Below are positions 1 to 50,998 of a DNA stretch of 50,998 bases, one piece after another (position 1 is the stretch's first letter; every line of letters begins with the position of its first letter). This DNA comes from a virus. Taxonomy: Duplodnaviria; Caudoviricetes. Below the pieces are notes generated by a model. That model was given only the letters and a program-made list of their open reading frames with translations, was not told the origin of the DNA and ran no database searches. Both the position numbers and the translations under genes were made by a program. The DNA lies in IMG/VR virus record IMGVR_UViG_3300037424_003017, positions 1-50,998 of that record. One strand, 5' to 3'.

Positions 1-510
1 ATGATGCGGTCGTGGGCGGTTTTTGATTCACCTGTGCAGGATGCACTTCATACTTTGAAATACCGCCATAATGTGGGAATCGGTGATGCTCTGGCAGTGC
101 AAATGAAGGATTTTTTATGCTCGTTGCAGTGGACTGTGGATGTTCTGATCCCTGTTCCACTTGGGAAAAGGCGCTTGAAAGAGAGAGGGTATAATCAAGT
201 TGGGTTGGTTGCGCGAGTGCTGGCTTATGAGGTTGGTTTGGAATATATCCCTCAGGCCTTGTGGAAATCGCGCGAAACGCGTTCGCAGGTGGGTTTGACC
301 ATTTCTCAGCGCTGGGAAAATGTCCATAATGCGTATCAAGCCGCCCCTGAGTCTGTGAGGCGCAAGTCCATCTTGTTAATGGATGATGTGGCAACAACCG
401 GTTCGACAATCCAGTCCTGTGCGAGCGCCCTGTTATCCGCTGGCGCGCGGGAAGTTTATGCAATCACCATTGCGCGTGCACTTTCACATCATGATCTGAC
501 CCGTGTTTGA
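1..510 (+). CDS. comF: ComF family phosphoribosyltransferase-fold protein (probably 5'-truncated by window edge)
   Basis: VPL...RGYNQ motif and ILLMDDVATTGST PRTase motif; sits upstream of hpf, a conserved pairing. Confidence 0.9.
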   Translation: MMRSWAVFDSPVQDALHTLKYRHNVGIGDALAVQMKDFLCSLQWTVDVLIPVPLGKRRLKERGYNQVGLVARVLAYEVGLEYIPQALWKSRETRSQVGLTISQRWENVHNAYQAAPESVRRKSILLMDDVATTGSTIQSCASALLSAGAREVYAITIARALSHHDLTRV

Positions 511-555
511 CAACTGTCTGTTTGGACGGTTGATAACCTTTTCAGGAGGTAGTAT

Positions 556-1122
556 ATGGCGAACAAAGTTGTAGCACTGGCTCGTAATATGCGGCTCACC
601 GATAATACACGCGAGTACGTGGAGAAGAAAGCGGCCAAACTGGAGCGATACCTTCAGGAAATTGACGAAATTCACGTTGAGTTGTCCCACGTAAAGGCGG
701 CTCGTAACGCAAATGATCGTCAGGTGGCGCAGATCACGGTACGGGGCAGGGGATTTATCCTGCGCACTGAGGAGCGTTCGGACGATTTGCACACCGCCTT
801 TGATGCCGCCTTCGACAAGATGCAAAGGCAGGTTGATCGTTACAAGGGCAAACATCATCATGGGCGTGGTGACGGGCGCTCTGCCGCTGAGGTGATCGAA
901 GAGGATGTGCCCGTTGACGAGACGGGTGAATTGCTCCCGTTGATCGCCAAGCGAAAGAAGTTTATTGTGTTGCCCATGAATGAAGATGAGGCTGTTGAAC
1001 AGATGCGTCTGCTCGGGCATGACAATTTCTTTGTCTTCTTCAATGCTGAGAAAAACTCCATTCAGGTTTTGTATCGGCGTCGCAATGGATCATATGGCTT
1101 AATCGAACCTGTGGTTGGCTGA
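556..1122 (+). CDS. hpf: ribosome hibernation promoting factor (long HPF)
   Basis: S30AE-type N-domain (YVEKKAAKLERY, DLHTAFDAAFDKMQRQ) plus C-domain (PMNEDEAVEQMRLLGHDNFFVF, VLYRRRNGSYGLI); GGAGG RBS. Confidence 0.95.
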   Translation: MANKVVALARNMRLTDNTREYVEKKAAKLERYLQEIDEIHVELSHVKAARNANDRQVAQITVRGRGFILRTEERSDDLHTAFDAAFDKMQRQVDRYKGKHHHGRGDGRSAAEVIEEDVPVDETGELLPLIAKRKKFIVLPMNEDEAVEQMRLLGHDNFFVFFNAEKNSIQVLYRRRNGSYGLIEPVVG

Positions 1123-1155
1123 TGCACTGAATTGTGGTTTTATCAAGGAGCGAAA

Positions 1156-1779
1156 ATGGAAATTGATGATGACAACGATGATCTGGAAGGTGTGTCAACG
1201 AATGTGGATTTGGATGCCACAAAAAATGTCATCCTTGAGTTGATAAAAGCAGTAGGGGAGGACCCTGAACGGGAGGGTCTAAAGAACACGCCGCATCGCG
1301 TATCCCGCATGTATGTGGAACTGTTGAGTGGCTATACTGCCGACCCCACAAAGATCATCAATGGCGCGTTGTTCAACATCAGTTACGATGAAATGGTGCT
1401 CGTGCGTGATATCGAGTTTTATAGTCTGTGCGAGCATCATATGTTGCCCTTTATTGGCCGTGCGCATATTGCATATATTCCTGCAGGGAAGGTAATCGGG
1501 CTGTCCAAAATTCCTCGCATTGTTGATATGTATGCGCGCAGGTTGCAGGTGCAGGAACGGATGACGCGCCAGATCGCAGATTTTCTTCAGCAGACCCTCA
1601 AGCCCCAGGGGGTTGCAGTTGTTGTGGAGGCAATGCATTTGTGCTCCATGATGCGCGGTGTAAAAAAGCATGATGCGCGCATGACGACATCTGCGATGCA
1701 TGGAGCGTTCCGCGCGAATTTGGCGACGCGGCAGGAATTTTTGGATAATATCTCTCGACCACGGGTTGGGATCAACTGA
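1156..1779 (+). CDS. folE: GTP cyclohydrolase I
   Basis: [45 protein letters not shown] motifs; AAGGAG RBS before ATG 1156. Confidence 0.97.
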
Positions 1780-1780
1780 T

Positions 1781-3265
1781 TCAAGTACGCCAGTGGATGG
1801 TGACGGTGTGCTCGGGGGAGACGGTGATCTTTTCACAGAGCGCCGTCAGGAGACGATGGACGACGACGGGGTCGTCTTCCTGCACCCATTCGTGGAAGTG
1901 GGTCAGATCGGGGAATTGATCGGTGATCTCGGCACGGAGTTGTGCGGCGTTCTCCCCTTTTTCGAGTTCGAGGCGCAGGGTTTCGAGCTGGTTCTCCAGC
2001 TCGGTGAGTTTGGCTTTGGCTTCGAGGGGTGTATAGACTCCGCCTTCGAAGCCTTCCTGTACGCGCTTGCGGCGTTTCTGAATGTCCTCCATTGCCGACT
2101 GATAATGACGTTGGGAGTCTTCCTGTTTGTCTTCGAGGGGTTGTGCCTTGTACTTTTGCAGTTGTTCTGCGAGATGGCGCGCCACCAGGTCGACGCCTTC
2201 CGGATAGGGAATGATGACGTGAGCGGGTCCGGCTTCGCAACTAAGGACCTTGCGACGTTGGTACTCGGCATGTCCATGGGACCGGCGGTGGAGTTTGCGT
2301 CCGCAGACGGAGCAGACCAGGAGCCCGGACAGTGGGAAGCGAGCGGCAAAGTGGCGATTCGTTGTATAGCGGCGTTCCATTTCCCGGACGAGGGAACGAT
2401 GCGTGGCTTCATCCCACAGCGCTTTATGTGTGCCTTTGCCGACCGTCCATTTGGCGTGCGGTAGTTCGACCTGGCGTTTCTGGTTCTTGCGGCGGAGGTC
2501 ACGGACCTGCTGAGATTTGTTGAGGGTGACCAACCCGGCATAGTATGGATTGGTGAGGATGTATTTGATGGTGGAGAGATCCCAGTGTTCGCCGCCGTTG
2601 GGTGGAAGGATTCCGGACTGATCAGCGTGCTGGGTGATGGATGTGAGGGAGCGTCCCTGTAGGAACAGGTTTTTGCATTGGATGATGAGGGCGGCTTTTT
2701 GCGGCTCGAGCTCGGGCGGTTGTTTCTTTCCGATCCATCTATACCCGAAGGGGACGCGCAAGGGTGTGAGTCCGCGGGCAATGCGAGCGGGCATTCCGAC
2801 TTTGTATTTGCGCCGCAGGTCGTTGATGCGGAAATTCTGGGTGATGCGATGAACATCACGCATGATGGATTCATTCTCGGATGTGTAGGGGTCGAAGTGA
2901 TCTGGGTCCTGCGGTTCCGCCGGCTGACTGACGGAGTAGAGTTGTTTGCCGTAGAAGCGCAGGGAGTTGGCCACCATATCGGCGAGATCTCCCAGCCTGT
3001 CGTATGAATAGATGACGAGAACGTCGAAGAGATTGTTGCGGGCATCTTCGAGCATTTGTTTGAGTTGGGGGATGTCGTTCTCGGCATCATTAAGGTTCAC
3101 GTAAAAGGAGCGTGACGCACCAGGGACGATGTAGGGTCCTGATGTCTCCTGCCAGTTATGCGCAAGCGCGGCGCGGCGTGCGTTCTCTTCCTGTTGTTGG
3201 AGGGAGACGCGATCGGGGGTGGCTTGTTGTTGGGTCGAGACTGCCGACCAGATGGAGAAGCGCAT
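1781..3265 (-). CDS. large serine recombinase (prophage integrase)
   Basis: N-terminal WSAVS..QQ...SL..Q catalytic region, YDRLG, PFGY, ILTNPYYAG recombinase domain, LSGLLVCSVCG zinc ribbon, coiled coil. Confidence 0.93.
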   Translation of the reverse strand: MRFSIWSAVSTQQQATPDRVSLQQQEENARRAALAHNWQETSGPYIVPGASRSFYVNLNDAENDIPQLKQMLEDARNNLFDVLVIYSYDRLGDLADMVANSLRFYGKQLYSVSQPAEPQDPDHFDPYTSENESIMRDVHRITQNFRINDLRRKYKVGMPARIARGLTPLRVPFGYRWIGKKQPPELEPQKAALIIQCKNLFLQGRSLTSITQHADQSGILPPNGGEHWDLSTIKYILTNPYYAGLVTLNKSQQVRDLRRKNQKRQVELPHAKWTVGKGTHKALWDEATHRSLVREMERRYTTNRHFAARFPLSGLLVCSVCGRKLHRRSHGHAEYQRRKVLSCEAGPAHVIIPYPEGVDLVARHLAEQLQKYKAQPLEDKQEDSQRHYQSAMEDIQKRRKRVQEGFEGGVYTPLEAKAKLTELENQLETLRLELEKGENAAQLRAEITDQFPDLTHFHEWVQEDDPVVVHRLLTALCEKITVSPEHTVTIHWRT

Positions 3266-3282
3266 GGGATAGCTTTCAGGGG

Positions 3283-3609
3283 TTAGCGATCAGCCTTCAT
3301 GTTTACCCAGTGGTATTGTTTGCGTGGTGCGAGTTTTCGCACTGACAGGAGGATGACGAACAGAGACGCCGCCCCTCCCCAGATTGCCGACCACAGGGCA
3401 AGTTGGCGCGGCTCAAAGATGAACATGGCGACGAAGAGCAGGAAGAAGGCAAGGATGCGCTCGAGCCGGCGTGGTCGGTGGCGATTCCCGATCCAGTGGA
3501 TAAAGGCGCGGTTACTTTTGAAACTACCCAAGAACACCAGGCAGGATAAAAATAGGCTCACAAGGAGCCTGCGCCAGGGAGAACGGATTTGAGAAAGCCT
3601 ATGTTTCAT
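3283..3609 (-). CDS. hypothetical membrane protein
   Basis: Three hydrophobic segments; lies in the leftward lysogeny operon. Confidence 0.55.
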   Translation of the reverse strand: MKHRLSQIRSPWRRLLVSLFLSCLVFLGSFKSNRAFIHWIGNRHRPRRLERILAFFLLFVAMFIFEPRQLALWSAIWGGAASLFVILLSVRKLAPRKQYHWVNMKADR

Positions 3610-4012
3610 TGTTCTGTTTGTCGGCTAGTTGGGGGTGTGCTTGTGAAAGTATCTGATTCAGCACGTATTTATAAACCCAGTGTGCTTTTTCTGCGCCACG
3701 GAATTCAAAAGAGAATTTTCCGGCGGCTGTTATCAATATGATCTCACTTGTTTGAAATATCAAACCATCGTCGGCAGATGCAACGGCAATCACTTGATGA
3801 TAGGGTATCGAAACCATGCTCTTCTTTTTGAAGAGAACGCCCTGGTCGTAGAAGATAACACGCTGGTCTGTAATCCCGACGAATCCAGTTCCGGCTCCCT
3901 TGCAGTCATATACTGCCTTGAGAGTTTCGCCGGGGATCACATAAGGCGTAATCCGATCCAATTGTTTCTTGTCATCGAAAACCGGGGCTTGTTGTGTTTG
4001 GGGTTGTGTCAT
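3599..4012 (-). CDS. bacterial PH-domain protein
   Basis: GETLKAVY..GFVGITDQRVIFYD..SIPYHQV pattern typical of bPH domains. Confidence 0.7.
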   Translation of the reverse strand: MTQPQTQQAPVFDDKKQLDRITPYVIPGETLKAVYDCKGAGTGFVGITDQRVIFYDQGVLFKKKSMVSIPYHQVIAVASADDGLIFQTSEIILITAAGKFSFEFRGAEKAHWVYKYVLNQILSQAHPQLADKQNNET

Positions 4013-4203
4013 AGTTTAGTTCTTTCCATACGTTCCTTGTCTGTGGCGATCAACCAGCCGACCGGAACGACAATGAACAACAGGTAAAGCATTTCATAAT
4101 CTGGATCGATCAGGGCAGGAAATACGAAGAAGGCAATCGCCAGAAACACCCATACCACCAGAACGATCTTTTCACGACGTGTGAACATGGATAAAGAATT
4201 CAT
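4009..4203 (-). CDS. small 2-TM membrane protein
   Basis: Two hydrophobic helices; overlaps neighbouring start/stop codons. Confidence 0.6.
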   Translation of the reverse strand: MNSLSMFTRREKIVLVVWVFLAIAFFVFPALIDPDYEMLYLLFIVVPVGWLIATDKERMERTKL

Positions 4204-4412
4204 TACGCTATCACAATTTCAATAAACACTCTTGTTTTTGTTTGACTTTCTGGGACGTAATAAATATTCGTAACTCGATAAGTGTTTGTATCCTTTTCAT
4301 TTTTGATCTCAAAAGGCTGAAACAATTCTCCGATATGTGGAGGCTCGGTATCTGTTTCGTAAGACAATATCTCTTTGCCTGATACGTCGGTAAAGATAAG
4401 ATTGTATTTCAC
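4203..4412 (-). CDS. hypothetical protein
   Basis: ORF coupled to the repressor stop and to the next start. Confidence 0.55.
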   Translation of the reverse strand: MKYNLIFTDVSGKEILSYETDTEPPHIGELFQPFEIKNEKDTNTYRVTNIYYVPESQTKTRVFIEIVIA

Positions 4413-4789
4413 CCACTCCCCTTTTTATTGGCAGCCGGCTTGCGCGATTTCTGCTTTGCATCTTCGCCGGCGGCGATAGAGTCTATAAAGCGACCAGCAA
4501 CGCCACGCATATCAGGTGGGATCAATTTGAGCATGTGGGTCTGTTCTTCGACCCAAGGGTCTTCATCTGGCTCGGGATTCAATCCAGAAGCCACACGCAG
4601 GAAATAACTTCTCTCAATTTGTAGGACATCTGCTATCGCCAATAGGTTTTCCAAAGTCGTTCCGCGATCACCCGATATTATCCGAGAGACTTGTGAAGAT
4701 GTCATGGTAAGCCTGCTTGCCAGATTGACCTGCGACATATTCATGTCACCCATTCTTTTTTTAATTAGCTCACGTGTTCTGTTATTCAT
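4409..4789 (-). CDS. XRE-family HTH immunity repressor (CI-like, no peptidase domain)
   Basis: MSQVNLASRLTMTSSQVSRIISGDRGTTLENLLAIADVL HTH_3 pattern; divergent from early genes; start 4789 preferred. Confidence 0.85.
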   Translation of the reverse strand: MNNRTRELIKKRMGDMNMSQVNLASRLTMTSSQVSRIISGDRGTTLENLLAIADVLQIERSYFLRVASGLNPEPDEDPWVEEQTHMLKLIPPDMRGVAGRFIDSIAAGEDAKQKSRKPAANKKGSG

Positions 4790-4813
4790 TGTAATTAAAG
4801 TTACCATCCAGGC

Positions 4814-4925
4814 ATTGACTGCGGGGTAAGTCAATTTTCCTACTTGACAAAATTCTATAATTGCCTATAATACCTAATAGGCAAGTCTAGTTGCCTAAAA
4901 GTCAAGACAAATAGGAGCAAGTCAA
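4814..4925. promoter_or_regulatory. candidate repressor operators
   Basis: Inverted repeats ATTGACT..AGTCAAT (4814-4835) and TTGCCTA..TAGGCAA (4861-4884); further AGTCAA/TTGCCTA half-sites up to 4925. Confidence 0.55.
4844..4871 (+). promoter_or_regulatory. rightward early promoter
   Basis: TTGACA (4844-4849), 16 bp, TATAAT (4866-4871). Confidence 0.8.
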
Positions 4926-5152
4926 TGGCAGAGACAAAAACCAGTCAGCAAGTGAATACAGACTTCAGCAAGTACCCTGAGTTGCTGATGGCTCTCGACG
5001 ATATGGTCGAAGCCGACGGCACCGACCGCTCGAAGTTCATCCGTAATCTGGTGCGCCAGGAGCACGCCCGCAGAGCCAAGGTTCAGCCGGAACTGCCCCT
5101 CTTCCCTCCCCAGAATAGCGGTAAGCGCACAGCCAAGTCCGTTGCGGCATAA
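4925..5152 (+). CDS. ribbon-helix-helix DNA-binding protein (Cro position)
   Basis: LLMALDDMVEADGTDRSKFIRNLV RHH-like helices; AGGAG RBS. Confidence 0.7.
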   Translation: MAETKTSQQVNTDFSKYPELLMALDDMVEADGTDRSKFIRNLVRQEHARRAKVQPELPLFPPQNSGKRTAKSVAA

Positions 5153-5155
5153 GGT

Positions 5156-5440
5156 GTGGACATGCCACGGAAAATCAAACTCTCCCCGATCCGAATACGA
5201 ATCTACCAATACATTGTGGCGTTCAAATCCGAACATGATGGTAACTCTCCGTCTATTCGCCAGATCGGCGATCAAGTCGGTATATCCTGGACCAGTGTCG
5301 TGAGATACCACCTAGCTACGATGGAGCGATTGGGCATGATCAAACTTGGCGGCAATGGCGTTTCTCGGATGATCGTCGTGATCGGTGGGACGTGGGCACC
5401 GCCGGCAAACATAGACCCTGCATGGACGGTGACACAATGA
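5156..5440 (+). CDS. LexA-type DNA-binding domain protein lacking the peptidase domain
   Basis: IYQYIVAFKSEHDGNSPSIRQIGDQVGISWTSVVRYHLATMERLGMI matches the LexA N-terminal winged HTH. Confidence 0.8.
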   Translation: MDMPRKIKLSPIRIRIYQYIVAFKSEHDGNSPSIRQIGDQVGISWTSVVRYHLATMERLGMIKLGGNGVSRMIVVIGGTWAPPANIDPAWTVTQ

Positions 5441-5709
5441 GTCTCGCCTATCGTCACATGAATTACACGCTCCAAGCAATGGCGCACGAAGAAGCCAGGA
5501 AGAGCGCCGAATGGTATGCCAGCCTGCCTGAGGAAGAGCGAGCCGACCGGAGCCACTACTGGTTTGTCGAGAAGAAGTCGAAGAACGGCAAGAAGTGGCT
5601 GTTTGTGCGGGATGCGCAATGGACGAAGAGCGAAGCGGCGGCGGCTTTCCGTAAGTTCTACCAGAACCGTGAAGTGAAGTTTCGCATTCGACATTTGCTG
5701 GCTTATTGA
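5437..5709 (+). CDS. hypothetical phage protein
   Basis: ATGA-coupled to previous gene. Confidence 0.6.
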   Translation: MSLAYRHMNYTLQAMAHEEARKSAEWYASLPEEERADRSHYWFVEKKSKNGKKWLFVRDAQWTKSEAAAAFRKFYQNREVKFRIRHLLAY

Positions 5710-5722
5710 TAGGAGATCAGAC

Positions 5723-6010
5723 ATGGGACCGTATTGCAACTTTTGTAACTCCAGATGTTTTTGTCACTTTCCACAAAGGACGCCTCAATATATTTTGGAT
5801 GCCTATGGTTCATCGACGATTATTGCAACGTGCCGGGCTGGTCAGGAATTTGAAAAGAAGAAGATCGGTTACTGCTACGACGACATCGTAAAAGCTATTG
5901 AAGAGATCGATGAAATTGTTAGCGGATCTGATGATGTCAATCCTTATCTTCTGACTGGCGAAGAACTTGAAAGAACAACAGCCAGACGGATAGCCGGAAT
6001 CAACTGGTGA
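5723..6010 (+). CDS. hypothetical protein with CxxC
   Basis: AGGAG RBS; YCNFC. Confidence 0.6.
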   Translation: MGPYCNFCNSRCFCHFPQRTPQYILDAYGSSTIIATCRAGQEFEKKKIGYCYDDIVKAIEEIDEIVSGSDDVNPYLLTGEELERTTARRIAGINW

Positions 6011-6203
6011 AACATGAAAACAAAAACACAGATCAAGAGCAAGAGCCGACCGAACCGCCTTGCCATGGGTGAAGTGGTTTCCCGCTACTACCAATGGCTG
6101 TGGGACCGTGAGCAGTATCTACAGAAAGCACACGCGGCGGGCCGCGGCAAGCCGATCGCGGTTGTGAAGGTGTAGTGGTCATACCCACAGGATAGCACCT
6201 TCG

Positions 6204-6644
6204 ATGAATTCCCCGACTTCCCCTCTGCTTTCCCTGTATTTAGCTCAGTTTTTATTCGGTGTTTTATATGCATTCCTGATCCATTGGCTGAGCATGAAAC
6301 ATTACTTACCCGGAAGCACAGCCTGGAGCGTGGTGATCGGCGATGCGGCAACACTTTTCATTCAGTGGTTGTTTGTGCGAGATGGATGGAATTTTGGAAT
6401 GACATTCGGGTCTTTTGCATGTAGTGGTTTTCCGATGGTGATCACGTACTTGTACCGTCATCAGAGCAATATGATCCGAGCCAGGCATACCCGCCGACCA
6501 TGGCCAACAGCGGCGGCAAAAGCAAGAGACGATGCGGTGATGGAATTGGCGATGATGGCAGATGAGATCGCAAACGAGAAGGCAACCGTGGTGAGTATTG
6601 TCCACCGGTTACATAAATTGATCGGACTTTTGAATAGCGTCTAG
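6204..6644 (+). CDS. hypothetical membrane protein
   Basis: Three N-terminal hydrophobic segments. Confidence 0.6.
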   Translation: MNSPTSPLLSLYLAQFLFGVLYAFLIHWLSMKHYLPGSTAWSVVIGDAATLFIQWLFVRDGWNFGMTFGSFACSGFPMVITYLYRHQSNMIRARHTRRPWPTAAAKARDDAVMELAMMADEIANEKATVVSIVHRLHKLIGLLNSV

Positions 6645-6658
6645 AAAGGTATGCAATT

Positions 6659-6901
6659 ATGACAGATGAATTCAAACCCCAGTTTCCTCCAGCGCTCCTG
6701 CGAGCCAGCTACAAGCGATGGAGCAACTCTTATGGCAAGTTTTATGTTGGTGCTTTCTATCGTGGGAACTCCCCGGTGAAATTCACAACACGTATATTCA
6801 AGCGGGCTTCGGAAGCCGAAGAGCATTGCCGCAAAATGCTGGCTCGTTATGCCAGGCTGGTGACCGCGAAGATGCTCTCCCTGGTAGAGGTGCCGGCATG
6901 A
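6659..6901 (+). CDS. hypothetical phage protein
   Basis: GAAAGG RBS; coupled to next gene. Confidence 0.55.
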   Translation: MTDEFKPQFPPALLRASYKRWSNSYGKFYVGAFYRGNSPVKFTTRIFKRASEAEEHCRKMLARYARLVTAKMLSLVEVPA

Positions 6902-7116
6902 CACAACCATCCAGCAGTACCGAGAAAAAGGTCGTAGCCAAGAGCAAAGCCATCTATCGGGCAGTACTGATCATGGAAACAGACAAAGGCGTGACGATCA
7001 TCATCGGCAGAAATCAATACGATCTGGCGGACCTGAACGAAGCCACTGCATTTATCGATGCGGTGTACGCCAATGCGGCGAGACGGGTATTGGAATTCCC
7101 GATGCGAGTGCAATAG
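6898..7116 (+). CDS. hypothetical phage protein
   Basis: GAGG RBS; ATGA overlap. Confidence 0.55.
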   Translation: MTQPSSSTEKKVVAKSKAIYRAVLIMETDKGVTIIIGRNQYDLADLNEATAFIDAVYANAARRVLEFPMRVQ

Positions 7117-7153
7117 CCCTCACCCCCGACCCCTCTCCCAAAGGGCGAGGGGA
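7117..7153. repeat. REP-like CCCTCACCCC..CCCTCTCCC/GGGxGAGGGG hairpin
   Basis: Related copies at 21272-21308 and 38987-39020. Confidence 0.65.
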
Positions 7154-7154
7154 G

Positions 7155-7224
7155 AAAAAAAAGACAGACCAGTGGAATGGTCTGTCAGGCGAGATAAAAA
7201 CCTGCGACGGAATTGATCTCGCCT
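7155..7224 (-). ncRNA. candidate antisense small RNA (two hairpins plus U-tract)
   Basis: Minus-strand extended -10 TGT-TATAGT (7236-7228); hairpin 7187-7224; terminator hairpin 7163-7186 followed by T8. Confidence 0.45.
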
Positions 7225-7252
7225 CCTACTATAACACAATTTTGGAGGCTGT

Positions 7253-7462
7253 ATGAACAAAAGATTTTCAGAACGATCGGTCGAAGTGCCGACCACAAAA
7301 GCGGACACGCTCTCGACCCCGACCCAGCGTGAGTTGATGGAAGCCAGGGCGAAGGTCCTGAGAGCGATCGGTGAGCGCAAGGTCGAGCCGACGCCAGGCT
7401 TGATGGCGGAATTAGCTTCGTGGAATGTCCTGCTGGGTGATGTGGAGGTGTTCGATGCCTAA
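7253..7462 (+). CDS. hypothetical phage protein
   Basis: GGAGG RBS. Confidence 0.6.
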   Translation: MNKRFSERSVEVPTTKADTLSTPTQRELMEARAKVLRAIGERKVEPTPGLMAELASWNVLLGDVEVFDA

Positions 7463-8099
7463 CGCCATCTCCGCGATCACGGAAAGTAAGTTGCTGGCAA
7501 AGGTGATCATTCAGTCGGGCGAACAATTGGAGATCGTGGCGATTTTCGAGAAGAGTGAATACTACAAGTTCTTCTTCGTCTTCACCGCCAAATCACCCAA
7601 TGACCCGCAGAAGAAGTGGACTCTGAAACGGAATAGTGCCATTTTCGGTATGAAGTTGTTTGACCTGGATACATTCGTGGCTCAGGAAATTAGCTTCAAT
7701 TTCAGAGGCAAGATGATGGTGTTCACCAACACGAAACTGTATTGTGAACCTGAGTTTTTACGGGACTTCATTCACAAGGTTGGGCATCCATTAGAAGGTG
7801 TCCGGCGTGAAATTCCACATGGGGCAACGTTCGACCGGGTAGGCAGGAAGCGCAGCGGTTCTTGGTTCAACACCCGGAATAAGGCATTTGACAGCCTGCC
7901 AGCACCTACGAACGAAGTCCTTGTTTATGAAGATTTCTGCGCCGAGTGCGGATCACGACACAATATCCCGCACTTCCCTAGTGGAACAACCAAGTGCATG
8001 GACTACATGAAGCTAAATGATCACCCGGGTTTGGAATACACCGGTCGCCGAAGTGGAATGTTTGTCTTTCGTTATAGAGTTTCACAGGCTGTGAGGTAG
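7455..8099 (+). CDS. hypothetical phage protein
   Basis: GGAGGTG RBS before ATG 7455; C-terminal CAEC. Confidence 0.6.
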   Translation: MPNAISAITESKLLAKVIIQSGEQLEIVAIFEKSEYYKFFFVFTAKSPNDPQKKWTLKRNSAIFGMKLFDLDTFVAQEISFNFRGKMMVFTNTKLYCEPEFLRDFIHKVGHPLEGVRREIPHGATFDRVGRKRSGSWFNTRNKAFDSLPAPTNEVLVYEDFCAECGSRHNIPHFPSGTTKCMDYMKLNDHPGLEYTGRRSGMFVFRYRVSQAVR

Positions 8100-8274
8100 G
8101 GATGGCAAGGAATGCTACTCTCACATGCACGTGTTGCCGAAGGACCAGCGGAAGTATCCGCGAAACCCCGAAAGCCTTTGACGGATGGCAGGTGTATCCG
8201 AAAGAGAAATGTCCCAAATGTATTGCCCGCACGATGGCGAGACGGAAACAAGACAACAAAGGAAGAAGGTAAGG

Positions 8275-10035
8275 ATGAATAACCAGGTCATTTTTGTAGC
8301 GAACGATTTGATACGTATCAACCCGTCCCAACCGGACACCCCGTTGGATCTTCTCAAGATCCAAGAGATCCAGGAGAGCGTGCTCCGTTCCCGTGGAAAC
8401 GGCACGAAGGGCATTCTGCAGGTGTGCAAGGCGCGCAAGGTGGGCGAGGTCTACGAGCTGTTCTTTGGTCGCCACCGTCTGGCAGCGTTTCAGGAACTGG
8501 CGAAGGACGATCTGTTCTTCGATGAGTTTCCCCTGCTGGTGTGCGATGCGACTGATCAGGAAATGTTCGAAGCGATGGGCGTCGAGAACCTGAGCCGGCG
8601 CGATCTGAGCCTGGTGGAAATAGGCGAGATGTTCCGGGCGTACATGGAGAAGTTCCACGCCAACAGCGTGTTGACTTCCCAGGCGTTCGGCAAGACCGAC
8701 GAGTATGTGCGTTCTGCGGTGCGAATGGCAAAGGCTCCGGAGCCGGTCAGGAAGGAATTGCAAGCCGGCAAGATCACGGTCACGACCGCGCGGGACCTGT
8801 TGGTGGTCAATAAATTACTGGGTGAGGAGGGGATCCAGGAAGCCCTGGACGATATCCAGAAGGGGACGTGGGATAGCCCTCAGGAAGCTATTGTTGGAAC
8901 GTTGAGAAGTACTGATCGCGTGGTTGAGCTGCCTAATCATAGTTACTCTCTCCAGAATGAGTGGGTCGTTGCCACTAAGTACCCTTATAAGTCCCTGCCG
9001 GCGTTGGGGGTGCAAGCTGCGGCGAAGATCATAGGGTTTGAGTTGAAGATCCACAGCGACAAGCAGTATTTGCAAAACCGCATCAATGAATTTCAGGAAG
9101 GCAAGACCATCGAAGATATGCCGGCATATCATGGCGGTAGTGATAAGACCAGGGAAGAGTTGGAGAAATTGCAAGTGCTGGTGCGCCCCCCTGCCTGCAC
9201 TGCCTGTCCGTTCCATGCCGTCTTCGATGGTGATCACTACTGTGGCCTTCCTGCCTGCAAAGAGCGTAAGGCGAAGGGCTGGAAACAGAAGATGATCGAC
9301 GAGCATGTGAAGAAGTTGAAGATCGCTCTCTACGACAAAGAGAAGGATGGGGAGTTCATCCCGCTAAAAAGACACCATGCGCCTGATCAGAAGCTGTATG
9401 AAGCCCGCGGCGCCGACCTGCGCGTGCGAGTTGTCCCCAATAAACCATGGGAGGACATTGGCACGGGACACGATAATGTGCAGGTTGTGCTGATCGGAAA
9501 GGCTGCTGTCAACCGGATCAAGTCTCAGCAAGGCGACATCGAAAAGGGCATGACCGAGAATCTGGACCGAGAAAATCAACTATTGGTACGTAACACCAAA
9601 AACGAATACCTGACCAGGTTTGCATGGGAGGTTACCTCCACTGTTTTTGAGTCTGCCTTGGACGGGATCGATAACCCCGCAGTTCTAAGCGAGATCTATG
9701 ACTTTGGAGACTACAACCATGACGCGGACTTTCCGGAAGGCGTTGATGATGGTGACGAGCTAATGGAAGCTGCAAAAAAGATAACGAAGAAGCCTGACAG
9801 TGCGAAGCTAATGCGCCGGCTGATCGCTCACCATATGGTCTTCCGGTCACTCGATGGAACTGTTTTACGTCATGTGCGGACCTTATCCAAGAAGCCTGTC
9901 CTTGAGATCGCAGAGCATCTGAGAAAAATCGGCAAGGAATGGGGCGTGAAACTTCCTAACGACTGGACGAAGCAGGCTGAGCGGTATCAAGCCGACTTGG
10001 ATGCGGCGCTCAAGGAATTGAAGGTGCAGGCATGA
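8275..10035 (+). CDS. ParB/Spo0J N-terminal domain protein
   Basis: INPSQP, GRHRLAA box, ENLSRRDLSLVE, following HTH; CTAC...C...C cluster. Confidence 0.8.
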   Translation: MNNQVIFVANDLIRINPSQPDTPLDLLKIQEIQESVLRSRGNGTKGILQVCKARKVGEVYELFFGRHRLAAFQELAKDDLFFDEFPLLVCDATDQEMFEAMGVENLSRRDLSLVEIGEMFRAYMEKFHANSVLTSQAFGKTDEYVRSAVRMAKAPEPVRKELQAGKITVTTARDLLVVNKLLGEEGIQEALDDIQKGTWDSPQEAIVGTLRSTDRVVELPNHSYSLQNEWVVATKYPYKSLPALGVQAAAKIIGFELKIHSDKQYLQNRINEFQEGKTIEDMPAYHGGSDKTREELEKLQVLVRPPACTACPFHAVFDGDHYCGLPACKERKAKGWKQKMIDEHVKKLKIALYDKEKDGEFIPLKRHHAPDQKLYEARGADLRVRVVPNKPWEDIGTGHDNVQVVLIGKAAVNRIKSQQGDIEKGMTENLDRENQLLVRNTKNEYLTRFAWEVTSTVFESALDGIDNPAVLSEIYDFGDYNHDADFPEGVDDGDELMEAAKKITKKPDSAKLMRRLIAHHMVFRSLDGTVLRHVRTLSKKPVLEIAEHLRKIGKEWGVKLPNDWTKQAERYQADLDAALKELKVQA

Positions 10036-10319
10036 ACGGTGGGATGTTGTGGTTCGATTCGGACCCGAAGACTTCCCTGGTGGAGAAGATCGTCAAAGCG
10101 TTCATCTACTACCAGAAGAAATACGGGCGCGCCGCAGAGTTGTGCCTGGTGAACCCATCCGCCTTGAATGATCAGAAGCTGGAAGAGATCCAGGGACTGA
10201 CTGTGCGACCGTGGAAATCTGTTCTTCCGGGTCATTTCATACTCGGAGTGCAGGATGACCCTGACTACGCAAAAGAGATCGAGACGAAGATGGAAGCCAG
10301 CCGACGGGAGAACCTATGA
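10032..10319 (+). CDS. hypothetical phage protein
   Basis: Coupled ORF. Confidence 0.65.
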   Translation: MNGGMLWFDSDPKTSLVEKIVKAFIYYQKKYGRAAELCLVNPSALNDQKLEEIQGLTVRPWKSVLPGHFILGVQDDPDYAKEIETKMEASRRENL

Positions 10320-10774
10320 AACCGATCGTGTTCTTCGTGGATGGTGAGCCGCGGGCAAAGCAGTCCTTCCGTGCAAACCGGAACGGGCACGGCGGTTTCA
10401 CGCCGGCGTACATCAAAGCCTGGCAGAGCCGTGTCGGTTGGATCGCACAACAAGCCATTCGCAAGATCGGGATGTTGGACCCGCTCGAAGGCAACCTGAC
10501 TGTTGAATTGACGTTCTTCCTGGGTGACCTGCGCCGCATCGATCTGGATAACTTGAGTAAGGCTGTGCAAGATGGCCTGAACAAGGTCACCTGGAAGGAT
10601 GACCAACAGAACATTGACCTGATTTTGCACAAGTATGTATGCCGCACCAGGCAGGGCGTGCTGGTGAAGATCACAGAGAATGAACGACCGGTTGAGATCG
10701 GTGAAACGGAAATGAATGACATGATCGGTTTGCAGTTGTTCGATCAATATATGCAGGAGGTAGTTTCTCCATGA
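10316..10774 (+). CDS. rusA: RusA family Holliday junction resolvase
   Basis: GEPRAKQ, DLDNLSKAVQDGL, WKDDQQ motifs. Confidence 0.9.
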   Translation: MKPIVFFVDGEPRAKQSFRANRNGHGGFTPAYIKAWQSRVGWIAQQAIRKIGMLDPLEGNLTVELTFFLGDLRRIDLDNLSKAVQDGLNKVTWKDDQQNIDLILHKYVCRTRQGVLVKITENERPVEIGETEMNDMIGLQLFDQYMQEVVSP

Positions 10775-11031
10775 CTCTGATTACGCTCGAACCTGATATG
10801 AGCATCGAGCCGGGCCACCAATGGCTATTGCTGGACGACTCGCTTGAGGGTGCGGCTCTGGCTATCTTGTTGACGGGTGACACGGTGCTGGAAGAACATG
10901 ACGGATTGATCCATGTACCACACACCGCCGACGTAGACGAACGGATCGTGAAACTGATCGACGAGCTGGCGCATGTGCGATTTTCCGCACCGAACATGGT
11001 GCAGATGATCATGGCGGAGGTGACTGAATGA
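10771..11031 (+). CDS. hypothetical phage protein
   Basis: AGGAGG RBS; coupled to both neighbours. Confidence 0.6.
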   Translation: MTLITLEPDMSIEPGHQWLLLDDSLEGAALAILLTGDTVLEEHDGLIHVPHTADVDERIVKLIDELAHVRFSAPNMVQMIMAEVTE

Positions 11032-12305
11032 CTTTGCCGACACCGCCACGCTATGTGGTGTTGCCTCACGAAGTGATCGAGCAGGCGTACCAGGGCGAGA
11101 AGCCCAGGCGCGCGTTGCTGGCTTCGTTCACGCGGTTGATCTCGCTGGCTTGGGAAGCCAAATACGAGCACACGCCGCCGATGAACGAAGAGGAAGTGAT
11201 CACATTCCTGAAATTGAGCCGCCGGCAGTATTTCGAGCAGAAGGCTGATATGGAGTTGATGGGTTGGCTTCGTTCAACACATCCGCGCCCTGGCTTCGTC
11301 CAGATCAGCTTCAGCAGAAATATTGCCGATCAGGTTTCTGCGAGTGCGGAAAATCGCACCGTGAGTGCGGAAAATCGCACTGGTTTTGATGTATTGAGGA
11401 TTGAGGAGGAGGAATCTCTTAAATTCTTAAATACAGAATCCTCCTCCTCAATCAATCTGTCAGTGCGAAAAATCGCACCAGCAAAGACGCTTCGACTGCA
11501 AGCGGACGAGCGCCGCTCTCCGCTCAGCGCGACAGAAAAAGCCGACCACCAGAAGGTTGCGCGAATGATCTCGAACCTGCCGTTGTTGTTCGACCCGATG
11601 GAATTTGGTCTGTTGGAGATGCGACCCGCCTTTCGTGATCTGGAACCGCAGTTCGTGTTGGGGTGGATCGTGAAGGCATACCAGGATCGGGAGAAGTTAC
11701 GACGCGGCGGGGGCGTGATCGGGCTGATCGTATCCCGTTTGAACGGTGTGGAGTATCCCAACGCATTTTTCATCGAGCATTGCAATGACATTCTACCGGA
11801 GTTGTACCTGGAGAAGGTGGGCGGGTTGATTGAGTTCGAGTGCGATTACTGCACAAAAAAATTCAACACCCGTGTGAACAAAGAAGAGCACGAGAAAGCA
11901 GAACATCCGTACCGATGTATGGAGTGCAATGCGTGGTTCACCACCGAAGAGGAAGAGAAAGTGCATTACGTCGATACACACGACCCGTATCGGATCCGCA
12001 AACCAGAACCGGCAACGATCATCGCCATGCCGGCGATCACGGGAGATATTACCCCAGAGATCGCCTGGCAGAGTGTATTGGCACAGCTTCAGATGGAGAT
12101 GCCGCGGGCGAGCTTCGATACCTGGGTGCGGGATACGCAGGTGATCCGTTACGGCGGTAACGCGTTGACGGTGGGCGTGCGGAATTCTTATGCACGAGAT
12201 TGGTTGGAGAACCGCATCCGTAGCACGGTGGAACGAATGCTGGTAGGGATCCTGAACCAGAGCGTGAAGGTGGTCTTCACGGTGGCGCAGGATGTGGAGG
12301 TATAG
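11028..12305 (+). CDS. replication initiator with C2H2 fingers and C-terminal DnaA N-terminal-like domain
   Basis: Internal iterons; CDYC..H...H and CMEC..H...H; C-terminus WQSVLAQLQMEMPRASFDTWVRDT..NSYARDWLENR resembles DnaA domain I. Confidence 0.8.
   Translation: MTLPTPPRYVVLPHEVIEQAYQGEKPRRALLASFTRLISLAWEAKYEHTPPMNEEEVITFLKLSRRQYFEQKADMELMGWLRSTHPRPGFVQISFSRNIADQVSASAENRTVSAENRTGFDVLRIEEEESLKFLNTESSSSINLSVRKIAPAKTLRLQADERRSPLSATEKADHQKVARMISNLPLLFDPMEFGLLEMRPAFRDLEPQFVLGWIVKAYQDREKLRRGGGVIGLIVSRLNGVEYPNAFFIEHCNDILPELYLEKVGGLIEFECDYCTKKFNTRVNKEEHEKAEHPYRCMECNAWFTTEEEEKVHYVDTHDPYRIRKPEPATIIAMPAITGDITPEIAWQSVLAQLQMEMPRASFDTWVRDTQVIRYGGNALTVGVRNSYARDWLENRIRSTVERMLVGILNQSVKVVFTVAQDVEV
11344..11478. 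repeat. putative replication origin: iterons and AT-rich hairpin
   Basis: GTGCG(G/A)AAAATCGCAC at 11344, 11365 and 11463; ~18-bp inverted repeat ~11400-11450 around an AT-rich core. Confidence 0.75.
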
Positions 12306-12450
12306 GACACATGACACAAAACTTGAAGAAATTGATCCCCTGTACATTGTTGTTTGGCATGGCGTGCCAGTTTTCCTCAACGGGGGGTAGCTTGATCCTG
12401 CTGATCGTAGCGGCTGCCTGTCTCTTGTTCGTGATGGCTTATGGAAGTGG

Positions 12451-12726
12451 ATGGTTCAAATGAACATTTTGTCCTTCATCGTGACCTGGGATCCCTCCTA
12501 TTTACAATTGGACGAGGATACAGGGAAACCATTGTCGATCCCAACAAAGGTACTCTCCAATACCTCGGAGAGTGTCCTTGTGCAGGCAGCAACCAGTGAT
12601 GAGGTCTCCCGTTTGTTCCAGGGAACAACACCGGCGGGGAATGTGTCACGTGTGATCACGCATGAAGGAAGATTTTTATGGAGAGTTCATAACGAGCCAT
12701 GGAACACTCAGATCGAGGAAGAATGA
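12451..12726 (+). CDS. hypothetical protein
   Basis: ORF coupled to the ATPase start. Confidence 0.55.
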   Translation: MVQMNILSFIVTWDPSYLQLDEDTGKPLSIPTKVLSNTSESVLVQAATSDEVSRLFQGTTPAGNVSRVITHEGRFLWRVHNEPWNTQIEEE

Positions 12727-14660
12727 AAAAAAATCTACTGGTCATTGTATTTTTTCTGACATCATGCGGGACCGGTTATGTGGCCAGCGGCACGCCGGCG
12801 GGAAATGATCCTGCGAACGTGATGGCAGTGAATTCGCCACGGCCATCTGCTACGGCTACCCCTAGCATTGTTCCGAGTGCGACACAGAATCCATTCCTGG
12901 ATATCTACGTGAGCCAGACCGCAGTCGAGATTGAGCGAATCCGCCTGGCACAACAAGAAGATCAGTTGAGAGCCGACCAGGCATACCAGGATTTACAGTT
13001 GACGTCTGACAGCGCCACCTCCACGGCCGGCGCCGCGGTCGCCCAGACTCAACGAGCCGATAAAGAGCTGTCCCTTGCTCGAACTGCCGGCGTACCCAGC
13101 ACAGAAATTTCATCGAGCGCAACCTCGGCGGCGGTGACTGCTACTGCAAAGATCGAGGAACAACAATATCGCTCCAAGGTATTTGGGATTTGGATATGGA
13201 AAGCATTCCTCGCCATCCTGGCGTTGTCTTTCCTGGGTGGTGCGATCTACGGCGGCGTCCTGGCGTTCCGTGGATTGCATTTCCGCATGTCGCAGATGGC
13301 GCCGGATGAGAATGGGCGCTATAAGATCGTGGCTGAATCAGCCATCCCTGGGAAAGAGAAGCGGTTGATCAATCCGAACCTTGCGACTCGTGTGAGCATC
13401 AGCCCGAAAGATGACGATCTGACGGCTGAGCAATCGCTGATCAATACACAGAGTCACCGGCAACTGGAAGCGACCCGGGCAATTGCTCAATCACCAGCGA
13501 TGATGCGGCAACTGACGAAGCAGAAACCAGTCGGGAGCGAAGCGCATCTTCCGACGTCGGACGTGGGCATCTCGAAGCCTGAGATCAATTACCTGACCGA
13601 TGGAGCGGTGCTTACACCGGCGTGGTCACTTATCGAAGGATGGGATGGGGCAGGGGACATCCCATACGGTGTGAGCGCACAGGGCATGGAGAGTGTTTCG
13701 ATCCAGCAGGTGCCTCATGGCGGGATCTTCGGGAAGACGGGCAAGGGCAAGAGTCGTTATTTCCTGCGTACCTTCATTGCGGGTGCGATCGCGGCGGGTC
13801 ACCGCGTAGTGATCCTCGGAAAGCAAGCCGACTTCCAACCGTTTGCCGATCATCCAAACGTGAAGATGATCCCCGTCAAGCAGTTCACAGTCGAGTCTGA
13901 GGCGGCGCGCTATGCAAATTGTTTGCGGCAGATCGTCGAGGAGATGAACCGGCGCGATGATTATCTGACAGGGAATCATGTCTCTACATGGGACCGTGCC
14001 GGCCGCGAGAATACCCTGCTTGTGTTGGATGAGTTGGGAAATTCATTGGACATGATGCCGCGTGAAATCGCAAGCGAAGCGTACCGCCTGGTACAGGGTC
14101 TGGTGAAGGAAGGTCGTAAGGTCGGTCTCAATGTGTGGCTTGCGTCTCAGCGTGCGGTCGGCTTCAAGAGCATCGTTGAACAGTTGGGTCGTGCGGTTTT
14201 CTATCTGTCGGATGCTGAGGCGAGCCGCTATGCCCTGGGGTTCCCTGGTGCAGAAATGCTGAGGGATGGTCACTTCTATGCCAAGTTCCAGAGCGTGCGC
14301 AAGTGTGCGGCGTTCGATCCTACAGATGACGAGCTGACATCATTCCTGGCTGGTCGTTCTGTGAAGACCCATGAGCCGATCAATTGGATCAACGGGACTG
14401 TGGTTGGTGAGGAGCAGTCAGAGGTAAGCGGTCAACGAGCCGGCGATCAAGACCGGGCTGGAGAAGACGAAAAGATTAGGAGCGTTCTGGTGCGGATGAT
14501 TGCTGATGGTCGCGTGAATCTGTCTCAAGTTGAAAGGGAAGTTTTTGGACAGGCGAAGGGCGGCGAACAGTTCCGGCGCGTGCAGGCGATTTATATCGAT
14601 ATAAAGAAAACTACTACTACTTCGCAGAATATTGCCGATTTTGGCACTTCTCCAGCGTAG
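12723..14660 (+). CDS. membrane-anchored FtsK/HerA-superfamily ATPase with lipoprotein signal
   Basis: MKKNLLVIVFFLTSC lipobox; one TM helix; Walker A GKTGKGKS; Walker B LLVLDE; EGRKVG and ASQR motifs. Confidence 0.8.
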   Translation: MKKNLLVIVFFLTSCGTGYVASGTPAGNDPANVMAVNSPRPSATATPSIVPSATQNPFLDIYVSQTAVEIERIRLAQQEDQLRADQAYQDLQLTSDSATSTAGAAVAQTQRADKELSLARTAGVPSTEISSSATSAAVTATAKIEEQQYRSKVFGIWIWKAFLAILALSFLGGAIYGGVLAFRGLHFRMSQMAPDENGRYKIVAESAIPGKEKRLINPNLATRVSISPKDDDLTAEQSLINTQSHRQLEATRAIAQSPAMMRQLTKQKPVGSEAHLPTSDVGISKPEINYLTDGAVLTPAWSLIEGWDGAGDIPYGVSAQGMESVSIQQVPHGGIFGKTGKGKSRYFLRTFIAGAIAAGHRVVILGKQADFQPFADHPNVKMIPVKQFTVESEAARYANCLRQIVEEMNRRDDYLTGNHVSTWDRAGRENTLLVLDELGNSLDMMPREIASEAYRLVQGLVKEGRKVGLNVWLASQRAVGFKSIVEQLGRAVFYLSDAEASRYALGFPGAEMLRDGHFYAKFQSVRKCAAFDPTDDELTSFLAGRSVKTHEPINWINGTVVGEEQSEVSGQRAGDQDRAGEDEKIRSVLVRMIADGRVNLSQVEREVFGQAKGGEQFRRVQAIYIDIKKTTTTSQNIADFGTSPA

Positions 14661-14695
14661 TAGTAGTAGTAGCGCGGCGTAGTAGCGGAGAAAAT

Positions 14696-15484
14696 ATGAA
14701 AAAACAAAATGCAAATAGGTTTCATTTTGACTTCGGGATCTTCCTGCTGATCACAGGGGCGCTGTCGAATGTGACCCTATGGGTCGGCGCGTTCGTAGCG
14801 ACCGAGGCTCAAGGATCCGTTAGTGTGTGGGTACGGAATGCCTTTCTGCCGGTTCTGGGCGGGATCTCGGGTCTGGCGATGGGTATTACGGTGGCGGCTG
14901 GGTTGGTGTACGTGATCGCCAAACTCAACAACATGAAGCCGACCAACGAACGAAAGGTGCGCGGCAAGGATGAATACAAGTCCACGCCTAACATCCGCTT
15001 TTATGGTGCATGGAGTGCGATCGTGATGTTGCTGGTCATCTCGCCGGCATTGCTGGCTCCCTATGTGTATATGACGATCTCAGGCGCTGGGAGCCTGTTT
15101 CAGGTCCTGGGCGAGATGTGGGCAGGGGTGTGGTCGGTTGGCAGGATCGTAGCCGCTGACCTTGCGATGGGTGCGGTCGCATTGGTGCATGGAGTGCATT
15201 TTGGTGCAAGCGCACCCGGCGGACAGACTGCGAGCACTGCGAAGGGTGCGACGGAGTCCCTTGCACATCCGACTCGCACTCCGAAGAGTGCAAAGGGAAC
15301 TGCGAGCACTGCGACGAATGTGCGACTGTGCGATGTGGATGGGTGCGAGATCTCGTACCGCTGGCCGCAGGGCAAGGGAGCGCATTACAAGAAGCATCAT
15401 CCTGAACTGGTGATACAGAAAGGCATTCCTGCCGGTGTATCGTTGCCGCTCAAGCAAAACACGAATGTTGAGAAGAAGTTGTGA
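14696..15484 (+). CDS. multi-pass membrane protein with C-terminal C2H2-like finger
   Basis: About 4 TM helices, low-complexity linker, CDVDGC..HYKKHH. Confidence 0.7.
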   Translation: MKKQNANRFHFDFGIFLLITGALSNVTLWVGAFVATEAQGSVSVWVRNAFLPVLGGISGLAMGITVAAGLVYVIAKLNNMKPTNERKVRGKDEYKSTPNIRFYGAWSAIVMLLVISPALLAPYVYMTISGAGSLFQVLGEMWAGVWSVGRIVAADLAMGAVALVHGVHFGASAPGGQTASTAKGATESLAHPTRTPKSAKGTASTATNVRLCDVDGCEISYRWPQGKGAHYKKHHPELVIQKGIPAGVSLPLKQNTNVEKKL

Positions 15485-15687
15485 GCGATCTTCGACCGTG
15501 GTTTGTGGAAGACATGGCGAGAGTGATCAAGAGTGTAGTGTTCACGGCGCTCGCCAGCAATAACGAGGATTACCGACGCGGTTTTCTGGCTTGTGCAACC
15601 GCCATTTGCATGGCTTTTGGGATCGATATAAAAGATGTCATTGCCGAATTTGAAGTATTTTACCAGGAGAAACAGAGTAAGCCATGA
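15481..15687 (+). CDS. hypothetical protein
   Basis: GTGA-coupled ORF. Confidence 0.55.
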   Translation: MSDLRPWFVEDMARVIKSVVFTALASNNEDYRRGFLACATAICMAFGIDIKDVIAEFEVFYQEKQSKP

Positions 15688-15823
15688 AGAAGAATTGGAG
15701 AGATAAGGTCATGTGTGTATTCGGATTTTTGTTCTTTGGCGTGACACTTACGTGGGTTGTGTGGTTCGTGTTGAACCATCCGCCGTTCTAAGAGAGACGT
15801 TTTGAAAGGATGAAGATGGTGAC

Positions 15824-16810
15824 ATGAAATTAATGGCTGTGGTTCGAGATGCGTTACGAACGAAGGGATATGCCTATAAAACCGAGAAGGCGTATTTGAA
15901 TTGGATCCGCAGATATGTACGCTTTCATTTACCGAGTCATCCGCGGGACGTGGAAACCGAGGGTGTAAAGAAATTTTTAACACACCTGGCAGTTGATGGC
16001 AATGTGAGCGGCGGAACGCAGAACCAGGCATTGGCGGCGTTATTGTTTTTGTATCGGGTTCTTGAAGTCGAACTTGGTGACATCGAGATGGTGCGTGCAA
16101 AGAAGGACAGGCGTTTGCCAACTGTTCTCTCTGTCAATGAAGTGATGCAAGTGTTGGAGAATATGACTGGCGTGTATCGCATCATGGCTGAGATCATGTA
16201 TGGAGGCGGTCTGCGGTTGAATGAATGTTTGAAGTTGAGGGTGAAGGATGTGGATATGTTCAATCGCCGAATCACATTGAGAGATACGAAGAGTAACTGT
16301 GATCGGGTAACGTGCCTGCCATCATCCGTTATTCCGGCACTGCAATTACATTTAGTGAAAGTTCAGGCTCAACATACAGAAGACCTGGCAAGTGGTTATG
16401 GCGAGGTCGAACTGCCGTTTGCGCTTGAGAAGAAATACCCGCGCGCACCGTTCGAGTGGGGATGGCAGTACGTTTTTCCTGCGGCACAGTTTTCGACTGA
16501 TCCACGAAGCGGTCATGTGAGACGGCATCATATTTTTGAGACGAGTGTCCAGCGGGCAGTGAAAGAGGCGGCACGGAAGGCGAAGATCGCAAAGCCTGTG
16601 GGTCCACACACGCTGCGCCATTGTTTTGCAACTCATCTTTTGGAAGGAGGCACAGATATTCGAACAATACAAGACTTGCTTGGTCATAAAGATTTGAAAA
16701 CGACGATGGTTTATACACATGTCGTTGGGGGCTCGGCAGTACGCTCGCCGTTGGATCGGAATTTGGAACTGCGTGAGGGGATTATGCGGCGCGTAGTTGT
16801 AGAATCATGA
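15824..16810 (+). CDS. intI: integron integrase (tyrosine recombinase)
   Basis: [33 protein letters not shown], IntI-specific insert [42 protein letters not shown], catalytic VYTHV; intact. Confidence 0.95.
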
Positions 16811-16874
16811 GTTGTGCGTCGCTCGGGGAGCCTGAGTACACGCCCCCGCTCGCTGGACGCACAACGGGGCGCGA
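16811..16874 (+). repeat. type I cassette leader (64-bp exact direct repeat)
   Basis: Identical to 18413-18476. Confidence 0.9.
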
Positions 16875-16914
16875 AATGCAATTCGCAATCGTGCTATTAG
16901 AAAGGATGTCAATT

Positions 16915-17232
16915 ATGAACGATGAAGCCTTGCAAGAAGCATCAAAGAAACTACGAAAACTGAGGCTTACTGATGTAGGCGGGCGCAAAGAGCATCCTGC
17001 CGACACTGTCAAGTCTGTTTTCGAGAGGGGATTAGGTGGCATGTACGATGACGACGCAATCACATATGTACTTCGGTGGGGTATCAAGTATTACCGCGAC
17101 GCACAACTGCGAATTGGAGCAGACGATGCGGGACATACTTGCCCCTCCTGTAAGGGGCTTCGTATTGTGCGAAACAGTGACGGATTGGGTAGTCAAGATT
17201 GTCCCGCCTGCAAGGGAACGGGGCAAGCATGA
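16915..17232 (+). CDS. cassette 1 protein with C-terminal CxxCxG zinc finger
   Basis: GAAAGGA RBS; CPSCKG..CPACKGTG encoded inside attC1. Confidence 0.75.
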   Translation: MNDEALQEASKKLRKLRLTDVGGRKEHPADTVKSVFERGLGGMYDDDAITYVLRWGIKYYRDAQLRIGADDAGHTCPSCKGLRIVRNSDGLGSQDCPACKGTGQA

Positions 17233-17269
17233 ACGCCCCGCTCGCTGTTCATTTCGCGCCCCGTTGGGC
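17101..17269 (+). other. attC-like site 1
   Basis: GCACAAC-TGCGAATT-GGAGCAG ... CTGTTC-ATTTCGCG-CCCC-GTTGGGC. Confidence 0.75.
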
Positions 17270-17302
17270 GGCTCCCTTGCCAACCAGCAGAAAGGTAAAA
17301 CG

Positions 17303-17554
17303 ATGAACGAGAAGAAAATTATTGAAACACTAGAAATGATTGTTCAAGATATGGCGGATGATGCAAAGAATTTTGATGGTAAGCCATTCACTGGTCGCAC
17401 AGTTGCAGAGTATTTCGGTAATCAGGGTGCGGCAATTGCGGCTCTTGCTAACATTGTCAAATCTTTGGTTGAAAGCCGCCCAACATTGCGTGCAGTTGAC
17501 CCGCCTTCGGCTCTGGTGGGCGGTGGTAATTATGAAAATTCGGCGGGCAACTAA
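17303..17554 (+). CDS. cassette 2 hypothetical protein
   Basis: GAAAGG RBS; reads through attC2 and stops in the L' box. Confidence 0.75.
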   Translation: MNEKKIIETLEMIVQDMADDAKNFDGKPFTGRTVAEYFGNQGAAIAALANIVKSLVESRPTLRAVDPPSALVGGGNYENSAGN

Positions 17555-17569
17555 CGTCAGCCGTTGCGA
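17478..17569 (+). other. attC site 2 (canonical geometry)
   Basis: GCCCAAC-ATT-GCGTGCAGTTG ... CAACTAACGT-CAGCC-GTTGCGA. Confidence 0.85.
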
Positions 17570-17648
17570 CGACACTGCGCTCCCCCCAACGAACGGGGGG
17601 GCTTGGTCGCCGCAATGGGCGCGGCGTAAAACGTAGAGTTGCGGCGCT
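17563..17648 (+). repeat. type II cassette leader
   Basis: GAC(A/G)CTGCGCTCCCCC..GGGGGGCTTGGTC core; related copies at 17973-18056, 18854-18941 and 19830-19914. Confidence 0.88.
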
Positions 17649-17682
17649 TCATGAAAAATAAGTATTTTGATAGGAGAATAAA

Positions 17683-17913
17683 ATGGCTAGACGTGACACA
17701 AATATAATCTTGAGGTGTACCTTGGAAGATAAAAGGATGTTGAAAGAACTTTGCAAACGATTGGATATGAATCAATCACAAATTATTCGTAAACTTATCA
17801 CTGGCTCGTTTAGAATTTTCAAAGAGGAAGACGCTTTGCTAGACACGAGCGCCGCAACTCTACGTGCACCCGACCAGAGCGGGAGAAAACGTAGAAATGG
17901 CAATAAAAAGTAA
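17683..17913 (+). CDS. cassette 3 ribbon-helix-helix-like protein
   Basis: IILRCTLEDKRMLKELCKRLDMNQSQIIRKLI; AGGAG RBS. Confidence 0.7.
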   Translation: MARRDTNIILRCTLEDKRMLKELCKRLDMNQSQIIRKLITGSFRIFKEEDALLDTSAATLRAPDQSGRKRRNGNKK

Positions 17914-17979
17914 AGTTGAATTCATAGAATTGGTGCGTGGCATTCCCGCTCTGGACGGGCGACGCCGCGCCCATTGGGC
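17852..17979 (+). other. attC-like site 3
   Basis: CCGCAAC-TCT-ACGTGCACCCG-ACCAGAGCGGGA ... TCCCGCTCTGG-ACGGGCGACG..CCC-ATTGGGC. Confidence 0.75.
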
Positions 17980-18081
17980 TGACGCTGCGCTCCCCCAAAG
18001 TGCGGGGGGCTTGGTCAGCCCAATGGGGCGAGCGTAGGAACGCAGAGCCGGGCTGCCCCTGAAAGGAAAAAGGAGTTGCTA

Positions 18082-18402
18082 ATGAACGTATTGACTAATT
18101 CTGAAAAATATCAAGCAATGAGAGACGCGCTGAATGAGTACTATTGGGATAATAGTATCTCGCCAGAAGCAACGGCGGCAATGCTCAATACATTTGCGGC
18201 TGAGGTGTCTCGACTGGCTAAATTCATTCAGGATAATTGGTCTGCCCCTGACCCGCGCAGCCCAACTCTGCGTGCACCCGTCCTATCCGAGCAGAAATGC
18301 CCTTATTGCAATGGCAGGAAAAAAGTATATGCGTGGTTCAAATGGATACGATGTGCTGTATGCAACGGGACGGGCATTTCAACCCGCTCGGATGGCGGGT
18401 GA
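18082..18402 (+). CDS. cassette 4 protein with C-terminal CxxCxG zinc finger
   Basis: AGGAG RBS; CPYCNG..CAVCNGTG inside attC4. Confidence 0.75.
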   Translation: MNVLTNSEKYQAMRDALNEYYWDNSISPEATAAMLNTFAAEVSRLAKFIQDNWSAPDPRSPTLRAPVLSEQKCPYCNGRKKVYAWFKWIRCAVCNGTGISTRSDGG

Positions 18403-18419
18403 CGCTCGCCCCGTTGTGC
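18260..18419 (+). other. attC-like site 4
   Basis: GCCCAAC-TCT-GCGTGCACCCG ... CGGGTGACGC-TCGCCCC-GTTGTGC. Confidence 0.8.
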
Positions 18420-18514
18420 GTCGCTCGGGGAGCCTGAGTACACGCCCCCGCTCGCTGGACGCACAACGGGGCGCGAGATACATTTCTCAGTTGGCTCCGA
18501 AAGGATATAAAAGT

Positions 18515-18823
18515 ATGGCAAAAACTCTAGTCAATGAAACTGTGTTGGAAGGCGTAATATCAGCACGTATAAACGATGATGATTCGCTAACTATTATGGT
18601 TCGCTACATAGGTACAGATGAGCAGTGGTCATGGGAAGATATTATTGCTTTATCACCGGAAGGTGTGAAAGTTTTACGTGACTTGCTCGACCGCGACGCA
18701 CAACTGCGAAATGAAGCGGACGATGTGGGGCAGACATGCCCCTTGTGTGGGGGAAGGCGGGTTATCCTAAGTGGAGACACGAAGATATTGTGTCCTGCCT
18801 GCACAGTGACGGGGCATGTCTAA
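18515..18823 (+). CDS. cassette 5 protein with C-terminal zinc finger
   Basis: GAAAGGA RBS; CPLCGG..CPACTVTG inside attC5. Confidence 0.75.
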   Translation: MAKTLVNETVLEGVISARINDDDSLTIMVRYIGTDEQWSWEDIIALSPEGVKVLRDLLDRDAQLRNEADDVGQTCPLCGGRRVILSGDTKILCPACTVTGHV

Positions 18824-18860
18824 ACGCCCCACTCGCCGCTTATCTCGCGCCCCGTTCGTC
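18698..18860 (+). other. attC-like site 5
   Basis: GCACAAC-TGCGAAATGAAGCGG ... CCGCTTATCTCGCG-CCCC-GTTCGTC; same family as site 1. Confidence 0.75.
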
Positions 18861-18956
18861 GGACGCTGCGCTCCCCCCAACGAACGGGGGGGCTTGGTCC
18901 GCCCAATGGGGCGAGCGTAGGAACGCAGAGCCGGGCTTCGCTGAAAGGAAAAAAGA

Positions 18957-19202
18957 ATGATAACAAAAAGTGATGCACGTAAAATTCTTGAAGAAACATG
19001 CGGTGAATACATTGCCGTTGATGACGAGTTGGCAGCAAGGGTGGCTGATGGGTTCAATGCAATCCTCGACTCGCGCAGCCCAACTCTGCGTGAAGCTGCT
19101 CCGCCCATTCGTGAAGCTGTGTGCGATTGCTTGGCACTTCACAATGCGCAAGAAGTTGCAATCAATCACTGTTTTGCGTGCGGGAAACCGCTTCACTCAT
19201 GA
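18957..19202 (+). CDS. cassette 6 protein with C-terminal Cys cluster
   Basis: GAAAGGA RBS; CDC..CFACG inside attC6. Confidence 0.72.
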   Translation: MITKSDARKILEETCGEYIAVDDELAARVADGFNAILDSRSPTLREAAPPIREAVCDCLALHNAQEVAINHCFACGKPLHS

Positions 19203-19235
19203 ACGGGCGGGCAGCTTACGCTCGCCCCATTCGGC
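19078..19235 (+). other. attC-like site 6
   Basis: GCCCAAC-TCT-GCGTGAAGCTGC-TCCGCCC ... GGGCGG-GCAGCTTACGC-TCGCCCC-ATTCGGC. Confidence 0.78.
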
Positions 19236-19261
19236 GGCTTCATCGCTCGAAAGGTTGAATT

Positions 19262-19627
19262 ATGACAGATAGAATCCCCGCACAATGTTTTCACCCTGGC
19301 GAATATATCAGGGATGAAATGGAAGCTCGTAAATGGGATGTAGCCGAGCTAGCAAAGCGAATGAGTGTACATGATATGCCCGTTGAAATTGCGGTGTCAC
19401 TCATCGAGTGCGAACAAGACATTACGCCTAGTATTGCTTTTGGTTTGCGCCGCGCGTTTGGAACGTCCGCCGATTTGTGGATGAATTTGCAGAAGGCTTT
19501 TGATGTATGGCAAGAAAGCCGCCCAACACTGCTTGCAGCGGACGTCTTTGAGTCGGAGCCAAAATGCTACTGCCCTGCCGATGGTGTTTACCCTGGTTGT
19601 CCTGTTCATGGCAACCGCCGCCGCTAA
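19262..19627 (+). CDS. higA: cassette 7 HigA-family antitoxin-like HTH protein with Cys/His tail
   Basis: HPGEYIRDEM, ITPSIAFGLRRAFGTSADLWMNLQ; tail CYCP..GCPVHG inside attC7. Confidence 0.8.
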   Translation: MTDRIPAQCFHPGEYIRDEMEARKWDVAELAKRMSVHDMPVEIAVSLIECEQDITPSIAFGLRRAFGTSADLWMNLQKAFDVWQESRPTLLAADVFESEPKCYCPADGVYPGCPVHGNRRR

Positions 19628-19636
19628 AGCTTGCCG
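19521..19636 (+). other. attC site 7, R' box lost
   Basis: GCCCAAC-ACT-GCTTGCAGCGG ... CCGCTAAAGC-TTGCC followed by GAG instead of GTT. Confidence 0.65.
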
Positions 19637-19836
19637 AGCAGAATTCGGCTTTTACTTATGGCGCTGTGCCGTATGCACCAATAAAAGATTTGCTTGGTTA
19701 TCTTGAACTTGATTTGGAGAACCGTGAGCTAGACGACAAGGATCATTGGGAAGAAGTGTACCAAGTTATTAATGAATGGCTTCACACGCCGAATTCTAAC
19801 CGCTCGGCAGGCGGGTGATCCCGCGCCCCGTTCGTC
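19632..19836 (+). pseudogene. unit 8: cassette remnant (inner stem, coding loop and right arm of an attC4-type site)
   Basis: TGCCGAGCAGAATTCGGC pairs with GCCGAATTCT-AACC-GCTCGGCA; frame ends NRSAGG* like cassette 4 TRSDGG*; no own RBS or start seen. Confidence 0.6.
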
Positions 19837-19930
19837 GGACGCTGCGCTCCCCCAAACTACGGGGGGCTTGGTCCGACGAATGGGCGAGCGTAGGAACGCA
19901 GAGTTGTCTGCGCTCAATGAAAGGAAAATC

Positions 19931-20173
19931 ATGTCGCCTGAAGAACTTGAAGAATTGCAATATCACATTGCCTGGGCTTTGAAACATGCGCAACGTGCGG
20001 TGGAGGCTGCAAAGAAAGCTGATGAGTTTCTTGACAAGCTCGCCACGCAGCGCAGCCCAACTCTGCGTACACCCGTCCATGAGCGGGAGTGGGTTTGCTT
20101 AAAATGTACAACAACAAACATGCTTGATGTTCCTATCTGTCAGGCGTGTGGGGCGTCCCGCTCAGGCGGGTGA
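19931..20173 (+). CDS. cassette 9 protein with RanBP2-type zinc finger
   Basis: GAAAGGA RBS; WVCLKCTTTNMLDVPICQAC fits W-x-C-x2-C-x3-N-x6-C-x2-C, inside attC9. Confidence 0.78.
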   Translation: MSPEELEELQYHIAWALKHAQRAVEAAKKADEFLDKLATQRSPTLRTPVHEREWVCLKCTTTNMLDVPICQACGASRSGG

Positions 20174-20190
20174 CGCTTGCCCCATTAGGA
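20055..20190 (+). other. attC-like site 9
   Basis: GCCCAAC-TCT-GCGTACACCCG..TGAGCGGGA ... TCCCGCTCA-GGCGGGTGACGC-TTGCCCC-ATTAGGA. Confidence 0.78.
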
Positions 20191-20199
20191 TTCTTTCTT

Positions 20200-20400
20200 A
20201 TGGACAAAATACTCTCTGGTATCGAAGATGTACCTGCAATCGCAGATGATAAATGTGGCGTTTGCGGAACGCAATTGACGAAAGAAAACTTTAGTGATTG
20301 GTTTATCTTTGTCAAAAATGATGGTCAAATGTATCAAGTGCCTTGTTGTAACCCTTGCCTAGCAGAAAGAGGTAAGGGTGGAGAAAAGGTTTATGAATAA
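20200..20400 (+). CDS. cassette 10a small Cys-rich protein
   Basis: CGVCG..CCNPC; AGGA before ATG. Confidence 0.6.
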   Translation: MDKILSGIEDVPAIADDKCGVCGTQLTKENFSDWFIFVKNDGQMYQVPCCNPCLAERGKGGEKVYE

Positions 20401-20575
20401 CGACACACATGTTTACCCATTGAACGACTTGCAAGAACATGTCCTCGAAGGCGTTGAGTGTCCGTGCAATCCTACAGTAGAAGTAATTGGAGCAGACCTG
20501 TTGATAATCCATAATGCTTTTGACAACAGGGAAGTGGTCGAAGAGGCTATTGCCATAATGAATGGCGAAGCCTAA
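20393..20575 (+). CDS. cassette 10b small protein
   Basis: HVYP..D..EH....CPCNP..IHNAFD; stop TAA lies in the GCCTAAC R'' box. Confidence 0.7.
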   Translation: MNNDTHVYPLNDLQEHVLEGVECPCNPTVEVIGADLLIIHNAFDNREVVEEAIAIMNGEA

Positions 20576-20602
20576 CACTTGCCGTTGAGAAGGAGATCGC
20601 AA

Positions 20603-21322
20603 ATGACATCACACGGTATTTTGATGAGCGATGAAATGGTACGGCAATATCTCGCCGGCAGGAAGATCATGACCAGGCGCACTCGTGGGTTGGATGTTAT
20701 CAATAAGAGCCCTAATCACTGGACATGTCGTGGGCTATCTTCGTCTGGTGATCATTTCGTTTTCGACAGTCTGCCTTTGCCTGATCTCCCACGGCAAAAG
20801 ATCAAGCCTCCCTATGGGTATATCGGTGACGAATTATGGTTCAAAGAGTGTTTTCAGGTGATTTTCCCCTTACCTGTTGTATCTACTGACGGCAGGGTTC
20901 ACATGCAGGAGTGGAGTGGAAGGCTTCCAAAAACTAAACACGTGAATTTCACTACGGTCTATCGAGCCGATGATGCTAAACGATTCTCTGGCTGGAGACC
21001 CTCGATATTTATGAATAAATGGGCTAGTCGTATAGTCACTAGGGTACGCAGTATTCGTGTGGAGCGATTGCAGGACATCGTCCATCACTCCTATGAAGCA
21101 AAACAAGAGGGCTTCGATTACCTGGGAACTTTCGATGACGTTCAATGGCGCCCTGGTGTGGATACCGGCAAATGTTACTTCATCGATTATTGGGACTCGT
21201 TGAATGCAAAGCGCGGCATGAGTTGGGAGTTCAATCCGTGGGTGTGGGTGTATGAGTTTCCGCAGTATTCTCCCTCACCCCAGCCCTCTCCCGCTGGGAG
21301 AGGGGGAGAGGTGGATGGTTGA
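20603..21322 (+). CDS. ASCH/PUA-like phage protein
   Basis: GRKIMTRR, GDELWFKE, WRPSIFM.KWASRI, NPWVWVYEF motifs. Confidence 0.7.
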   Translation: MTSHGILMSDEMVRQYLAGRKIMTRRTRGLDVINKSPNHWTCRGLSSSGDHFVFDSLPLPDLPRQKIKPPYGYIGDELWFKECFQVIFPLPVVSTDGRVHMQEWSGRLPKTKHVNFTTVYRADDAKRFSGWRPSIFMNKWASRIVTRVRSIRVERLQDIVHHSYEAKQEGFDYLGTFDDVQWRPGVDTGKCYFIDYWDSLNAKRGMSWEFNPWVWVYEFPQYSPSPQPSPAGRGGEVDG

Positions 21323-21938
21323 TATGAAATACGACGAGGCGAAGTTGTTGTCCATAAAGTTTGGAGCTTTGATGTCGCAGGCGTGTGAGCGCCTAGAGAT
21401 CGTTGGCAGTGTGAAGCGTGCAGATAAGCTAGAAGTGCATGATATTGAGTTTCTGATGATCGCCGATGATCGCCGACCGCGCCCGGAGTTTGGTCAGAAG
21501 GTGATCCATAAGACGATGCTGGATAAGGTTTTGTTTGAATTGTGTGATACCGGTTTACTGAAACGTGTTATGGGCGGAGACAAGCTTAAGAAGTATGAGA
21601 TCATCGAAGCGAGAGAGACGGAGGTCAACCCGTTCTGTCTGGAGATCTACGTCGTGCGCCCGTGGACGTGGGGCATCCAGAATGTGATCCGCACGGGTCC
21701 TGCGGCGTTCAGTCACTGCTTTGTGACCAATAAGGGTTCGGTGTGCTACGACAAGGAATCAGGTCATTTCTATTACGGCCTGTTGCCGGATGACTGCCAG
21801 TACATCCGAGGGGAGACGCGCATCGAGCGCAACGGGCTGACACTGAACCTGCCCGAGGAAGCCGACGCCCTGGCAGTGATCGGCAAAGGTTGGATCGAGC
21901 CGCAGGATCGCCGGCGGTTCGCAATCAGAAAAGGATAA
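21315..21938 (+). CDS. DNA polymerase X-like nucleotidyltransferase (core only)
   Basis: IVGSVKR, HDIEFL, IRTGPAAFS, EEADAL..IG..WIEPQDR. Confidence 0.78.
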   Translation: MVDMKYDEAKLLSIKFGALMSQACERLEIVGSVKRADKLEVHDIEFLMIADDRRPRPEFGQKVIHKTMLDKVLFELCDTGLLKRVMGGDKLKKYEIIEARETEVNPFCLEIYVVRPWTWGIQNVIRTGPAAFSHCFVTNKGSVCYDKESGHFYYGLLPDDCQYIRGETRIERNGLTLNLPEEADALAVIGKGWIEPQDRRRFAIRKG

Positions 21939-21982
21939 TGGTTATGAACATGAAAACAGCGACCATGATGGAGAATTGAATC

Positions 21983-22225
21983 ATGAATATGACAGATACG
22001 ACAGTGGGTGTTGGGTCGTGGTTGAAGCGCGGCAGAAGTCATCCCATCGAGCATTTCATCACTGCCGACGATGGTGACGGGATGTTGATCACTGCCTGCG
22101 GAAAGCGGATGCGCCGCGGTCCAGCAGTGTTAGGAACAAGTGGGGAGGACAGCGCCTATCGCTGTGTGACCTGTACCGATGCGGCGAGGGTATCGGCATT
22201 ACTAGAGATCAAACAAGGAGAATGA
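21983..22225 (+). CDS. hypothetical protein (His/Cys motif)
   Basis: H..TACG..CVTC; GGAG RBS. Confidence 0.55.
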   Translation: MNMTDTTVGVGSWLKRGRSHPIEHFITADDGDGMLITACGKRMRRGPAVLGTSGEDSAYRCVTCTDAARVSALLEIKQGE

Positions 22226-22226
22226 C

Positions 22227-23012
22227 ATGCAAAGAATATATTTCCACTACCAAAACTTAAACGATGCTCATCCCAAAAGATATTGGTCTCACGGTCGTTT
22301 CTGGCTGGGCGACGCGTTTCTACATGCGGAGTGGCATCTTCCCGCGTGGCGAGATTTCGGATTTCGTATCAGCCTGAACAACTACGGCGATACTGCAATA
22401 GGTCTATCTATTGGTCTGTTCTTTTTCTGGATCCACCTGTGTACAGAAAACAGGCGTTTGTATAAGTGGCTGGCTCCAATCACTAAACGAAAAGACCAGA
22501 CTTATACAAACGGTAGAGACATTGGTGTTTCTTTGGATAACTGGGCGTTGCGAGTAAGCCTATGGAGTGACTCAATGGAGCACCGAAGCGTTGACCCAAA
22601 ATGGTGGAACTTTGTCATTAACTTCAAGGATATCTTTCTTGGGAAGAAGAAGCACAGCCTTGAGATTTTGGGCGAAGGCGAAGCGCAGATAGATATGCCA
22701 GAGGGTATATACCCAGCAACTTACAAGATCGAAAAACGAACATGGAAGCGGCCGCGTTGGTTTTCCAAGTCGAATACGGACATTTGGTTTGACATACCAG
22801 CAGGAATCCCGCATGAAGGAAAGGGTGAGAATTCTTGGGATATGGATATGAACGCTACATTTGGAATAGGAACCGATTGGGGCGGAAATATTCACGAAGC
22901 CGCAAAGAGAATCGCATTACGTTGTTTGGCAAGTAGGTCAAAGACAGGAAGTTTGAGTAGTCCTGCCTATGCCGTATGGCGAGATGATCGCATGAATAAA
23001 GGAGAACAATAA
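22227..23012 (+). CDS. hypothetical phage protein
   Basis: AGGAG RBS; 261-aa ORF. Confidence 0.65.
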   Translation: MQRIYFHYQNLNDAHPKRYWSHGRFWLGDAFLHAEWHLPAWRDFGFRISLNNYGDTAIGLSIGLFFFWIHLCTENRRLYKWLAPITKRKDQTYTNGRDIGVSLDNWALRVSLWSDSMEHRSVDPKWWNFVINFKDIFLGKKKHSLEILGEGEAQIDMPEGIYPATYKIEKRTWKRPRWFSKSNTDIWFDIPAGIPHEGKGENSWDMDMNATFGIGTDWGGNIHEAAKRIALRCLASRSKTGSLSSPAYAVWRDDRMNKGEQ

Positions 23013-23251
23013 TGCAAAGCAGAGATGATTTAGGAAACATCAAACAATTGAGTGAAGTCGATCTTTCTGATATTGCTGATTTGGCTTCAAAAATCAAGTC
23101 AGCCGAAGAGAAAGGAGCCGTGTCTCATACAATTGCCAAGCTCCCGAAAGCAGGACAGAACGTTGAGATAGGGGGGATGTCATTCCGCGTCGAGTTTGCT
23201 GATTTTGTGAAAGGCAAGTTCTACATCAAACTTGTTTTGAGGGATAAGTGA
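23012..23251 (+). CDS. hypothetical protein
   Basis: AAGGAG RBS; TAATG coupling. Confidence 0.6.
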   Translation: MQSRDDLGNIKQLSEVDLSDIADLASKIKSAEEKGAVSHTIAKLPKAGQNVEIGGMSFRVEFADFVKGKFYIKLVLRDK

Positions 23252-23340
23252 AGTCAGATGGGTGAGCTTTCACCTATCATTCGATATAAGAAACATTATA
23301 TAGAATGATAATACTTTCGACAACTATCATTATCGAAACC

Positions 23341-23559
23341 ATGAAAACGAGCATATATGACCGCATACCCACGATGGAAACACCTGCTCTCATCCTCATG
23401 AGATCGTTTTGGGCTTTCTCCTGCGAAGTGCGAAAAACCGCACCACGCCGGCATGACTATGTGGGTAAGTGCTTGCTTCGTGCAACATTGGAACTTGAGG
23501 GACGCGGTGTGCTCCCCTGCCCTTCCAAGTCCACTATGCGAAAGGATAAATCTATATGA
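23341..23559 (+). CDS. hypothetical protein
   Basis: Coupled to next ORF; start uncertain. Confidence 0.45.
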   Translation: MKTSIYDRIPTMETPALILMRSFWAFSCEVRKTAPRRHDYVGKCLLRATLELEGRGVLPCPSKSTMRKDKSI

Positions 23560-23846
23560 TTACATCCAAAACATATAAAGCATTATCGATATTAATCCAA
23601 AATGGCAAAGCAACTTCGCGTGAATTTGCTAAGGAAATGTGGACAGACGATCCTAAATGGAAGTTGAAGGGTAATCACGATAAACAAGGTGGATATAAAC
23701 TTGTTTATGCTGGTGGTAACTATCTTGCTCGCTTGTATCGACAGGGACTTGTTCTTCGATGGCGTCCTTATGGTGATGTTGTTCATTGGAAAATTAGCGA
23801 AGAAGGCAAGAAAAAGATAGATGAATACTTAGCGAAAAATAAATGA
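23556..23846 (+). CDS. hypothetical winged-helix-like protein
   Basis: YLARLYRQGLV..WKISEEGKK. Confidence 0.55.
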   Translation: MITSKTYKALSILIQNGKATSREFAKEMWTDDPKWKLKGNHDKQGGYKLVYAGGNYLARLYRQGLVLRWRPYGDVVHWKISEEGKKKIDEYLAKNK

Positions 23847-24298
23847 TGCCGGCCCAGAGACCAAGTGCCCATCATATTGCCCGCTCTACGATTGAGGCGC
23901 AGATGATCTCTCAACGTGTGCGGGCATCAGCCTGGCAGTTGTATGAGCACGAGCTAGAGAGAATGGACCCGCGTACCGGTAAGACTTATACGCCTCGCAA
24001 GGCGTTACACAATGTCATGTTGTGGATCGATGGGCAAAAAAGACAGAAAGAGAAGGCAAAGTGTTCACCGACTCCACGCCAGCGTCTTGTTCTCCAGATG
24101 ATGGTGAACGGAATGAAGCAAAATCAGATCGCCGAGCGACTGGGAATTAGTGTTCGTACTTTGAAGTATCATTTCTCGAGTATGAAAAGCCGACTGGGTG
24201 TGGAAACTTTATATCAGGTAGTGGCTATTTCGGTGCAGGAGGGATGGATCCAACCGCCCAAGTGGAACGGAAAGGAGATTGCACAAAGGTACAACTAG
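23843..24298 (+). CDS. LuxR-type HTH regulator (candidate late activator)
   Basis: PTPRQRLVLQMMVNGMKQNQIAERLGISVRTLKYHFSSMKSRLGV; last early gene. Confidence 0.85.
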   Translation: MMPAQRPSAHHIARSTIEAQMISQRVRASAWQLYEHELERMDPRTGKTYTPRKALHNVMLWIDGQKRQKEKAKCSPTPRQRLVLQMMVNGMKQNQIAERLGISVRTLKYHFSSMKSRLGVETLYQVVAISVQEGWIQPPKWNGKEIAQRYN

Positions 24299-24324
24299 CA
24301 GGGAAAAGTCTTGTTCATTATTAT
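24276..24324 (+). promoter_or_regulatory. late promoter 1 (28-bp box plus -10)
   Basis: AGATTGCACAAAGGTACAACTAGCAGGG, exact copy at 36593-36620; TATTAT 15 bp downstream. Confidence 0.7.
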
Positions 24325-24381
24325 GAGAGGGACGTCATCCCCACGAGTGTGGGGAATAAACATATTAAAGGAGCTCCCCCC

Positions 24382-24759
24382 ATGTCTACCAATAATCCCC
24401 CCATCTATAAGAGTTTGACCTTCTGGACATTGTTAGTCGGTCTCGTGATGTTTGCCGTTCAATTCTATATTCCGACATTCCCTTTGAATACAGTGCAAAT
24501 CCTTGCGCTTGTGTTGTTCTTTCTTGGTTTGATCGGTGTTGTACCCACTCTGCTTGCACGAGGGTTTCGTGGTGCACTCGCCGGAGGGATCGTTTCTGTA
24601 CTTGCATTTTGGCAATTGGTCGCGGGTTTTGTGCTGTTCGTGATCACATACTTCTCACCCGCATTTCCCTTCGATACAAATATCATACTGGGTGTCATTC
24701 TTTACATCCTGTCTTGGTTTGGAATCACACCGGAATTCCGGGCACGCGGGTTGAAGTAA
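24382..24759 (+). CDS. internally duplicated 4-TM protein (holin-like)
   Basis: Two ~50-aa repeats of FW.L..G.V.F...FP.....IL; AAGGAG RBS. Confidence 0.65.
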   Translation: MSTNNPPIYKSLTFWTLLVGLVMFAVQFYIPTFPLNTVQILALVLFFLGLIGVVPTLLARGFRGALAGGIVSVLAFWQLVAGFVLFVITYFSPAFPFDTNIILGVILYILSWFGITPEFRARGLK

Positions 24760-24846
24760 ATTGACTCGAAGCGGGACCCGTCTCGGATGCAGCAGGAGGC
24801 GTGTCCCGTTTCTCTGTTTCCCTTTGAAACTTAGTGGAATTTAGCG

Positions 24847-25422
24847 ATGCGCCTAAAAAAACACCAACGGGAGCAGTTGATCAGTTGGATTGCAGAAGGG
24901 ATGCAAACCGATGAAATCAACGCGCGCGCTGAGAAATTCAAACCTCCTTTCAAGGTTTCCACGGCACTTGTTGCTCATTATCGTAAGACCCGTGGCATAC
25001 AACTTGGCGAACTGAAAGAGTCCGGCGAGAACGATGCTCTGACTACCGGGCTCGCTGTCAAAGCCAACCGTGTGGAGAATCTCCAGGCGCTTGCGGACAA
25101 ACTGTATGACGACCTGATGAACGGCGACAAATTATGGTTGTTGCAGGTAAAGGGAATTGGCAGTAAAGAGGACTTCGAGCGCATCACCTATTACGAGTTT
25201 AATTCTGCCGAGGTAGCTCAATATCGTGGATTGGTTGACGATATATCTGCTGAAGTCGGCGAACGTGTTCGTAAAACCGACCTGACCAGTAACGGCAAAC
25301 CCATCGGACAGAATAGGGAATTCCTGAAAGGCTCCGTGAGTGACGAACAACTTGAAGTTCTCGAAGAAGCGGCAAGGATTGTCGCTTCCAAACGCGATCC
25401 TCAGCCTGCCCAGCCTGGCTGA
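24847..25422 (+). CDS. terS: terminase small subunit
   Basis: Position before TerL; C-terminal KTDLTSNGKPI motif. Confidence 0.7.
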   Translation: MRLKKHQREQLISWIAEGMQTDEINARAEKFKPPFKVSTALVAHYRKTRGIQLGELKESGENDALTTGLAVKANRVENLQALADKLYDDLMNGDKLWLLQVKGIGSKEDFERITYYEFNSAEVAQYRGLVDDISAEVGERVRKTDLTSNGKPIGQNREFLKGSVSDEQLEVLEEAARIVASKRDPQPAQPG

Positions 25423-26902
25423 GATCGAGGCAGAGCGTTCAAGACGCAGTCTTTCTTATTACGTTCAGAAAGCGTGGCATATTGTCGAGCCGACCACGCC
25501 GTACATTGACAATTGGCATATCGGACTGATCTGCGAATACCTGGTGGCGCTGACCGAATTGCAGATCCAGAACCTGATCATCAACGTGCCTCCCCGGCAC
25601 ATGAAGAGCCTGATGACCTGCGTGTTCTGGCCCACGTGGGTATGGGGACCGCGTGAAATGCCGTCTTCGCGTTGGTTGACCGGATCGTATTCCATGAACC
25701 TGGCAGTGCGCGATGCGCTCAAGAGCCGGCGGGTGATCCAGCATCCGTGGTATCAGGAACGGTTCGGTGATGGGTTCAAGATGACCGGCGACCAAAACGT
25801 AAAGACCCGGTACGAGAACGATAAGACCGGCTTGCGCATGTCGTTCGGCATGGATACAGCATTTGTCGGTGAAGGCGGCGATTTCATCATTGTGGATGAT
25901 TCGTTGAAGGCGCAGGATGCTGACAGCGACACCGAACGGGAGAAGGTCAATAAAAGCTGGGATGAGTCCCTCTCTACGAGAGCCAACAACCCGAAGACGG
26001 TCCGCCGCGTGATCATCGGGCAACGGCTCCATGAAGATGACCTGCCCGGGCACGTGATCGAGAAGATGAAAGAGGAAGGGGCGCACCAGTACGAACTGTT
26101 GTGCCTGCCGGCACGTTACGAACCGAACCGCTTTGTCTCCGTGCTGGGGTTGCGGGATCCACGGAAGAAGCTGCGTGAGTTATTGTGGCCCGAACGGGTA
26201 GATGAAAAGGAAATGGTCGCGCTGGAAACCGACCTGGGGGAACGGGGGACCGCTGGTCAGCTTCAGCAACGCCCCTCCCCTGCCGGCGGCGCCATCTTCC
26301 TGCGCAAATGGTACGACGGACAGAACCGCTATAACCCGGCGGACAACCGGATCTACAACCGCAACGTGGCACGCTGGTTGTTCTTCGACACCGCGTTCAA
26401 GGACAAGGAGCAAAACGACCCCACCGCCCTGGTGGTGCTCGAACTGACGCCGGACTATCGTGTACTGTTGCGTCATGCCTGGTGGGACCGTATGCAAGTG
26501 CCCCAGGTAACCAGCACCGTCAATGACAATACCTTACGATGGAACTATGACGGCAAACTGCGCGGGACCGTGGTCGAAGACAAGGGATCGGGGATTGCGG
26601 TGCTCCAGACCCTGCGACAAGGCGCTCTGCCGGAAGTCTCGGAGCTGTTGATCGAGTTCAACCCCGGGACCGCGAGCAAGCCGGAACGTTTCCGCAGAGC
26701 CAGTCCGTGGTGTGAACGGGGATGCGTCCTGCTCCCCCAGCCTGACGAGGGCGTGCCCTGGTTGTTCGACTTCGAGGAATTGTTATTCAATGCGCCGACC
26801 GCCAAGATCGACGATCCGCCGGATGCCTTCTCCATGGGCATCCTCTACCTGGAGAACCTGCTGGCGGAGGGCTGGAAGTTGCGGCTCCGCACACGGCGCT
26901 AA
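25340..26902 (+). CDS. terL: terminase large subunit
   Basis: NWHI, NVPPRHMKS Walker A, IIVDD Walker B, QRLHEDDL, QQRP, DTAFK and EDKGSG nuclease motifs. Confidence 0.93.
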   Translation: MTNNLKFSKKRQGLSLPNAILSLPSLAEIEAERSRRSLSYYVQKAWHIVEPTTPYIDNWHIGLICEYLVALTELQIQNLIINVPPRHMKSLMTCVFWPTWVWGPREMPSSRWLTGSYSMNLAVRDALKSRRVIQHPWYQERFGDGFKMTGDQNVKTRYENDKTGLRMSFGMDTAFVGEGGDFIIVDDSLKAQDADSDTEREKVNKSWDESLSTRANNPKTVRRVIIGQRLHEDDLPGHVIEKMKEEGAHQYELLCLPARYEPNRFVSVLGLRDPRKKLRELLWPERVDEKEMVALETDLGERGTAGQLQQRPSPAGGAIFLRKWYDGQNRYNPADNRIYNRNVARWLFFDTAFKDKEQNDPTALVVLELTPDYRVLLRHAWWDRMQVPQVTSTVNDNTLRWNYDGKLRGTVVEDKGSGIAVLQTLRQGALPEVSELLIEFNPGTASKPERFRRASPWCERGCVLLPQPDEGVPWLFDFEELLFNAPTAKIDDPPDAFSMGILYLENLLAEGWKLRLRTRR

Positions 26903-26950
26903 CCGTTACTGTCGTAACAGAAAAACTATCAAATACAAAAGGAGTATGAC

Positions 26951-27304
26951 ATGGCAATCAAAACATTAGATGGATATGTAGGAGAAAATGGAGGCTTGAA
27001 GGTCGAGTATGTAAGTCAACCCCTTGCCACATCCTCAGTTTTCACCGGGCAGATCACTGTGTCGGCTGCGGGAACGGCTGTGAATGGACCAGATGTCCCT
27101 CTTACCAATGGGGCTTACATCAAGGCGCTGGGAGCAAATGCCGGCAAGGTATATGTCGGGAATGACGGCGCAGGTGACATTACTTCATCGAATGGTTTTG
27201 AGTTGTCTGCCGGTGATCTGATCATTGTTCAGGTTTCAAACCTGAACCAGTTATGGTTCGACGCCGCAACCAATGGGGATAAGTTTTGCTGGATGAAAGC
27301 ATAA
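26951..27304 (+). CDS. small beta-sandwich virion-type protein
   Basis: IKALGANAGKVYVG..NGFELSAGD; AAGGAG RBS. Confidence 0.6.
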   Translation: MAIKTLDGYVGENGGLKVEYVSQPLATSSVFTGQITVSAAGTAVNGPDVPLTNGAYIKALGANAGKVYVGNDGAGDITSSNGFELSAGDLIIVQVSNLNQLWFDAATNGDKFCWMKA

Positions 27305-27342
27305 GAAAATGGATAGAATAAAGTTTCGTTGTGAGGTGTACC

Positions 27343-28245
27343 ATGCGTAACAGGCGTGCGTTTATGATGCTGATGGCGAGTGGGGGAGGGGCGGCTCCTG
27401 TGACCTATACCATCTCCGGAACAGTCTACGACGCGGACGGCACAACTACCGTCGAGGGTGCAACTGTTGCACTCGGAGCATTATCGGCGGTTAGTGCAGC
27501 GGATGGGACATATACAATTGCGGACGTGCCATCTGGAACATCTGGAACAATGTCATGCACCAAAACAGGTTACTCGTGGGTATCAAAATCAATCGCGTCA
27601 ATGTCTGGCGATTTGACCGCACAAAATTTCGTGAATTGGTGGTGGGCAGTTGGCGGGATTGCTGAGATTTGTATAGGGGCTTATCAGCCTATGGGTGCGG
27701 CAAGTCTTGCCGCGTCTTATATCAACCTTGCCAACCCAACAAACAACGCGGCACCGGGCAGCGCTCCGTCTTTCGACACAGCGGTAGGCTGGACATTTTC
27801 TGATACTCACTGGCTTGGTACAAATATAATAGCCGCCGCCAATTACTCCATGATAGGTAGGTTTAGTGGCACAACTGCGCGGGCTAGTGGACATTGCGTC
27901 ATGGGGTGTGGTTCCCTAAGCACTAACAGACTTTACGTTTTACCTGGTTTAGATGTATCCAATCGGGCGTTTGGGTATGGGTTGCACAAAAGTTTTGCTG
28001 GAGCCGTGGATAATGGCGTGATGGCAATCGCAGGGGAGAATTGCTACTACAACGGAGCGGTCGATGGCGTAACCGCTGGTTCAATTACGTCCGGCGAGTT
28101 GGAGATCCAGTTTGGCAGGCGGTGGAAAGGCAGTGGCTTTGATTTTCCGCTAAACGGAAACATACAAGCCGCCGCTATTTACAGCGCTGTCCTGACCGCC
28201 CCACAAGTCGCGGCACTTACTACGGCAATAAACAACCTCCCTTAA
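27343..28245 (+). CDS. Ig-like/carboxypeptidase-regulatory plus LamG-like domain protein
   Basis: YTISGTVYD..VEGATV..DGTYTI..KTGY; C-terminal NGNIQAAAIYSAVLT. Confidence 0.65.
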   Translation: MRNRRAFMMLMASGGGAAPVTYTISGTVYDADGTTTVEGATVALGALSAVSAADGTYTIADVPSGTSGTMSCTKTGYSWVSKSIASMSGDLTAQNFVNWWWAVGGIAEICIGAYQPMGAASLAASYINLANPTNNAAPGSAPSFDTAVGWTFSDTHWLGTNIIAAANYSMIGRFSGTTARASGHCVMGCGSLSTNRLYVLPGLDVSNRAFGYGLHKSFAGAVDNGVMAIAGENCYYNGAVDGVTAGSITSGELEIQFGRRWKGSGFDFPLNGNIQAAAIYSAVLTAPQVAALTTAINNLP

Positions 28246-28280
28246 TTGGCGGAGGTGACCCGCCCGAACAAACACTAAAC

Positions 28281-29183
28281 TTGGAAAATTTTGACGGCAA
28301 TGGGTTCAACGTCGTTATTATTCCTGACACGCAATACTACTCAGAGAATAACGCAGAAACCTTCAATGCTCAAACGCAGTGGATTGCTGACAACAAAGTA
28401 TTGATGAATATTCAAATGGTTTTACACGAAGGCGATATTGTGAACAACGCGACCATAGCAGGACAATGGACAAACGCAAATGCGGCGATGGCAATTCTCG
28501 ACAATTCCAACGTGCCGTATCTGGCTGCGATTGGAAACCATGACTATGCACTTGAGAGCGTCACTGACCGCACGGCGACAGACTTTAACACTCACTATGG
28601 ACAAAGTCGGTACACAGGAAAAACGTGGTGGAACGGTGGATTTTACGAGGTAGACCATGCGGAGAACGCATACAACCTAATGACCATCGGCGGAAACTTG
28701 TATCTATTCCTCTCGCTCGAATTTGGTCCTCGAGACGCAGTCTTGGCGTGGGCTGACGGGATTATCGCCGCCAATCCAACCGCAACAGTGATTATTGTTA
28801 GCCACTCGTATCTGTTTACCGATGGCTCACTGGTCACAACTGGCGACGCGCACGCGCCAGATGGATACCCAATTGTAGGAACGGTCAATAACGGCGATGA
28901 GATGTGGGCGGCACTTGTGGATAAATACGCAAATATTTCTATGATTGTAAGCGGACATCACATCGGCGGGCAGTTATCCGCAAAGCTCACTGACATTGGT
29001 GAGAACGCGAATATTGTAAATATGATGTTCGCAAACTGGCAGGAAGGCGGCGGAGGCTGGATGAGACTATTAACAATCAATCCGGTAGCAAACACCGTGA
29101 GGGTGCAAACCATTTCCCCGGTTGTTGGAGATTGCCTGATTGACGCGGATAATCGGTTTACGTGGCAGTACAAGGCCACATAG
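28281..29183 (+). CDS. calcineurin-like metallophosphoesterase
   Basis: PDTQ, HEGDIV, GNHD, SHSY, SGHH motifs; start codon uncertain. Confidence 0.85.
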   Translation: MENFDGNGFNVVIIPDTQYYSENNAETFNAQTQWIADNKVLMNIQMVLHEGDIVNNATIAGQWTNANAAMAILDNSNVPYLAAIGNHDYALESVTDRTATDFNTHYGQSRYTGKTWWNGGFYEVDHAENAYNLMTIGGNLYLFLSLEFGPRDAVLAWADGIIAANPTATVIIVSHSYLFTDGSLVTTGDAHAPDGYPIVGTVNNGDEMWAALVDKYANISMIVSGHHIGGQLSAKLTDIGENANIVNMMFANWQEGGGGWMRLLTINPVANTVRVQTISPVVGDCLIDADNRFTWQYKAT

Positions 29184-29358
29184 AATGAACATTCGATCTG
29201 TGTGGGAACTTGCAATTGGCGGCTCGTGTCTGTTCTGGCTTCTGGTATGTATAGCACTATGTGCAATTGTAGGAGCCGGCAACTAGAAGGAAATTGCAAT
29301 GCAAAGATGACATCATGATGACTACTAACCGTTACGATGGAAACGAAAAGGACTCCCT

Positions 29359-30867
29359 ATGACCCCCACCCCTGTATTCGGTGACACCGCTCAAAGTCAA
29401 TGGCAACGTGTGATGTTCATGAGTTCGCTACGGGCCGCACAATTGGCGACGCCGGCGGCCTGGTATGAAATGCTGCAAGAGTATTACAACAACAATGGTT
29501 TGTACGACATGGTGAGCCAAGCGCTCTATGAAAACGCCATATGGACACCCGGCATGAAGCCGTTGCGTAACCCTGCCAACCGCGCTGTCGAATTCTATGT
29601 GTCCAAGATATGGCCGGGCAAGTTGGACAGTGCCCTGCCGTTGGTGACCGAAAACGATACGCTGAAAACTTCCATCCAAACGATCTGGGGCTGGTCGAAT
29701 TTGAAGAGCCAAAAGCAACCTATGATCCGCTGGCTGGCTACGCATGGCGGACTGGCTCTCAAGATCACACCCCTTCGGGCTTCTGATGGTTCGGTCAGAA
29801 GCGTCTACATGAGCCCGATCAAAATGAAGGTGATCACCGACCTGGAGGAGGATAGTCGCGGGTATCTGACCTTCATCCGAATGGATGTGCCGGCTGGCGA
29901 CCAGACCCATACCGAGGTCTGGAGCAAAAAACAGGGAGGCTACCGGATATGGAAACATAACCGCTCATTGGATACACCCCTGAGTCAATTGGGAAACCCT
30001 ACCGAACAGAAGGACTTCGGTCAACTGGGATTCGATTTCATCCCGATCGTCCATGCGAAGTTCAAGGACGTCGGCGAGACACGTGGGTTGGGATGTTTTG
30101 TGCACGTTCTGGACAAGATTGACGAAGCCAACCGACAGGCGACACGCCTCCACGAGATCCTTTTCCGATGGAATAAGCCGACGCAGGCAGTCAGTGCCAA
30201 TGCACTCGACTCCAGTGGCAAGCCCCTGCCGCCTCCCACATTGACCGGGCGGGACGGCAGTACCACTGCGGATGGAGACGCCCTCAAGACTGGTGACGAC
30301 GATCTATTCAGCCTGCCTGGTATGTCGAAGCTCGAGCAGATGGTGCCCAACCTGCAATACGATGCCGCCCTGAACATCCTGAATGCGCAAATGAAAGAGA
30401 TCAAGGAAGACCTTCCCGAGGTCCTGTACTACGATCTGAAGGATAAGACGGACTTGTCCGGGGAAGCTATCAAACGATTGATGGGACCGGCAATCGATCG
30501 CGTAGTGGAGGCACGTGACAATGTCGAACAATCGCTGATACGAGCCGACGAGATGGCGTTGACCATTGCACAGCTCCATGGTCTGAACGGTTTCAAGGAC
30601 TTGGGGACGTATGAGAAAGGCGATTTCAACCATTCGTTTGCGGAGAGGGACGTTGTTCTGCTCAGCAAGAAAGAGCGTGCTGAGACGATCAAGGTCGAAA
30701 CCGAAGCCGGCATGGCGTTGAACTTCTCGATGAAGAACAACGGATATACCCAGCAGGAGATCGATGATAATAAGGCGGCGAAGGAAGAAGAACGCACTTC
30801 CGAAGGTGCACTGATGGGGAATCTCGTGTTGGATGCGATCCGTAATCGAGACCAAGGGCAACAATAA
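29359..30867 (+). CDS. portal protein (SPP1-like)
   Basis: Size, position, FIPIVH and SGEAIK motifs. Confidence 0.8.
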   Translation: MTPTPVFGDTAQSQWQRVMFMSSLRAAQLATPAAWYEMLQEYYNNNGLYDMVSQALYENAIWTPGMKPLRNPANRAVEFYVSKIWPGKLDSALPLVTENDTLKTSIQTIWGWSNLKSQKQPMIRWLATHGGLALKITPLRASDGSVRSVYMSPIKMKVITDLEEDSRGYLTFIRMDVPAGDQTHTEVWSKKQGGYRIWKHNRSLDTPLSQLGNPTEQKDFGQLGFDFIPIVHAKFKDVGETRGLGCFVHVLDKIDEANRQATRLHEILFRWNKPTQAVSANALDSSGKPLPPPTLTGRDGSTTADGDALKTGDDDLFSLPGMSKLEQMVPNLQYDAALNILNAQMKEIKEDLPEVLYYDLKDKTDLSGEAIKRLMGPAIDRVVEARDNVEQSLIRADEMALTIAQLHGLNGFKDLGTYEKGDFNHSFAERDVVLLSKKERAETIKVETEAGMALNFSMKNNGYTQQEIDDNKAAKEEERTSEGALMGNLVLDAIRNRDQGQQ

Positions 30868-31670
30868 TGCCGCAACGACCTGATGACCCGCAAGGGGTGA
30901 TGCGACACGCCGGCAAATATGCAGGCGGTACAGCTCTGATCGTACTGGGTGGATATTCGGCTGTAGACTGGGAACAAGTAAGGGACAGCGTCCGACCGGA
31001 TGTAATTTTGGGTGCGAATGGTGTCAATGCGAAGATCCATGACCTTGATTATTGGATGTGTGCGGAGAATATGACACGCTCGGCGAAGCTGGCAGACGAG
31101 GGTGACGAGCGGAGCCGACAATTCGCAGAGATCCTGAATCGTAAAGGTGCACGTGTGAGGCTGGTCAGTCATCGAAGCTGGCACCTGCTCGAAGATGCGA
31201 GCGATGCGATCTGCATCCGCAGACAGGGATACGAGCTGACAGAGATCCCGGAAAATTTTACAATCCGAAATTATGGGGAGGGATATTGGAGCGGGTGGAT
31301 ACTGAAACACAAACACGCCGGTGTACCTGTGCATGTTGGCACGGTGGGATTGCACATGTTGCACCATGCCGGCATCCTGGGGTGTTCGGAAGTCCACACC
31401 ATCGGGTTCGATCTGATGTTCAGGGAGGGCGATGGTCATCACTGGTATCCCTACCCCATTTATCAGGCTGACCGTTTCCGAAACGAAACTATGTTCACGA
31501 CCTTCGAAGGCATTCCGACACAACATTATTGGATCGAAACGGCTGAATACCTGAAGGCTGTGGAATGGTTGTTCAATCGCGATGGGATGCGCTGGATCGA
31601 TCACTCGAACGGTTTGTTGACCGCCATGGGATTGGAATGTACACGTCATGCATTGGAGTTCGGTGAATGA
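30867..31670 (+). CDS. DUF115/sugar-transferase-like Rossmann protein
   Basis: ALIVLGGYS, ILGANG, ILGCSEVHTIGFDL, HHWY. Confidence 0.6.
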   Translation: MPQRPDDPQGVMRHAGKYAGGTALIVLGGYSAVDWEQVRDSVRPDVILGANGVNAKIHDLDYWMCAENMTRSAKLADEGDERSRQFAEILNRKGARVRLVSHRSWHLLEDASDAICIRRQGYELTEIPENFTIRNYGEGYWSGWILKHKHAGVPVHVGTVGLHMLHHAGILGCSEVHTIGFDLMFREGDGHHWYPYPIYQADRFRNETMFTTFEGIPTQHYWIETAEYLKAVEWLFNRDGMRWIDHSNGLLTAMGLECTRHALEFGE

Positions 31671-32683
31671 CAACGTGTACCTTCTGCAGTAGCAATAACA
31701 CGCACTTGATACAGGCGATGACCGACATTCTAAACCGTCATCATTGCACTGTTTGCATGAATGATTTTTATGTCGAGTCCGTGCCAGCGAAGTATATGAT
31801 CTTCCCTCACCAAAACAAAGAGCGGCTGTTTATGGAGGCGTTGACAGATGGCTATCATGTCACTGAGAAACCGGGTCCGGGTGTTCTGTTCTGCCTGACC
31901 GATTACGATGTCACGTCGCGTCGCCGGCGGCTTGAACGGATGCGTGAACAAGGTGTTCAACGTTTTTTTGTCTATCCCCATGCGGCGCGACCCGCAGTGA
32001 TCAACGATATCCACACGCCCTGGGAGAATACGACTGCGCAGTTTGTGCCCAGTGAAGGACAGATCGAGATCATGAGGCGGTTTGGCTACGATAAACCCCT
32101 GCACGCCGTCGGCTGGCATTTGTGCCCGATCCTGCCATTCCGACGTCGGAAACCTGAGAAGGTGCTCTTCGCTCCGGTCCACCCACGCATGTCGTATGTG
32201 GATAAGCAGTTGAACCATGAGACGTTCGAGAAGTTATATCCGCTGGCGCATGCCGGCAAGATCGATCTAACGGTGCGCTATATCCACTCTCTGCCAAACA
32301 GCGGTTTATCCCAGATGAAAGGCGTGCGATATGTAAGAGGAGATCAGGATACATCATTCAAGATGATCGATGAAGCCGATGTGGTGATCGCTCACCAGAC
32401 CTATGCTTATCTTGCCATTGCACGTGGCGTGCCAACTGTGATGTTTGGCGAAGATACACCGCCCCACGATTTCAAGGGCGAGGACGTGCGCTACTCCCCC
32501 TCCTGGGAGAAATACAAAGACCTGTTGATGTATCCCTTCGATCTTTTGGCGACTGGGGATGCCATGAAGTTGATCGAGCACGCTTGTGCCTATGACCGTG
32601 AGATCGCCGACTGGCGGGACCGCTTGATCGGAAAACCGTTCGACCCTGAATTGTTCTTGAATACGGTAAGGAGTTATCTATGA
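31667..32683 (+). CDS. GT-B-like glycosyltransferase, paralog 1
   Basis: YPHAARP; ADVVIAHQTYAYLAIARGVPTV C-terminal motif. Confidence 0.6.
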   Translation: MTTCTFCSSNNTHLIQAMTDILNRHHCTVCMNDFYVESVPAKYMIFPHQNKERLFMEALTDGYHVTEKPGPGVLFCLTDYDVTSRRRRLERMREQGVQRFFVYPHAARPAVINDIHTPWENTTAQFVPSEGQIEIMRRFGYDKPLHAVGWHLCPILPFRRRKPEKVLFAPVHPRMSYVDKQLNHETFEKLYPLAHAGKIDLTVRYIHSLPNSGLSQMKGVRYVRGDQDTSFKMIDEADVVIAHQTYAYLAIARGVPTVMFGEDTPPHDFKGEDVRYSPSWEKYKDLLMYPFDLLATGDAMKLIEHACAYDREIADWRDRLIGKPFDPELFLNTVRSYL

Positions 32684-32976
32684 GTCGTGACACAACGGTC
32701 CTGGATGCAATCTGGTGCGCCGACGGTGTATGGCGAGTTCCCGATCTGGATGAACCCGTAAGGAAAAAGGAGCATGATGGCTGGGGGCAACCTAGTGCTT
32801 TCGATTATGGTCACGGGATGAAATCTACCTATCTCGGTGTTGATTTCGCTAAGGACGATCCTACCCAAGATGAGATTAGACGGTTTATTGCCAATTCTAT
32901 GAATCGGAATCTAGCATCCTTGACCAAGGATGCCTATACTTTCTTTCACCATTCTACGAGTACCGATGAACAATAA
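32680..32976 (+). CDS. hypothetical protein
   Basis: AAGGAG RBS; coupled. Confidence 0.5.
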   Translation: MSRDTTVLDAIWCADGVWRVPDLDEPVRKKEHDGWGQPSAFDYGHGMKSTYLGVDFAKDDPTQDEIRRFIANSMNRNLASLTKDAYTFFHHSTSTDEQ

Positions 32977-33508
32977 GATCATCAACAAAATCAAAAACAT
33001 ACACAACAAGTCATACCTGGAACTCGGATTGGGGAACGGCAGGAACTTTGACGGTGTTCTGGCGGTTGATAAAACGTCGGTTGACATAAACGGAAGAGGA
33101 ACGTTTACAGGAACCACCGATGAATTCTTTGAGTCGCTCACCCATGAAGAGTGGGATGTTATATTTATCGATGCAAACCATGAATATCATTACGTTTTGC
33201 GAGATTACAATAATTCAGTCGTTCGATGCAGGGAATGGATTGCAATTCACGATCTGATACCGCCGTCTGAAAAGTATGTGTCGGCTCGCTTTTGCGGGGA
33301 CGGGTACAAGTTGCTTTATTGCCTGCTTGCACAGACAAACACGAATGTTTTTCCCATGAATAATAATTTTGGATTCACCATGATACGTATGCCCGCCCAA
33401 CCCATTGCCCCACCTATCGCGTGCTCAAAGTTTACTTACATGGAGTTTCAAAAGTTCATCAAGGATATAAAGTTGTACAGCGAGGAAGAGATCGAGAGAA
33501 TGCTATGA
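32966..33508 (+). CDS. class I SAM-dependent methyltransferase
   Basis: YLELGLGNG, DVIFIDANHEY, IAIHD. Confidence 0.82.
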   Translation: MNNKIINKIKNIHNKSYLELGLGNGRNFDGVLAVDKTSVDINGRGTFTGTTDEFFESLTHEEWDVIFIDANHEYHYVLRDYNNSVVRCREWIAIHDLIPPSEKYVSARFCGDGYKLLYCLLAQTNTNVFPMNNNFGFTMIRMPAQPIAPPIACSKFTYMEFQKFIKDIKLYSEEEIERML

Positions 33509-34422
33509 AGTCTTTCTATGTGTTCTCGCTCCGCGATGCCGCCAACGCTTATGAAAAAGCCCTTCAATCTGCTGGCTATATCCGATCTCAAAACGTAAAC
33601 GACGCTGATTTCATTCTGACAGACAAGGAGCCGACAAGCGCGATACATAGGGAAAAGTTCATCAAGCTGATAGCCGGTCGTCCTGTGTTCTATTTTCCTC
33701 ATACGCCATATGCGTACTGGCTATGGGATGGAAAACTTCCCATGCACACACCAATATGCTGTAATTTTGTTGTTGGCGAAGGGGCGGTAATGGGAATGAA
33801 GGCATACGGCTATCCGTATCGAGTGGAGAAGGTTGGCTTCCCGCGTTGCGAAGTCAAGCCGTTCAAGCCGACGAATGGAACAAACTTATTATATGCTCCG
33901 CCTCGGCTGATGGGTGCCGGCTGGTGGTGGAACCAGGGGGAACGGGAAGCGCATCTCAAGGCTATGAGATGGATTATTGAGAACATCGAAAGTTTCGACA
34001 ATGTGACGGTCAACTACTCCGTGTCCAAAGAATTAAGCAACGTTACCGACTTCGAAGGATACAGCAAGGTAAGGCTGATGGATATTGGGAACTCTCGCAG
34101 GCTTGGAGCCAAAACAGCTATAAAGGCTTTCGATGGTGTTGATTTGGTGATTTCCTGTAAGACGCTTGGTTATCTGGCGGTTGCGAATGGGATTCCCGCT
34201 ATATTGTACGGATATGAGGAAGGCGAGACATATCGAAGCGACCATTACGAACTGTATAGGTCGCATTATGAATTCCCTCTCAAACTACACAATATGACAA
34301 TCGATGATGTGTTGAACGTAAGGGCGGCTGAAAATTCATCCGTTGAACAATGGAAGCGTGTCAATATCGGCACGTCCTTTGATGCCGCAAAGTTCCTTTC
34401 GATTGTTGACGAGTATTTATAA
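33505..34422 (+). CDS. GT-B-like glycosyltransferase, paralog 2
   Basis: ADFILTD, YFPH, DLVISCKTLGYLAVANGIPAI. Confidence 0.6.
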   Translation: MKSFYVFSLRDAANAYEKALQSAGYIRSQNVNDADFILTDKEPTSAIHREKFIKLIAGRPVFYFPHTPYAYWLWDGKLPMHTPICCNFVVGEGAVMGMKAYGYPYRVEKVGFPRCEVKPFKPTNGTNLLYAPPRLMGAGWWWNQGEREAHLKAMRWIIENIESFDNVTVNYSVSKELSNVTDFEGYSKVRLMDIGNSRRLGAKTAIKAFDGVDLVISCKTLGYLAVANGIPAILYGYEEGETYRSDHYELYRSHYEFPLKLHNMTIDDVLNVRAAENSSVEQWKRVNIGTSFDAAKFLSIVDEYL

Positions 34423-34961
34423 TGCCAAAAATGACAGCAGAAATTTACCCACAATATAAAATAGGACGCTGGACTTATGGAAGCCCTCAGGTTTTGTCAT
34501 GGGGCGAGGGGGCATTATTGACGATAGGTAATTTTTGTTCAATTGCCAAAGGAGTCAAAATATATCTAGGCGGTGAACATCGCACCGATTGGGTGACAAC
34601 TTACCCATTCAGCGAGGTATGGGATGTGGCGAAAAACATCAAGGGACACCCCCACACAAAAGGCGACGTTGTTATAGGTAATGATGTGTGGATTGGCGCG
34701 GATAGTACCATTATGTCAGGGGTGAAGATAGGAGATGGGTCTGTGATCGGCGTTGGGTCTGTTGTTGTTCAAGACGCGCCTCCCTACTCAATAGTATTCG
34801 GAAACCCAGCTAAGGTTATCAGATACAGGTTTGACCGAGCTACTATCGCTTCATTAATTGATCTAGCGTGGTGGAATTGGGACGACGAAAGGATTGTAGA
34901 GTTTATCCCAATTCTTTTGAGCGACACTATCAATGAGTTTATAGGCAAGGCACAGAAATGA
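34422..34961 (+). CDS. CatB/Vat-like hexapeptide O-acetyltransferase
   Basis: IGNFCSIA, GGEHRTDWVTTYPF, IGNDVWIG, GNPAKVIRYRF, AWWNW. Confidence 0.9.
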   Translation: MPKMTAEIYPQYKIGRWTYGSPQVLSWGEGALLTIGNFCSIAKGVKIYLGGEHRTDWVTTYPFSEVWDVAKNIKGHPHTKGDVVIGNDVWIGADSTIMSGVKIGDGSVIGVGSVVVQDAPPYSIVFGNPAKVIRYRFDRATIASLIDLAWWNWDDERIVEFIPILLSDTINEFIGKAQK

Positions 34962-35983
34962 CGCTCCCTGCCCCTCCGCGACCGTATCCGCTCGTGATCC
35001 GCATCATGCTGGAATTCAAAGCCTCCCTGCTGGCTGGCGAAGCCGCGCAGATCGAAGAGATGGCGTTACGGTGGAAACAGTCTGAGGACGTGTTGCAAGC
35101 CTCGTTCGATGCGCTGGCGTTGGATATTGCCACCCGCCGGCAAAACGGGGAAGAGATCAAGCTCTCGAAGCTGGTACGACTGGACCGATACAAGAGCCTG
35201 CTCCAACAGACTACCCAACAGTTGGACCTATATACGACGTATGCAGAAAACCGCGTCCGCCTGGGACAACTCGAACACCTGAAGTTGGGCATCCAACATG
35301 CTGTGGATGCGATCCAGGCATACTTTGCTACACGTGGACGGGTCGCCGGCGTTTTCGATATCCTGCCGGTCGGCGCTTTGCAAGCCCTGGCGGGACTGGC
35401 TGGGGACGGGTCGCCCTTGAAGCAGTTGTTGATCGCCTCTTGGCCTGATGCGGTCGATGGATTGACCCGTAAACTTGTCGAGGCGATCACCCTGGGGAAG
35501 AACCCCATCGATACTGCCCGCGCCATGCGAGACGGGTACGGGGTAGGCTTCCACCGATCGATCAACATTGCACGGACGGAGCAACTGTGCGTGTACCGGA
35601 CAGCCGGCTTGGAGCAATATAAGACCAGCGGGCTGGTGGCTGGATATAAACGTCTCTCTGCCCGTGATGGACGTGTCTGCCCTGCCTGTTTGATGGCTGA
35701 CGATGGCACGATCTATTCACTGGATACGCCGTTCGAGGAGCACCCTCAAGGAAGGTGCTCGCAGGTCCCTGTTGTGAAGGGTCTGACACCTGTCACCTGG
35801 CAATCTGGTCAGAGCTGGTTCGTTTCCCAGAACGAGGCGACTCAGAAGAGCATCTTGGGAGCTGGACGGTATGATGCATGGAAAGCCGGTCAGTTTCAAT
35901 TGAGCGATGTGGTCAAGCGTGTGGAGAACGATGTGTGGGGTACATCGTTACAGACAGCAAGCCTGAAGGAGTTGATCAAGTGA
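34958..35983 (+). CDS. minor head protein (Mu gpF/SPP1 gp7-like)
   Basis: IARTE, D.RVCPAC...DG, HPQGRC. Confidence 0.85.
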   Translation: MTLPAPPRPYPLVIRIMLEFKASLLAGEAAQIEEMALRWKQSEDVLQASFDALALDIATRRQNGEEIKLSKLVRLDRYKSLLQQTTQQLDLYTTYAENRVRLGQLEHLKLGIQHAVDAIQAYFATRGRVAGVFDILPVGALQALAGLAGDGSPLKQLLIASWPDAVDGLTRKLVEAITLGKNPIDTARAMRDGYGVGFHRSINIARTEQLCVYRTAGLEQYKTSGLVAGYKRLSARDGRVCPACLMADDGTIYSLDTPFEEHPQGRCSQVPVVKGLTPVTWQSGQSWFVSQNEATQKSILGAGRYDAWKAGQFQLSDVVKRVENDVWGTSLQTASLKELIK

Positions 35984-36327
35984 TTCCTTTAGATAATCCT
36001 CCGCCGCCGATCTTTGCGCCGGAGAACAAACCGTTCTGGGACCAGGTGCGCCGGCTTTTGATCTGGCTATTGAGACAATTGGACAAATGGTATGGATGGA
36101 AGACATTTGAGAGTCCTCATGAACCTGGTATATAACGCTTACAGCATGGTGTTCTTGATCACTCGTTTACCGGTCCCGCGGAATGATCGTGTGATCGTCG
36201 GCTTTCCCTTATGGATCTCCTTTTGCACTCCCATCGAACTGATGGTTGGCGACCAGGTGCTGGTAGATCCGCAAACCTGTGTTGTTGAGATCGTCGAGCG
36301 CGCCGGCATAGCCATTTATCGGAGCGG

Positions 36328-36588
36328 GTGGCTCAATTGACCTGCAAAACGAACTCCCCCCAGCGCTATGACGAAGTTAAGTACTTTGTTGGGATAAATA
36401 AATTCATCACTCACTCGATGATCGAGATAAAGTTCAATCTTCGCTACGTCGAGAGCAGGAATATCATCCATTCTCTTCAGGAGGATGGGATCATTTCAGA
36501 CGACTTCAACGTTGCCCAGGGTGGCTACGAGGTATTGAAGAAAACATACCACAGCCAACCGGAGCCGGCACTGGCACGCCGAGTATAA
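36328..36588 (+). CDS. stand-alone FtsK gamma-like winged-helix protein
   Basis: YDEVKYFV..ITHSMIEIKFNLRYVESRNIIHSLQEDGIIS..EVL follows the gamma-domain pattern. Confidence 0.6.
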   Translation: MAQLTCKTNSPQRYDEVKYFVGINKFITHSMIEIKFNLRYVESRNIIHSLQEDGIISDDFNVAQGGYEVLKKTYHSQPEPALARRV

Positions 36589-36592
36589 GACA

Positions 36593-36641
36593 AGATTGCA
36601 CAAAGGTACAACTAGCAGGGCATATTGCCAGATGCTAGAAT
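36593..36641 (+). promoter_or_regulatory. late promoter 2 (28-bp box plus extended -10)
   Basis: Exact copy of 24276-24303; TAGAAT 15 bp downstream, preceded by TGC. Confidence 0.7.
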
Positions 36642-36710
36642 GACATCAATCAAATAACAGGGTCTCCCATCTTCGATGGTGCGCCCGCTTCTAAGAAGGT
36701 TGTGCTTTAT

Positions 36711-36741
36711 GCCCGCCTTCGGGAAGCGGGCTTTTTGTTTT
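36711..36741 (+). terminator. intrinsic terminator-like hairpin in head-operon leader
   Basis: GCCCGC-CTTCGGGAA-GCGGGC-TTTTTGTTTT. Confidence 0.6.
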
Positions 36742-36792
36742 GACCCTGCCCCATACGCCGAACGTGATGGCGGCAAAAACACGGAGGAAGAA

Positions 36793-37425
36793 ATGCTTTT
36801 CGATCTGCAACGCAGGGGCTTGTACTTTGACAACGACGGTGGTTCAGGTGATTCCAAGACGGATGACAGCGCCGGGGACGATGCCGAGAAGAAAGATAAG
36901 ACGGCTGACGACCAAAAGACTGGTGATGACAGCAAAGAGAAGAAAGCTGAGGAGAAGAAATTCACCCAGGCTGATATCGATGCAGTCGTGAAGGAACGCC
37001 TTGAACGAGAGCGCAAGAAGGCAGAAGATGCCGCCGCCAAGGCTAAGAAAACAGCCGAGGAAGAATCGCTCAAGAAAAACCAGGAATGGCAGAAGCTGGC
37101 TGAAGACCGTGAGAAAGAGATCACGGAGCTGAAGCAAAGTGTAGCCGACTTCGAGTCGGTGAAAGCCTCTTCCGAGAAGTACAAGACGGCGCTCGAGGCG
37201 CAGTTGAAATCCCACAAGGAGAAACTGCCCAAACATATTGTGACGCTGATCGAAAAGATGGACCCCGTGGAGGCGATGGAATACATCAACGCCAATGCGG
37301 AAGCGCTGGGCGCAAAATTCGACACCTATAGTGATACGCCCAGAGAAAAAGAAAAGAAGCTGAGCGATGACGACCAGAAGCAGGCGGCGAGCGCCTCTGC
37401 ATCATTGATCAATCGCAGTTTCTAA
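36793..37425 (+). CDS. capsid scaffolding protein
   Basis: Acidic N-terminus, KKFTQADIDAVVKERLERE motif, coiled coil; GGAGG RBS. Confidence 0.85.
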   Translation: MLFDLQRRGLYFDNDGGSGDSKTDDSAGDDAEKKDKTADDQKTGDDSKEKKAEEKKFTQADIDAVVKERLERERKKAEDAAAKAKKTAEEESLKKNQEWQKLAEDREKEITELKQSVADFESVKASSEKYKTALEAQLKSHKEKLPKHIVTLIEKMDPVEAMEYINANAEALGAKFDTYSDTPREKEKKLSDDDQKQAASASASLINRSF

Positions 37426-37443
37426 CCCAAGGAGATTCACACC

Positions 37444-37875
37444 ATGGCAGACCTTTCATTGGTTACTGCAAATGAAATCAACGTTGTAGAGAGCTTCGAG
37501 CAAGCCACCATCAAGACAGAGGAAACCGTTCATCCTGGACAGGTTGGGCGTTTCGTTACGTCAACAGGGCTTGCCACCAAGAGCAACGCATCCAGCGCGG
37601 CTGAAGCCGCCGCTTATGGGCTTGCCACTGGGAAAGTTGCCAACGTTGCCGGAATGCCTGTCACTTTCATCCGTAAGGGAGTAGTGGACGGGTTCGATCT
37701 ATCCGGACTGAATTATTGGGCACCGGTCTACATCAGCATGACAGACGGTGCGTTGACTGATGCCGATCCTGACGTGTATGGCGAGAGCATCCTTGTAGGA
37801 CGCGTGATCCCCGCCAGTGCTGTCAACCTCGGTACCGCGTTCGATAAGCTCCTGCTTGTCGATTTCCCGCTGTAA
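37444..37875 (+). CDS. head decoration/cement protein
   Basis: Between scaffold and capsid genes; G..VYIS..DGAL pattern. Confidence 0.65.
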   Translation: MADLSLVTANEINVVESFEQATIKTEETVHPGQVGRFVTSTGLATKSNASSAAEAAAYGLATGKVANVAGMPVTFIRKGVVDGFDLSGLNYWAPVYISMTDGALTDADPDVYGESILVGRVIPASAVNLGTAFDKLLLVDFPL

Positions 37876-37890
37876 GGCAAGGAGAATATC

Positions 37891-38967
37891 ATGGCTAACC
37901 AATTGCTTTACGGTTTTATCAATATCAAAGACCTGGCGGCGCGCCGGGTTACCGAAGTGGGTGTACAGGTCGTGAGCGATGCAATCAACCAGGCTGTGGC
38001 TGAGCACAACCGTCAGATGGATGCGATCCTTTCGCTGTTTGCGACCCGCACCACCGAGTTCAAAACCAAGTTCAATTCGCCGACCATCGCCCGCCTGCAA
38101 GGGTTGGACGAGAACGGGCGCGCCCGCCCGCTCCGCTTTGCGGGTCAGTACGGTGTGGCGTTCCCGATCCAGGATGGCGGTGCGGCTTGGGGCATAACCT
38201 TCAAGGCACGTGAGAAGATGACCGTGCAGGAAGCGAACGATGCAACCGCCACGCTGATCAGCGCCGATGTACGCTGGGTGCGCGATCACATCCTTGCGGC
38301 ATTGTTTGCGAATGTCGCCTGGACCTTCAACGATCCGGAGCACGACGCCCTGACCATCGAAGGTCTGGCGAACAGCGATGCGGTGAAGTATCTGTTGCAG
38401 GCCGGTGCCGACGCCGGCGCGACCGATACGCACTACCTGGCGCAAGCCGCCGCGATCGCAGATGCGACCAACCCCTACCCCACGATCTACAGCGAGCTCA
38501 GTGAGCACCCTGAGAACGACGGTGAGGTGGTTGCCTTCATCCCCACCAACCTCAAAGCCACCACCGAAGCGCTTGCTACGTTCTACACCCAACGGGACCC
38601 GAACGTGCAGGATGGTTCCGGCGTCAGTGTGCTTTCCGGATCGCTGGGTATCCCCCTGCCCGGCGGAGCGCGCAGTCTGCTCGGCTATTCGGACAAGGTC
38701 TGGATCGCTGAATGGAAAGCTCTGCCCGATAACTATATCGTGGGCATGACCACCGGCGGCGAACGCGCTCTGCGTATGCGTGAAGAGCCCGAAACGAGCC
38801 TGCAAGGGTTCCGGCGCGTGGCTGAGCGCAACGACCATCCGTTCTACGAGAGCCAATGGCTCCGCAGTGCTGGCTTCGGTTCGTACAACCGTGTGGGTGC
38901 GTTGGTCTATCGTGTCAGCAATGGCAGTTATGCCATTCCGACCAACTACACCTCGCCGATGGCGTAG
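37891..38967 (+). CDS. major capsid protein
   Basis: 358 aa, position, strong RBS, biased codons, downstream hairpin. Confidence 0.8.
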   Translation: MANQLLYGFINIKDLAARRVTEVGVQVVSDAINQAVAEHNRQMDAILSLFATRTTEFKTKFNSPTIARLQGLDENGRARPLRFAGQYGVAFPIQDGGAAWGITFKAREKMTVQEANDATATLISADVRWVRDHILAALFANVAWTFNDPEHDALTIEGLANSDAVKYLLQAGADAGATDTHYLAQAAAIADATNPYPTIYSELSEHPENDGEVVAFIPTNLKATTEALATFYTQRDPNVQDGSGVSVLSGSLGIPLPGGARSLLGYSDKVWIAEWKALPDNYIVGMTTGGERALRMREEPETSLQGFRRVAERNDHPFYESQWLRSAGFGSYNRVGALVYRVSNGSYAIPTNYTSPMA

Positions 38968-38986
38968 CGATTCCCTCACATGATCC

Positions 38987-39020
38987 TTCCCCTCTCCCTG
39001 TTTCGATAGGGAGAGGGGAG
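38987..39020 (+). terminator. REP-like hairpin after capsid gene
   Basis: TCCCCTCTCCCT..AGGGAGAGGGGA. Confidence 0.55.
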
Positions 39021-39034
39021 ATTGAGGAATACAT

Positions 39035-39505
39035 ATGCACCCCACTACTCTCGCCAAACGCAAAGCCCTGGCATTGAATCAAATCGTCTTCTCAGCAGGA
39101 GCCCTCGCCCGCATTGCCGATCTCGATCCGGCTCTGATCCAGGGACTCAATCCCGCCCATGCCCGTGATGCCCACGTGCGGGATATGTTCGTCATGGAGG
39201 GCATTGCCCACCTATTGACCGCCCTGGGCGTGAGCGCCGGCGCGATCAAGGAAGAAGCGCCCGTTACGGTGGAAACACCTGCCCCGCCTATAACTCCCCC
39301 CATGGAGCCGACGACCACAGATGACATCCAGACCCCTGCCCCCACGCCCGACTCCTTTGAAGGTCTGCCGGAACCTGTGATCGGTGCTGCGGAAGATCCT
39401 GAAGCAGAAACCACTCCCGCCGTAGAAGACGAGCCGACGCCTATTGAAGAAGAAGCGCCCGTTGCCAAGCCGAAGCGGCGCACCAGTTCCCGGAAGAAAT
39501 CCTAA
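39035..39505 (+). CDS. hypothetical protein with Pro/Thr/Glu-rich tail
   Basis: GAGG RBS. Confidence 0.65.
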   Translation: MHPTTLAKRKALALNQIVFSAGALARIADLDPALIQGLNPAHARDAHVRDMFVMEGIAHLLTALGVSAGAIKEEAPVTVETPAPPITPPMEPTTTDDIQTPAPTPDSFEGLPEPVIGAAEDPEAETTPAVEDEPTPIEEEAPVAKPKRRTSSRKKS

Positions 39506-39507
39506 CC

Positions 39508-39951
39508 ATGACCGTTCCCGCCTCTTATACGGAGAAGACTCTCGCCGTCTATATGCAGACACAGTTGGGCAAGGTTGCCACGGTGCTGGCATTGACGGCT
39601 GGCGCAAGTTCTGCCGGCGACTTCGAAGAGGCTGTGAACGATACCTTGCTTGCCTACGGTACGACCGACATCTCCACCATCAGCGGTGTGTCCAACATCC
39701 AGAAACTGCGCGTGCTGGCGAAAATGACCGCCTGGCAATTTGTGGTAAACAACTTCGCGGCTCTGTATGACTTCTCCGCAGATGGCGGAAGTTATCACCG
39801 CAGTCAGTTGTTCGAACAGTCAAAGCAGGCTCTCAAGATGGCAGAGACAGCCGCCCTGCCCTATGACGCGGTGTACCAGGTCAAGATCATCCCTGTAGAC
39901 CACACCCAGAACCTGTATCGATACCGCCCTGAAGAAGAAACCGACGCCTGA
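39508..39951 (+). CDS. head-tail adaptor-like protein
   Basis: Position; DFSADGGSYHRSQ. Confidence 0.6.
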   Translation: MTVPASYTEKTLAVYMQTQLGKVATVLALTAGASSAGDFEEAVNDTLLAYGTTDISTISGVSNIQKLRVLAKMTAWQFVVNNFAALYDFSADGGSYHRSQLFEQSKQALKMAETAALPYDAVYQVKIIPVDHTQNLYRYRPEEETDA

Positions 39952-40934
39952 TGCGCGGATGGTTCCTGTGCATGAACTGGCAGGGCAAAGCCGACCGGTA
40001 TATCGATGCCCTTGCACAACATGGATGGCATGAGACGCTGACCTTCGGGAAGGCAGACTTCATCCTGAGTGACATGGATGCGCTGAGCCGAGTGGCGTTG
40101 ATGAGGCAGGCACACAAAAAGGCCAAGCCGATCTTTTTATACCCACATGCCGCACGCCCGATGATCCAATGGGATGGCATGTTCGAACCTTACAAACATA
40201 TCGCCGCGAATTTCGTGATCGCCGATGGACATGCAGAGGTGATGCGCCGGTACGGGTATCCCCATCCTGTGGATGTCTGCGGATGGACCTATTGCACCAT
40301 CCAGGCATTTCAGCCGACCTCTGGACGACGTGTGCTGTTCGGTCCCAACCACCCGAACCATAACGGATGGCTCTCCGATGTGGACATGACGACCAACCAC
40401 AGGACCTACGAGATCCTATTGAAGCTGGTGCGAGCTGGAGACATCGAGTTGACGGTTCAATACCTGCACAAGCTGGAAGAGAACGGCTTGTGGTACGAGC
40501 CGGAAGTAACCTTCCTGCAAAGCGTACCCAACCAATCAGTGGAGAGCATCGATGCCCATGACTTGGTCGTTTCGACACAAACCCTTGCCTACCTGGCAGT
40601 CGCACGAGGCAAGCCGACAGTGATGATGGGAGAACAGATCCCGCCACATGCCGGCGTAAACCCTGACTCGTTGCAGTTCGTCGCCTCGTGGGAGAAATAC
40701 AAAGACCTGTTGATGTACCCGCTGGATATTCTCGATACGGACGAGCCGTTTGCCCTGTTGCAGATGGCAAGCCGCATCGATGACCCGATCAGAGAATGGC
40801 GGCGGATGTTTATCGGAAAGCCGTTCGAGCCGGATCTGTTTTCAGGACGGATCGAACATTATCTGGAGAGAAGCGATGGACCAATATTGGAACCGCATTT
40901 GCGAAGCCGTTCAGAAGCTGGCACAACACCATAA
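39951..40934 (+). CDS. GT-B-like glycosyltransferase, paralog 3
   Basis: YPHAARP, DLVVSTQTLAYLAVARGKPTV and SWEKYKDLLMYP shared with paralog 1. Confidence 0.62.
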   Translation: MRGWFLCMNWQGKADRYIDALAQHGWHETLTFGKADFILSDMDALSRVALMRQAHKKAKPIFLYPHAARPMIQWDGMFEPYKHIAANFVIADGHAEVMRRYGYPHPVDVCGWTYCTIQAFQPTSGRRVLFGPNHPNHNGWLSDVDMTTNHRTYEILLKLVRAGDIELTVQYLHKLEENGLWYEPEVTFLQSVPNQSVESIDAHDLVVSTQTLAYLAVARGKPTVMMGEQIPPHAGVNPDSLQFVASWEKYKDLLMYPLDILDTDEPFALLQMASRIDDPIREWRRMFIGKPFEPDLFSGRIEHYLERSDGPILEPHLRSRSEAGTTP

Positions 40935-41247
40935 GGTTACCGTTCCGGCGAATCTTCTGTCGGTGACCGGCAATATGTGGGAACGGGACCGAATACGCCG
41001 GCAGGCACTGAATGAGTTTCTTGGGTTGATCAGGAGACCGTCCTATATACCAGACATGCCGTTGTGGGTAATCGCGGAACAGATGGATGGGCATGCACTC
41101 AAGACGATGATCCCGGAAATCGTGTCACCGACTACGCCGCCTGTCAATGAGGAAGAGATAGGCGAAGTCGTCGAGCCGGAAGGATTGATGACTGAGGTCA
41201 AACCAATACGCAGGCGCTGGAGCATGAAGAATAACTATGAGTCTTAG
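40876..41247 (+). CDS. hypothetical protein
   Basis: GGAG RBS; overlaps both neighbours. Confidence 0.5.
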   Translation: MDQYWNRICEAVQKLAQHHKVTVPANLLSVTGNMWERDRIRRQALNEFLGLIRRPSYIPDMPLWVIAEQMDGHALKTMIPEIVSPTTPPVNEEEIGEVVEPEGLMTEVKPIRRRWSMKNNYES

Positions 41248-41626
41248 TTTCAGTCCTGGTGAGTTATCGGATATGCGTTTTGACCAGGAAGCGCACATGA
41301 TGGATACCTGCCTGATCGCAGAGCCGACTTCCACAGAGGATGATTACAACAACGAGGTTGAGACCTTTACCTGGGCTAGTGCCCCGCAGGAAGTCTGTGG
41401 CTTCAATGGCAACCCCAGCCGGGAAGTCTTGAACCAGGTTCCGACGTCGGAAGCGATTGTGCGTGTCCCGATTACTAGAACGATCAGCAACCGTGCCCGT
41501 GTTCGGATCACAAAACGGTTTGGTGAAACAGAAGCCAGCCCGATCACCTATGAGGTGGTTGGAATGCCGCGAAGTGGTCCCAGCGGAAAACTGGTGTGGT
41601 TGAAGAAAGTGACGGACGGATCGTAA
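41237..41626 (+). CDS. head-closure/stopper-like protein
   Basis: Position; D.C.I...EDDYNNEV pattern. Confidence 0.6.
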   Translation: MSLSFSPGELSDMRFDQEAHMMDTCLIAEPTSTEDDYNNEVETFTWASAPQEVCGFNGNPSREVLNQVPTSEAIVRVPITRTISNRARVRITKRFGETEASPITYEVVGMPRSGPSGKLVWLKKVTDGS

Positions 41627-42045
41627 TGACTGACGCTTTGGTGAAGATCTTTATCGACTACGTGCTCGCAGAGGTGAACAACGTCTCTGACGAATATCTC
41701 TTTGCTGTTGCGCTCCAGATCGAAGCACAGACAAAGGTGAACATTCAGAAAAACGGACAGATCGATACGGGCTTCATGTTGAATTCCACCTATGCACTTT
41801 CACGGAAGAGCGACACCTTTGCCAATGCGAACCCGAGCGGTTCGTACAAGAACAGCAACGGAGAAACCGTAAAGCGTGCGATCGTTCCGCCTCCCCCACT
41901 TCCTGAGAAAGCACGTGCGGCAGTGGCGGTCGGCGCCGAGTATGCGATCTACCAGGAAGAGAAGAAGCCCTTTTTGTTTCCCGCGGCGGAAACTGTTGCA
42001 CGTGATCAAGGCGGATCTGCAAAGACTTCCTTCAGGAAACTGTAA
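41626..42045 (+). CDS. HK97 gp10-like neck protein
   Basis: IDTGFMLNS, AEYAIYQE, KPFLFPA. Confidence 0.75.
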   Translation: MTDALVKIFIDYVLAEVNNVSDEYLFAVALQIEAQTKVNIQKNGQIDTGFMLNSTYALSRKSDTFANANPSGSYKNSNGETVKRAIVPPPPLPEKARAAVAVGAEYAIYQEEKKPFLFPAAETVARDQGGSAKTSFRKL

Positions 42046-42443
42046 TGAGCACCGCCGACGAGACCAAGATCGTGCTTGATTTTCTGGAAGACCAGGCACC
42101 CATCCTGACTACATTCTCAACCCGCATCTGGGGAGATGCGGAACAACCCAAAGCCGGATACGTGCCAGCCAATGGACCGGCGATCTGCTTCAAGGTGCGA
42201 GGCGGAAGAGACGGAGACCCAGGCGTTTTGTTGGACCCGTCGTTCCAGTTCAAGATCTACGGCAATAGCGAAGTTATTGCACGAGGTGCGGCACGTACGC
42301 TGCACGATAACTTCGAGGCATTTGCAAATAAAGATATTTTGGCGGTGCGGCGAGAAACGTTGCCCGTGACATTACAAGAACCAGAAACAGATTGGATCTA
42401 CTGCCTGACCTTTTACCAGGTGATGGTCCGATCACTACCCTAA
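42045..42443 (+). CDS. tail terminator protein
   Basis: Position before the major tail gene; FQFKIYG. Confidence 0.65.
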   Translation: MSTADETKIVLDFLEDQAPILTTFSTRIWGDAEQPKAGYVPANGPAICFKVRGGRDGDPGVLLDPSFQFKIYGNSEVIARGAARTLHDNFEAFANKDILAVRRETLPVTLQEPETDWIYCLTFYQVMVRSLP

Positions 42444-42457
42444 GTAAGGAGATCGAT

Positions 42458-43060
42458 ATGGCTAACCCCTCTGTAGCAAATATTTTAAAAAGCGGCGCGG
42501 TCGCATGGCTGGCGCCAACCGGTGAAGCGTTCCCGGATGAGACCTCCATCGCCGCCGGCGCCGCATGGTCCGGCAACTGGGCAAGGCTCGGTTATACCAA
42601 GGAGCCGCTGAAGTTGATGTACGAGGATGAGCAACACGATATCGAAGTAGAGGAAGTCCTCATGGCTGTCGGTCGTAAAAAGATCGGCGAAACGGCCTCC
42701 ATCGAGACGGTGCTCTCGGAGTTGATCGCCGATTATTTACAAATGGCGCTCGATGGCGCCGTGACGACAACCGCGGCTGGCTCGGGTCAGAAGGGCTATG
42801 AGCAACTGCTCGCCGGTGATGACAGCGAGAAGACGATCTACACGATCGGCTTCGAGGGCATCCGCTACAACGATAGCGGGATCGCCCTGCCACTGCGCAT
42901 CGGGTTCTACCGTTGCACATTGCGCTTGAACGGTGAGTTGAAGTTCTCACGCCGTGACGACGATCACACCGGCATTCCTCTCCAGGCGCAGGCTCTTGGG
43001 CGCACGGATGCAGGACGCCCGATCTGGTTCCAACGTGTGACGGCGCCAGCAACTTCGTAA
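42458..43060 (+). CDS. major tail protein
   Basis: WARLGYTK motif, strong RBS, downstream hairpin. Confidence 0.78.
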   Translation: MANPSVANILKSGAVAWLAPTGEAFPDETSIAAGAAWSGNWARLGYTKEPLKLMYEDEQHDIEVEEVLMAVGRKKIGETASIETVLSELIADYLQMALDGAVTTTAAGSGQKGYEQLLAGDDSEKTIYTIGFEGIRYNDSGIALPLRIGFYRCTLRLNGELKFSRRDDDHTGIPLQAQALGRTDAGRPIWFQRVTAPATS

Positions 43061-43067
43061 ATAAGAA

Positions 43068-43097
43068 ATGAGGGGCGGGATAACCCCGCCCCTCATT
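43068..43097 (+). terminator. GC-rich hairpin after major tail gene
   Basis: ATGAGGGGCGGG-ATAAC-CCCGCCCCTCAT. Confidence 0.6.
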
Positions 43098-43120
43098 CAT
43101 CAGACGATCGAAAGGATGCC

Positions 43121-43594
43121 ATGAAAAGCACTACTGTAACGCTCGCCAGCAGAACTTATACAGTTGAAAGCCTGAAGTTCAAGGCTGAAAAAGCCTGGCG
43201 AAAAAAATACGATAAGCCGATCAGCGATCTAGTGTCTGCCATCTCCAACGTAAAAGAGCTTGCAACCAAAGAGTTCGACAAGTCTACCGACCTGCTTAAG
43301 GAAGTCAGCATGGTTATTTTGAAACACGCCGACGATCTGGTGAAAGCCATGCTTGACTCTCCAGATACCATGCTGGACGCAATTTGTGACTACTCGCCAG
43401 CACTGAAACTTGAACGTACATTCATCGAGGAAAACGCTTATCAGGACGAGATCGCCAAGGCATTTATCGAGGTATTGCAGATCGCATTCCCTTTTGGATC
43501 TTTGCTGGGTCTGGTGAAGAACTTTGGCCAGATGGAAAAACAGACTTCGCAGAACTCGCCCGATCCCAGTGGAGTATCTGGGAAGACGAGTTAG
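43121..43594 (+). CDS. tail assembly chaperone (G)
   Basis: Between major tail and tape measure genes; slippery site at 43489-43495. Confidence 0.75.
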   Translation: MKSTTVTLASRTYTVESLKFKAEKAWRKKYDKPISDLVSAISNVKELATKEFDKSTDLLKEVSMVILKHADDLVKAMLDSPDTMLDAICDYSPALKLERTFIEENAYQDEIAKAFIEVLQIAFPFGSLLGLVKNFGQMEKQTSQNSPDPSGVSGKTS

Positions 43595-43779
43595 ACGCTC
43601 TGGAAATGGAACTCATGAAGCATGCGTACATACGCCGCAAACGATGGGAATTCCGTGAGCAAGCGATCGCCATAGCTCAATTATTTGGCGGCGGCACAAA
43701 CACATCTAAAGGAAGTTATACGGCTGGTTATAAGGAAGTGTCCACCGATGAAATGCTCTCCAGAATAGGAATGAACTAA
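43492..43779 (+). CDS. tail assembly chaperone -1 frameshift extension (GT)
   Basis: -1 frame is open from C CCT TTT to TAA 43777-43779, which overlaps the tape-measure ATG. Confidence 0.65.
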   Translation, partial: FWIFAGSGEELWPDGKTDFAELARSQWSIWEDELDALEMELMKHAYIRRKRWEFREQAIAIAQLFGGGTNTSKGSYTAGYKEVSTDEMLSRIGMN

Positions 43780-46022
43780 TGGCTATTACCCTGGGCGATG
43801 CGGTACTATATTTAGCCGCTAATGACAGCAAACTGAACTCCACATTGAAAGACGTCGAGTCTAAAACCATGAGTTGGATAGGTGGCTTGGGTGGGAAGAT
43901 TGCCATGGGACTGGGTGCGGTTGTCACAGCCGCGATCGGTGGTGCCGTAGCATTGGGGACAGCAGCTTTTGCTGCTGGCAACAAACTGGATGCAGCATAC
44001 GATACGCTATTAATCAAAACGGGGGCTAGTGGGGATGCTCTTGCTCAATTACAAGCCGATTTCAAATCTGTTTTTTCTTCTATTCCAACGGAAGCGGAGC
44101 CGGCGGCGAATGCGCTTGCATTAATTTATCAGAGATTAGGATCCACAGGCGAACAGTCTCAGACTCTCACAAAACAGATTCTAGAAATGTCACGCATGAT
44201 GGGGACAGACGCAACGGCAAGTGCTGAAACCTTCACGCGCATGATGGGGGATGCTGGCTTATCTGCTGAAGAAGGCTCTCTGATGCTGGATAAGATATTT
44301 GTTTCCAGTCAGAAATCAGGGATTGGACTGGACCGCCTCATGGGATTGGCAACACAGTTTGGCAGTCCCATGCGTTTAATGGGGTTCACCATTGACGACA
44401 CTATTTCTTTGCTCTCGAAATGGGAGAAGGAAGGCGTCAATACAGAACTGGTGATGGGGTCCTTGCGTATTGCAGCTGGAAAGTTTGCCGACGAAGGAAA
44501 ACCATTGCGTGAGAGTTTGCTGGAGACGTTCGAGTCTATCAAGAACAACAAAGACGCGACAGCCGCATTGAGTAAGGGGATGGATGTCTTTGGGGCTAAA
44601 GCTGGTCCCGATATGGTCGCAGCGATCCGCGAGGGACGTTTTGAAATCGATGATATGGTCGCGGCGTTGCAAGGTGCAGACGGTGCGATCCTTAAAACGG
44701 CAAAGAAAACCATGGACTGGGGGGAGAAGCTGACGATGTTGAAGAATAAAGCAACGTTAGCACTTGAACCTATCGGCATGAAGTTGATGGATGTCGCTTC
44801 TGCCGTACTTGACAAAGCAGGACCGGCTTTGGATTGGTTTAGTGGAATTATTGATAAGTTTGTCGTGCCGGCGTTGGATAAGGCAGTGAATGCTTTTGGT
44901 TATCTATTTGATCTTCTTGCGATTGGGGATAGTCTTTTCACTGTCTTTGAGGATGGCTCAACAGTCTTGGAAGGCTTCTTTACACGATTAGGCATGGGGT
45001 CGACGGATGCAGAGGCATTAGCTGGCAAGATCATCGAGATTGCCAGCGCAATGGAGCAGTGGATCACCGGCACCCTGATCCCGTTTGTGCAGGAACACTG
45101 GCCACAGATCCAGGGCGTTTTGCTGGGGATCGGTGCGGCACTGGCGGCAGCCGGCATCGTTTCCATCGTAACGTCTATTGGTGCCGCGATCGCGGCGGTA
45201 GGTGCACCTGTGTTGTTGTTGATCGGTCTGGCGGCGTTGCTGGGGGCAGCCTGGACCAGCAATTGGGGAGGCATCCAGGAAAAGACGCAGGCGGCCATTG
45301 AGTTTGTGAAAGGGATTCTGGATGGTGGGATGCAATTCATCAACGACCTGGTGAACGGTAAGCTGGGACTCTTGTCGTTGATCTTCACTGCCGCCTGGGC
45401 AAATATTCAATTGATCTTCGCTGCCTTCCAGGCAGGTCTGAGCGGTGACTGGCACCGGTTCGGGGAGTTGTTGCGCACTGCCTGGGATAACTCGTGGCGG
45501 GTGATCGGCGCGGTATTGCAAACAGCCTGGATCAACATCCAGAACGGTGTGCGGACCGGCATCCAGAACGTGAAGGATTTCTTCACGAAGATGGACTGGG
45601 GGCAGGTCGGCAGGAACATCCTACAAGGGATCGCGAATGGGATCACCGGTGGATTGAAGATCATCGCGGATGCAGCCAAAGCCGCGGCGACCACTGCGCT
45701 GGAAGCCGCCCAGGGATTCCTGGGTATCAGCTCGCCTTCGAAGGTGTTTGCTGAGGAAGTCGGCAAGCCATCCGCGGAGGGATTCGGCAAAGGATTTGCC
45801 GACCAGATGGGCAAGATGGGACCCGACGCGGGAGGTGCGGCGTTGAATTCGTTTGGCAGTGTGCCGACGTTCTCTGGCGGTGGAGGTGGTGGTCCCGTCC
45901 AGTTCACCTATGTGGACCAGCGTTTTATCTCATTGACCGATGAATTCGATGCTGAGCGGATCCTTGCTCCGATCATCGAACGGTTTCTGAACAACCGCGG
46001 ATACATGAAGGCGACAGCATGA
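43779..46022 (+). CDS. tape measure protein
   Basis: Ala/Gly-rich helical protein, Trp-spaced repeats, LGISSPSKVF. Confidence 0.92.
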   Translation: MAITLGDAVLYLAANDSKLNSTLKDVESKTMSWIGGLGGKIAMGLGAVVTAAIGGAVALGTAAFAAGNKLDAAYDTLLIKTGASGDALAQLQADFKSVFSSIPTEAEPAANALALIYQRLGSTGEQSQTLTKQILEMSRMMGTDATASAETFTRMMGDAGLSAEEGSLMLDKIFVSSQKSGIGLDRLMGLATQFGSPMRLMGFTIDDTISLLSKWEKEGVNTELVMGSLRIAAGKFADEGKPLRESLLETFESIKNNKDATAALSKGMDVFGAKAGPDMVAAIREGRFEIDDMVAALQGADGAILKTAKKTMDWGEKLTMLKNKATLALEPIGMKLMDVASAVLDKAGPALDWFSGIIDKFVVPALDKAVNAFGYLFDLLAIGDSLFTVFEDGSTVLEGFFTRLGMGSTDAEALAGKIIEIASAMEQWITGTLIPFVQEHWPQIQGVLLGIGAALAAAGIVSIVTSIGAAIAAVGAPVLLLIGLAALLGAAWTSNWGGIQEKTQAAIEFVKGILDGGMQFINDLVNGKLGLLSLIFTAAWANIQLIFAAFQAGLSGDWHRFGELLRTAWDNSWRVIGAVLQTAWINIQNGVRTGIQNVKDFFTKMDWGQVGRNILQGIANGITGGLKIIADAAKAAATTALEAAQGFLGISSPSKVFAEEVGKPSAEGFGKGFADQMGKMGPDAGGAALNSFGSVPTFSGGGGGGPVQFTYVDQRFISLTDEFDAERILAPIIERFLNNRGYMKATA

Positions 46023-47554
46023 CGGTTGTTCTCGATTATGCACCGCTGGGCGATTATCTCCCGATGGGAGATTACCGTTATCTGGGTGCCCCTACCCCGG
46101 GACGTCCGCAGTTGTTGTTCGGTATCCTGATCGATTGGGATGGCAACAAAGCCCATAATGGGCGTAACGAAGCCCGCTGGCTCAAGCCTGGCGGTTTGGA
46201 AGTTGATCGTGGACGTGAGACCTATCTACGCAGTGACGGGTCTGGTTTCCAGCGAATCGATACCGGGCGATGTTCGATCATGCTGGATAACAGCGATGGG
46301 CAATTCGACCCGCGCAATAATTCAAGCCCGCTCTACCCACACCTGTTAAACAAAGAGGAACGTGATGCCTGGGTGTATGTAAAGGATGGCGACTCTGGTG
46401 TCCTGTACGACTTGATCAAAGGCCGGCTTGTGGATTTCAAACCGATCAACGACCGGCGTGGGCGCAAGTCGTTCACGTTACATATCGAAGACGGAATTCG
46501 CCACTTGCACAAGAACAAGGTCAATGTGGATATCATGACTTCGGTCGATACCGTGGACGCTCTGGGTGCCTGCCTGGATGACGTGCAGTGGCCGTGGGGT
46601 CGCAATTTCGGATCATCGGTAGATACGATCCCATGGTGGTGGGTCTATAACCGCTATGCATATCCGGAGATCATGGATATTGTGGAAAGCGAACTTGGGA
46701 ATTTCTTCGTGGCGGCGAATGGCGATGCCACTTTCTTGAACCGGTTTTATTCAGACGCTGACCCGCTGACTTTGAATGGGTATGATATCAGTCCGGAAGT
46801 GAGTGAGAGCCAACCATCAGACACTGTCAAGGATCGTGTGATCCTGCGCATCCATCCCCGTATTTTGCGGGCCACTGCAACGGTGTGGACCATGCTGGAT
46901 GTACCAATCTTCATTGCCGACGGCGCCAGTAAGACCTTCTGGCCAGAATTCACCTATGACAACCGTCCCGTGCCAGTTCAAAACCCTTTGATCGCGGCGA
47001 CTACCGACTATACATTCTACGAAAACTCGAATGGCACAGGCACGGACCTGACCGCGGGTCTGGATGTATCTTTTACTCCTTTTGGTCAGGGGGGGAAGAT
47101 CGTTGCAGAGAACAACTCTGGGACGGACGGATGGATCATCGGAATGAAGATGCGCGGCGATGCGCTCGACTCTCCAGATGCTGTGCGTGCCCAGGCTGGT
47201 GACGGTCAGAACGTGCTCGAGATGGATCTGACCTGGCAACAGAAGTTCGGCTCTGGACAGGACAACGCAGACTATATCCACACGTTCTTATCCAACCCGG
47301 ATAAATACTATTTGACAGTCAGTATCCAGGGAAACCCGGAGAAGCAATTCAGCCGGGACCTCTATCGTTGGGTGGACCTGGCTCTTCCGAGCAAGAGTAT
47401 TAGCGACATGTTCCGAATATCGAAGATCAAACACAAATTACTCAAGCGGCGAGTCGTCGATACGACATTCTGGCTTGAGCCGACACTGGCATTTTCATCC
47501 TCAAACGAGACGCAATTGCCGTTCCAGTTGCCGGCACGATTTGGAGAACCATGA
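46019..47554 (+). CDS. tail/baseplate hub protein
   Basis: Follows tape measure; LDNSDGQFDP.N..SPLY and FFVAANGDATF motifs. Confidence 0.7.
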   Translation: MTVVLDYAPLGDYLPMGDYRYLGAPTPGRPQLLFGILIDWDGNKAHNGRNEARWLKPGGLEVDRGRETYLRSDGSGFQRIDTGRCSIMLDNSDGQFDPRNNSSPLYPHLLNKEERDAWVYVKDGDSGVLYDLIKGRLVDFKPINDRRGRKSFTLHIEDGIRHLHKNKVNVDIMTSVDTVDALGACLDDVQWPWGRNFGSSVDTIPWWWVYNRYAYPEIMDIVESELGNFFVAANGDATFLNRFYSDADPLTLNGYDISPEVSESQPSDTVKDRVILRIHPRILRATATVWTMLDVPIFIADGASKTFWPEFTYDNRPVPVQNPLIAATTDYTFYENSNGTGTDLTAGLDVSFTPFGQGGKIVAENNSGTDGWIIGMKMRGDALDSPDAVRAQAGDGQNVLEMDLTWQQKFGSGQDNADYIHTFLSNPDKYYLTVSIQGNPEKQFSRDLYRWVDLALPSKSISDMFRISKIKHKLLKRRVVDTTFWLEPTLAFSSSNETQLPFQLPARFGEP

Positions 47555-48093
47555 AAAGACTGATCACTGCATTGGACGTAGCACAGCGCGACGGTCAACC
47601 GAGCGTGCGCGAATGGATCCGGTATACCTCCATCCAGAAAAAGATGGAAGGATATACACCGGTAACTTTCAATGGCTCTGTGGATGGAGAACCAGTTTAT
47701 GCGTTCGTCAGTAATGGTCGATGGCTGGCTTTTTGTACCGAACCCGGATGCGATGGATGTGAGTATGTAGATCCTGGAGAACCGATTTTCTTCTGCATGA
47801 AATGCTCGAATGGGGAGAAAGGCAGTGCTCGCCAGGTGAAATTTCCGATACGACGCCAGGAATTGGAAGCCGCATTACTTGAGATCCGCATGATGCCTGC
47901 CGTGGGAGGCGAACTGGTCAATCGAGTATTCAACTCTCGACCAGAAGACCCTGCATTACGCAGGGACTGGATACCCATCGAGTTGCAGGATGACCCAAGA
48001 CTCAAGGGGCGTGTGCTTGTCACGGTGTATGGCGAGACGCCTGAGATGATCAGGATCAGGAAGAAGGAGCGTGAACATGCCGGCAACATTTAG
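47551..48093 (+). CDS. hypothetical Cys-containing protein
   Basis: GRWLAFC...GC.G.E..FFCMKC. Confidence 0.6.
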   Translation: MKRLITALDVAQRDGQPSVREWIRYTSIQKKMEGYTPVTFNGSVDGEPVYAFVSNGRWLAFCTEPGCDGCEYVDPGEPIFFCMKCSNGEKGSARQVKFPIRRQELEAALLEIRMMPAVGGELVNRVFNSRPEDPALRRDWIPIELQDDPRLKGRVLVTVYGETPEMIRIRKKEREHAGNI

Positions 48094-48679
48094 CCCAGTT
48101 CCCGTGGTCGCTACCGGTGACTGGATCACAGCTGGATGGGTGAACACCTATATAGGCGATAACATGTCGGCGATGTTTGTTGGGACTACCCCAGGAGACG
48201 TTGATTATTACCTATCGTCTGTTGAAAAAGGGCGCTTAGCGATCGGCGCAAATCGGACAATCATGGCTTCAAACGGCTCCGCCCCGTTTTGGAGCGACGA
48301 ACGGATAAAAACAGCTTTACATACCAATACAACTGGACATACCTATAACTCAACCGTGGAACGCGATATGCCCAATTCCAGCAACACGATCACATTGGTA
48401 AGAACCAGCACCATCATAGCGATTGGGAGAATCTTTGCGGCACATGTCTCTGGAAATATTTGGTCTCACTTCCGGTTCTCCGTCGATGGAGAAGTTGGAC
48501 CAACATCTGATCAGACTTATGGTGGAGCCAATGGATATACACGAGTTGTCCTGGCAAGGAAAACAGGAGTTGCCGCGGGTGTACGCACGATCAAATTTAG
48601 AGAACGTGAAGGATACGGTGCCGGGCTGACTTATACCGTCAGTAGTTTGCAATGGATCGCTATAGGGATTCCAGAATAG
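48077..48679 (+). CDS. minor tail protein
   Basis: V.TGDWITA..VN.YI.DN N-terminus; AAGGAG RBS. Confidence 0.65.
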   Translation: MPATFSPVPVVATGDWITAGWVNTYIGDNMSAMFVGTTPGDVDYYLSSVEKGRLAIGANRTIMASNGSAPFWSDERIKTALHTNTTGHTYNSTVERDMPNSSNTITLVRTSTIIAIGRIFAAHVSGNIWSHFRFSVDGEVGPTSDQTYGGANGYTRVVLARKTGVAAGVRTIKFREREGYGAGLTYTVSSLQWIAIGIPE

Positions 48680-48686
48680 GTGAAGC

Positions 48687-49757
48687 ATGGGTAGATTAGA
48701 CGATAGTGGCGTGCTGAAAGTGAATGGGACCGACTATCCGCTGGCTGAATATTTCAACCAGCTCTTTAGTGCGGCTCTGCTCGCAGGACAGGCGAACACA
48801 GAAGTAATCTCAGCGACAAAGACCCTCGATGATGGCGATTATCAGTTCCAGTTCCTGGATGGCGGCGCGGCTGACAGGGACGTGGAACTGGCGCCTGAGG
48901 CGACGACGAACCACCCATTCCTAATCAACAACACAGGCACAACCAACGACCTGATCATCAAGGATGATAGCGGGGTGACGACGTTCATCACACTTGTGCC
49001 TGCAGGCTGGGCGTTGTTCATGCCGTTGAACGCCGAGGGGTGGAAGATGATCGAGGGAAGAGACAGTCTCAAAACCTATTTTGATACATTGTATGATCCT
49101 TTGGGAGGCGGTACGGCCGCAGATATTTCTGGATGGATGGAGGTCACCGACACGTGGACGCGAACAGGTAATCATACTTTCACGATTCCGGGCGATGTAA
49201 CGGCAACCTATAGCAAAAATAAAAAAATAAGATACCGTGACGGCGGATCGGATGAGTATGGCGTAATCCTCTCTTCATCCGAAGCCGCTGGGACAACTAC
49301 CATACAACTTATGCCGAATTCGACGTATGCAATGGCGGCGGCGACCATCACAGACACCTATCTAAGCAACATAGAAAATCCTGATGGGTGGGATACTGGT
49401 TTTGATTATGGGGTTTGGACGCCCACCCTGACTGATCTCAACTCAAATACCAGCAGTTTGACAGCTATTGAGTGCCAGTATCATCGTGTTGGTGATACCG
49501 TACAGTGCAGTGGTGTGTTTCAAGCGGACGCTATTGCCACGACGCTGGTTAGTTTCAGGATGAGTCTCCCATTTTTCACAGCAGTATTCGACAGTGCAAC
49601 GACCAGATGCGGAGGGACATTATCTGATGGATCTGCGGGTGTGACCGGGCGTATAGGAGCAAACACAGCAAACGGTGAGGCAGATATTGCGTTTGTCCCA
49701 AACCTGACTACCAATCGGACATATTATTTTACATTCATGTTTAAGGTTGTTCCGTAA
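48687..49757 (+). CDS. tail fibre/receptor-binding-like protein
   Basis: Beta-rich; WTPTL..YHRVGDTV..SLPF tail-fibre C-terminal pattern. Confidence 0.65.
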   Translation: MGRLDDSGVLKVNGTDYPLAEYFNQLFSAALLAGQANTEVISATKTLDDGDYQFQFLDGGAADRDVELAPEATTNHPFLINNTGTTNDLIIKDDSGVTTFITLVPAGWALFMPLNAEGWKMIEGRDSLKTYFDTLYDPLGGGTAADISGWMEVTDTWTRTGNHTFTIPGDVTATYSKNKKIRYRDGGSDEYGVILSSSEAAGTTTIQLMPNSTYAMAAATITDTYLSNIENPDGWDTGFDYGVWTPTLTDLNSNTSSLTAIECQYHRVGDTVQCSGVFQADAIATTLVSFRMSLPFFTAVFDSATTRCGGTLSDGSAGVTGRIGANTANGEADIAFVPNLTTNRTYYFTFMFKVVP

Positions 49758-49758
49758 G

Positions 49759-50643
49759 ATGAAACCTAACAGTATGATTAAAGACGAAGCGGTGATGGGC
49801 GAGTTTCTCCGGGTGTATGAACCGGAGAGGAATGTGCATACGTTGGTCAACGGCATGCTCACCAAGCCGTCCTACGCTTTCACGCCTGAGCAGACGGCAG
49901 TGGTAATCCAGCAGAAGAAGATCCCGGACTGGAGTTTCTATCAAGGGGATGTGGATTATGCCAAGATGTCCGCCTTGACGAATGCCGGCGTTATCCGTGC
50001 CGGGCAGAACCTTTGGGTGGATACGCAATGGCACAAAAACTGGGCAGGCGCAAAAACCAAAGGAATGAAGCGCGGGGCGTACTGGTTCTATGATGACCGG
50101 ATCGATCCAGGCAGGCAGGCTGATAAGTTCATTGAGTTGCTGAGAGCCGACCCGCCTGAGATGGAAGTCTGGTGCGATTGGGAAAACAGCTACGGCGGAG
50201 CTTTCGGCAACCTGCGCGACGTGGTGGCGTTCATGGAGCGAGTAGAAGCCGTCGGGTTCAAGATCGGTATCTATACCGGTTACTACTGGTTCATTGCCCA
50301 CTCAAACCCGATCACCCATGCCAGCCAATACAACTGGCTCAAGACCCGCCCCCTATGGCTTGCCTGGTACACGACCAATGCATCGATTGTGTTGATCCCT
50401 GCGCCGTGGTCAGAGCTGTTCATGTGGCAGTTCGGGACACCGGCTGTCGGCTACGAGTATGGATGCGCCACGATCGAACTGGACATGAACTACATCAACA
50501 TGACAGAAAATCAATTTGCAATCAGATACGGCGGAACGACCACCACTCCCCCGCCGGACCCGACCGATCCGGATGCGCCGACCAGTGTTTTGATCAGAGT
50601 TGGCGGTAGAACCTATCAACCTAATGTAATAGAGGAGATATAA
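49759..50643 (+). CDS. GH25 lysozyme (endolysin)
   Basis: DWSFYQG.VDY, RGAYWF, DWE, GIYTG, LWLAWY, WQF, DMN. Confidence 0.88.
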   Translation: MKPNSMIKDEAVMGEFLRVYEPERNVHTLVNGMLTKPSYAFTPEQTAVVIQQKKIPDWSFYQGDVDYAKMSALTNAGVIRAGQNLWVDTQWHKNWAGAKTKGMKRGAYWFYDDRIDPGRQADKFIELLRADPPEMEVWCDWENSYGGAFGNLRDVVAFMERVEAVGFKIGIYTGYYWFIAHSNPITHASQYNWLKTRPLWLAWYTTNASIVLIPAPWSELFMWQFGTPAVGYEYGCATIELDMNYINMTENQFAIRYGGTTTTPPPDPTDPDAPTSVLIRVGGRTYQPNVIEEI

Positions 50644-50644
50644 C

Positions 50645-50998
50645 ATGGCACAAGGATATAAATGTATCGTATACGGTCTCAATGTTCGTCCCTTGTTTGA
50701 CATGGTAAACCCAGTCACTCTGATGAGGAAGGATGACCGGGTTTGGGGTCCTGCGACAACGATCAATGGGCTACTGCGCGTGACGATCAATAAGATCTAT
50801 CGTGCAAATGGAACCGTTGAGCCTTGGGAGAATTGCACAGTAGCGGTCAAGGATAGTTCCGGCGTGTATTTGCAGGCGATCCCCGACGTGGAACCGACGC
50901 CGACGCCTGATCCTGCTGAAGATCGTCCTGTAAAAGCGGTTGTCACCATGGCAAGCGGCAGGATCCACGAGGCGACGAACTTCACGGAAGTTGTGTGA
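50645..50998 (+). CDS. hypothetical protein
   Basis: GAGGAG RBS; ends in TGA at the window edge. Confidence 0.6.
   Translation: MAQGYKCIVYGLNVRPLFDMVNPVTLMRKDDRVWGPATTINGLLRVTINKIYRANGTVEPWENCTVAVKDSSGVYLQAIPDVEPTPTPDPAEDRPVKAVVTMASGRIHEATNFTEVV

Follow-up and report, generated by a model that had tools for sequence, protein, structure and literature searches.

Why should a gene cassette begin with an inverted copy of the recombination site at which it ends? An integron cassette is generally regarded as a gene with a single attC hairpin that plays a passive part. The question is raised by a cassette array in a stretch of viral DNA of 50,998 nt, here called the window, in which several cassettes open with a leader of about 70–75 nt consisting, in order, of the cassette start, a G/C hairpin, the complement of that start, and the inverse complements of the right arm and then the left arm of the cassette's own attC (Table 1). 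Leaderless or decayed cassettes stand in the same array (17264 and about 19230–19830).

Table 1. Integrase gene, attI-like site and cassettes of the array (positions in the window)
Feature	Coordinates	Strand	Landmarks and evidence
IntI integron integrase, 328 aa	15824..16810	+	TIGR02249, 416 bits against a cut-off of 265; Pfam PF00589 and PF13495
attI-like site, end of intI	16796..16813	+	Sequence; probable crossover 16811/16812
Leader cassette 1	16812..17263	+	R'' 17105, R' 17263; leader 16811 to ~16895, AAC 16863–16865, right-arm copy from 16866, dead core ATC 16888; ORF ~16915–17232, running into attC
Ordinary cassette without leader, short attC	17264..17563	+	Sequence; ORF 17303–17554
Leader cassette 2	17564..17973	+	R'' 17856, R' 17973; AAT 17614–17616, intact core GTT 17638; ORF 17683–17913, ribbon-helix-helix
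Leader cassette 3	17974..18413	+	R'' 18264, R' 18413; AAT 18022–18024, dead core GCC 18047; ORF ~18082–18402, Cys-rich tail
Leader cassette 4	18414..18854	+	R'' 18702, R' 18854; AAC 18465–18467, core GTT 18490; ORF 18518–18823
Leader cassette 5	18855..19229	+	R'' 19082, R' 19229; AAT 18905–18907, dead core GCC 18930; ORF 18957–19202
HigA-like cassette without leader, then decayed leader-type cassette	19230..19830	+	TIGR02607 above cut-off (ORF 19262–19627); sequence; attC left arm of the decayed cassette deleted
Leader cassette 6	19831..20184	+	R'' 20059, R' 20184; AAT 19879–19881, core GTT 19903; ORF 19931–20173, RanBP-type zinc ribbon

The array is, on sequence grounds, a prophage-borne integron with predicted IntI function. 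The integrase belongs to the IntI subfamily, and the attI-like site next to intI is followed by a variable first cassette, the junction CATGA/GTT preceding differing first cassettes in the related contigs L001, L020, L022, L023, L031, L039, L041 and L044. Core junctions are precise, cassette arrays differ between relatives, and intI and the array have the same orientation. A search of positions 15000–22000 against Rfam gave only 2 matches, at chance level; no tandem repeats and no excess of terminators were found, and a promoter scan gave 9 hits (5.4 ± 2.0 expected), with 0 inside the six leaders. No SSB gene was found in the record, which is about 65% complete.

The six leaders described in the first-pass annotation (16811, 17563, 17973, 18413, 18854 and 19830) were all present, and the five leader/attC matches that it quoted are exact at their positions (15/15, 18/18, 16/16, 16/16 and 15/15). 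Its statement that each leader matches its own attC arm holds for most of them. The leader at 17973 matches its own right arm at 11/12 and that of 18854 at 12/12, because these two cassettes have a common leader type, and the match at 19830 is poor (3 edits over 11 nt). The copy had also been called loop-less; the loop is indeed absent, but the stem is also missing in full beyond the first extrahelical base. Perfect inverted repeats of at least 15 nt, lying 100–600 nt apart, form 5 clusters in the array region, with a mean of 0.002 (maximum 1) in 500 dinucleotide-type resamplings and 2 in the remaining ~47.5 kb of the window.

The cognate match was then followed through 44 distinct complete leader cassettes from the window and other contigs, a set in which shared phylogeny makes the counts non-independent, and the proposed covariation of leader and attC holds across it. 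Over 11 nt, 37/44 leaders are a perfect match to their own right arm and 41/44 differ from it by at most one edit, whereas only 1/44 perfectly match the right arm of the upstream neighbour, and 5% of non-cognate pairs do so. None of 20000 haplotype permutations attained the observed right-arm match. The 18 perfect haplotypes are connected through no fewer than 25 mirrored steps. In 30/44 cassettes the copy of the left arm has no mismatch either (permutations as good, 0/5000), and the last base of the cassette follows the leader, rather than R'', in 42/44. Two more complete leaders, recovered with a different pattern, match at 13/13. The stem formed by the cassette start and its complement, next to the copy, is perfect in only 27/44. 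The place of mismatched cassettes within arrays was uninformative. Of the 52 leaders with enough sequence, 44 have a long cognate attC, 2 have one cognate arm and 6 are decoupled or truncated, so that separation of leader and gene, which the first-pass annotation had named as evidence against a linked element, occurs in a minority.

The attC sites of leader cassettes are themselves unusual. They are over-long in 43/44 leader cassettes and in 0/77 ordinary ones, measuring about 128–228 nt (117–217 nt from AAC to the R' core). The R'' AAC is present in all 44, the first extrahelical base and 6-bp stem are kept in 43/44, and the L-box half pairs are intact in 228/233 cases, with 15 wobbles on the bottom strand and 0 on the top. 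On the bottom strand, 43/44 have C as the first extrahelical base instead of the canonical G; the second extrahelical T occurs in 15/44 leader-type and 71/74 ordinary sites, and the R' G in 22/44 and 70/74, respectively. The right spacer is 10–13 nt long, compared with mostly 9 nt in ordinary sites, and the right arm is 2–3 nt longer than those of ordinary neighbours. Leader-type sites therefore resemble canonical attC in AAC, paired L box and two extrahelical bases 6 bp apart, but not in the identities of those bases, R' GTT, length or spacer, which in canonical sites measures 5–6 nt per arm. The ORFs of leader cassettes read through attC, with the RBS directly after the leader copy and the left arm inside the coding sequence. 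Gene-loop lengths step by ~68 nt, close to the SSB footprint, and attC lengths by ~35 nt. These quantised lengths, the tie to over-long attC and leader pairing in the linear array were three points missing from the first-pass annotation.

We found that the register of the copy is exact with respect to the crossover. The copied left-arm core is dead in 34/44 cassettes, with at least 10 different substitutes, and intact in 10/44; one ordinary cassette sits exactly at a copied core (L030, position 2984). Of 35 hairpin variants, 28 carry a GCGNAGC mini-hairpin on the bottom strand and none carries it on the top, and the G/C hairpin is common by descent across arm types. In L049, a collapsed perfect hairpin is joined to cassettes at both ends, head to head.

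Folding energies, computed at equilibrium for naked DNA with neither SSB nor IntI in the model, suggest that the leader opposes the attC fold. In circles of 42 cassettes, the median predicted cost of the attC fold is 21 kcal/mol with the leader and 3 without, compared with 6 kcal/mol for ordinary circles (n = 52). In the linear form of 12 cassettes, the predicted cost is 9–27 with the own leader, 0–8 without it, and near baseline with foreign leaders other than those with an identical or similar copy. Cassette 1 in its natural context is likewise predicted to adopt the leader–attC fold. The predicted structure is a three-way junction, in which the leader pairs with the right arm and the cassette start, leader and left arm close the gene loop, and the upper attC stem is kept; the same nested structure is predicted for RNA. 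In the models, the alternative fold prevails whether the cassette is circular or linear, in support of the anti-attC folding switch suggested in the first-pass annotation. The notion that a long attC cannot fold alone gains no support from the model, in which a long attC without its leader does so no worse than an ordinary one.

One identical 422-nt leader cassette stands behind three different upstream sites and, to judge from such junctions, leader cassettes are plainly mobile. By inspection, ~12/44 follow attI-like sites (16 with a crude classifier). A hairpin scan of a genome collection gave 7 matches and 0 leaders, metagenome matches (5/45) were dismissed as chance, and most matches in further pattern searches were also due to chance. 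Related IntI proteins occur in 28/401 Chloroflexota genomes, those of the 20 loci examined being 48–58% identical; inspection by eye of the 700 nt downstream of intI at these 20 loci revealed no such arrays, and the host assignment is weak.

We tentatively favour, at a probability of roughly 45%, the view that the leader is a cassette-specific single-strand folding lock that damps attC recombination. On the single-stranded bottom strand, the leader copy would pair with the two lower arms of the cassette's attC, and the hairpin, held unfolded, would recombine less often. The attC hairpin would presumably remain the IntI substrate, used when it folds before the leader pairs or when SSB covers the leader, and the enlarged unpaired spacer may be the leader's toehold. 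The copied core was probably inactivated because IntI would otherwise cut the leader/left-arm hybrid. In favour of this view, a hairpin whose spacer is paired and which lacks extrahelical bases is a very poor recombination partner for attI1 (PMC2727003). Several points speak against a lock. Long attC loops extrude poorly from duplex DNA (PMC8946536), so that the proposed unlocking step would depend on kinetics. A penalty of 20 kcal/mol should hinder movement, yet the identical 422-nt cassette has moved; leader-type sites are less strict in their canonical features; unlocked long-attC cassettes would be expected to spread, but 0/77 were seen; and with so large a margin a perfect match is not obviously needed.

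It is possible, although we think it unlikely, that the leader instead acts as a splint, pairing the first and last bases of the cassette side by side and pre-forming the circle junction; IntI would resolve a four-way junction with the upstream attC, and the leader duplex would serve as a double-stranded site like attI or attG. The exact crossover register and the last base that follows the leader would suit this role, as would the relaxed right-arm features, the restriction of long attC to cassettes with leaders and the head-to-head hairpin of L049. The retained mobility would also fit, and the prevailing fold would then be the working form. Use of degenerate GWT genomic sites by IntI (10.1101/2022.09.11.507474) and good recombination of certain attC sites lacking extrahelical bases (PMC5027507) are also compatible with a splint. 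However, the poor performance with attI1 cited above (PMC2727003) tells against it; duplex × duplex reactions are 3–4 logs rarer (PMC4792948), yet ~12/44 cassettes follow attI-like sites; by inspection the duplex has no L-box motif 5 bp from the core; and the R'' AAC is invariant, with the leaderless long attC folding like an ordinary one in the model. Since attI sites have AAT-N5-GTT and the leader duplex does not, the idea of an attI mimic is weakened. We are equally doubtful of a broader version, in which cassettes would be self-folding ssDNA devices: the splint would align the ends and replace the left arm as partner strand for IntI, loops would be built in SSB units, and the gene loop and the coding attC loop would be exchanged as modules.

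The remaining explanations are less probable still. The fold-back copying scar named in the first-pass annotation is retained as a rival that we consider distinctly unlikely: an inverted duplicate of the cassette would be made uniform again through templated repair, or nick translation, within the folded circle and have little function. The layout does correspond to an inverted (top-strand) cassette inserted before its own copy, with palindromic parts later deleted; on inspection several spacers coincide with the junction that deletion of the upper stem would leave, and copying would account for the drift of the right arm from the attC consensus. Yet the start-stem mismatches outlast several insertions of the same cassette, for which reason a generic repair of the hairpin in the circle was discarded, and a scar leaves unexplained why the copied core, specifically, is not homogenised and why the hairpin is shared across arm types. 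In the model of retro-copied group IIC-attC cassettes a reverse transcriptase or intron lies nearby, but the ~65% complete record has no PF00078 match. An mRNA element, pairing the 5' and 3' ends of the cassette transcript next to the RBS and serving in transcript processing, stability or the control of translation, would agree with the RNA fold, the position of the RBS and the ORFs running through attC. It is nonetheless improbable, as the selectively dead core, the crossover register, the bottom-strand GCGNAGC hairpin and the ~68-nt steps indicate DNA, top-strand G-U pairs are not in excess in leader/arm duplexes (2 versus 2), and the left arm is inside the coding sequence. That leaders are independent empty mini-cassettes before related cassettes might be read from the 6/52 decoupled or truncated examples, one of them exactly at the copied core, but this reading is largely refuted and very improbable: 44 of the 52 have a long cognate attC and 2 others a single cognate arm, leaders match the site downstream of them rather than the upstream one, and the core needed for release is dead in 34/44. 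Most improbable of all are IntI inversion sites for phase variation of the gene. Although the perfect inverted repeat covers the would-be overlap region, L049 has one head-to-head junction, and second-strand exchange by IntI is possible between duplex sites (PMC4792948), a leader followed by an upper attC stem, the inverted-gene state, was seen in 0/49 leaders, and in contigs from three sequencing runs 0 of the 15 joints displayed, out of 19, change strand, the joints being short and ambiguous.

The array shares with class 1 attCaadA7 and the Vibrio cholerae VCR an IntI-type integrase, an attI-like site, tandem cassettes cut at G/TT, the R''/L''/L'/R' hairpin with two extrahelical bases 6 bp apart, and a bottom-strand folding bias. 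It differs from them in i) the cognate complementary attC-arm copy of each cassette, ii) attC sites of about 128–228 nt against the reported 55–141 (PMC7370490), iii) a longer right spacer, R' ATT in half of the sites and C as first extrahelical base, and iv) ORFs through attC and an intI co-oriented with the array. Integron parts in phage genomes are known from phage-borne integrons and CALINs (Qi et al. 2023, PMC9892861), the available text of which mentions no leader or inverted attC copy ("leader", 0 occurrences). In the open-access integron papers searched, no description of a cognate inverted attC copy or of length periodicity was found. Known brakes on cassette loss (low-pfold attC, leading-strand orientation and toxin-antitoxin cassettes; PMC5371416, PMC11023631) also tune recombination by attC folding and retention, but they are intrinsic to the site or array, whereas here a separate sequence-matched element 150–290 nt away gives the competing fold. 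For a splint, an analogy may be drawn with IS200/IS605 single-strand transposon ends (PMC5027513), where the element's own bases, beside a hairpin, register the cut site; there a HUH Y1 transposase and a 4-nt guide are used, here a tyrosine recombinase and a 25–35-nt complement. ORF-less empty cassettes are also short units with GTT-like cores at their ends and an attC-like hairpin, but the leaders are inverted units with a shortened stem and usually a dead core, and they match the attC of the next gene.

A second matched element would decide attC folding, and would thus mean either control of mobility at the level of the cassette or a different IntI substrate. The steps of ~68 nt in gene loops and ~35 nt in attC suggest that a single-stranded stage shapes cassette size. 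If the self-folding devices were real, they would be a case of natural integron-based protein-domain shuffling and a window on cassette building. The finding bears on the form of the excised circle, the shortness of cassette genes and the origin of cassettes.

The stretch is a provirus record, ~65% complete, that encodes a large serine recombinase, a terminase, a tape measure and lysin genes. Its array of small cassettes starts directly after the stop codon of the integron integrase gene, intI, and runs in the same orientation. Relatives of this IntI number in the thousands in a database search, and the CATGA|GTT junction is common to related phage contigs, each with other first cassettes. A related integrase (48–58% identity) is present in 28 of 401 Chloroflexota genomes, which may give only a hint of the host. 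In five other contigs (L042, L046, L057, L151 and L152), arrays start at AAT-N5-GTT-like sites without a preceding attC, and the sequence inspected just upstream showed no intI.

Locations of the integrase gene, array units and related features in the window and in other contigs
Sequence	Position	Strand	Feature	Remark
Window	1-3265		Large serine recombinase preceded by host genes for phosphoribosyltransferase, HPF and GTP cyclohydrolase I	Left boundary of the prophage
Window	15824-16810		Integron integrase IntI	TIGR02249 score above cut-off
Window	16915-20173		ORFs running through R'' into the attC loop	Also in L019, L023, L028, L041, L042, L058 and L080
Window	19262-19627		HigA-family antitoxin cassette	attC right end degenerate; no toxin gene seen beside it
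Window	20185-20580		Final array unit, two small ORFs	GCCTAAC and then a truncated attC at its end; array end probably decayed
Window	21267-21317		G/C-rich REP-like palindrome	Common to many unrelated contigs
L019	2970-2995		attI-like sequence after intI	Recurs in L030
L030	2960-2990		Recurrence of the L019 sequence	Within the array
L049	890-985	minus	Collapsed symmetric leader hairpin	Cassettes joined on both strands head to head
L080	3849; 4488	minus	Two-gene cassettes	
L254	1170-1794		Two-gene cassette	

Leaders of single-gene cassettes are 69–88 nt long. On the top strand, such a cassette consists of its start c, a G/C hairpin, the complement c', AAY, a, a spacer of 1–5 nt and b, followed by the RBS, the gene, B, an extrahelical base, the upper stem and loop, A and R|TT. 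Part a is the reverse complement of the cassette's own attC right arm A, and b that of its own left arm B including core and tail, the copy ending at the first extrahelical base. The five leader-attC inverted matches quoted in the first-pass annotation are all exact, and these 5 repeats compare with a chance mean of 0.002 in the array region. In two-gene cassettes, an entire gene lies between c and c', followed by the matched a-b module.

Scanning viral and metagenome contigs for the leader pattern gave 54 distinct leaders, to which 7 were added by eye; 2 of these were exact cassette duplicates and were excluded, leaving 59. Nine are cut by a contig end. The remaining 50 comprise 42 with a long cognate attC, 2 that keep one cognate arm (L021 and L114) and 6 (two from L030 and one each from L025, L026, L035 and L037) that are decoupled or truncated, and contig L080 holds two further two-gene cassettes with a matched a-b module. 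Complete leader cassettes thus number 44 among 52 leaders with enough sequence, a set ascertained by the leader pattern. Their own attC sites were located by structure finders blind to a and b, with outputs picked by eye and six sites placed by hand. Leaders were seen in four contigs among ~36 full-length IntI loci, so ordinary cassettes, which are leaderless with a short attC, dominate the clade.

The predicted covariation of leader and attC in homologous cassettes was borne out: over 11 nt, Y plus a is the perfect reverse complement of A plus R in 37/44 cassettes (at most one edit in 41/44), against 1/44 for the upstream neighbour's arm and 5% for non-cognate pairs. The observed match was never approached in 20000 permutations of 25 haplotypes, and linking the 18 perfect haplotypes needs at least 25 mirrored steps. 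The full-arm a/A match is perfect in 34/44, the arm part of b in 30/44, and c against c' in only 27/44. In 42/44, Y corresponds to the final base of its cassette, and it is not associated with the base upstream. All 44 sites have AAC at R'', but just 10/44 retain GTT as the copied core in b, at least ten other triplets taking its place elsewhere. A further scan with the a-b module alone retrieved four new leaders, two of them complete, with 13/13 matches and new hairpin variants; of the others, one is on a contig that stops short and one has a truncated attC. A given gene family can be combined with different arm types, and a given arm type with different genes, so the leader-attC match is kept through changes of cargo. 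Movement of leaders independently of the downstream gene, also considered in the first-pass annotation, would apply to only the 6/52 that are decoupled or truncated.

Fold models of single-stranded DNA favoured the leader-paired form in linear cassettes and in circular ones, for which it had been proposed. With DNA parameters, the bottom-strand circle adopts this form in 42/42 cassettes, and the attC form costs a median of 21 kcal/mol in circles with the leader, 3 without it and 6 in 52 ordinary circles. In linear form, the cost rises from 0–8 to 9–27 kcal/mol with the cassette's own leader; with foreign leaders (12 cassettes, 2 each) it stays near baseline, except where copies are identical or close. 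In both DNA and RNA models, cassette 1 (window 16812..17263) in its natural context takes the leader-paired fold. In the predicted fold, c'-AAY-a pairs with the cassette's first and last bases side by side, and the b-B duplex, stacked on the upper stem, has a near-canonical geometry that might explain the dead copied core. One ordinary cassette is placed exactly at a copied core (L030, a single case), and two collapsed leaders have the spacer joined to A (L049 and L080, single cases). Alternative leader-attC pairing is strongly implied.

GCGNAGC, an unusually stable DNA mini-hairpin (PMC13037366, in part), lies on the bottom strand in 28 of 35 hairpin variants and on the top strand in none; the pattern that retrieved most of the variants included part of this motif. 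L-box wobbles number 15 on the bottom strand versus 0 on the top, equivalent to top-strand wobble in the a-b mini-hairpin. Distances from copied core to R'' cluster near 150, 215 and 288 nt with a period of 68 (R 0.84, 27 gene families; 0/3000 jittered sets), and four held-out leaders gave 152, 204, 158 and 144 by hand count. Ordinary cassettes have a weaker period of 78 (p 0.0003, 59 families); their attC lengths fall near 80 and 115 nt (0/3000), and their gene loops in contigs L001-L187 cluster near 155, 225 and 300 nt. As the E. coli SSB footprint is given as 35 or 65 nt (PMC5737091, in part), the length steps might be tied to SSB coverage. An attC of at least 125 nt is found in 43/44 leader cassettes versus 0/77 ordinary ones, relatedness being ignored.

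The leader may act as a lock that keeps its own attC hairpin unfolded, a reading to which we give a probability of about 0.45. The invariant R'' and the extrahelical geometry kept in 43/44 indicate that the canonical site is retained, which favours a lock, as does the finding that attI1 recombines very poorly with a hairpin whose spacer is paired and which has no extrahelical bases (PMC2727003, in part). It is rather doubtful that the leader instead serves as a splint, i.e. as IntI's own working partner strand. This would better suit several points that count against a lock, namely the identical cassette found behind three different sites, the poor extrusion of long attC loops (PMC8946536, in part), the absence of unlocked long attC sites and the relaxed right-arm features of leader-type cassettes (second extrahelical T in 15/44 versus 71/74; R' G in 22/44 versus 70/74), but is hard to reconcile with attI insertion, since duplex-duplex IntI reactions are 3–4 logs rarer (PMC4792948, in part). 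One-step excision out of single strands is established (PMC12614218, in part).

That the leader is simply an inverted duplicate left by copying appears improbable. The further proposal that leader and attC are IntI sites flipping the gene is unlikely, the inverted-gene state occurring in 0/49 leaders. As to the origin of the leader layout, a cassette was likely re-inserted inverted before its own copy, and palindromic parts would then have been deleted.

Where ORFs run into the attC loop, the loop often codes for a Cys-rich zinc-ribbon tail. N-terminal modules and attC-coded C-terminal modules occur in varied combinations, which suggests domain shuffling.

In the literature searched, subscription papers aside and as far as the accessible text extends, neither a cognate inverted attC copy nor the length periodicity is described (including PMC5027507, PMC9892861, PMC5371416, PMC11023631, PMC7439510, 10.1101/2022.09.11.507474, PMC7370490, PMC5027513 and PMC12901181). 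The leader-type architecture, apparently new to the literature, is real, recurrent and located inside a genuine integron. There is strong sequence evidence that leader and attC pair in a cassette-specific manner, and this pairing is predicted to affect recombination.

Follow-up and report, generated by a model that had tools for sequence, protein, structure and literature searches.

Loops of attC sites are conventionally regarded as non-coding, sequence-free DNA, and to our knowledge attC sites that encode protein had previously been obtained by design only. In canonical integrons, such as class 1 integrons and the Vibrio superintegron with its VCRs (Nivina 2016, PMC5027507, available text), IntI carries a specific insertion, the R box reads AAC/GTT, the L box is paired, two extrahelical bases lie 6 bp apart, and cassettes are bounded at G|TT and share one orientation, all of which recurs in the locus described here. 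In those systems ORFs end at or before the R'' box, whereas here they cross the site and the L' box gives the stop; in addition, the loops are here under protein-level constraint, intI is co-oriented with the array with attI at its 3' end, and six cassettes have antisense leaders together with longer 3' spacers. The chromosomal integrons of Anaerolineales belong to the same attC sequence family and share its 7+9 arms and L-box variants, with IntIs 51-55% identical, but differ in their large cassettes (median 766 nt), in ORFs that mostly stop before attC, in loops that evolve without codon bias and in an intI that is divergent where seen (L172, L393, L394).

Integron parts and cassette methyltransferases are also known from phage genomes. 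The survey of phage-borne integrons and CALINs by Qi et al. 2023 (PMC9892861) reported 3 complete integrons in 10,705 genomes, with Chloroflexi and zinc unmentioned in its main text, whereas here a whole phage family carries integrons with coding attC sites. The GenBank entry for Virus Rctr41k (KX853513.1, a partial genome) belongs to this family, and the attC of its Rctr41k_16 encodes a tail with four Cys. Among the relatives, cassette methyltransferases were recognised by eye in L001 and are annotated in KX853513.1.

Two further systems come close to coding attC sites. The short ORFs in attC and ORF-11 in attI1, as treated in the available part of the review PMC8876359, likewise involve translation over a recombination hairpin and a proposed aid to downstream expression; they are separate mini-ORFs whose sequence is of little matter, whereas here it is the main ORF that continues into the loop, whose peptide is conserved. 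The synthetic coding attC sites of Nivina 2020 (PMC7439510, available text) can encode a peptide yet recombine, and module shuffling was proposed for them; they are engineered and their frame spans the crossover, whereas those described here are natural and their stop precedes it. No natural protein-coding attC was found in print, although paper supplements could list further phage sites, and coding attC sites appear to be a variant of integrons not known before.

The reading that we favour, and hold to be fairly probable, is that of a phage-resident integron whose cassette ORFs enter attC, where the conserved L' TAA/TGA would serve as in-frame stop and long loops would supply C-terminal mini-domains (about 4 in 10 Cys-rich, with a conserved peptide sequence and a predicted capacity to bind zinc). 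Cassettes are likely moved whole, by IntI at G|TT, and heads (the N-terminal parts) and tails (the parts encoded by attC) likely find new partners through a separate exchange in short conserved stretches at either end of the head. Within this reading, read-through, frame matching, Cys conservation, head/tail mosaics and G|TT cassette boundaries are documented by sequence comparison.

The integron of the window

The window, that is, the whole stretch of 50,998 nucleotides analysed, is a prophage, and its host likely belongs to Anaerolineales, as indicated by one gene and by the attC family. In this prophage setting an intact integron integrase is co-oriented with nine cassettes, all features being on the + strand. 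IntI (15824..16810, 328 aa) scores 416.5 bits against TIGR02249 (cut-off 265), has the IntI-specific insertion and retains the motifs GLR, DTK, HTLRH, HKD and TMVYTH, whose residues we take to be catalytic; it falls among the IntIs of phages and metagenomes (12 rows, support 81/97), separately from a chromosomal IntI group (4 rows, support 98/99). Its TGA stop codon abuts the first G|TT, the crossover point (16811|16812) of a candidate attI at 16790..16817. A GTT lies 0-10 nt past the intI stop in co-oriented relatives, the first cassette after intI differs among them, and a contig of run X1 is identical across intI and then, from 16813, carries a different cassette. Across phages the same tails have different neighbours after GTT, which marks the cassette boundary at G|TT, and in all loci with sites every attC lies on one strand. 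Whole-cassette movement by IntI at G|TT is the likely mode of mobility.

As the preliminary description had it, ORFs 1-7 and 9 cross the R'' box at CAAC; each has an RBS of AGGA/GGAG type, and they stop within L' (ORFs 2, 4, 7 and 9) or in the loop or inner stem (ORFs 1, 3, 5 and 6). Heads measure 40-86 aa and tails 20-47 aa. The heads do look unrelated, no cross-match among them being better than E 0.75, and six of the eight tails are Cys-rich, those of ORF2 and ORF3 having no Cys. In six cassettes the attC base is copied, in antisense, into a leader on the 5' side; these leaders, each mirroring the attC of its own cassette, had escaped the preliminary description. Leader 1 (16812..16894), which also holds a gene-less hairpin, precedes ORF1 (16915..17232), with a 62-aa head and a 43-aa tail with two CxxCxG motifs (CPSC..CPAC), and attC1 (17101..17269, 169 nt), in which AAC is 8 nt from the first extrahelical base and the 3' arm is 12 nt (fold z -3.4). 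The leaderless ORF2 (17303..17554) joins a 58-aa head to a 25-aa tail ending at the L' TAA of attC2 (17478..17569, 92 nt), a site with the 7+9 spacing typical of the family and a modelled circle whose minimum-energy fold is the canonical one. Leader 3 (17564..17648), which forms an 18-nt perfect inverted repeat (17631-17648/17848-17865), precedes ORF3 (17683..17913), with a ribbon-helix-helix head (Pfam RHH_9, E 7e-5) and a 20-aa basic tail stopping in the loop of attC3 (17852..17979, 128 nt, 7+11).

Three leader-bearing cassettes follow: leader 4 (17974..18056), ORF4 (18082..18402; 59-aa head, 47-aa tail CPYCNG..CAVCNGTG, stop at the L' TGA) and attC4 (18260..18419, 160 nt, 7+11); leader 5 (18414..18497), ORF5 (18515..18823; 61-aa head, 41-aa tail with the CxxCxG pair CPLC..CPAC) and attC5 (18698..18860, 163 nt, 8+12, fold z -5.2); and leader 6 (18855..18941), ORF6 (18957..19202; 40-aa head, 41-aa tail CxC..CxxC) and attC6 (19078..19235, 158 nt, 7+11). 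ORF7 (19262..19627), again leaderless, has a HigA-family antitoxin head (TIGR02607, 51.4 bits against 47.7) and a 35-aa tail CxC..CPVH that stops at the L' TAA of attC7 (19521..19635). Leader 9 (19831..19915), an antisense copy with one base missing, precedes ORF9 (19931..20173; 41-aa head, 39-aa RanBP2-like tail, stop at the L' TGA) and attC9 (20055..20190, 136 nt, 7+11). These tail motifs, and the length of sites 1, 4, 5 and 6 from R'' to R', are as first reported. The preliminary description needs correcting at sites 7 and 8: site 7 has a coding tail but lacks R', with no GTT past its 3' spacer, and site 8 (19636..19836) is a remnant of a long, attC4-type site, comprising the inner stem, an open 60-codon loop frame and the 3' arm. 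A single deletion would have removed its head, R'' and L'' together with the R' of attC7. The site-8 loop peptide resembles the head of an L356 cassette (33% over 39 aa), a likeness that stands alone, since a systematic tail-versus-head search gave no match. A collapsed attC (20570..20590), with R'' joined to 3' spacer and GTT, ends the array, and the ORF preceding it stops within its TAAC.

AAC is present in all eight R'' boxes, and R' has GTT at sites 1, 2, 4, 5 and 8 and ATT at sites 3, 6 and 9. Bottom-strand folds beat shuffles at sites 1, 3-6 and 9 (z -2.2 to -5.2) and are no better than shuffles at sites 2, 7 and 8 (z -0.3 to -1.0). Compensatory change is seen in the L boxes of the family, which are complementary in 114 of 127 viral sites (shuffle mean 20, maximum 34), and 121 of the 127 show G-T pairing on the bottom strand at the first position of L. 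Window sites 2-6 have a paired L box and two extrahelical bases 6 bp apart, the attC rule according to the available text of PMC7439510; the first of these bases lies at position 8 or 9 past AAC, position 9 being the better one in that source. A 3' spacer of 9 nt is the rule in the family (215 of 250 sites), but it measures 11-12 nt in the window's long sites, whose modelled circles favour a non-canonical fold by 17-38 kcal/mol, so that use of the long sites by IntI is not assured. An Rfam search returned 2 matches only, at chance level, and promoter and terminator scans gave no excess over shuffles (9 versus 5.4 and 3 versus 5.9, respectively). Of the 3 runs listed as holding the sequence none was of RNA, which weighs on neither side.

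Read-through and frame matching across the phage family

ORFs read into attC in 91 of 134 phage cassettes, whereas among the cassettes of arrays with this attC type in bacterial genomes 4 of 32 do so. By a bounded count the ORF ends before attC in 24/134; an earlier viral count for this class (71/219) was dropped, as it was inflated by the ORF of the previous cassette. Only 8/134 phage ORFs continue past R', and 32 of the 91 read-through ORFs terminate before L'. The frame of the L' stop equals the entry frame in 83/115 cases (p 2e-17), compared with 8/17 where the ORF stops in R''. Site length follows frame, making the L' TAA the stop, and in L135 versus L003 and L056 the loop frame is preserved although a 1-nt length change shifts the entry frame. 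The preliminary description had attributed read-through to CAAC in place of TAAC; as a requirement this is ruled out, because most relatives cross TAAC in another frame.

Read-through is probably favoured by the placement of the array, which is aligned with genes of the phage itself, so that hairpins left untranslated would cut the expression of what lies downstream. The median untranslated gap is 39 nt with read-through; for ORFs that stop in R'' it is 112 nt. In class 1 integrons untranslated stretches reduce downstream expression (PMC11511950, available text), but, against this mechanism, the same text has attC deletion altering downstream expression in a minority only of class 1 cassettes.

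Head and tail mosaics

One head does occur with different loops, as was to be looked for at the outset: among homologs the HigA head of ORF7 is found with several other tails, including a site-9-type finger (P0012), and also tail-less, and four other heads carry the site-7 tail. That such fusions arise by normal attC x attC exchange, as first suggested, is contradicted by the position of the cut. This exchange normally cleaves G|TT in R' (available text of PMC5027507), downstream of the stop codon, so that head and tail travel together and fusions need another route. Breakpoints are located at the R''/L'' arm and, where a cassette has a leader, at each end of the head, which fits short-homology recombination and site-specific exchange alike. 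The most likely means of re-pairing is recombination between short homologies, in the R''-L'' arm and, where a leader is present, in the RBS/ATG region too. The antisense leader for its part would probably dampen recombination of the cassette to which it belongs, by giving it a three-way junction fold. Some Logan contigs have joints at which a whole cassette, head or loop is skipped; these were not counted as activity, as their sides are under about 40 nt and mostly of low likeness and may stem from related phages.

Alternatively, IntI itself might shuffle domains, top-strand cleavage at the R'' AAC joining the head of one cassette to the tail of another, a reading that we consider rather unlikely. 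Low-frequency top-strand recombination at R'' exists for some sites (PMC5027507, available text), and it would suit the L352 junction, where a plain-type tail comes after a head of leader type, immediately past the R'' AAC, as well as 10 aligned pairs in which identity extends to the R''-L'' arm and each L' fits its own L''. The phage sites also lack the bottom-strand stability bias typical of attC sites, which equally tells against the favoured reading (109/247, mean +0.17 kcal/mol; the bottom strand is more stable in 100/160 genome sites). Between L352B and L378b, however, identity stops about 7 nt ahead of R'' and just ahead of the ATG; mixed top- and bottom-strand events would invert cassettes, yet no locus has sites on both strands; and a single IntI crossover would uncouple leader from tail, yet 25/35 leaders match their own site and none the preceding one.

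A further possibility, also improbable in our view, is that leader and tail form a reusable chassis that takes a coding head between RBS/ATG and R'', such that these elements build new cassettes and do not only move them. Where heads are unrelated but the leader type is shared (25 pairs), identity drops to background level past the ATG and is regained 7-12 nt ahead of R'', although these pairs are not independent, and one head (about 91% identical) occurs in two different, internally matched leader and tail sets. The modelled fold pairs both head ends, and the leader-to-R'' distance in 27 cassettes is mostly 171-178 nt (12) or 237-246 nt (12; other, 3), and head lengths form two classes that differ by about 67 nt. 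These lengths also showed a 70-nt period (R 0.50 overall, 0/500 null sets), which weakened to p 0.02 without the first peak, the best period then being 40, and the claim is thus limited to two size classes. On the other hand, the pattern would equally result from double crossover between existing cassettes with selection, or from gene conversion; an empty chassis was not encountered, and head/tail mosaics and size classes are likewise present in plain, leader-free cassettes. In its fullest form, put forward tentatively as an unlikely but serious option, the locus would be a protein-building integron in which leader and attC tail, as a self-pairing chassis, grip both ends of a head of fixed size class, allow its in-frame replacement and provide a ready-made zinc-ribbon tail and stop.

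Tail peptides and the meaning of coding attC sites

CxxC occurs in the ORF frame of 28/115 loops versus 12/230 in the other frames. C-x2-C is found 40 times, against 10.3 in residue shuffles and 3-9 for other spacings, at a density per 100 aa of 1.61 in tails versus 0.47 in heads. In 11 attC4-type loops the three Cys that were not fixed by the search are invariant (11/11) with TGC/TGT exchange, and unpaired Cys and Gly are invariant with synonymous change. Two of the checks proposed at the outset, dN/dS and Cys conservation, concur: dN/dS is 0.20 in 3 Cys-rich loop pairs (codon-position changes 12/8/23) versus 0.90 in 38 non-coding genome loop pairs (124/123/121). A phage 'untranslated' control (5 pairs, 0.66) was excluded because it contains two misclassified read-through pairs. 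Together with frame matching and swapped heads and tails, these data uphold the original proposal that the loop is a slot for C-terminal modules.

The idea that the loops hold zinc-finger modules may apply to the six Cys-rich window tails but does not extend to most of the family: at least three Cys are found in 26/65 sites of 120 nt or more and in 2/48 shorter ones, the other 39 of the 65 long sites holding fewer. The ORF9 tail (W-x-C-x2-C-x3-N-x6-C-x2-C) exactly fits what we take to be the RanBP2 zinc finger consensus, and matches PF00641 at E 2e-4 with 21 bits, under the cut-off of 27, as all Pfam tail matches are. The CxxCxG tails share motif spacing with the ribbons of DnaJ, anti-TRAP and UvrA, as the finger-like tail does with RanBP2; they have only two CxxC (one predicted site) and no J domain, and are like one half of the DnaJ zinc domain; against PF00684, with its four CxxCxGxG repeats, they score 15-18 bits versus a cut-off of 32.7. 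A profile of the ORF4 tail matches the DnaJ zinc domain 1exk (E 2e-6) and, more weakly, anti-TRAP and UvrA, and its model (pLDDT 70, pTM 0.41) has a beta-hairpin between the Cys pairs; Foldseek with this model returned nothing at E<=0.001. The Cys-rich tails are predicted to bind zinc, and a translated loop of about 70 nt would just fit a one-zinc ribbon, a small fold able to finish an otherwise unstructured tail.

It is very unlikely that read-through merely carries ribosomes over the hairpin, with tail sequences passive. Short ORFs in attC boost downstream translation (review PMC8876359, available part, citing Jacquier 2009), the HigA homologs without any tail would agree, and in non-Cys tails dN/dS is 0.71 (5 pairs); such a reading may apply to short and non-Cys tails. 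The low dN/dS of the Cys loops, the constancy of their unpaired Cys and Gly amid synonymous change, and the excess of C-x2-C over other spacings argue against it. Finally, TGC/GCA-rich attC arms and Logan contigs that break at repeats, none spanning the array, might suggest that GC-rich palindromes are read through by chance or that the assembly is at fault. This is ruled out by frame and genome controls: the signal is absent from the other frames and opposite strand of the same loops and from non-coding arrays with this attC type, shuffled sequence (915 kb) contains 0 sites, and error-free contigs from two runs cover most of the array.

For the annotation of attC loops, it follows that cassette ORFs must not be trimmed at attC. 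Selection is visible on the loop peptide, the host arrays of the same site type being a built-in control, and a single sequence here gives a natural example of an ssDNA recombination substrate that is also a protein domain. Matched leaders, size classes and mapped junctions are tractable handles on how cassettes are made; if the chassis reading were true, it would offer a natural route to new cassettes and two-part proteins and would bear on the origin of integron cassettes. In the phage family itself, with sites in 113 viral loci (some overlapping), attC sites are employed as gene ends.

The prophage, its integron and the attC family

In the window, a single 51-kb record, the host genes HPF and folE at the left end precede a recombinase gene and the rightward phage genome, which encodes ParB, RusA, a DnaA-N protein, terminase, portal, capsid and tape-measure proteins. 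The large serine-type recombinase (1781-3265, minus strand), which lies beside folE and has weak XisF/Ccr matches, is the likely prophage integrase. HPF matches were present in four of the five genomes searched (54-85% identity), and since the 85% match to the window HPF comes from a genome titled Anaerolineales MAG, the host would belong to the Anaerolineales. A short palindromic repeat (21267-21310), which drew matches from numerous unrelated contigs of each of the three runs, is probably a REP-like element of the host.

The integron integrase gene, intI (15824-16810), has the same orientation as the array, and its product reaches 416.5 bits against TIGR02249 (cut-off 265), with both the catalytic motifs and the IntI insertion present. 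Its stop codon directly abuts the first GTT. In these phages, intI and the array are in line with the phage genes; chromosomal intI genes are divergent wherever seen. An internal TAA occurs in two of the four chromosomal intI matches (L394 and L395; L and P numbers denote loci and homologous proteins used for comparison). Relatives share the same candidate attI context and differ in their first cassettes, and a contig from sequencing run X1 is identical over intI and then enters a different cassette at 16813, which together support the predicted movement of whole cassettes at G|TT. Around 20200-20590, the array gradually gives way to ordinary phage genes, with two further small Cys/His-rich ORFs, no clear attC between them and a collapsed attC at the end.

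Related sites were sought in viral and genome sequences with a 20-base pattern of the 5' arm, which returned at least 144 viral stretches (about 160 estimated) and 190 genome stretches, the titles among 80 listed being mostly Anaerolineales or Chloroflexota. When the two arms were defined independently of each other, 114 of the 127 viral sites had complementary L'' and L' (shuffle mean 20, maximum 34; 32 further viral 5' arms without a 3' motif lie outside the 127), as did 128 of the 153 genome sites. Because L'' and L' covary in this way, the family sites are called attC-type hairpins. A structural finder detected 250 distinct viral and window sites, on one strand only within each locus, and did not detect any in shuffled loci totalling 915 kb. 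A bottom-strand stability bias was absent from the phage sites (109/247). The 3' spacer measures 9 nt in 215 of the 250 sites and 11-12 nt in the long sites of the window, and loop interiors in viral and metagenome loci fall into size classes near 5, 36-43, 52-58, 68-77 and 102-107.

Of the nine window sites, six form folds more stable than those of shuffled sequences. R' is missing from attC7, and "site 8" consists of the loop and 3' arm left from an attC4-type site that has lost its 5' part; the two losses can be read as one deletion. The peptide of the broken site 8 loop (19636-19818) shows a resemblance (33% over 39 aa) to a cassette head in L356, so that head sequence may end up within a loop.

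Coding attC sites and their tails

The reading of ORFs into attC in the window is confirmed: all eight ORFs described as reading through R'' (1-7 and 9) do so, each with a RBS. The stop is in L' for ORFs 2, 4, 7 and 9, the other four (1, 3, 5 and 6) end in the loop or the inner stem, and their heads, the parts before attC, are indeed unrelated (best E 0.75). Six of the tails, the parts encoded inside attC, are Cys-rich as stated, and tails 2 and 3 are not. The HigA-family antitoxin cassette (19262-19627) has no evident toxin gene adjacent and may be a lone antitoxin or regulator.

Read-through was counted only for cassettes with the previous attC seen, merging sites more than 90% alike. In the phage set, which includes the window, 91 of 134 cassettes have an ORF that enters attC (stopping in L' in 51, before L' in 32 and beyond it in 8), 24 end before attC, 15 stop in R'' and 4 are unclear. 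The same holds for 21 of 30 cassettes in metagenome loci and for 4 of 32 in bacterial genomes, a set that may hold prophages and in which 22 end before attC. By these counts, read-through into attC is a phage trait. A few ORFs (L047, L071) continue beyond R' into an in-frame fusion with the ORF of the next cassette.

Of 115 read-through sites, 83 have an entry frame, picked from upstream sequence alone, that equals the L'-stop frame (p 2e-17; 61 of 91 in a stricter set); among sites stopping in R'', 8 of 17 do. The length of attC modulo three tracks the entry frame, and one loop peptide is kept despite a changed entry frame via a one-base length change (L135 vs L003 and L056). When the ORF stops in L', a median of 39 nt goes untranslated before the next start (n=56); when it stops in R'', the median is 112 nt (n=14). 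In class 1 arrays, expression downstream of untranslated stretches is reported to be lower (PMC11511950), and a review citing Jacquier 2009 (PMC8876359) describes relief of the hairpin by short ORFs lying in attC. In these phages, whose array is in line with the phage genes, read-through was probably favoured for sustaining expression of the genes downstream.

CxxC occurs in the ORF frame of 28 of 115 loops; the other top-strand frames have it in 12 of 230 cases and the bottom-strand frames in 6 of 345. The C-x2-C count is 40, compared with 10.3 in residue shuffles (maximum 21 in 1000) and 3-9 for other spacings, and tails hold 38 CxxC in 2363 aa vs 51 in 10867 aa of heads. A search in which the leading Cys-Pro and the closing Gly-Thr-Gly were the only set residues found 11 attC4-type loops with different heads; in these, the other three Cys and one Gly are invariant, TGC and TGT exchange at the invariant Cys and neighbouring residues vary. 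Two more sites (L351, L377) combine attC4-type arms with a loop that is longer, non-Cys and likewise in frame. In a small sample of independent equal-length loop pairs, dN/dS is 0.20 for Cys-rich loops (3 pairs) and 0.71 for non-Cys loops (5 pairs); non-coding genome loops give 0.90 (38 pairs; 124, 123 and 121 changes by position). These measures place the Cys tails under protein-level constraint. Three or more Cys are found in only 26 of the 65 sites of 120 nt or more and in 2 of 48 shorter ones, the remaining tails being basic, hydrophobic or low-complexity in appearance. A nine-tail profile matches the DnaJ zinc domain (E 2e-6); the tail structure model is moderate (pLDDT 70), and Foldseek returned no significant match to it, the top weak ones being UvrA and DnaJ zinc modules.

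Mixing of heads and tails

The same head does occur with different loops. The HigA head of ORF7 carries several different tails or none (28 homologs), including a site-9-type finger (P0012), and the site-7 tail is found on four other heads (P0028-30, P0033). The ORF4 head is joined to non-Cys tails (L376, L002, P0003) and to another Cys tail (P0002), and its tail to other heads (L364, P0004, P0005). In L052 and L096, heads 88% identical to each other carry two different fingers. Across 10 aligned pairs, identity extends into the R''-L'' arm and ends there, each L' fitting its own L''.

The preliminary interpretation, that the loop serves as a slot for C-terminal domains and that attC x attC exchange or loop swapping could build new fusions, is partly supported. 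IntI cleaves the bottom strand in R' (PMC5027507), and because this normal crossover lies downstream of the stop, head and tail would move together. Fusion would need short-homology recombination in the conserved arm, top-strand cutting at R'' or repeated cassette building. Short-homology exchange is favoured, since the best-resolved case breaks away from AA|C, at both head ends; top-strand cutting at R'' is known, and is orders of magnitude rarer (PMC5027507). In L352 (2332-2675), a leader-type head is followed by a plain tail directly after R''.

Antisense leaders and dual-use sites

Six cassettes start with a leader of 80-90 nt, missed by the preliminary description: cassettes 1 (16812-16894), 3 (17564-17648), 4 (17974-18056), 5 (18414-18497), 6 (18855-18941) and 9 (19831-19915). 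Each leader is a GC-rich hairpin, with a conserved C-run/G-run, followed by a reverse-complement copy of the base of attC in the same cassette, covering both arms as far as the first extrahelical base. A pattern search found 3 viral and 35 metagenome stretches (leaders in L350-L390). Of the 35 distinct leaders, 25 agree, with one mismatch at most, with the 3' arm downstream in their own cassette, and none agrees with the preceding site; the set comprises 13 variants, with 8% cross-matching. Truncated contigs and one-base indels are among the 10 misses, as are plain cassettes, which have no leader, joined at the leader's far GTT; L355 shows such attachment at 1200-1290 and 2985-3080.

When the cassettes are modelled as circles, leader and attC arms pair in a three-way junction, which lies 17-38 kcal/mol lower than the canonical fold forced on the same circle; the circle of plain cassette 2 has no such fold penalty. 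The antisense leader probably acts as a recombination damper. A bolder reading would make leader and tail a chassis for cassette building. In same-leader cassettes, identity stops at the ATG and returns 7-12 nt before R'', so that leader and tail are matched and heads change; one head occurs in two different matched leader/tail sets, with 10 differences in about 114 columns. In 24 of 27 cases, 171-178 or 237-246 nt separate the leader from R'', and plain cassettes have head-length peaks near 155 and 225 nt (88 unrelated heads). These head and loop size classes resemble SSB footprints of 35, 56 and 65 nt (PMC5737091), so far a numerical coincidence only.

A survey of 10,705 phage genomes reported 3 complete integrons and 17 CALINs (Qi 2023, PMC9892861), and its main text mentions neither Chloroflexi nor zinc. 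Coding attC sites have been made by design (Nivina 2020, PMC7439510); our literature search, which covered main texts mostly from outside subscription journals, found no paper describing natural attC-encoded domains. GenBank Virus Rctr41k (KX853513.1; L392) holds the same system unannotated, with a co-oriented intI and five detected sites, and its Rctr41k_16, annotated as hypothetical, has a four-Cys attC tail. Translation of the tails, zinc binding and recombination by IntI are predictions; as read from sequence, these are dual-use attC sites in a phage-resident integron family, here with an intact IntI and matched antisense leaders.
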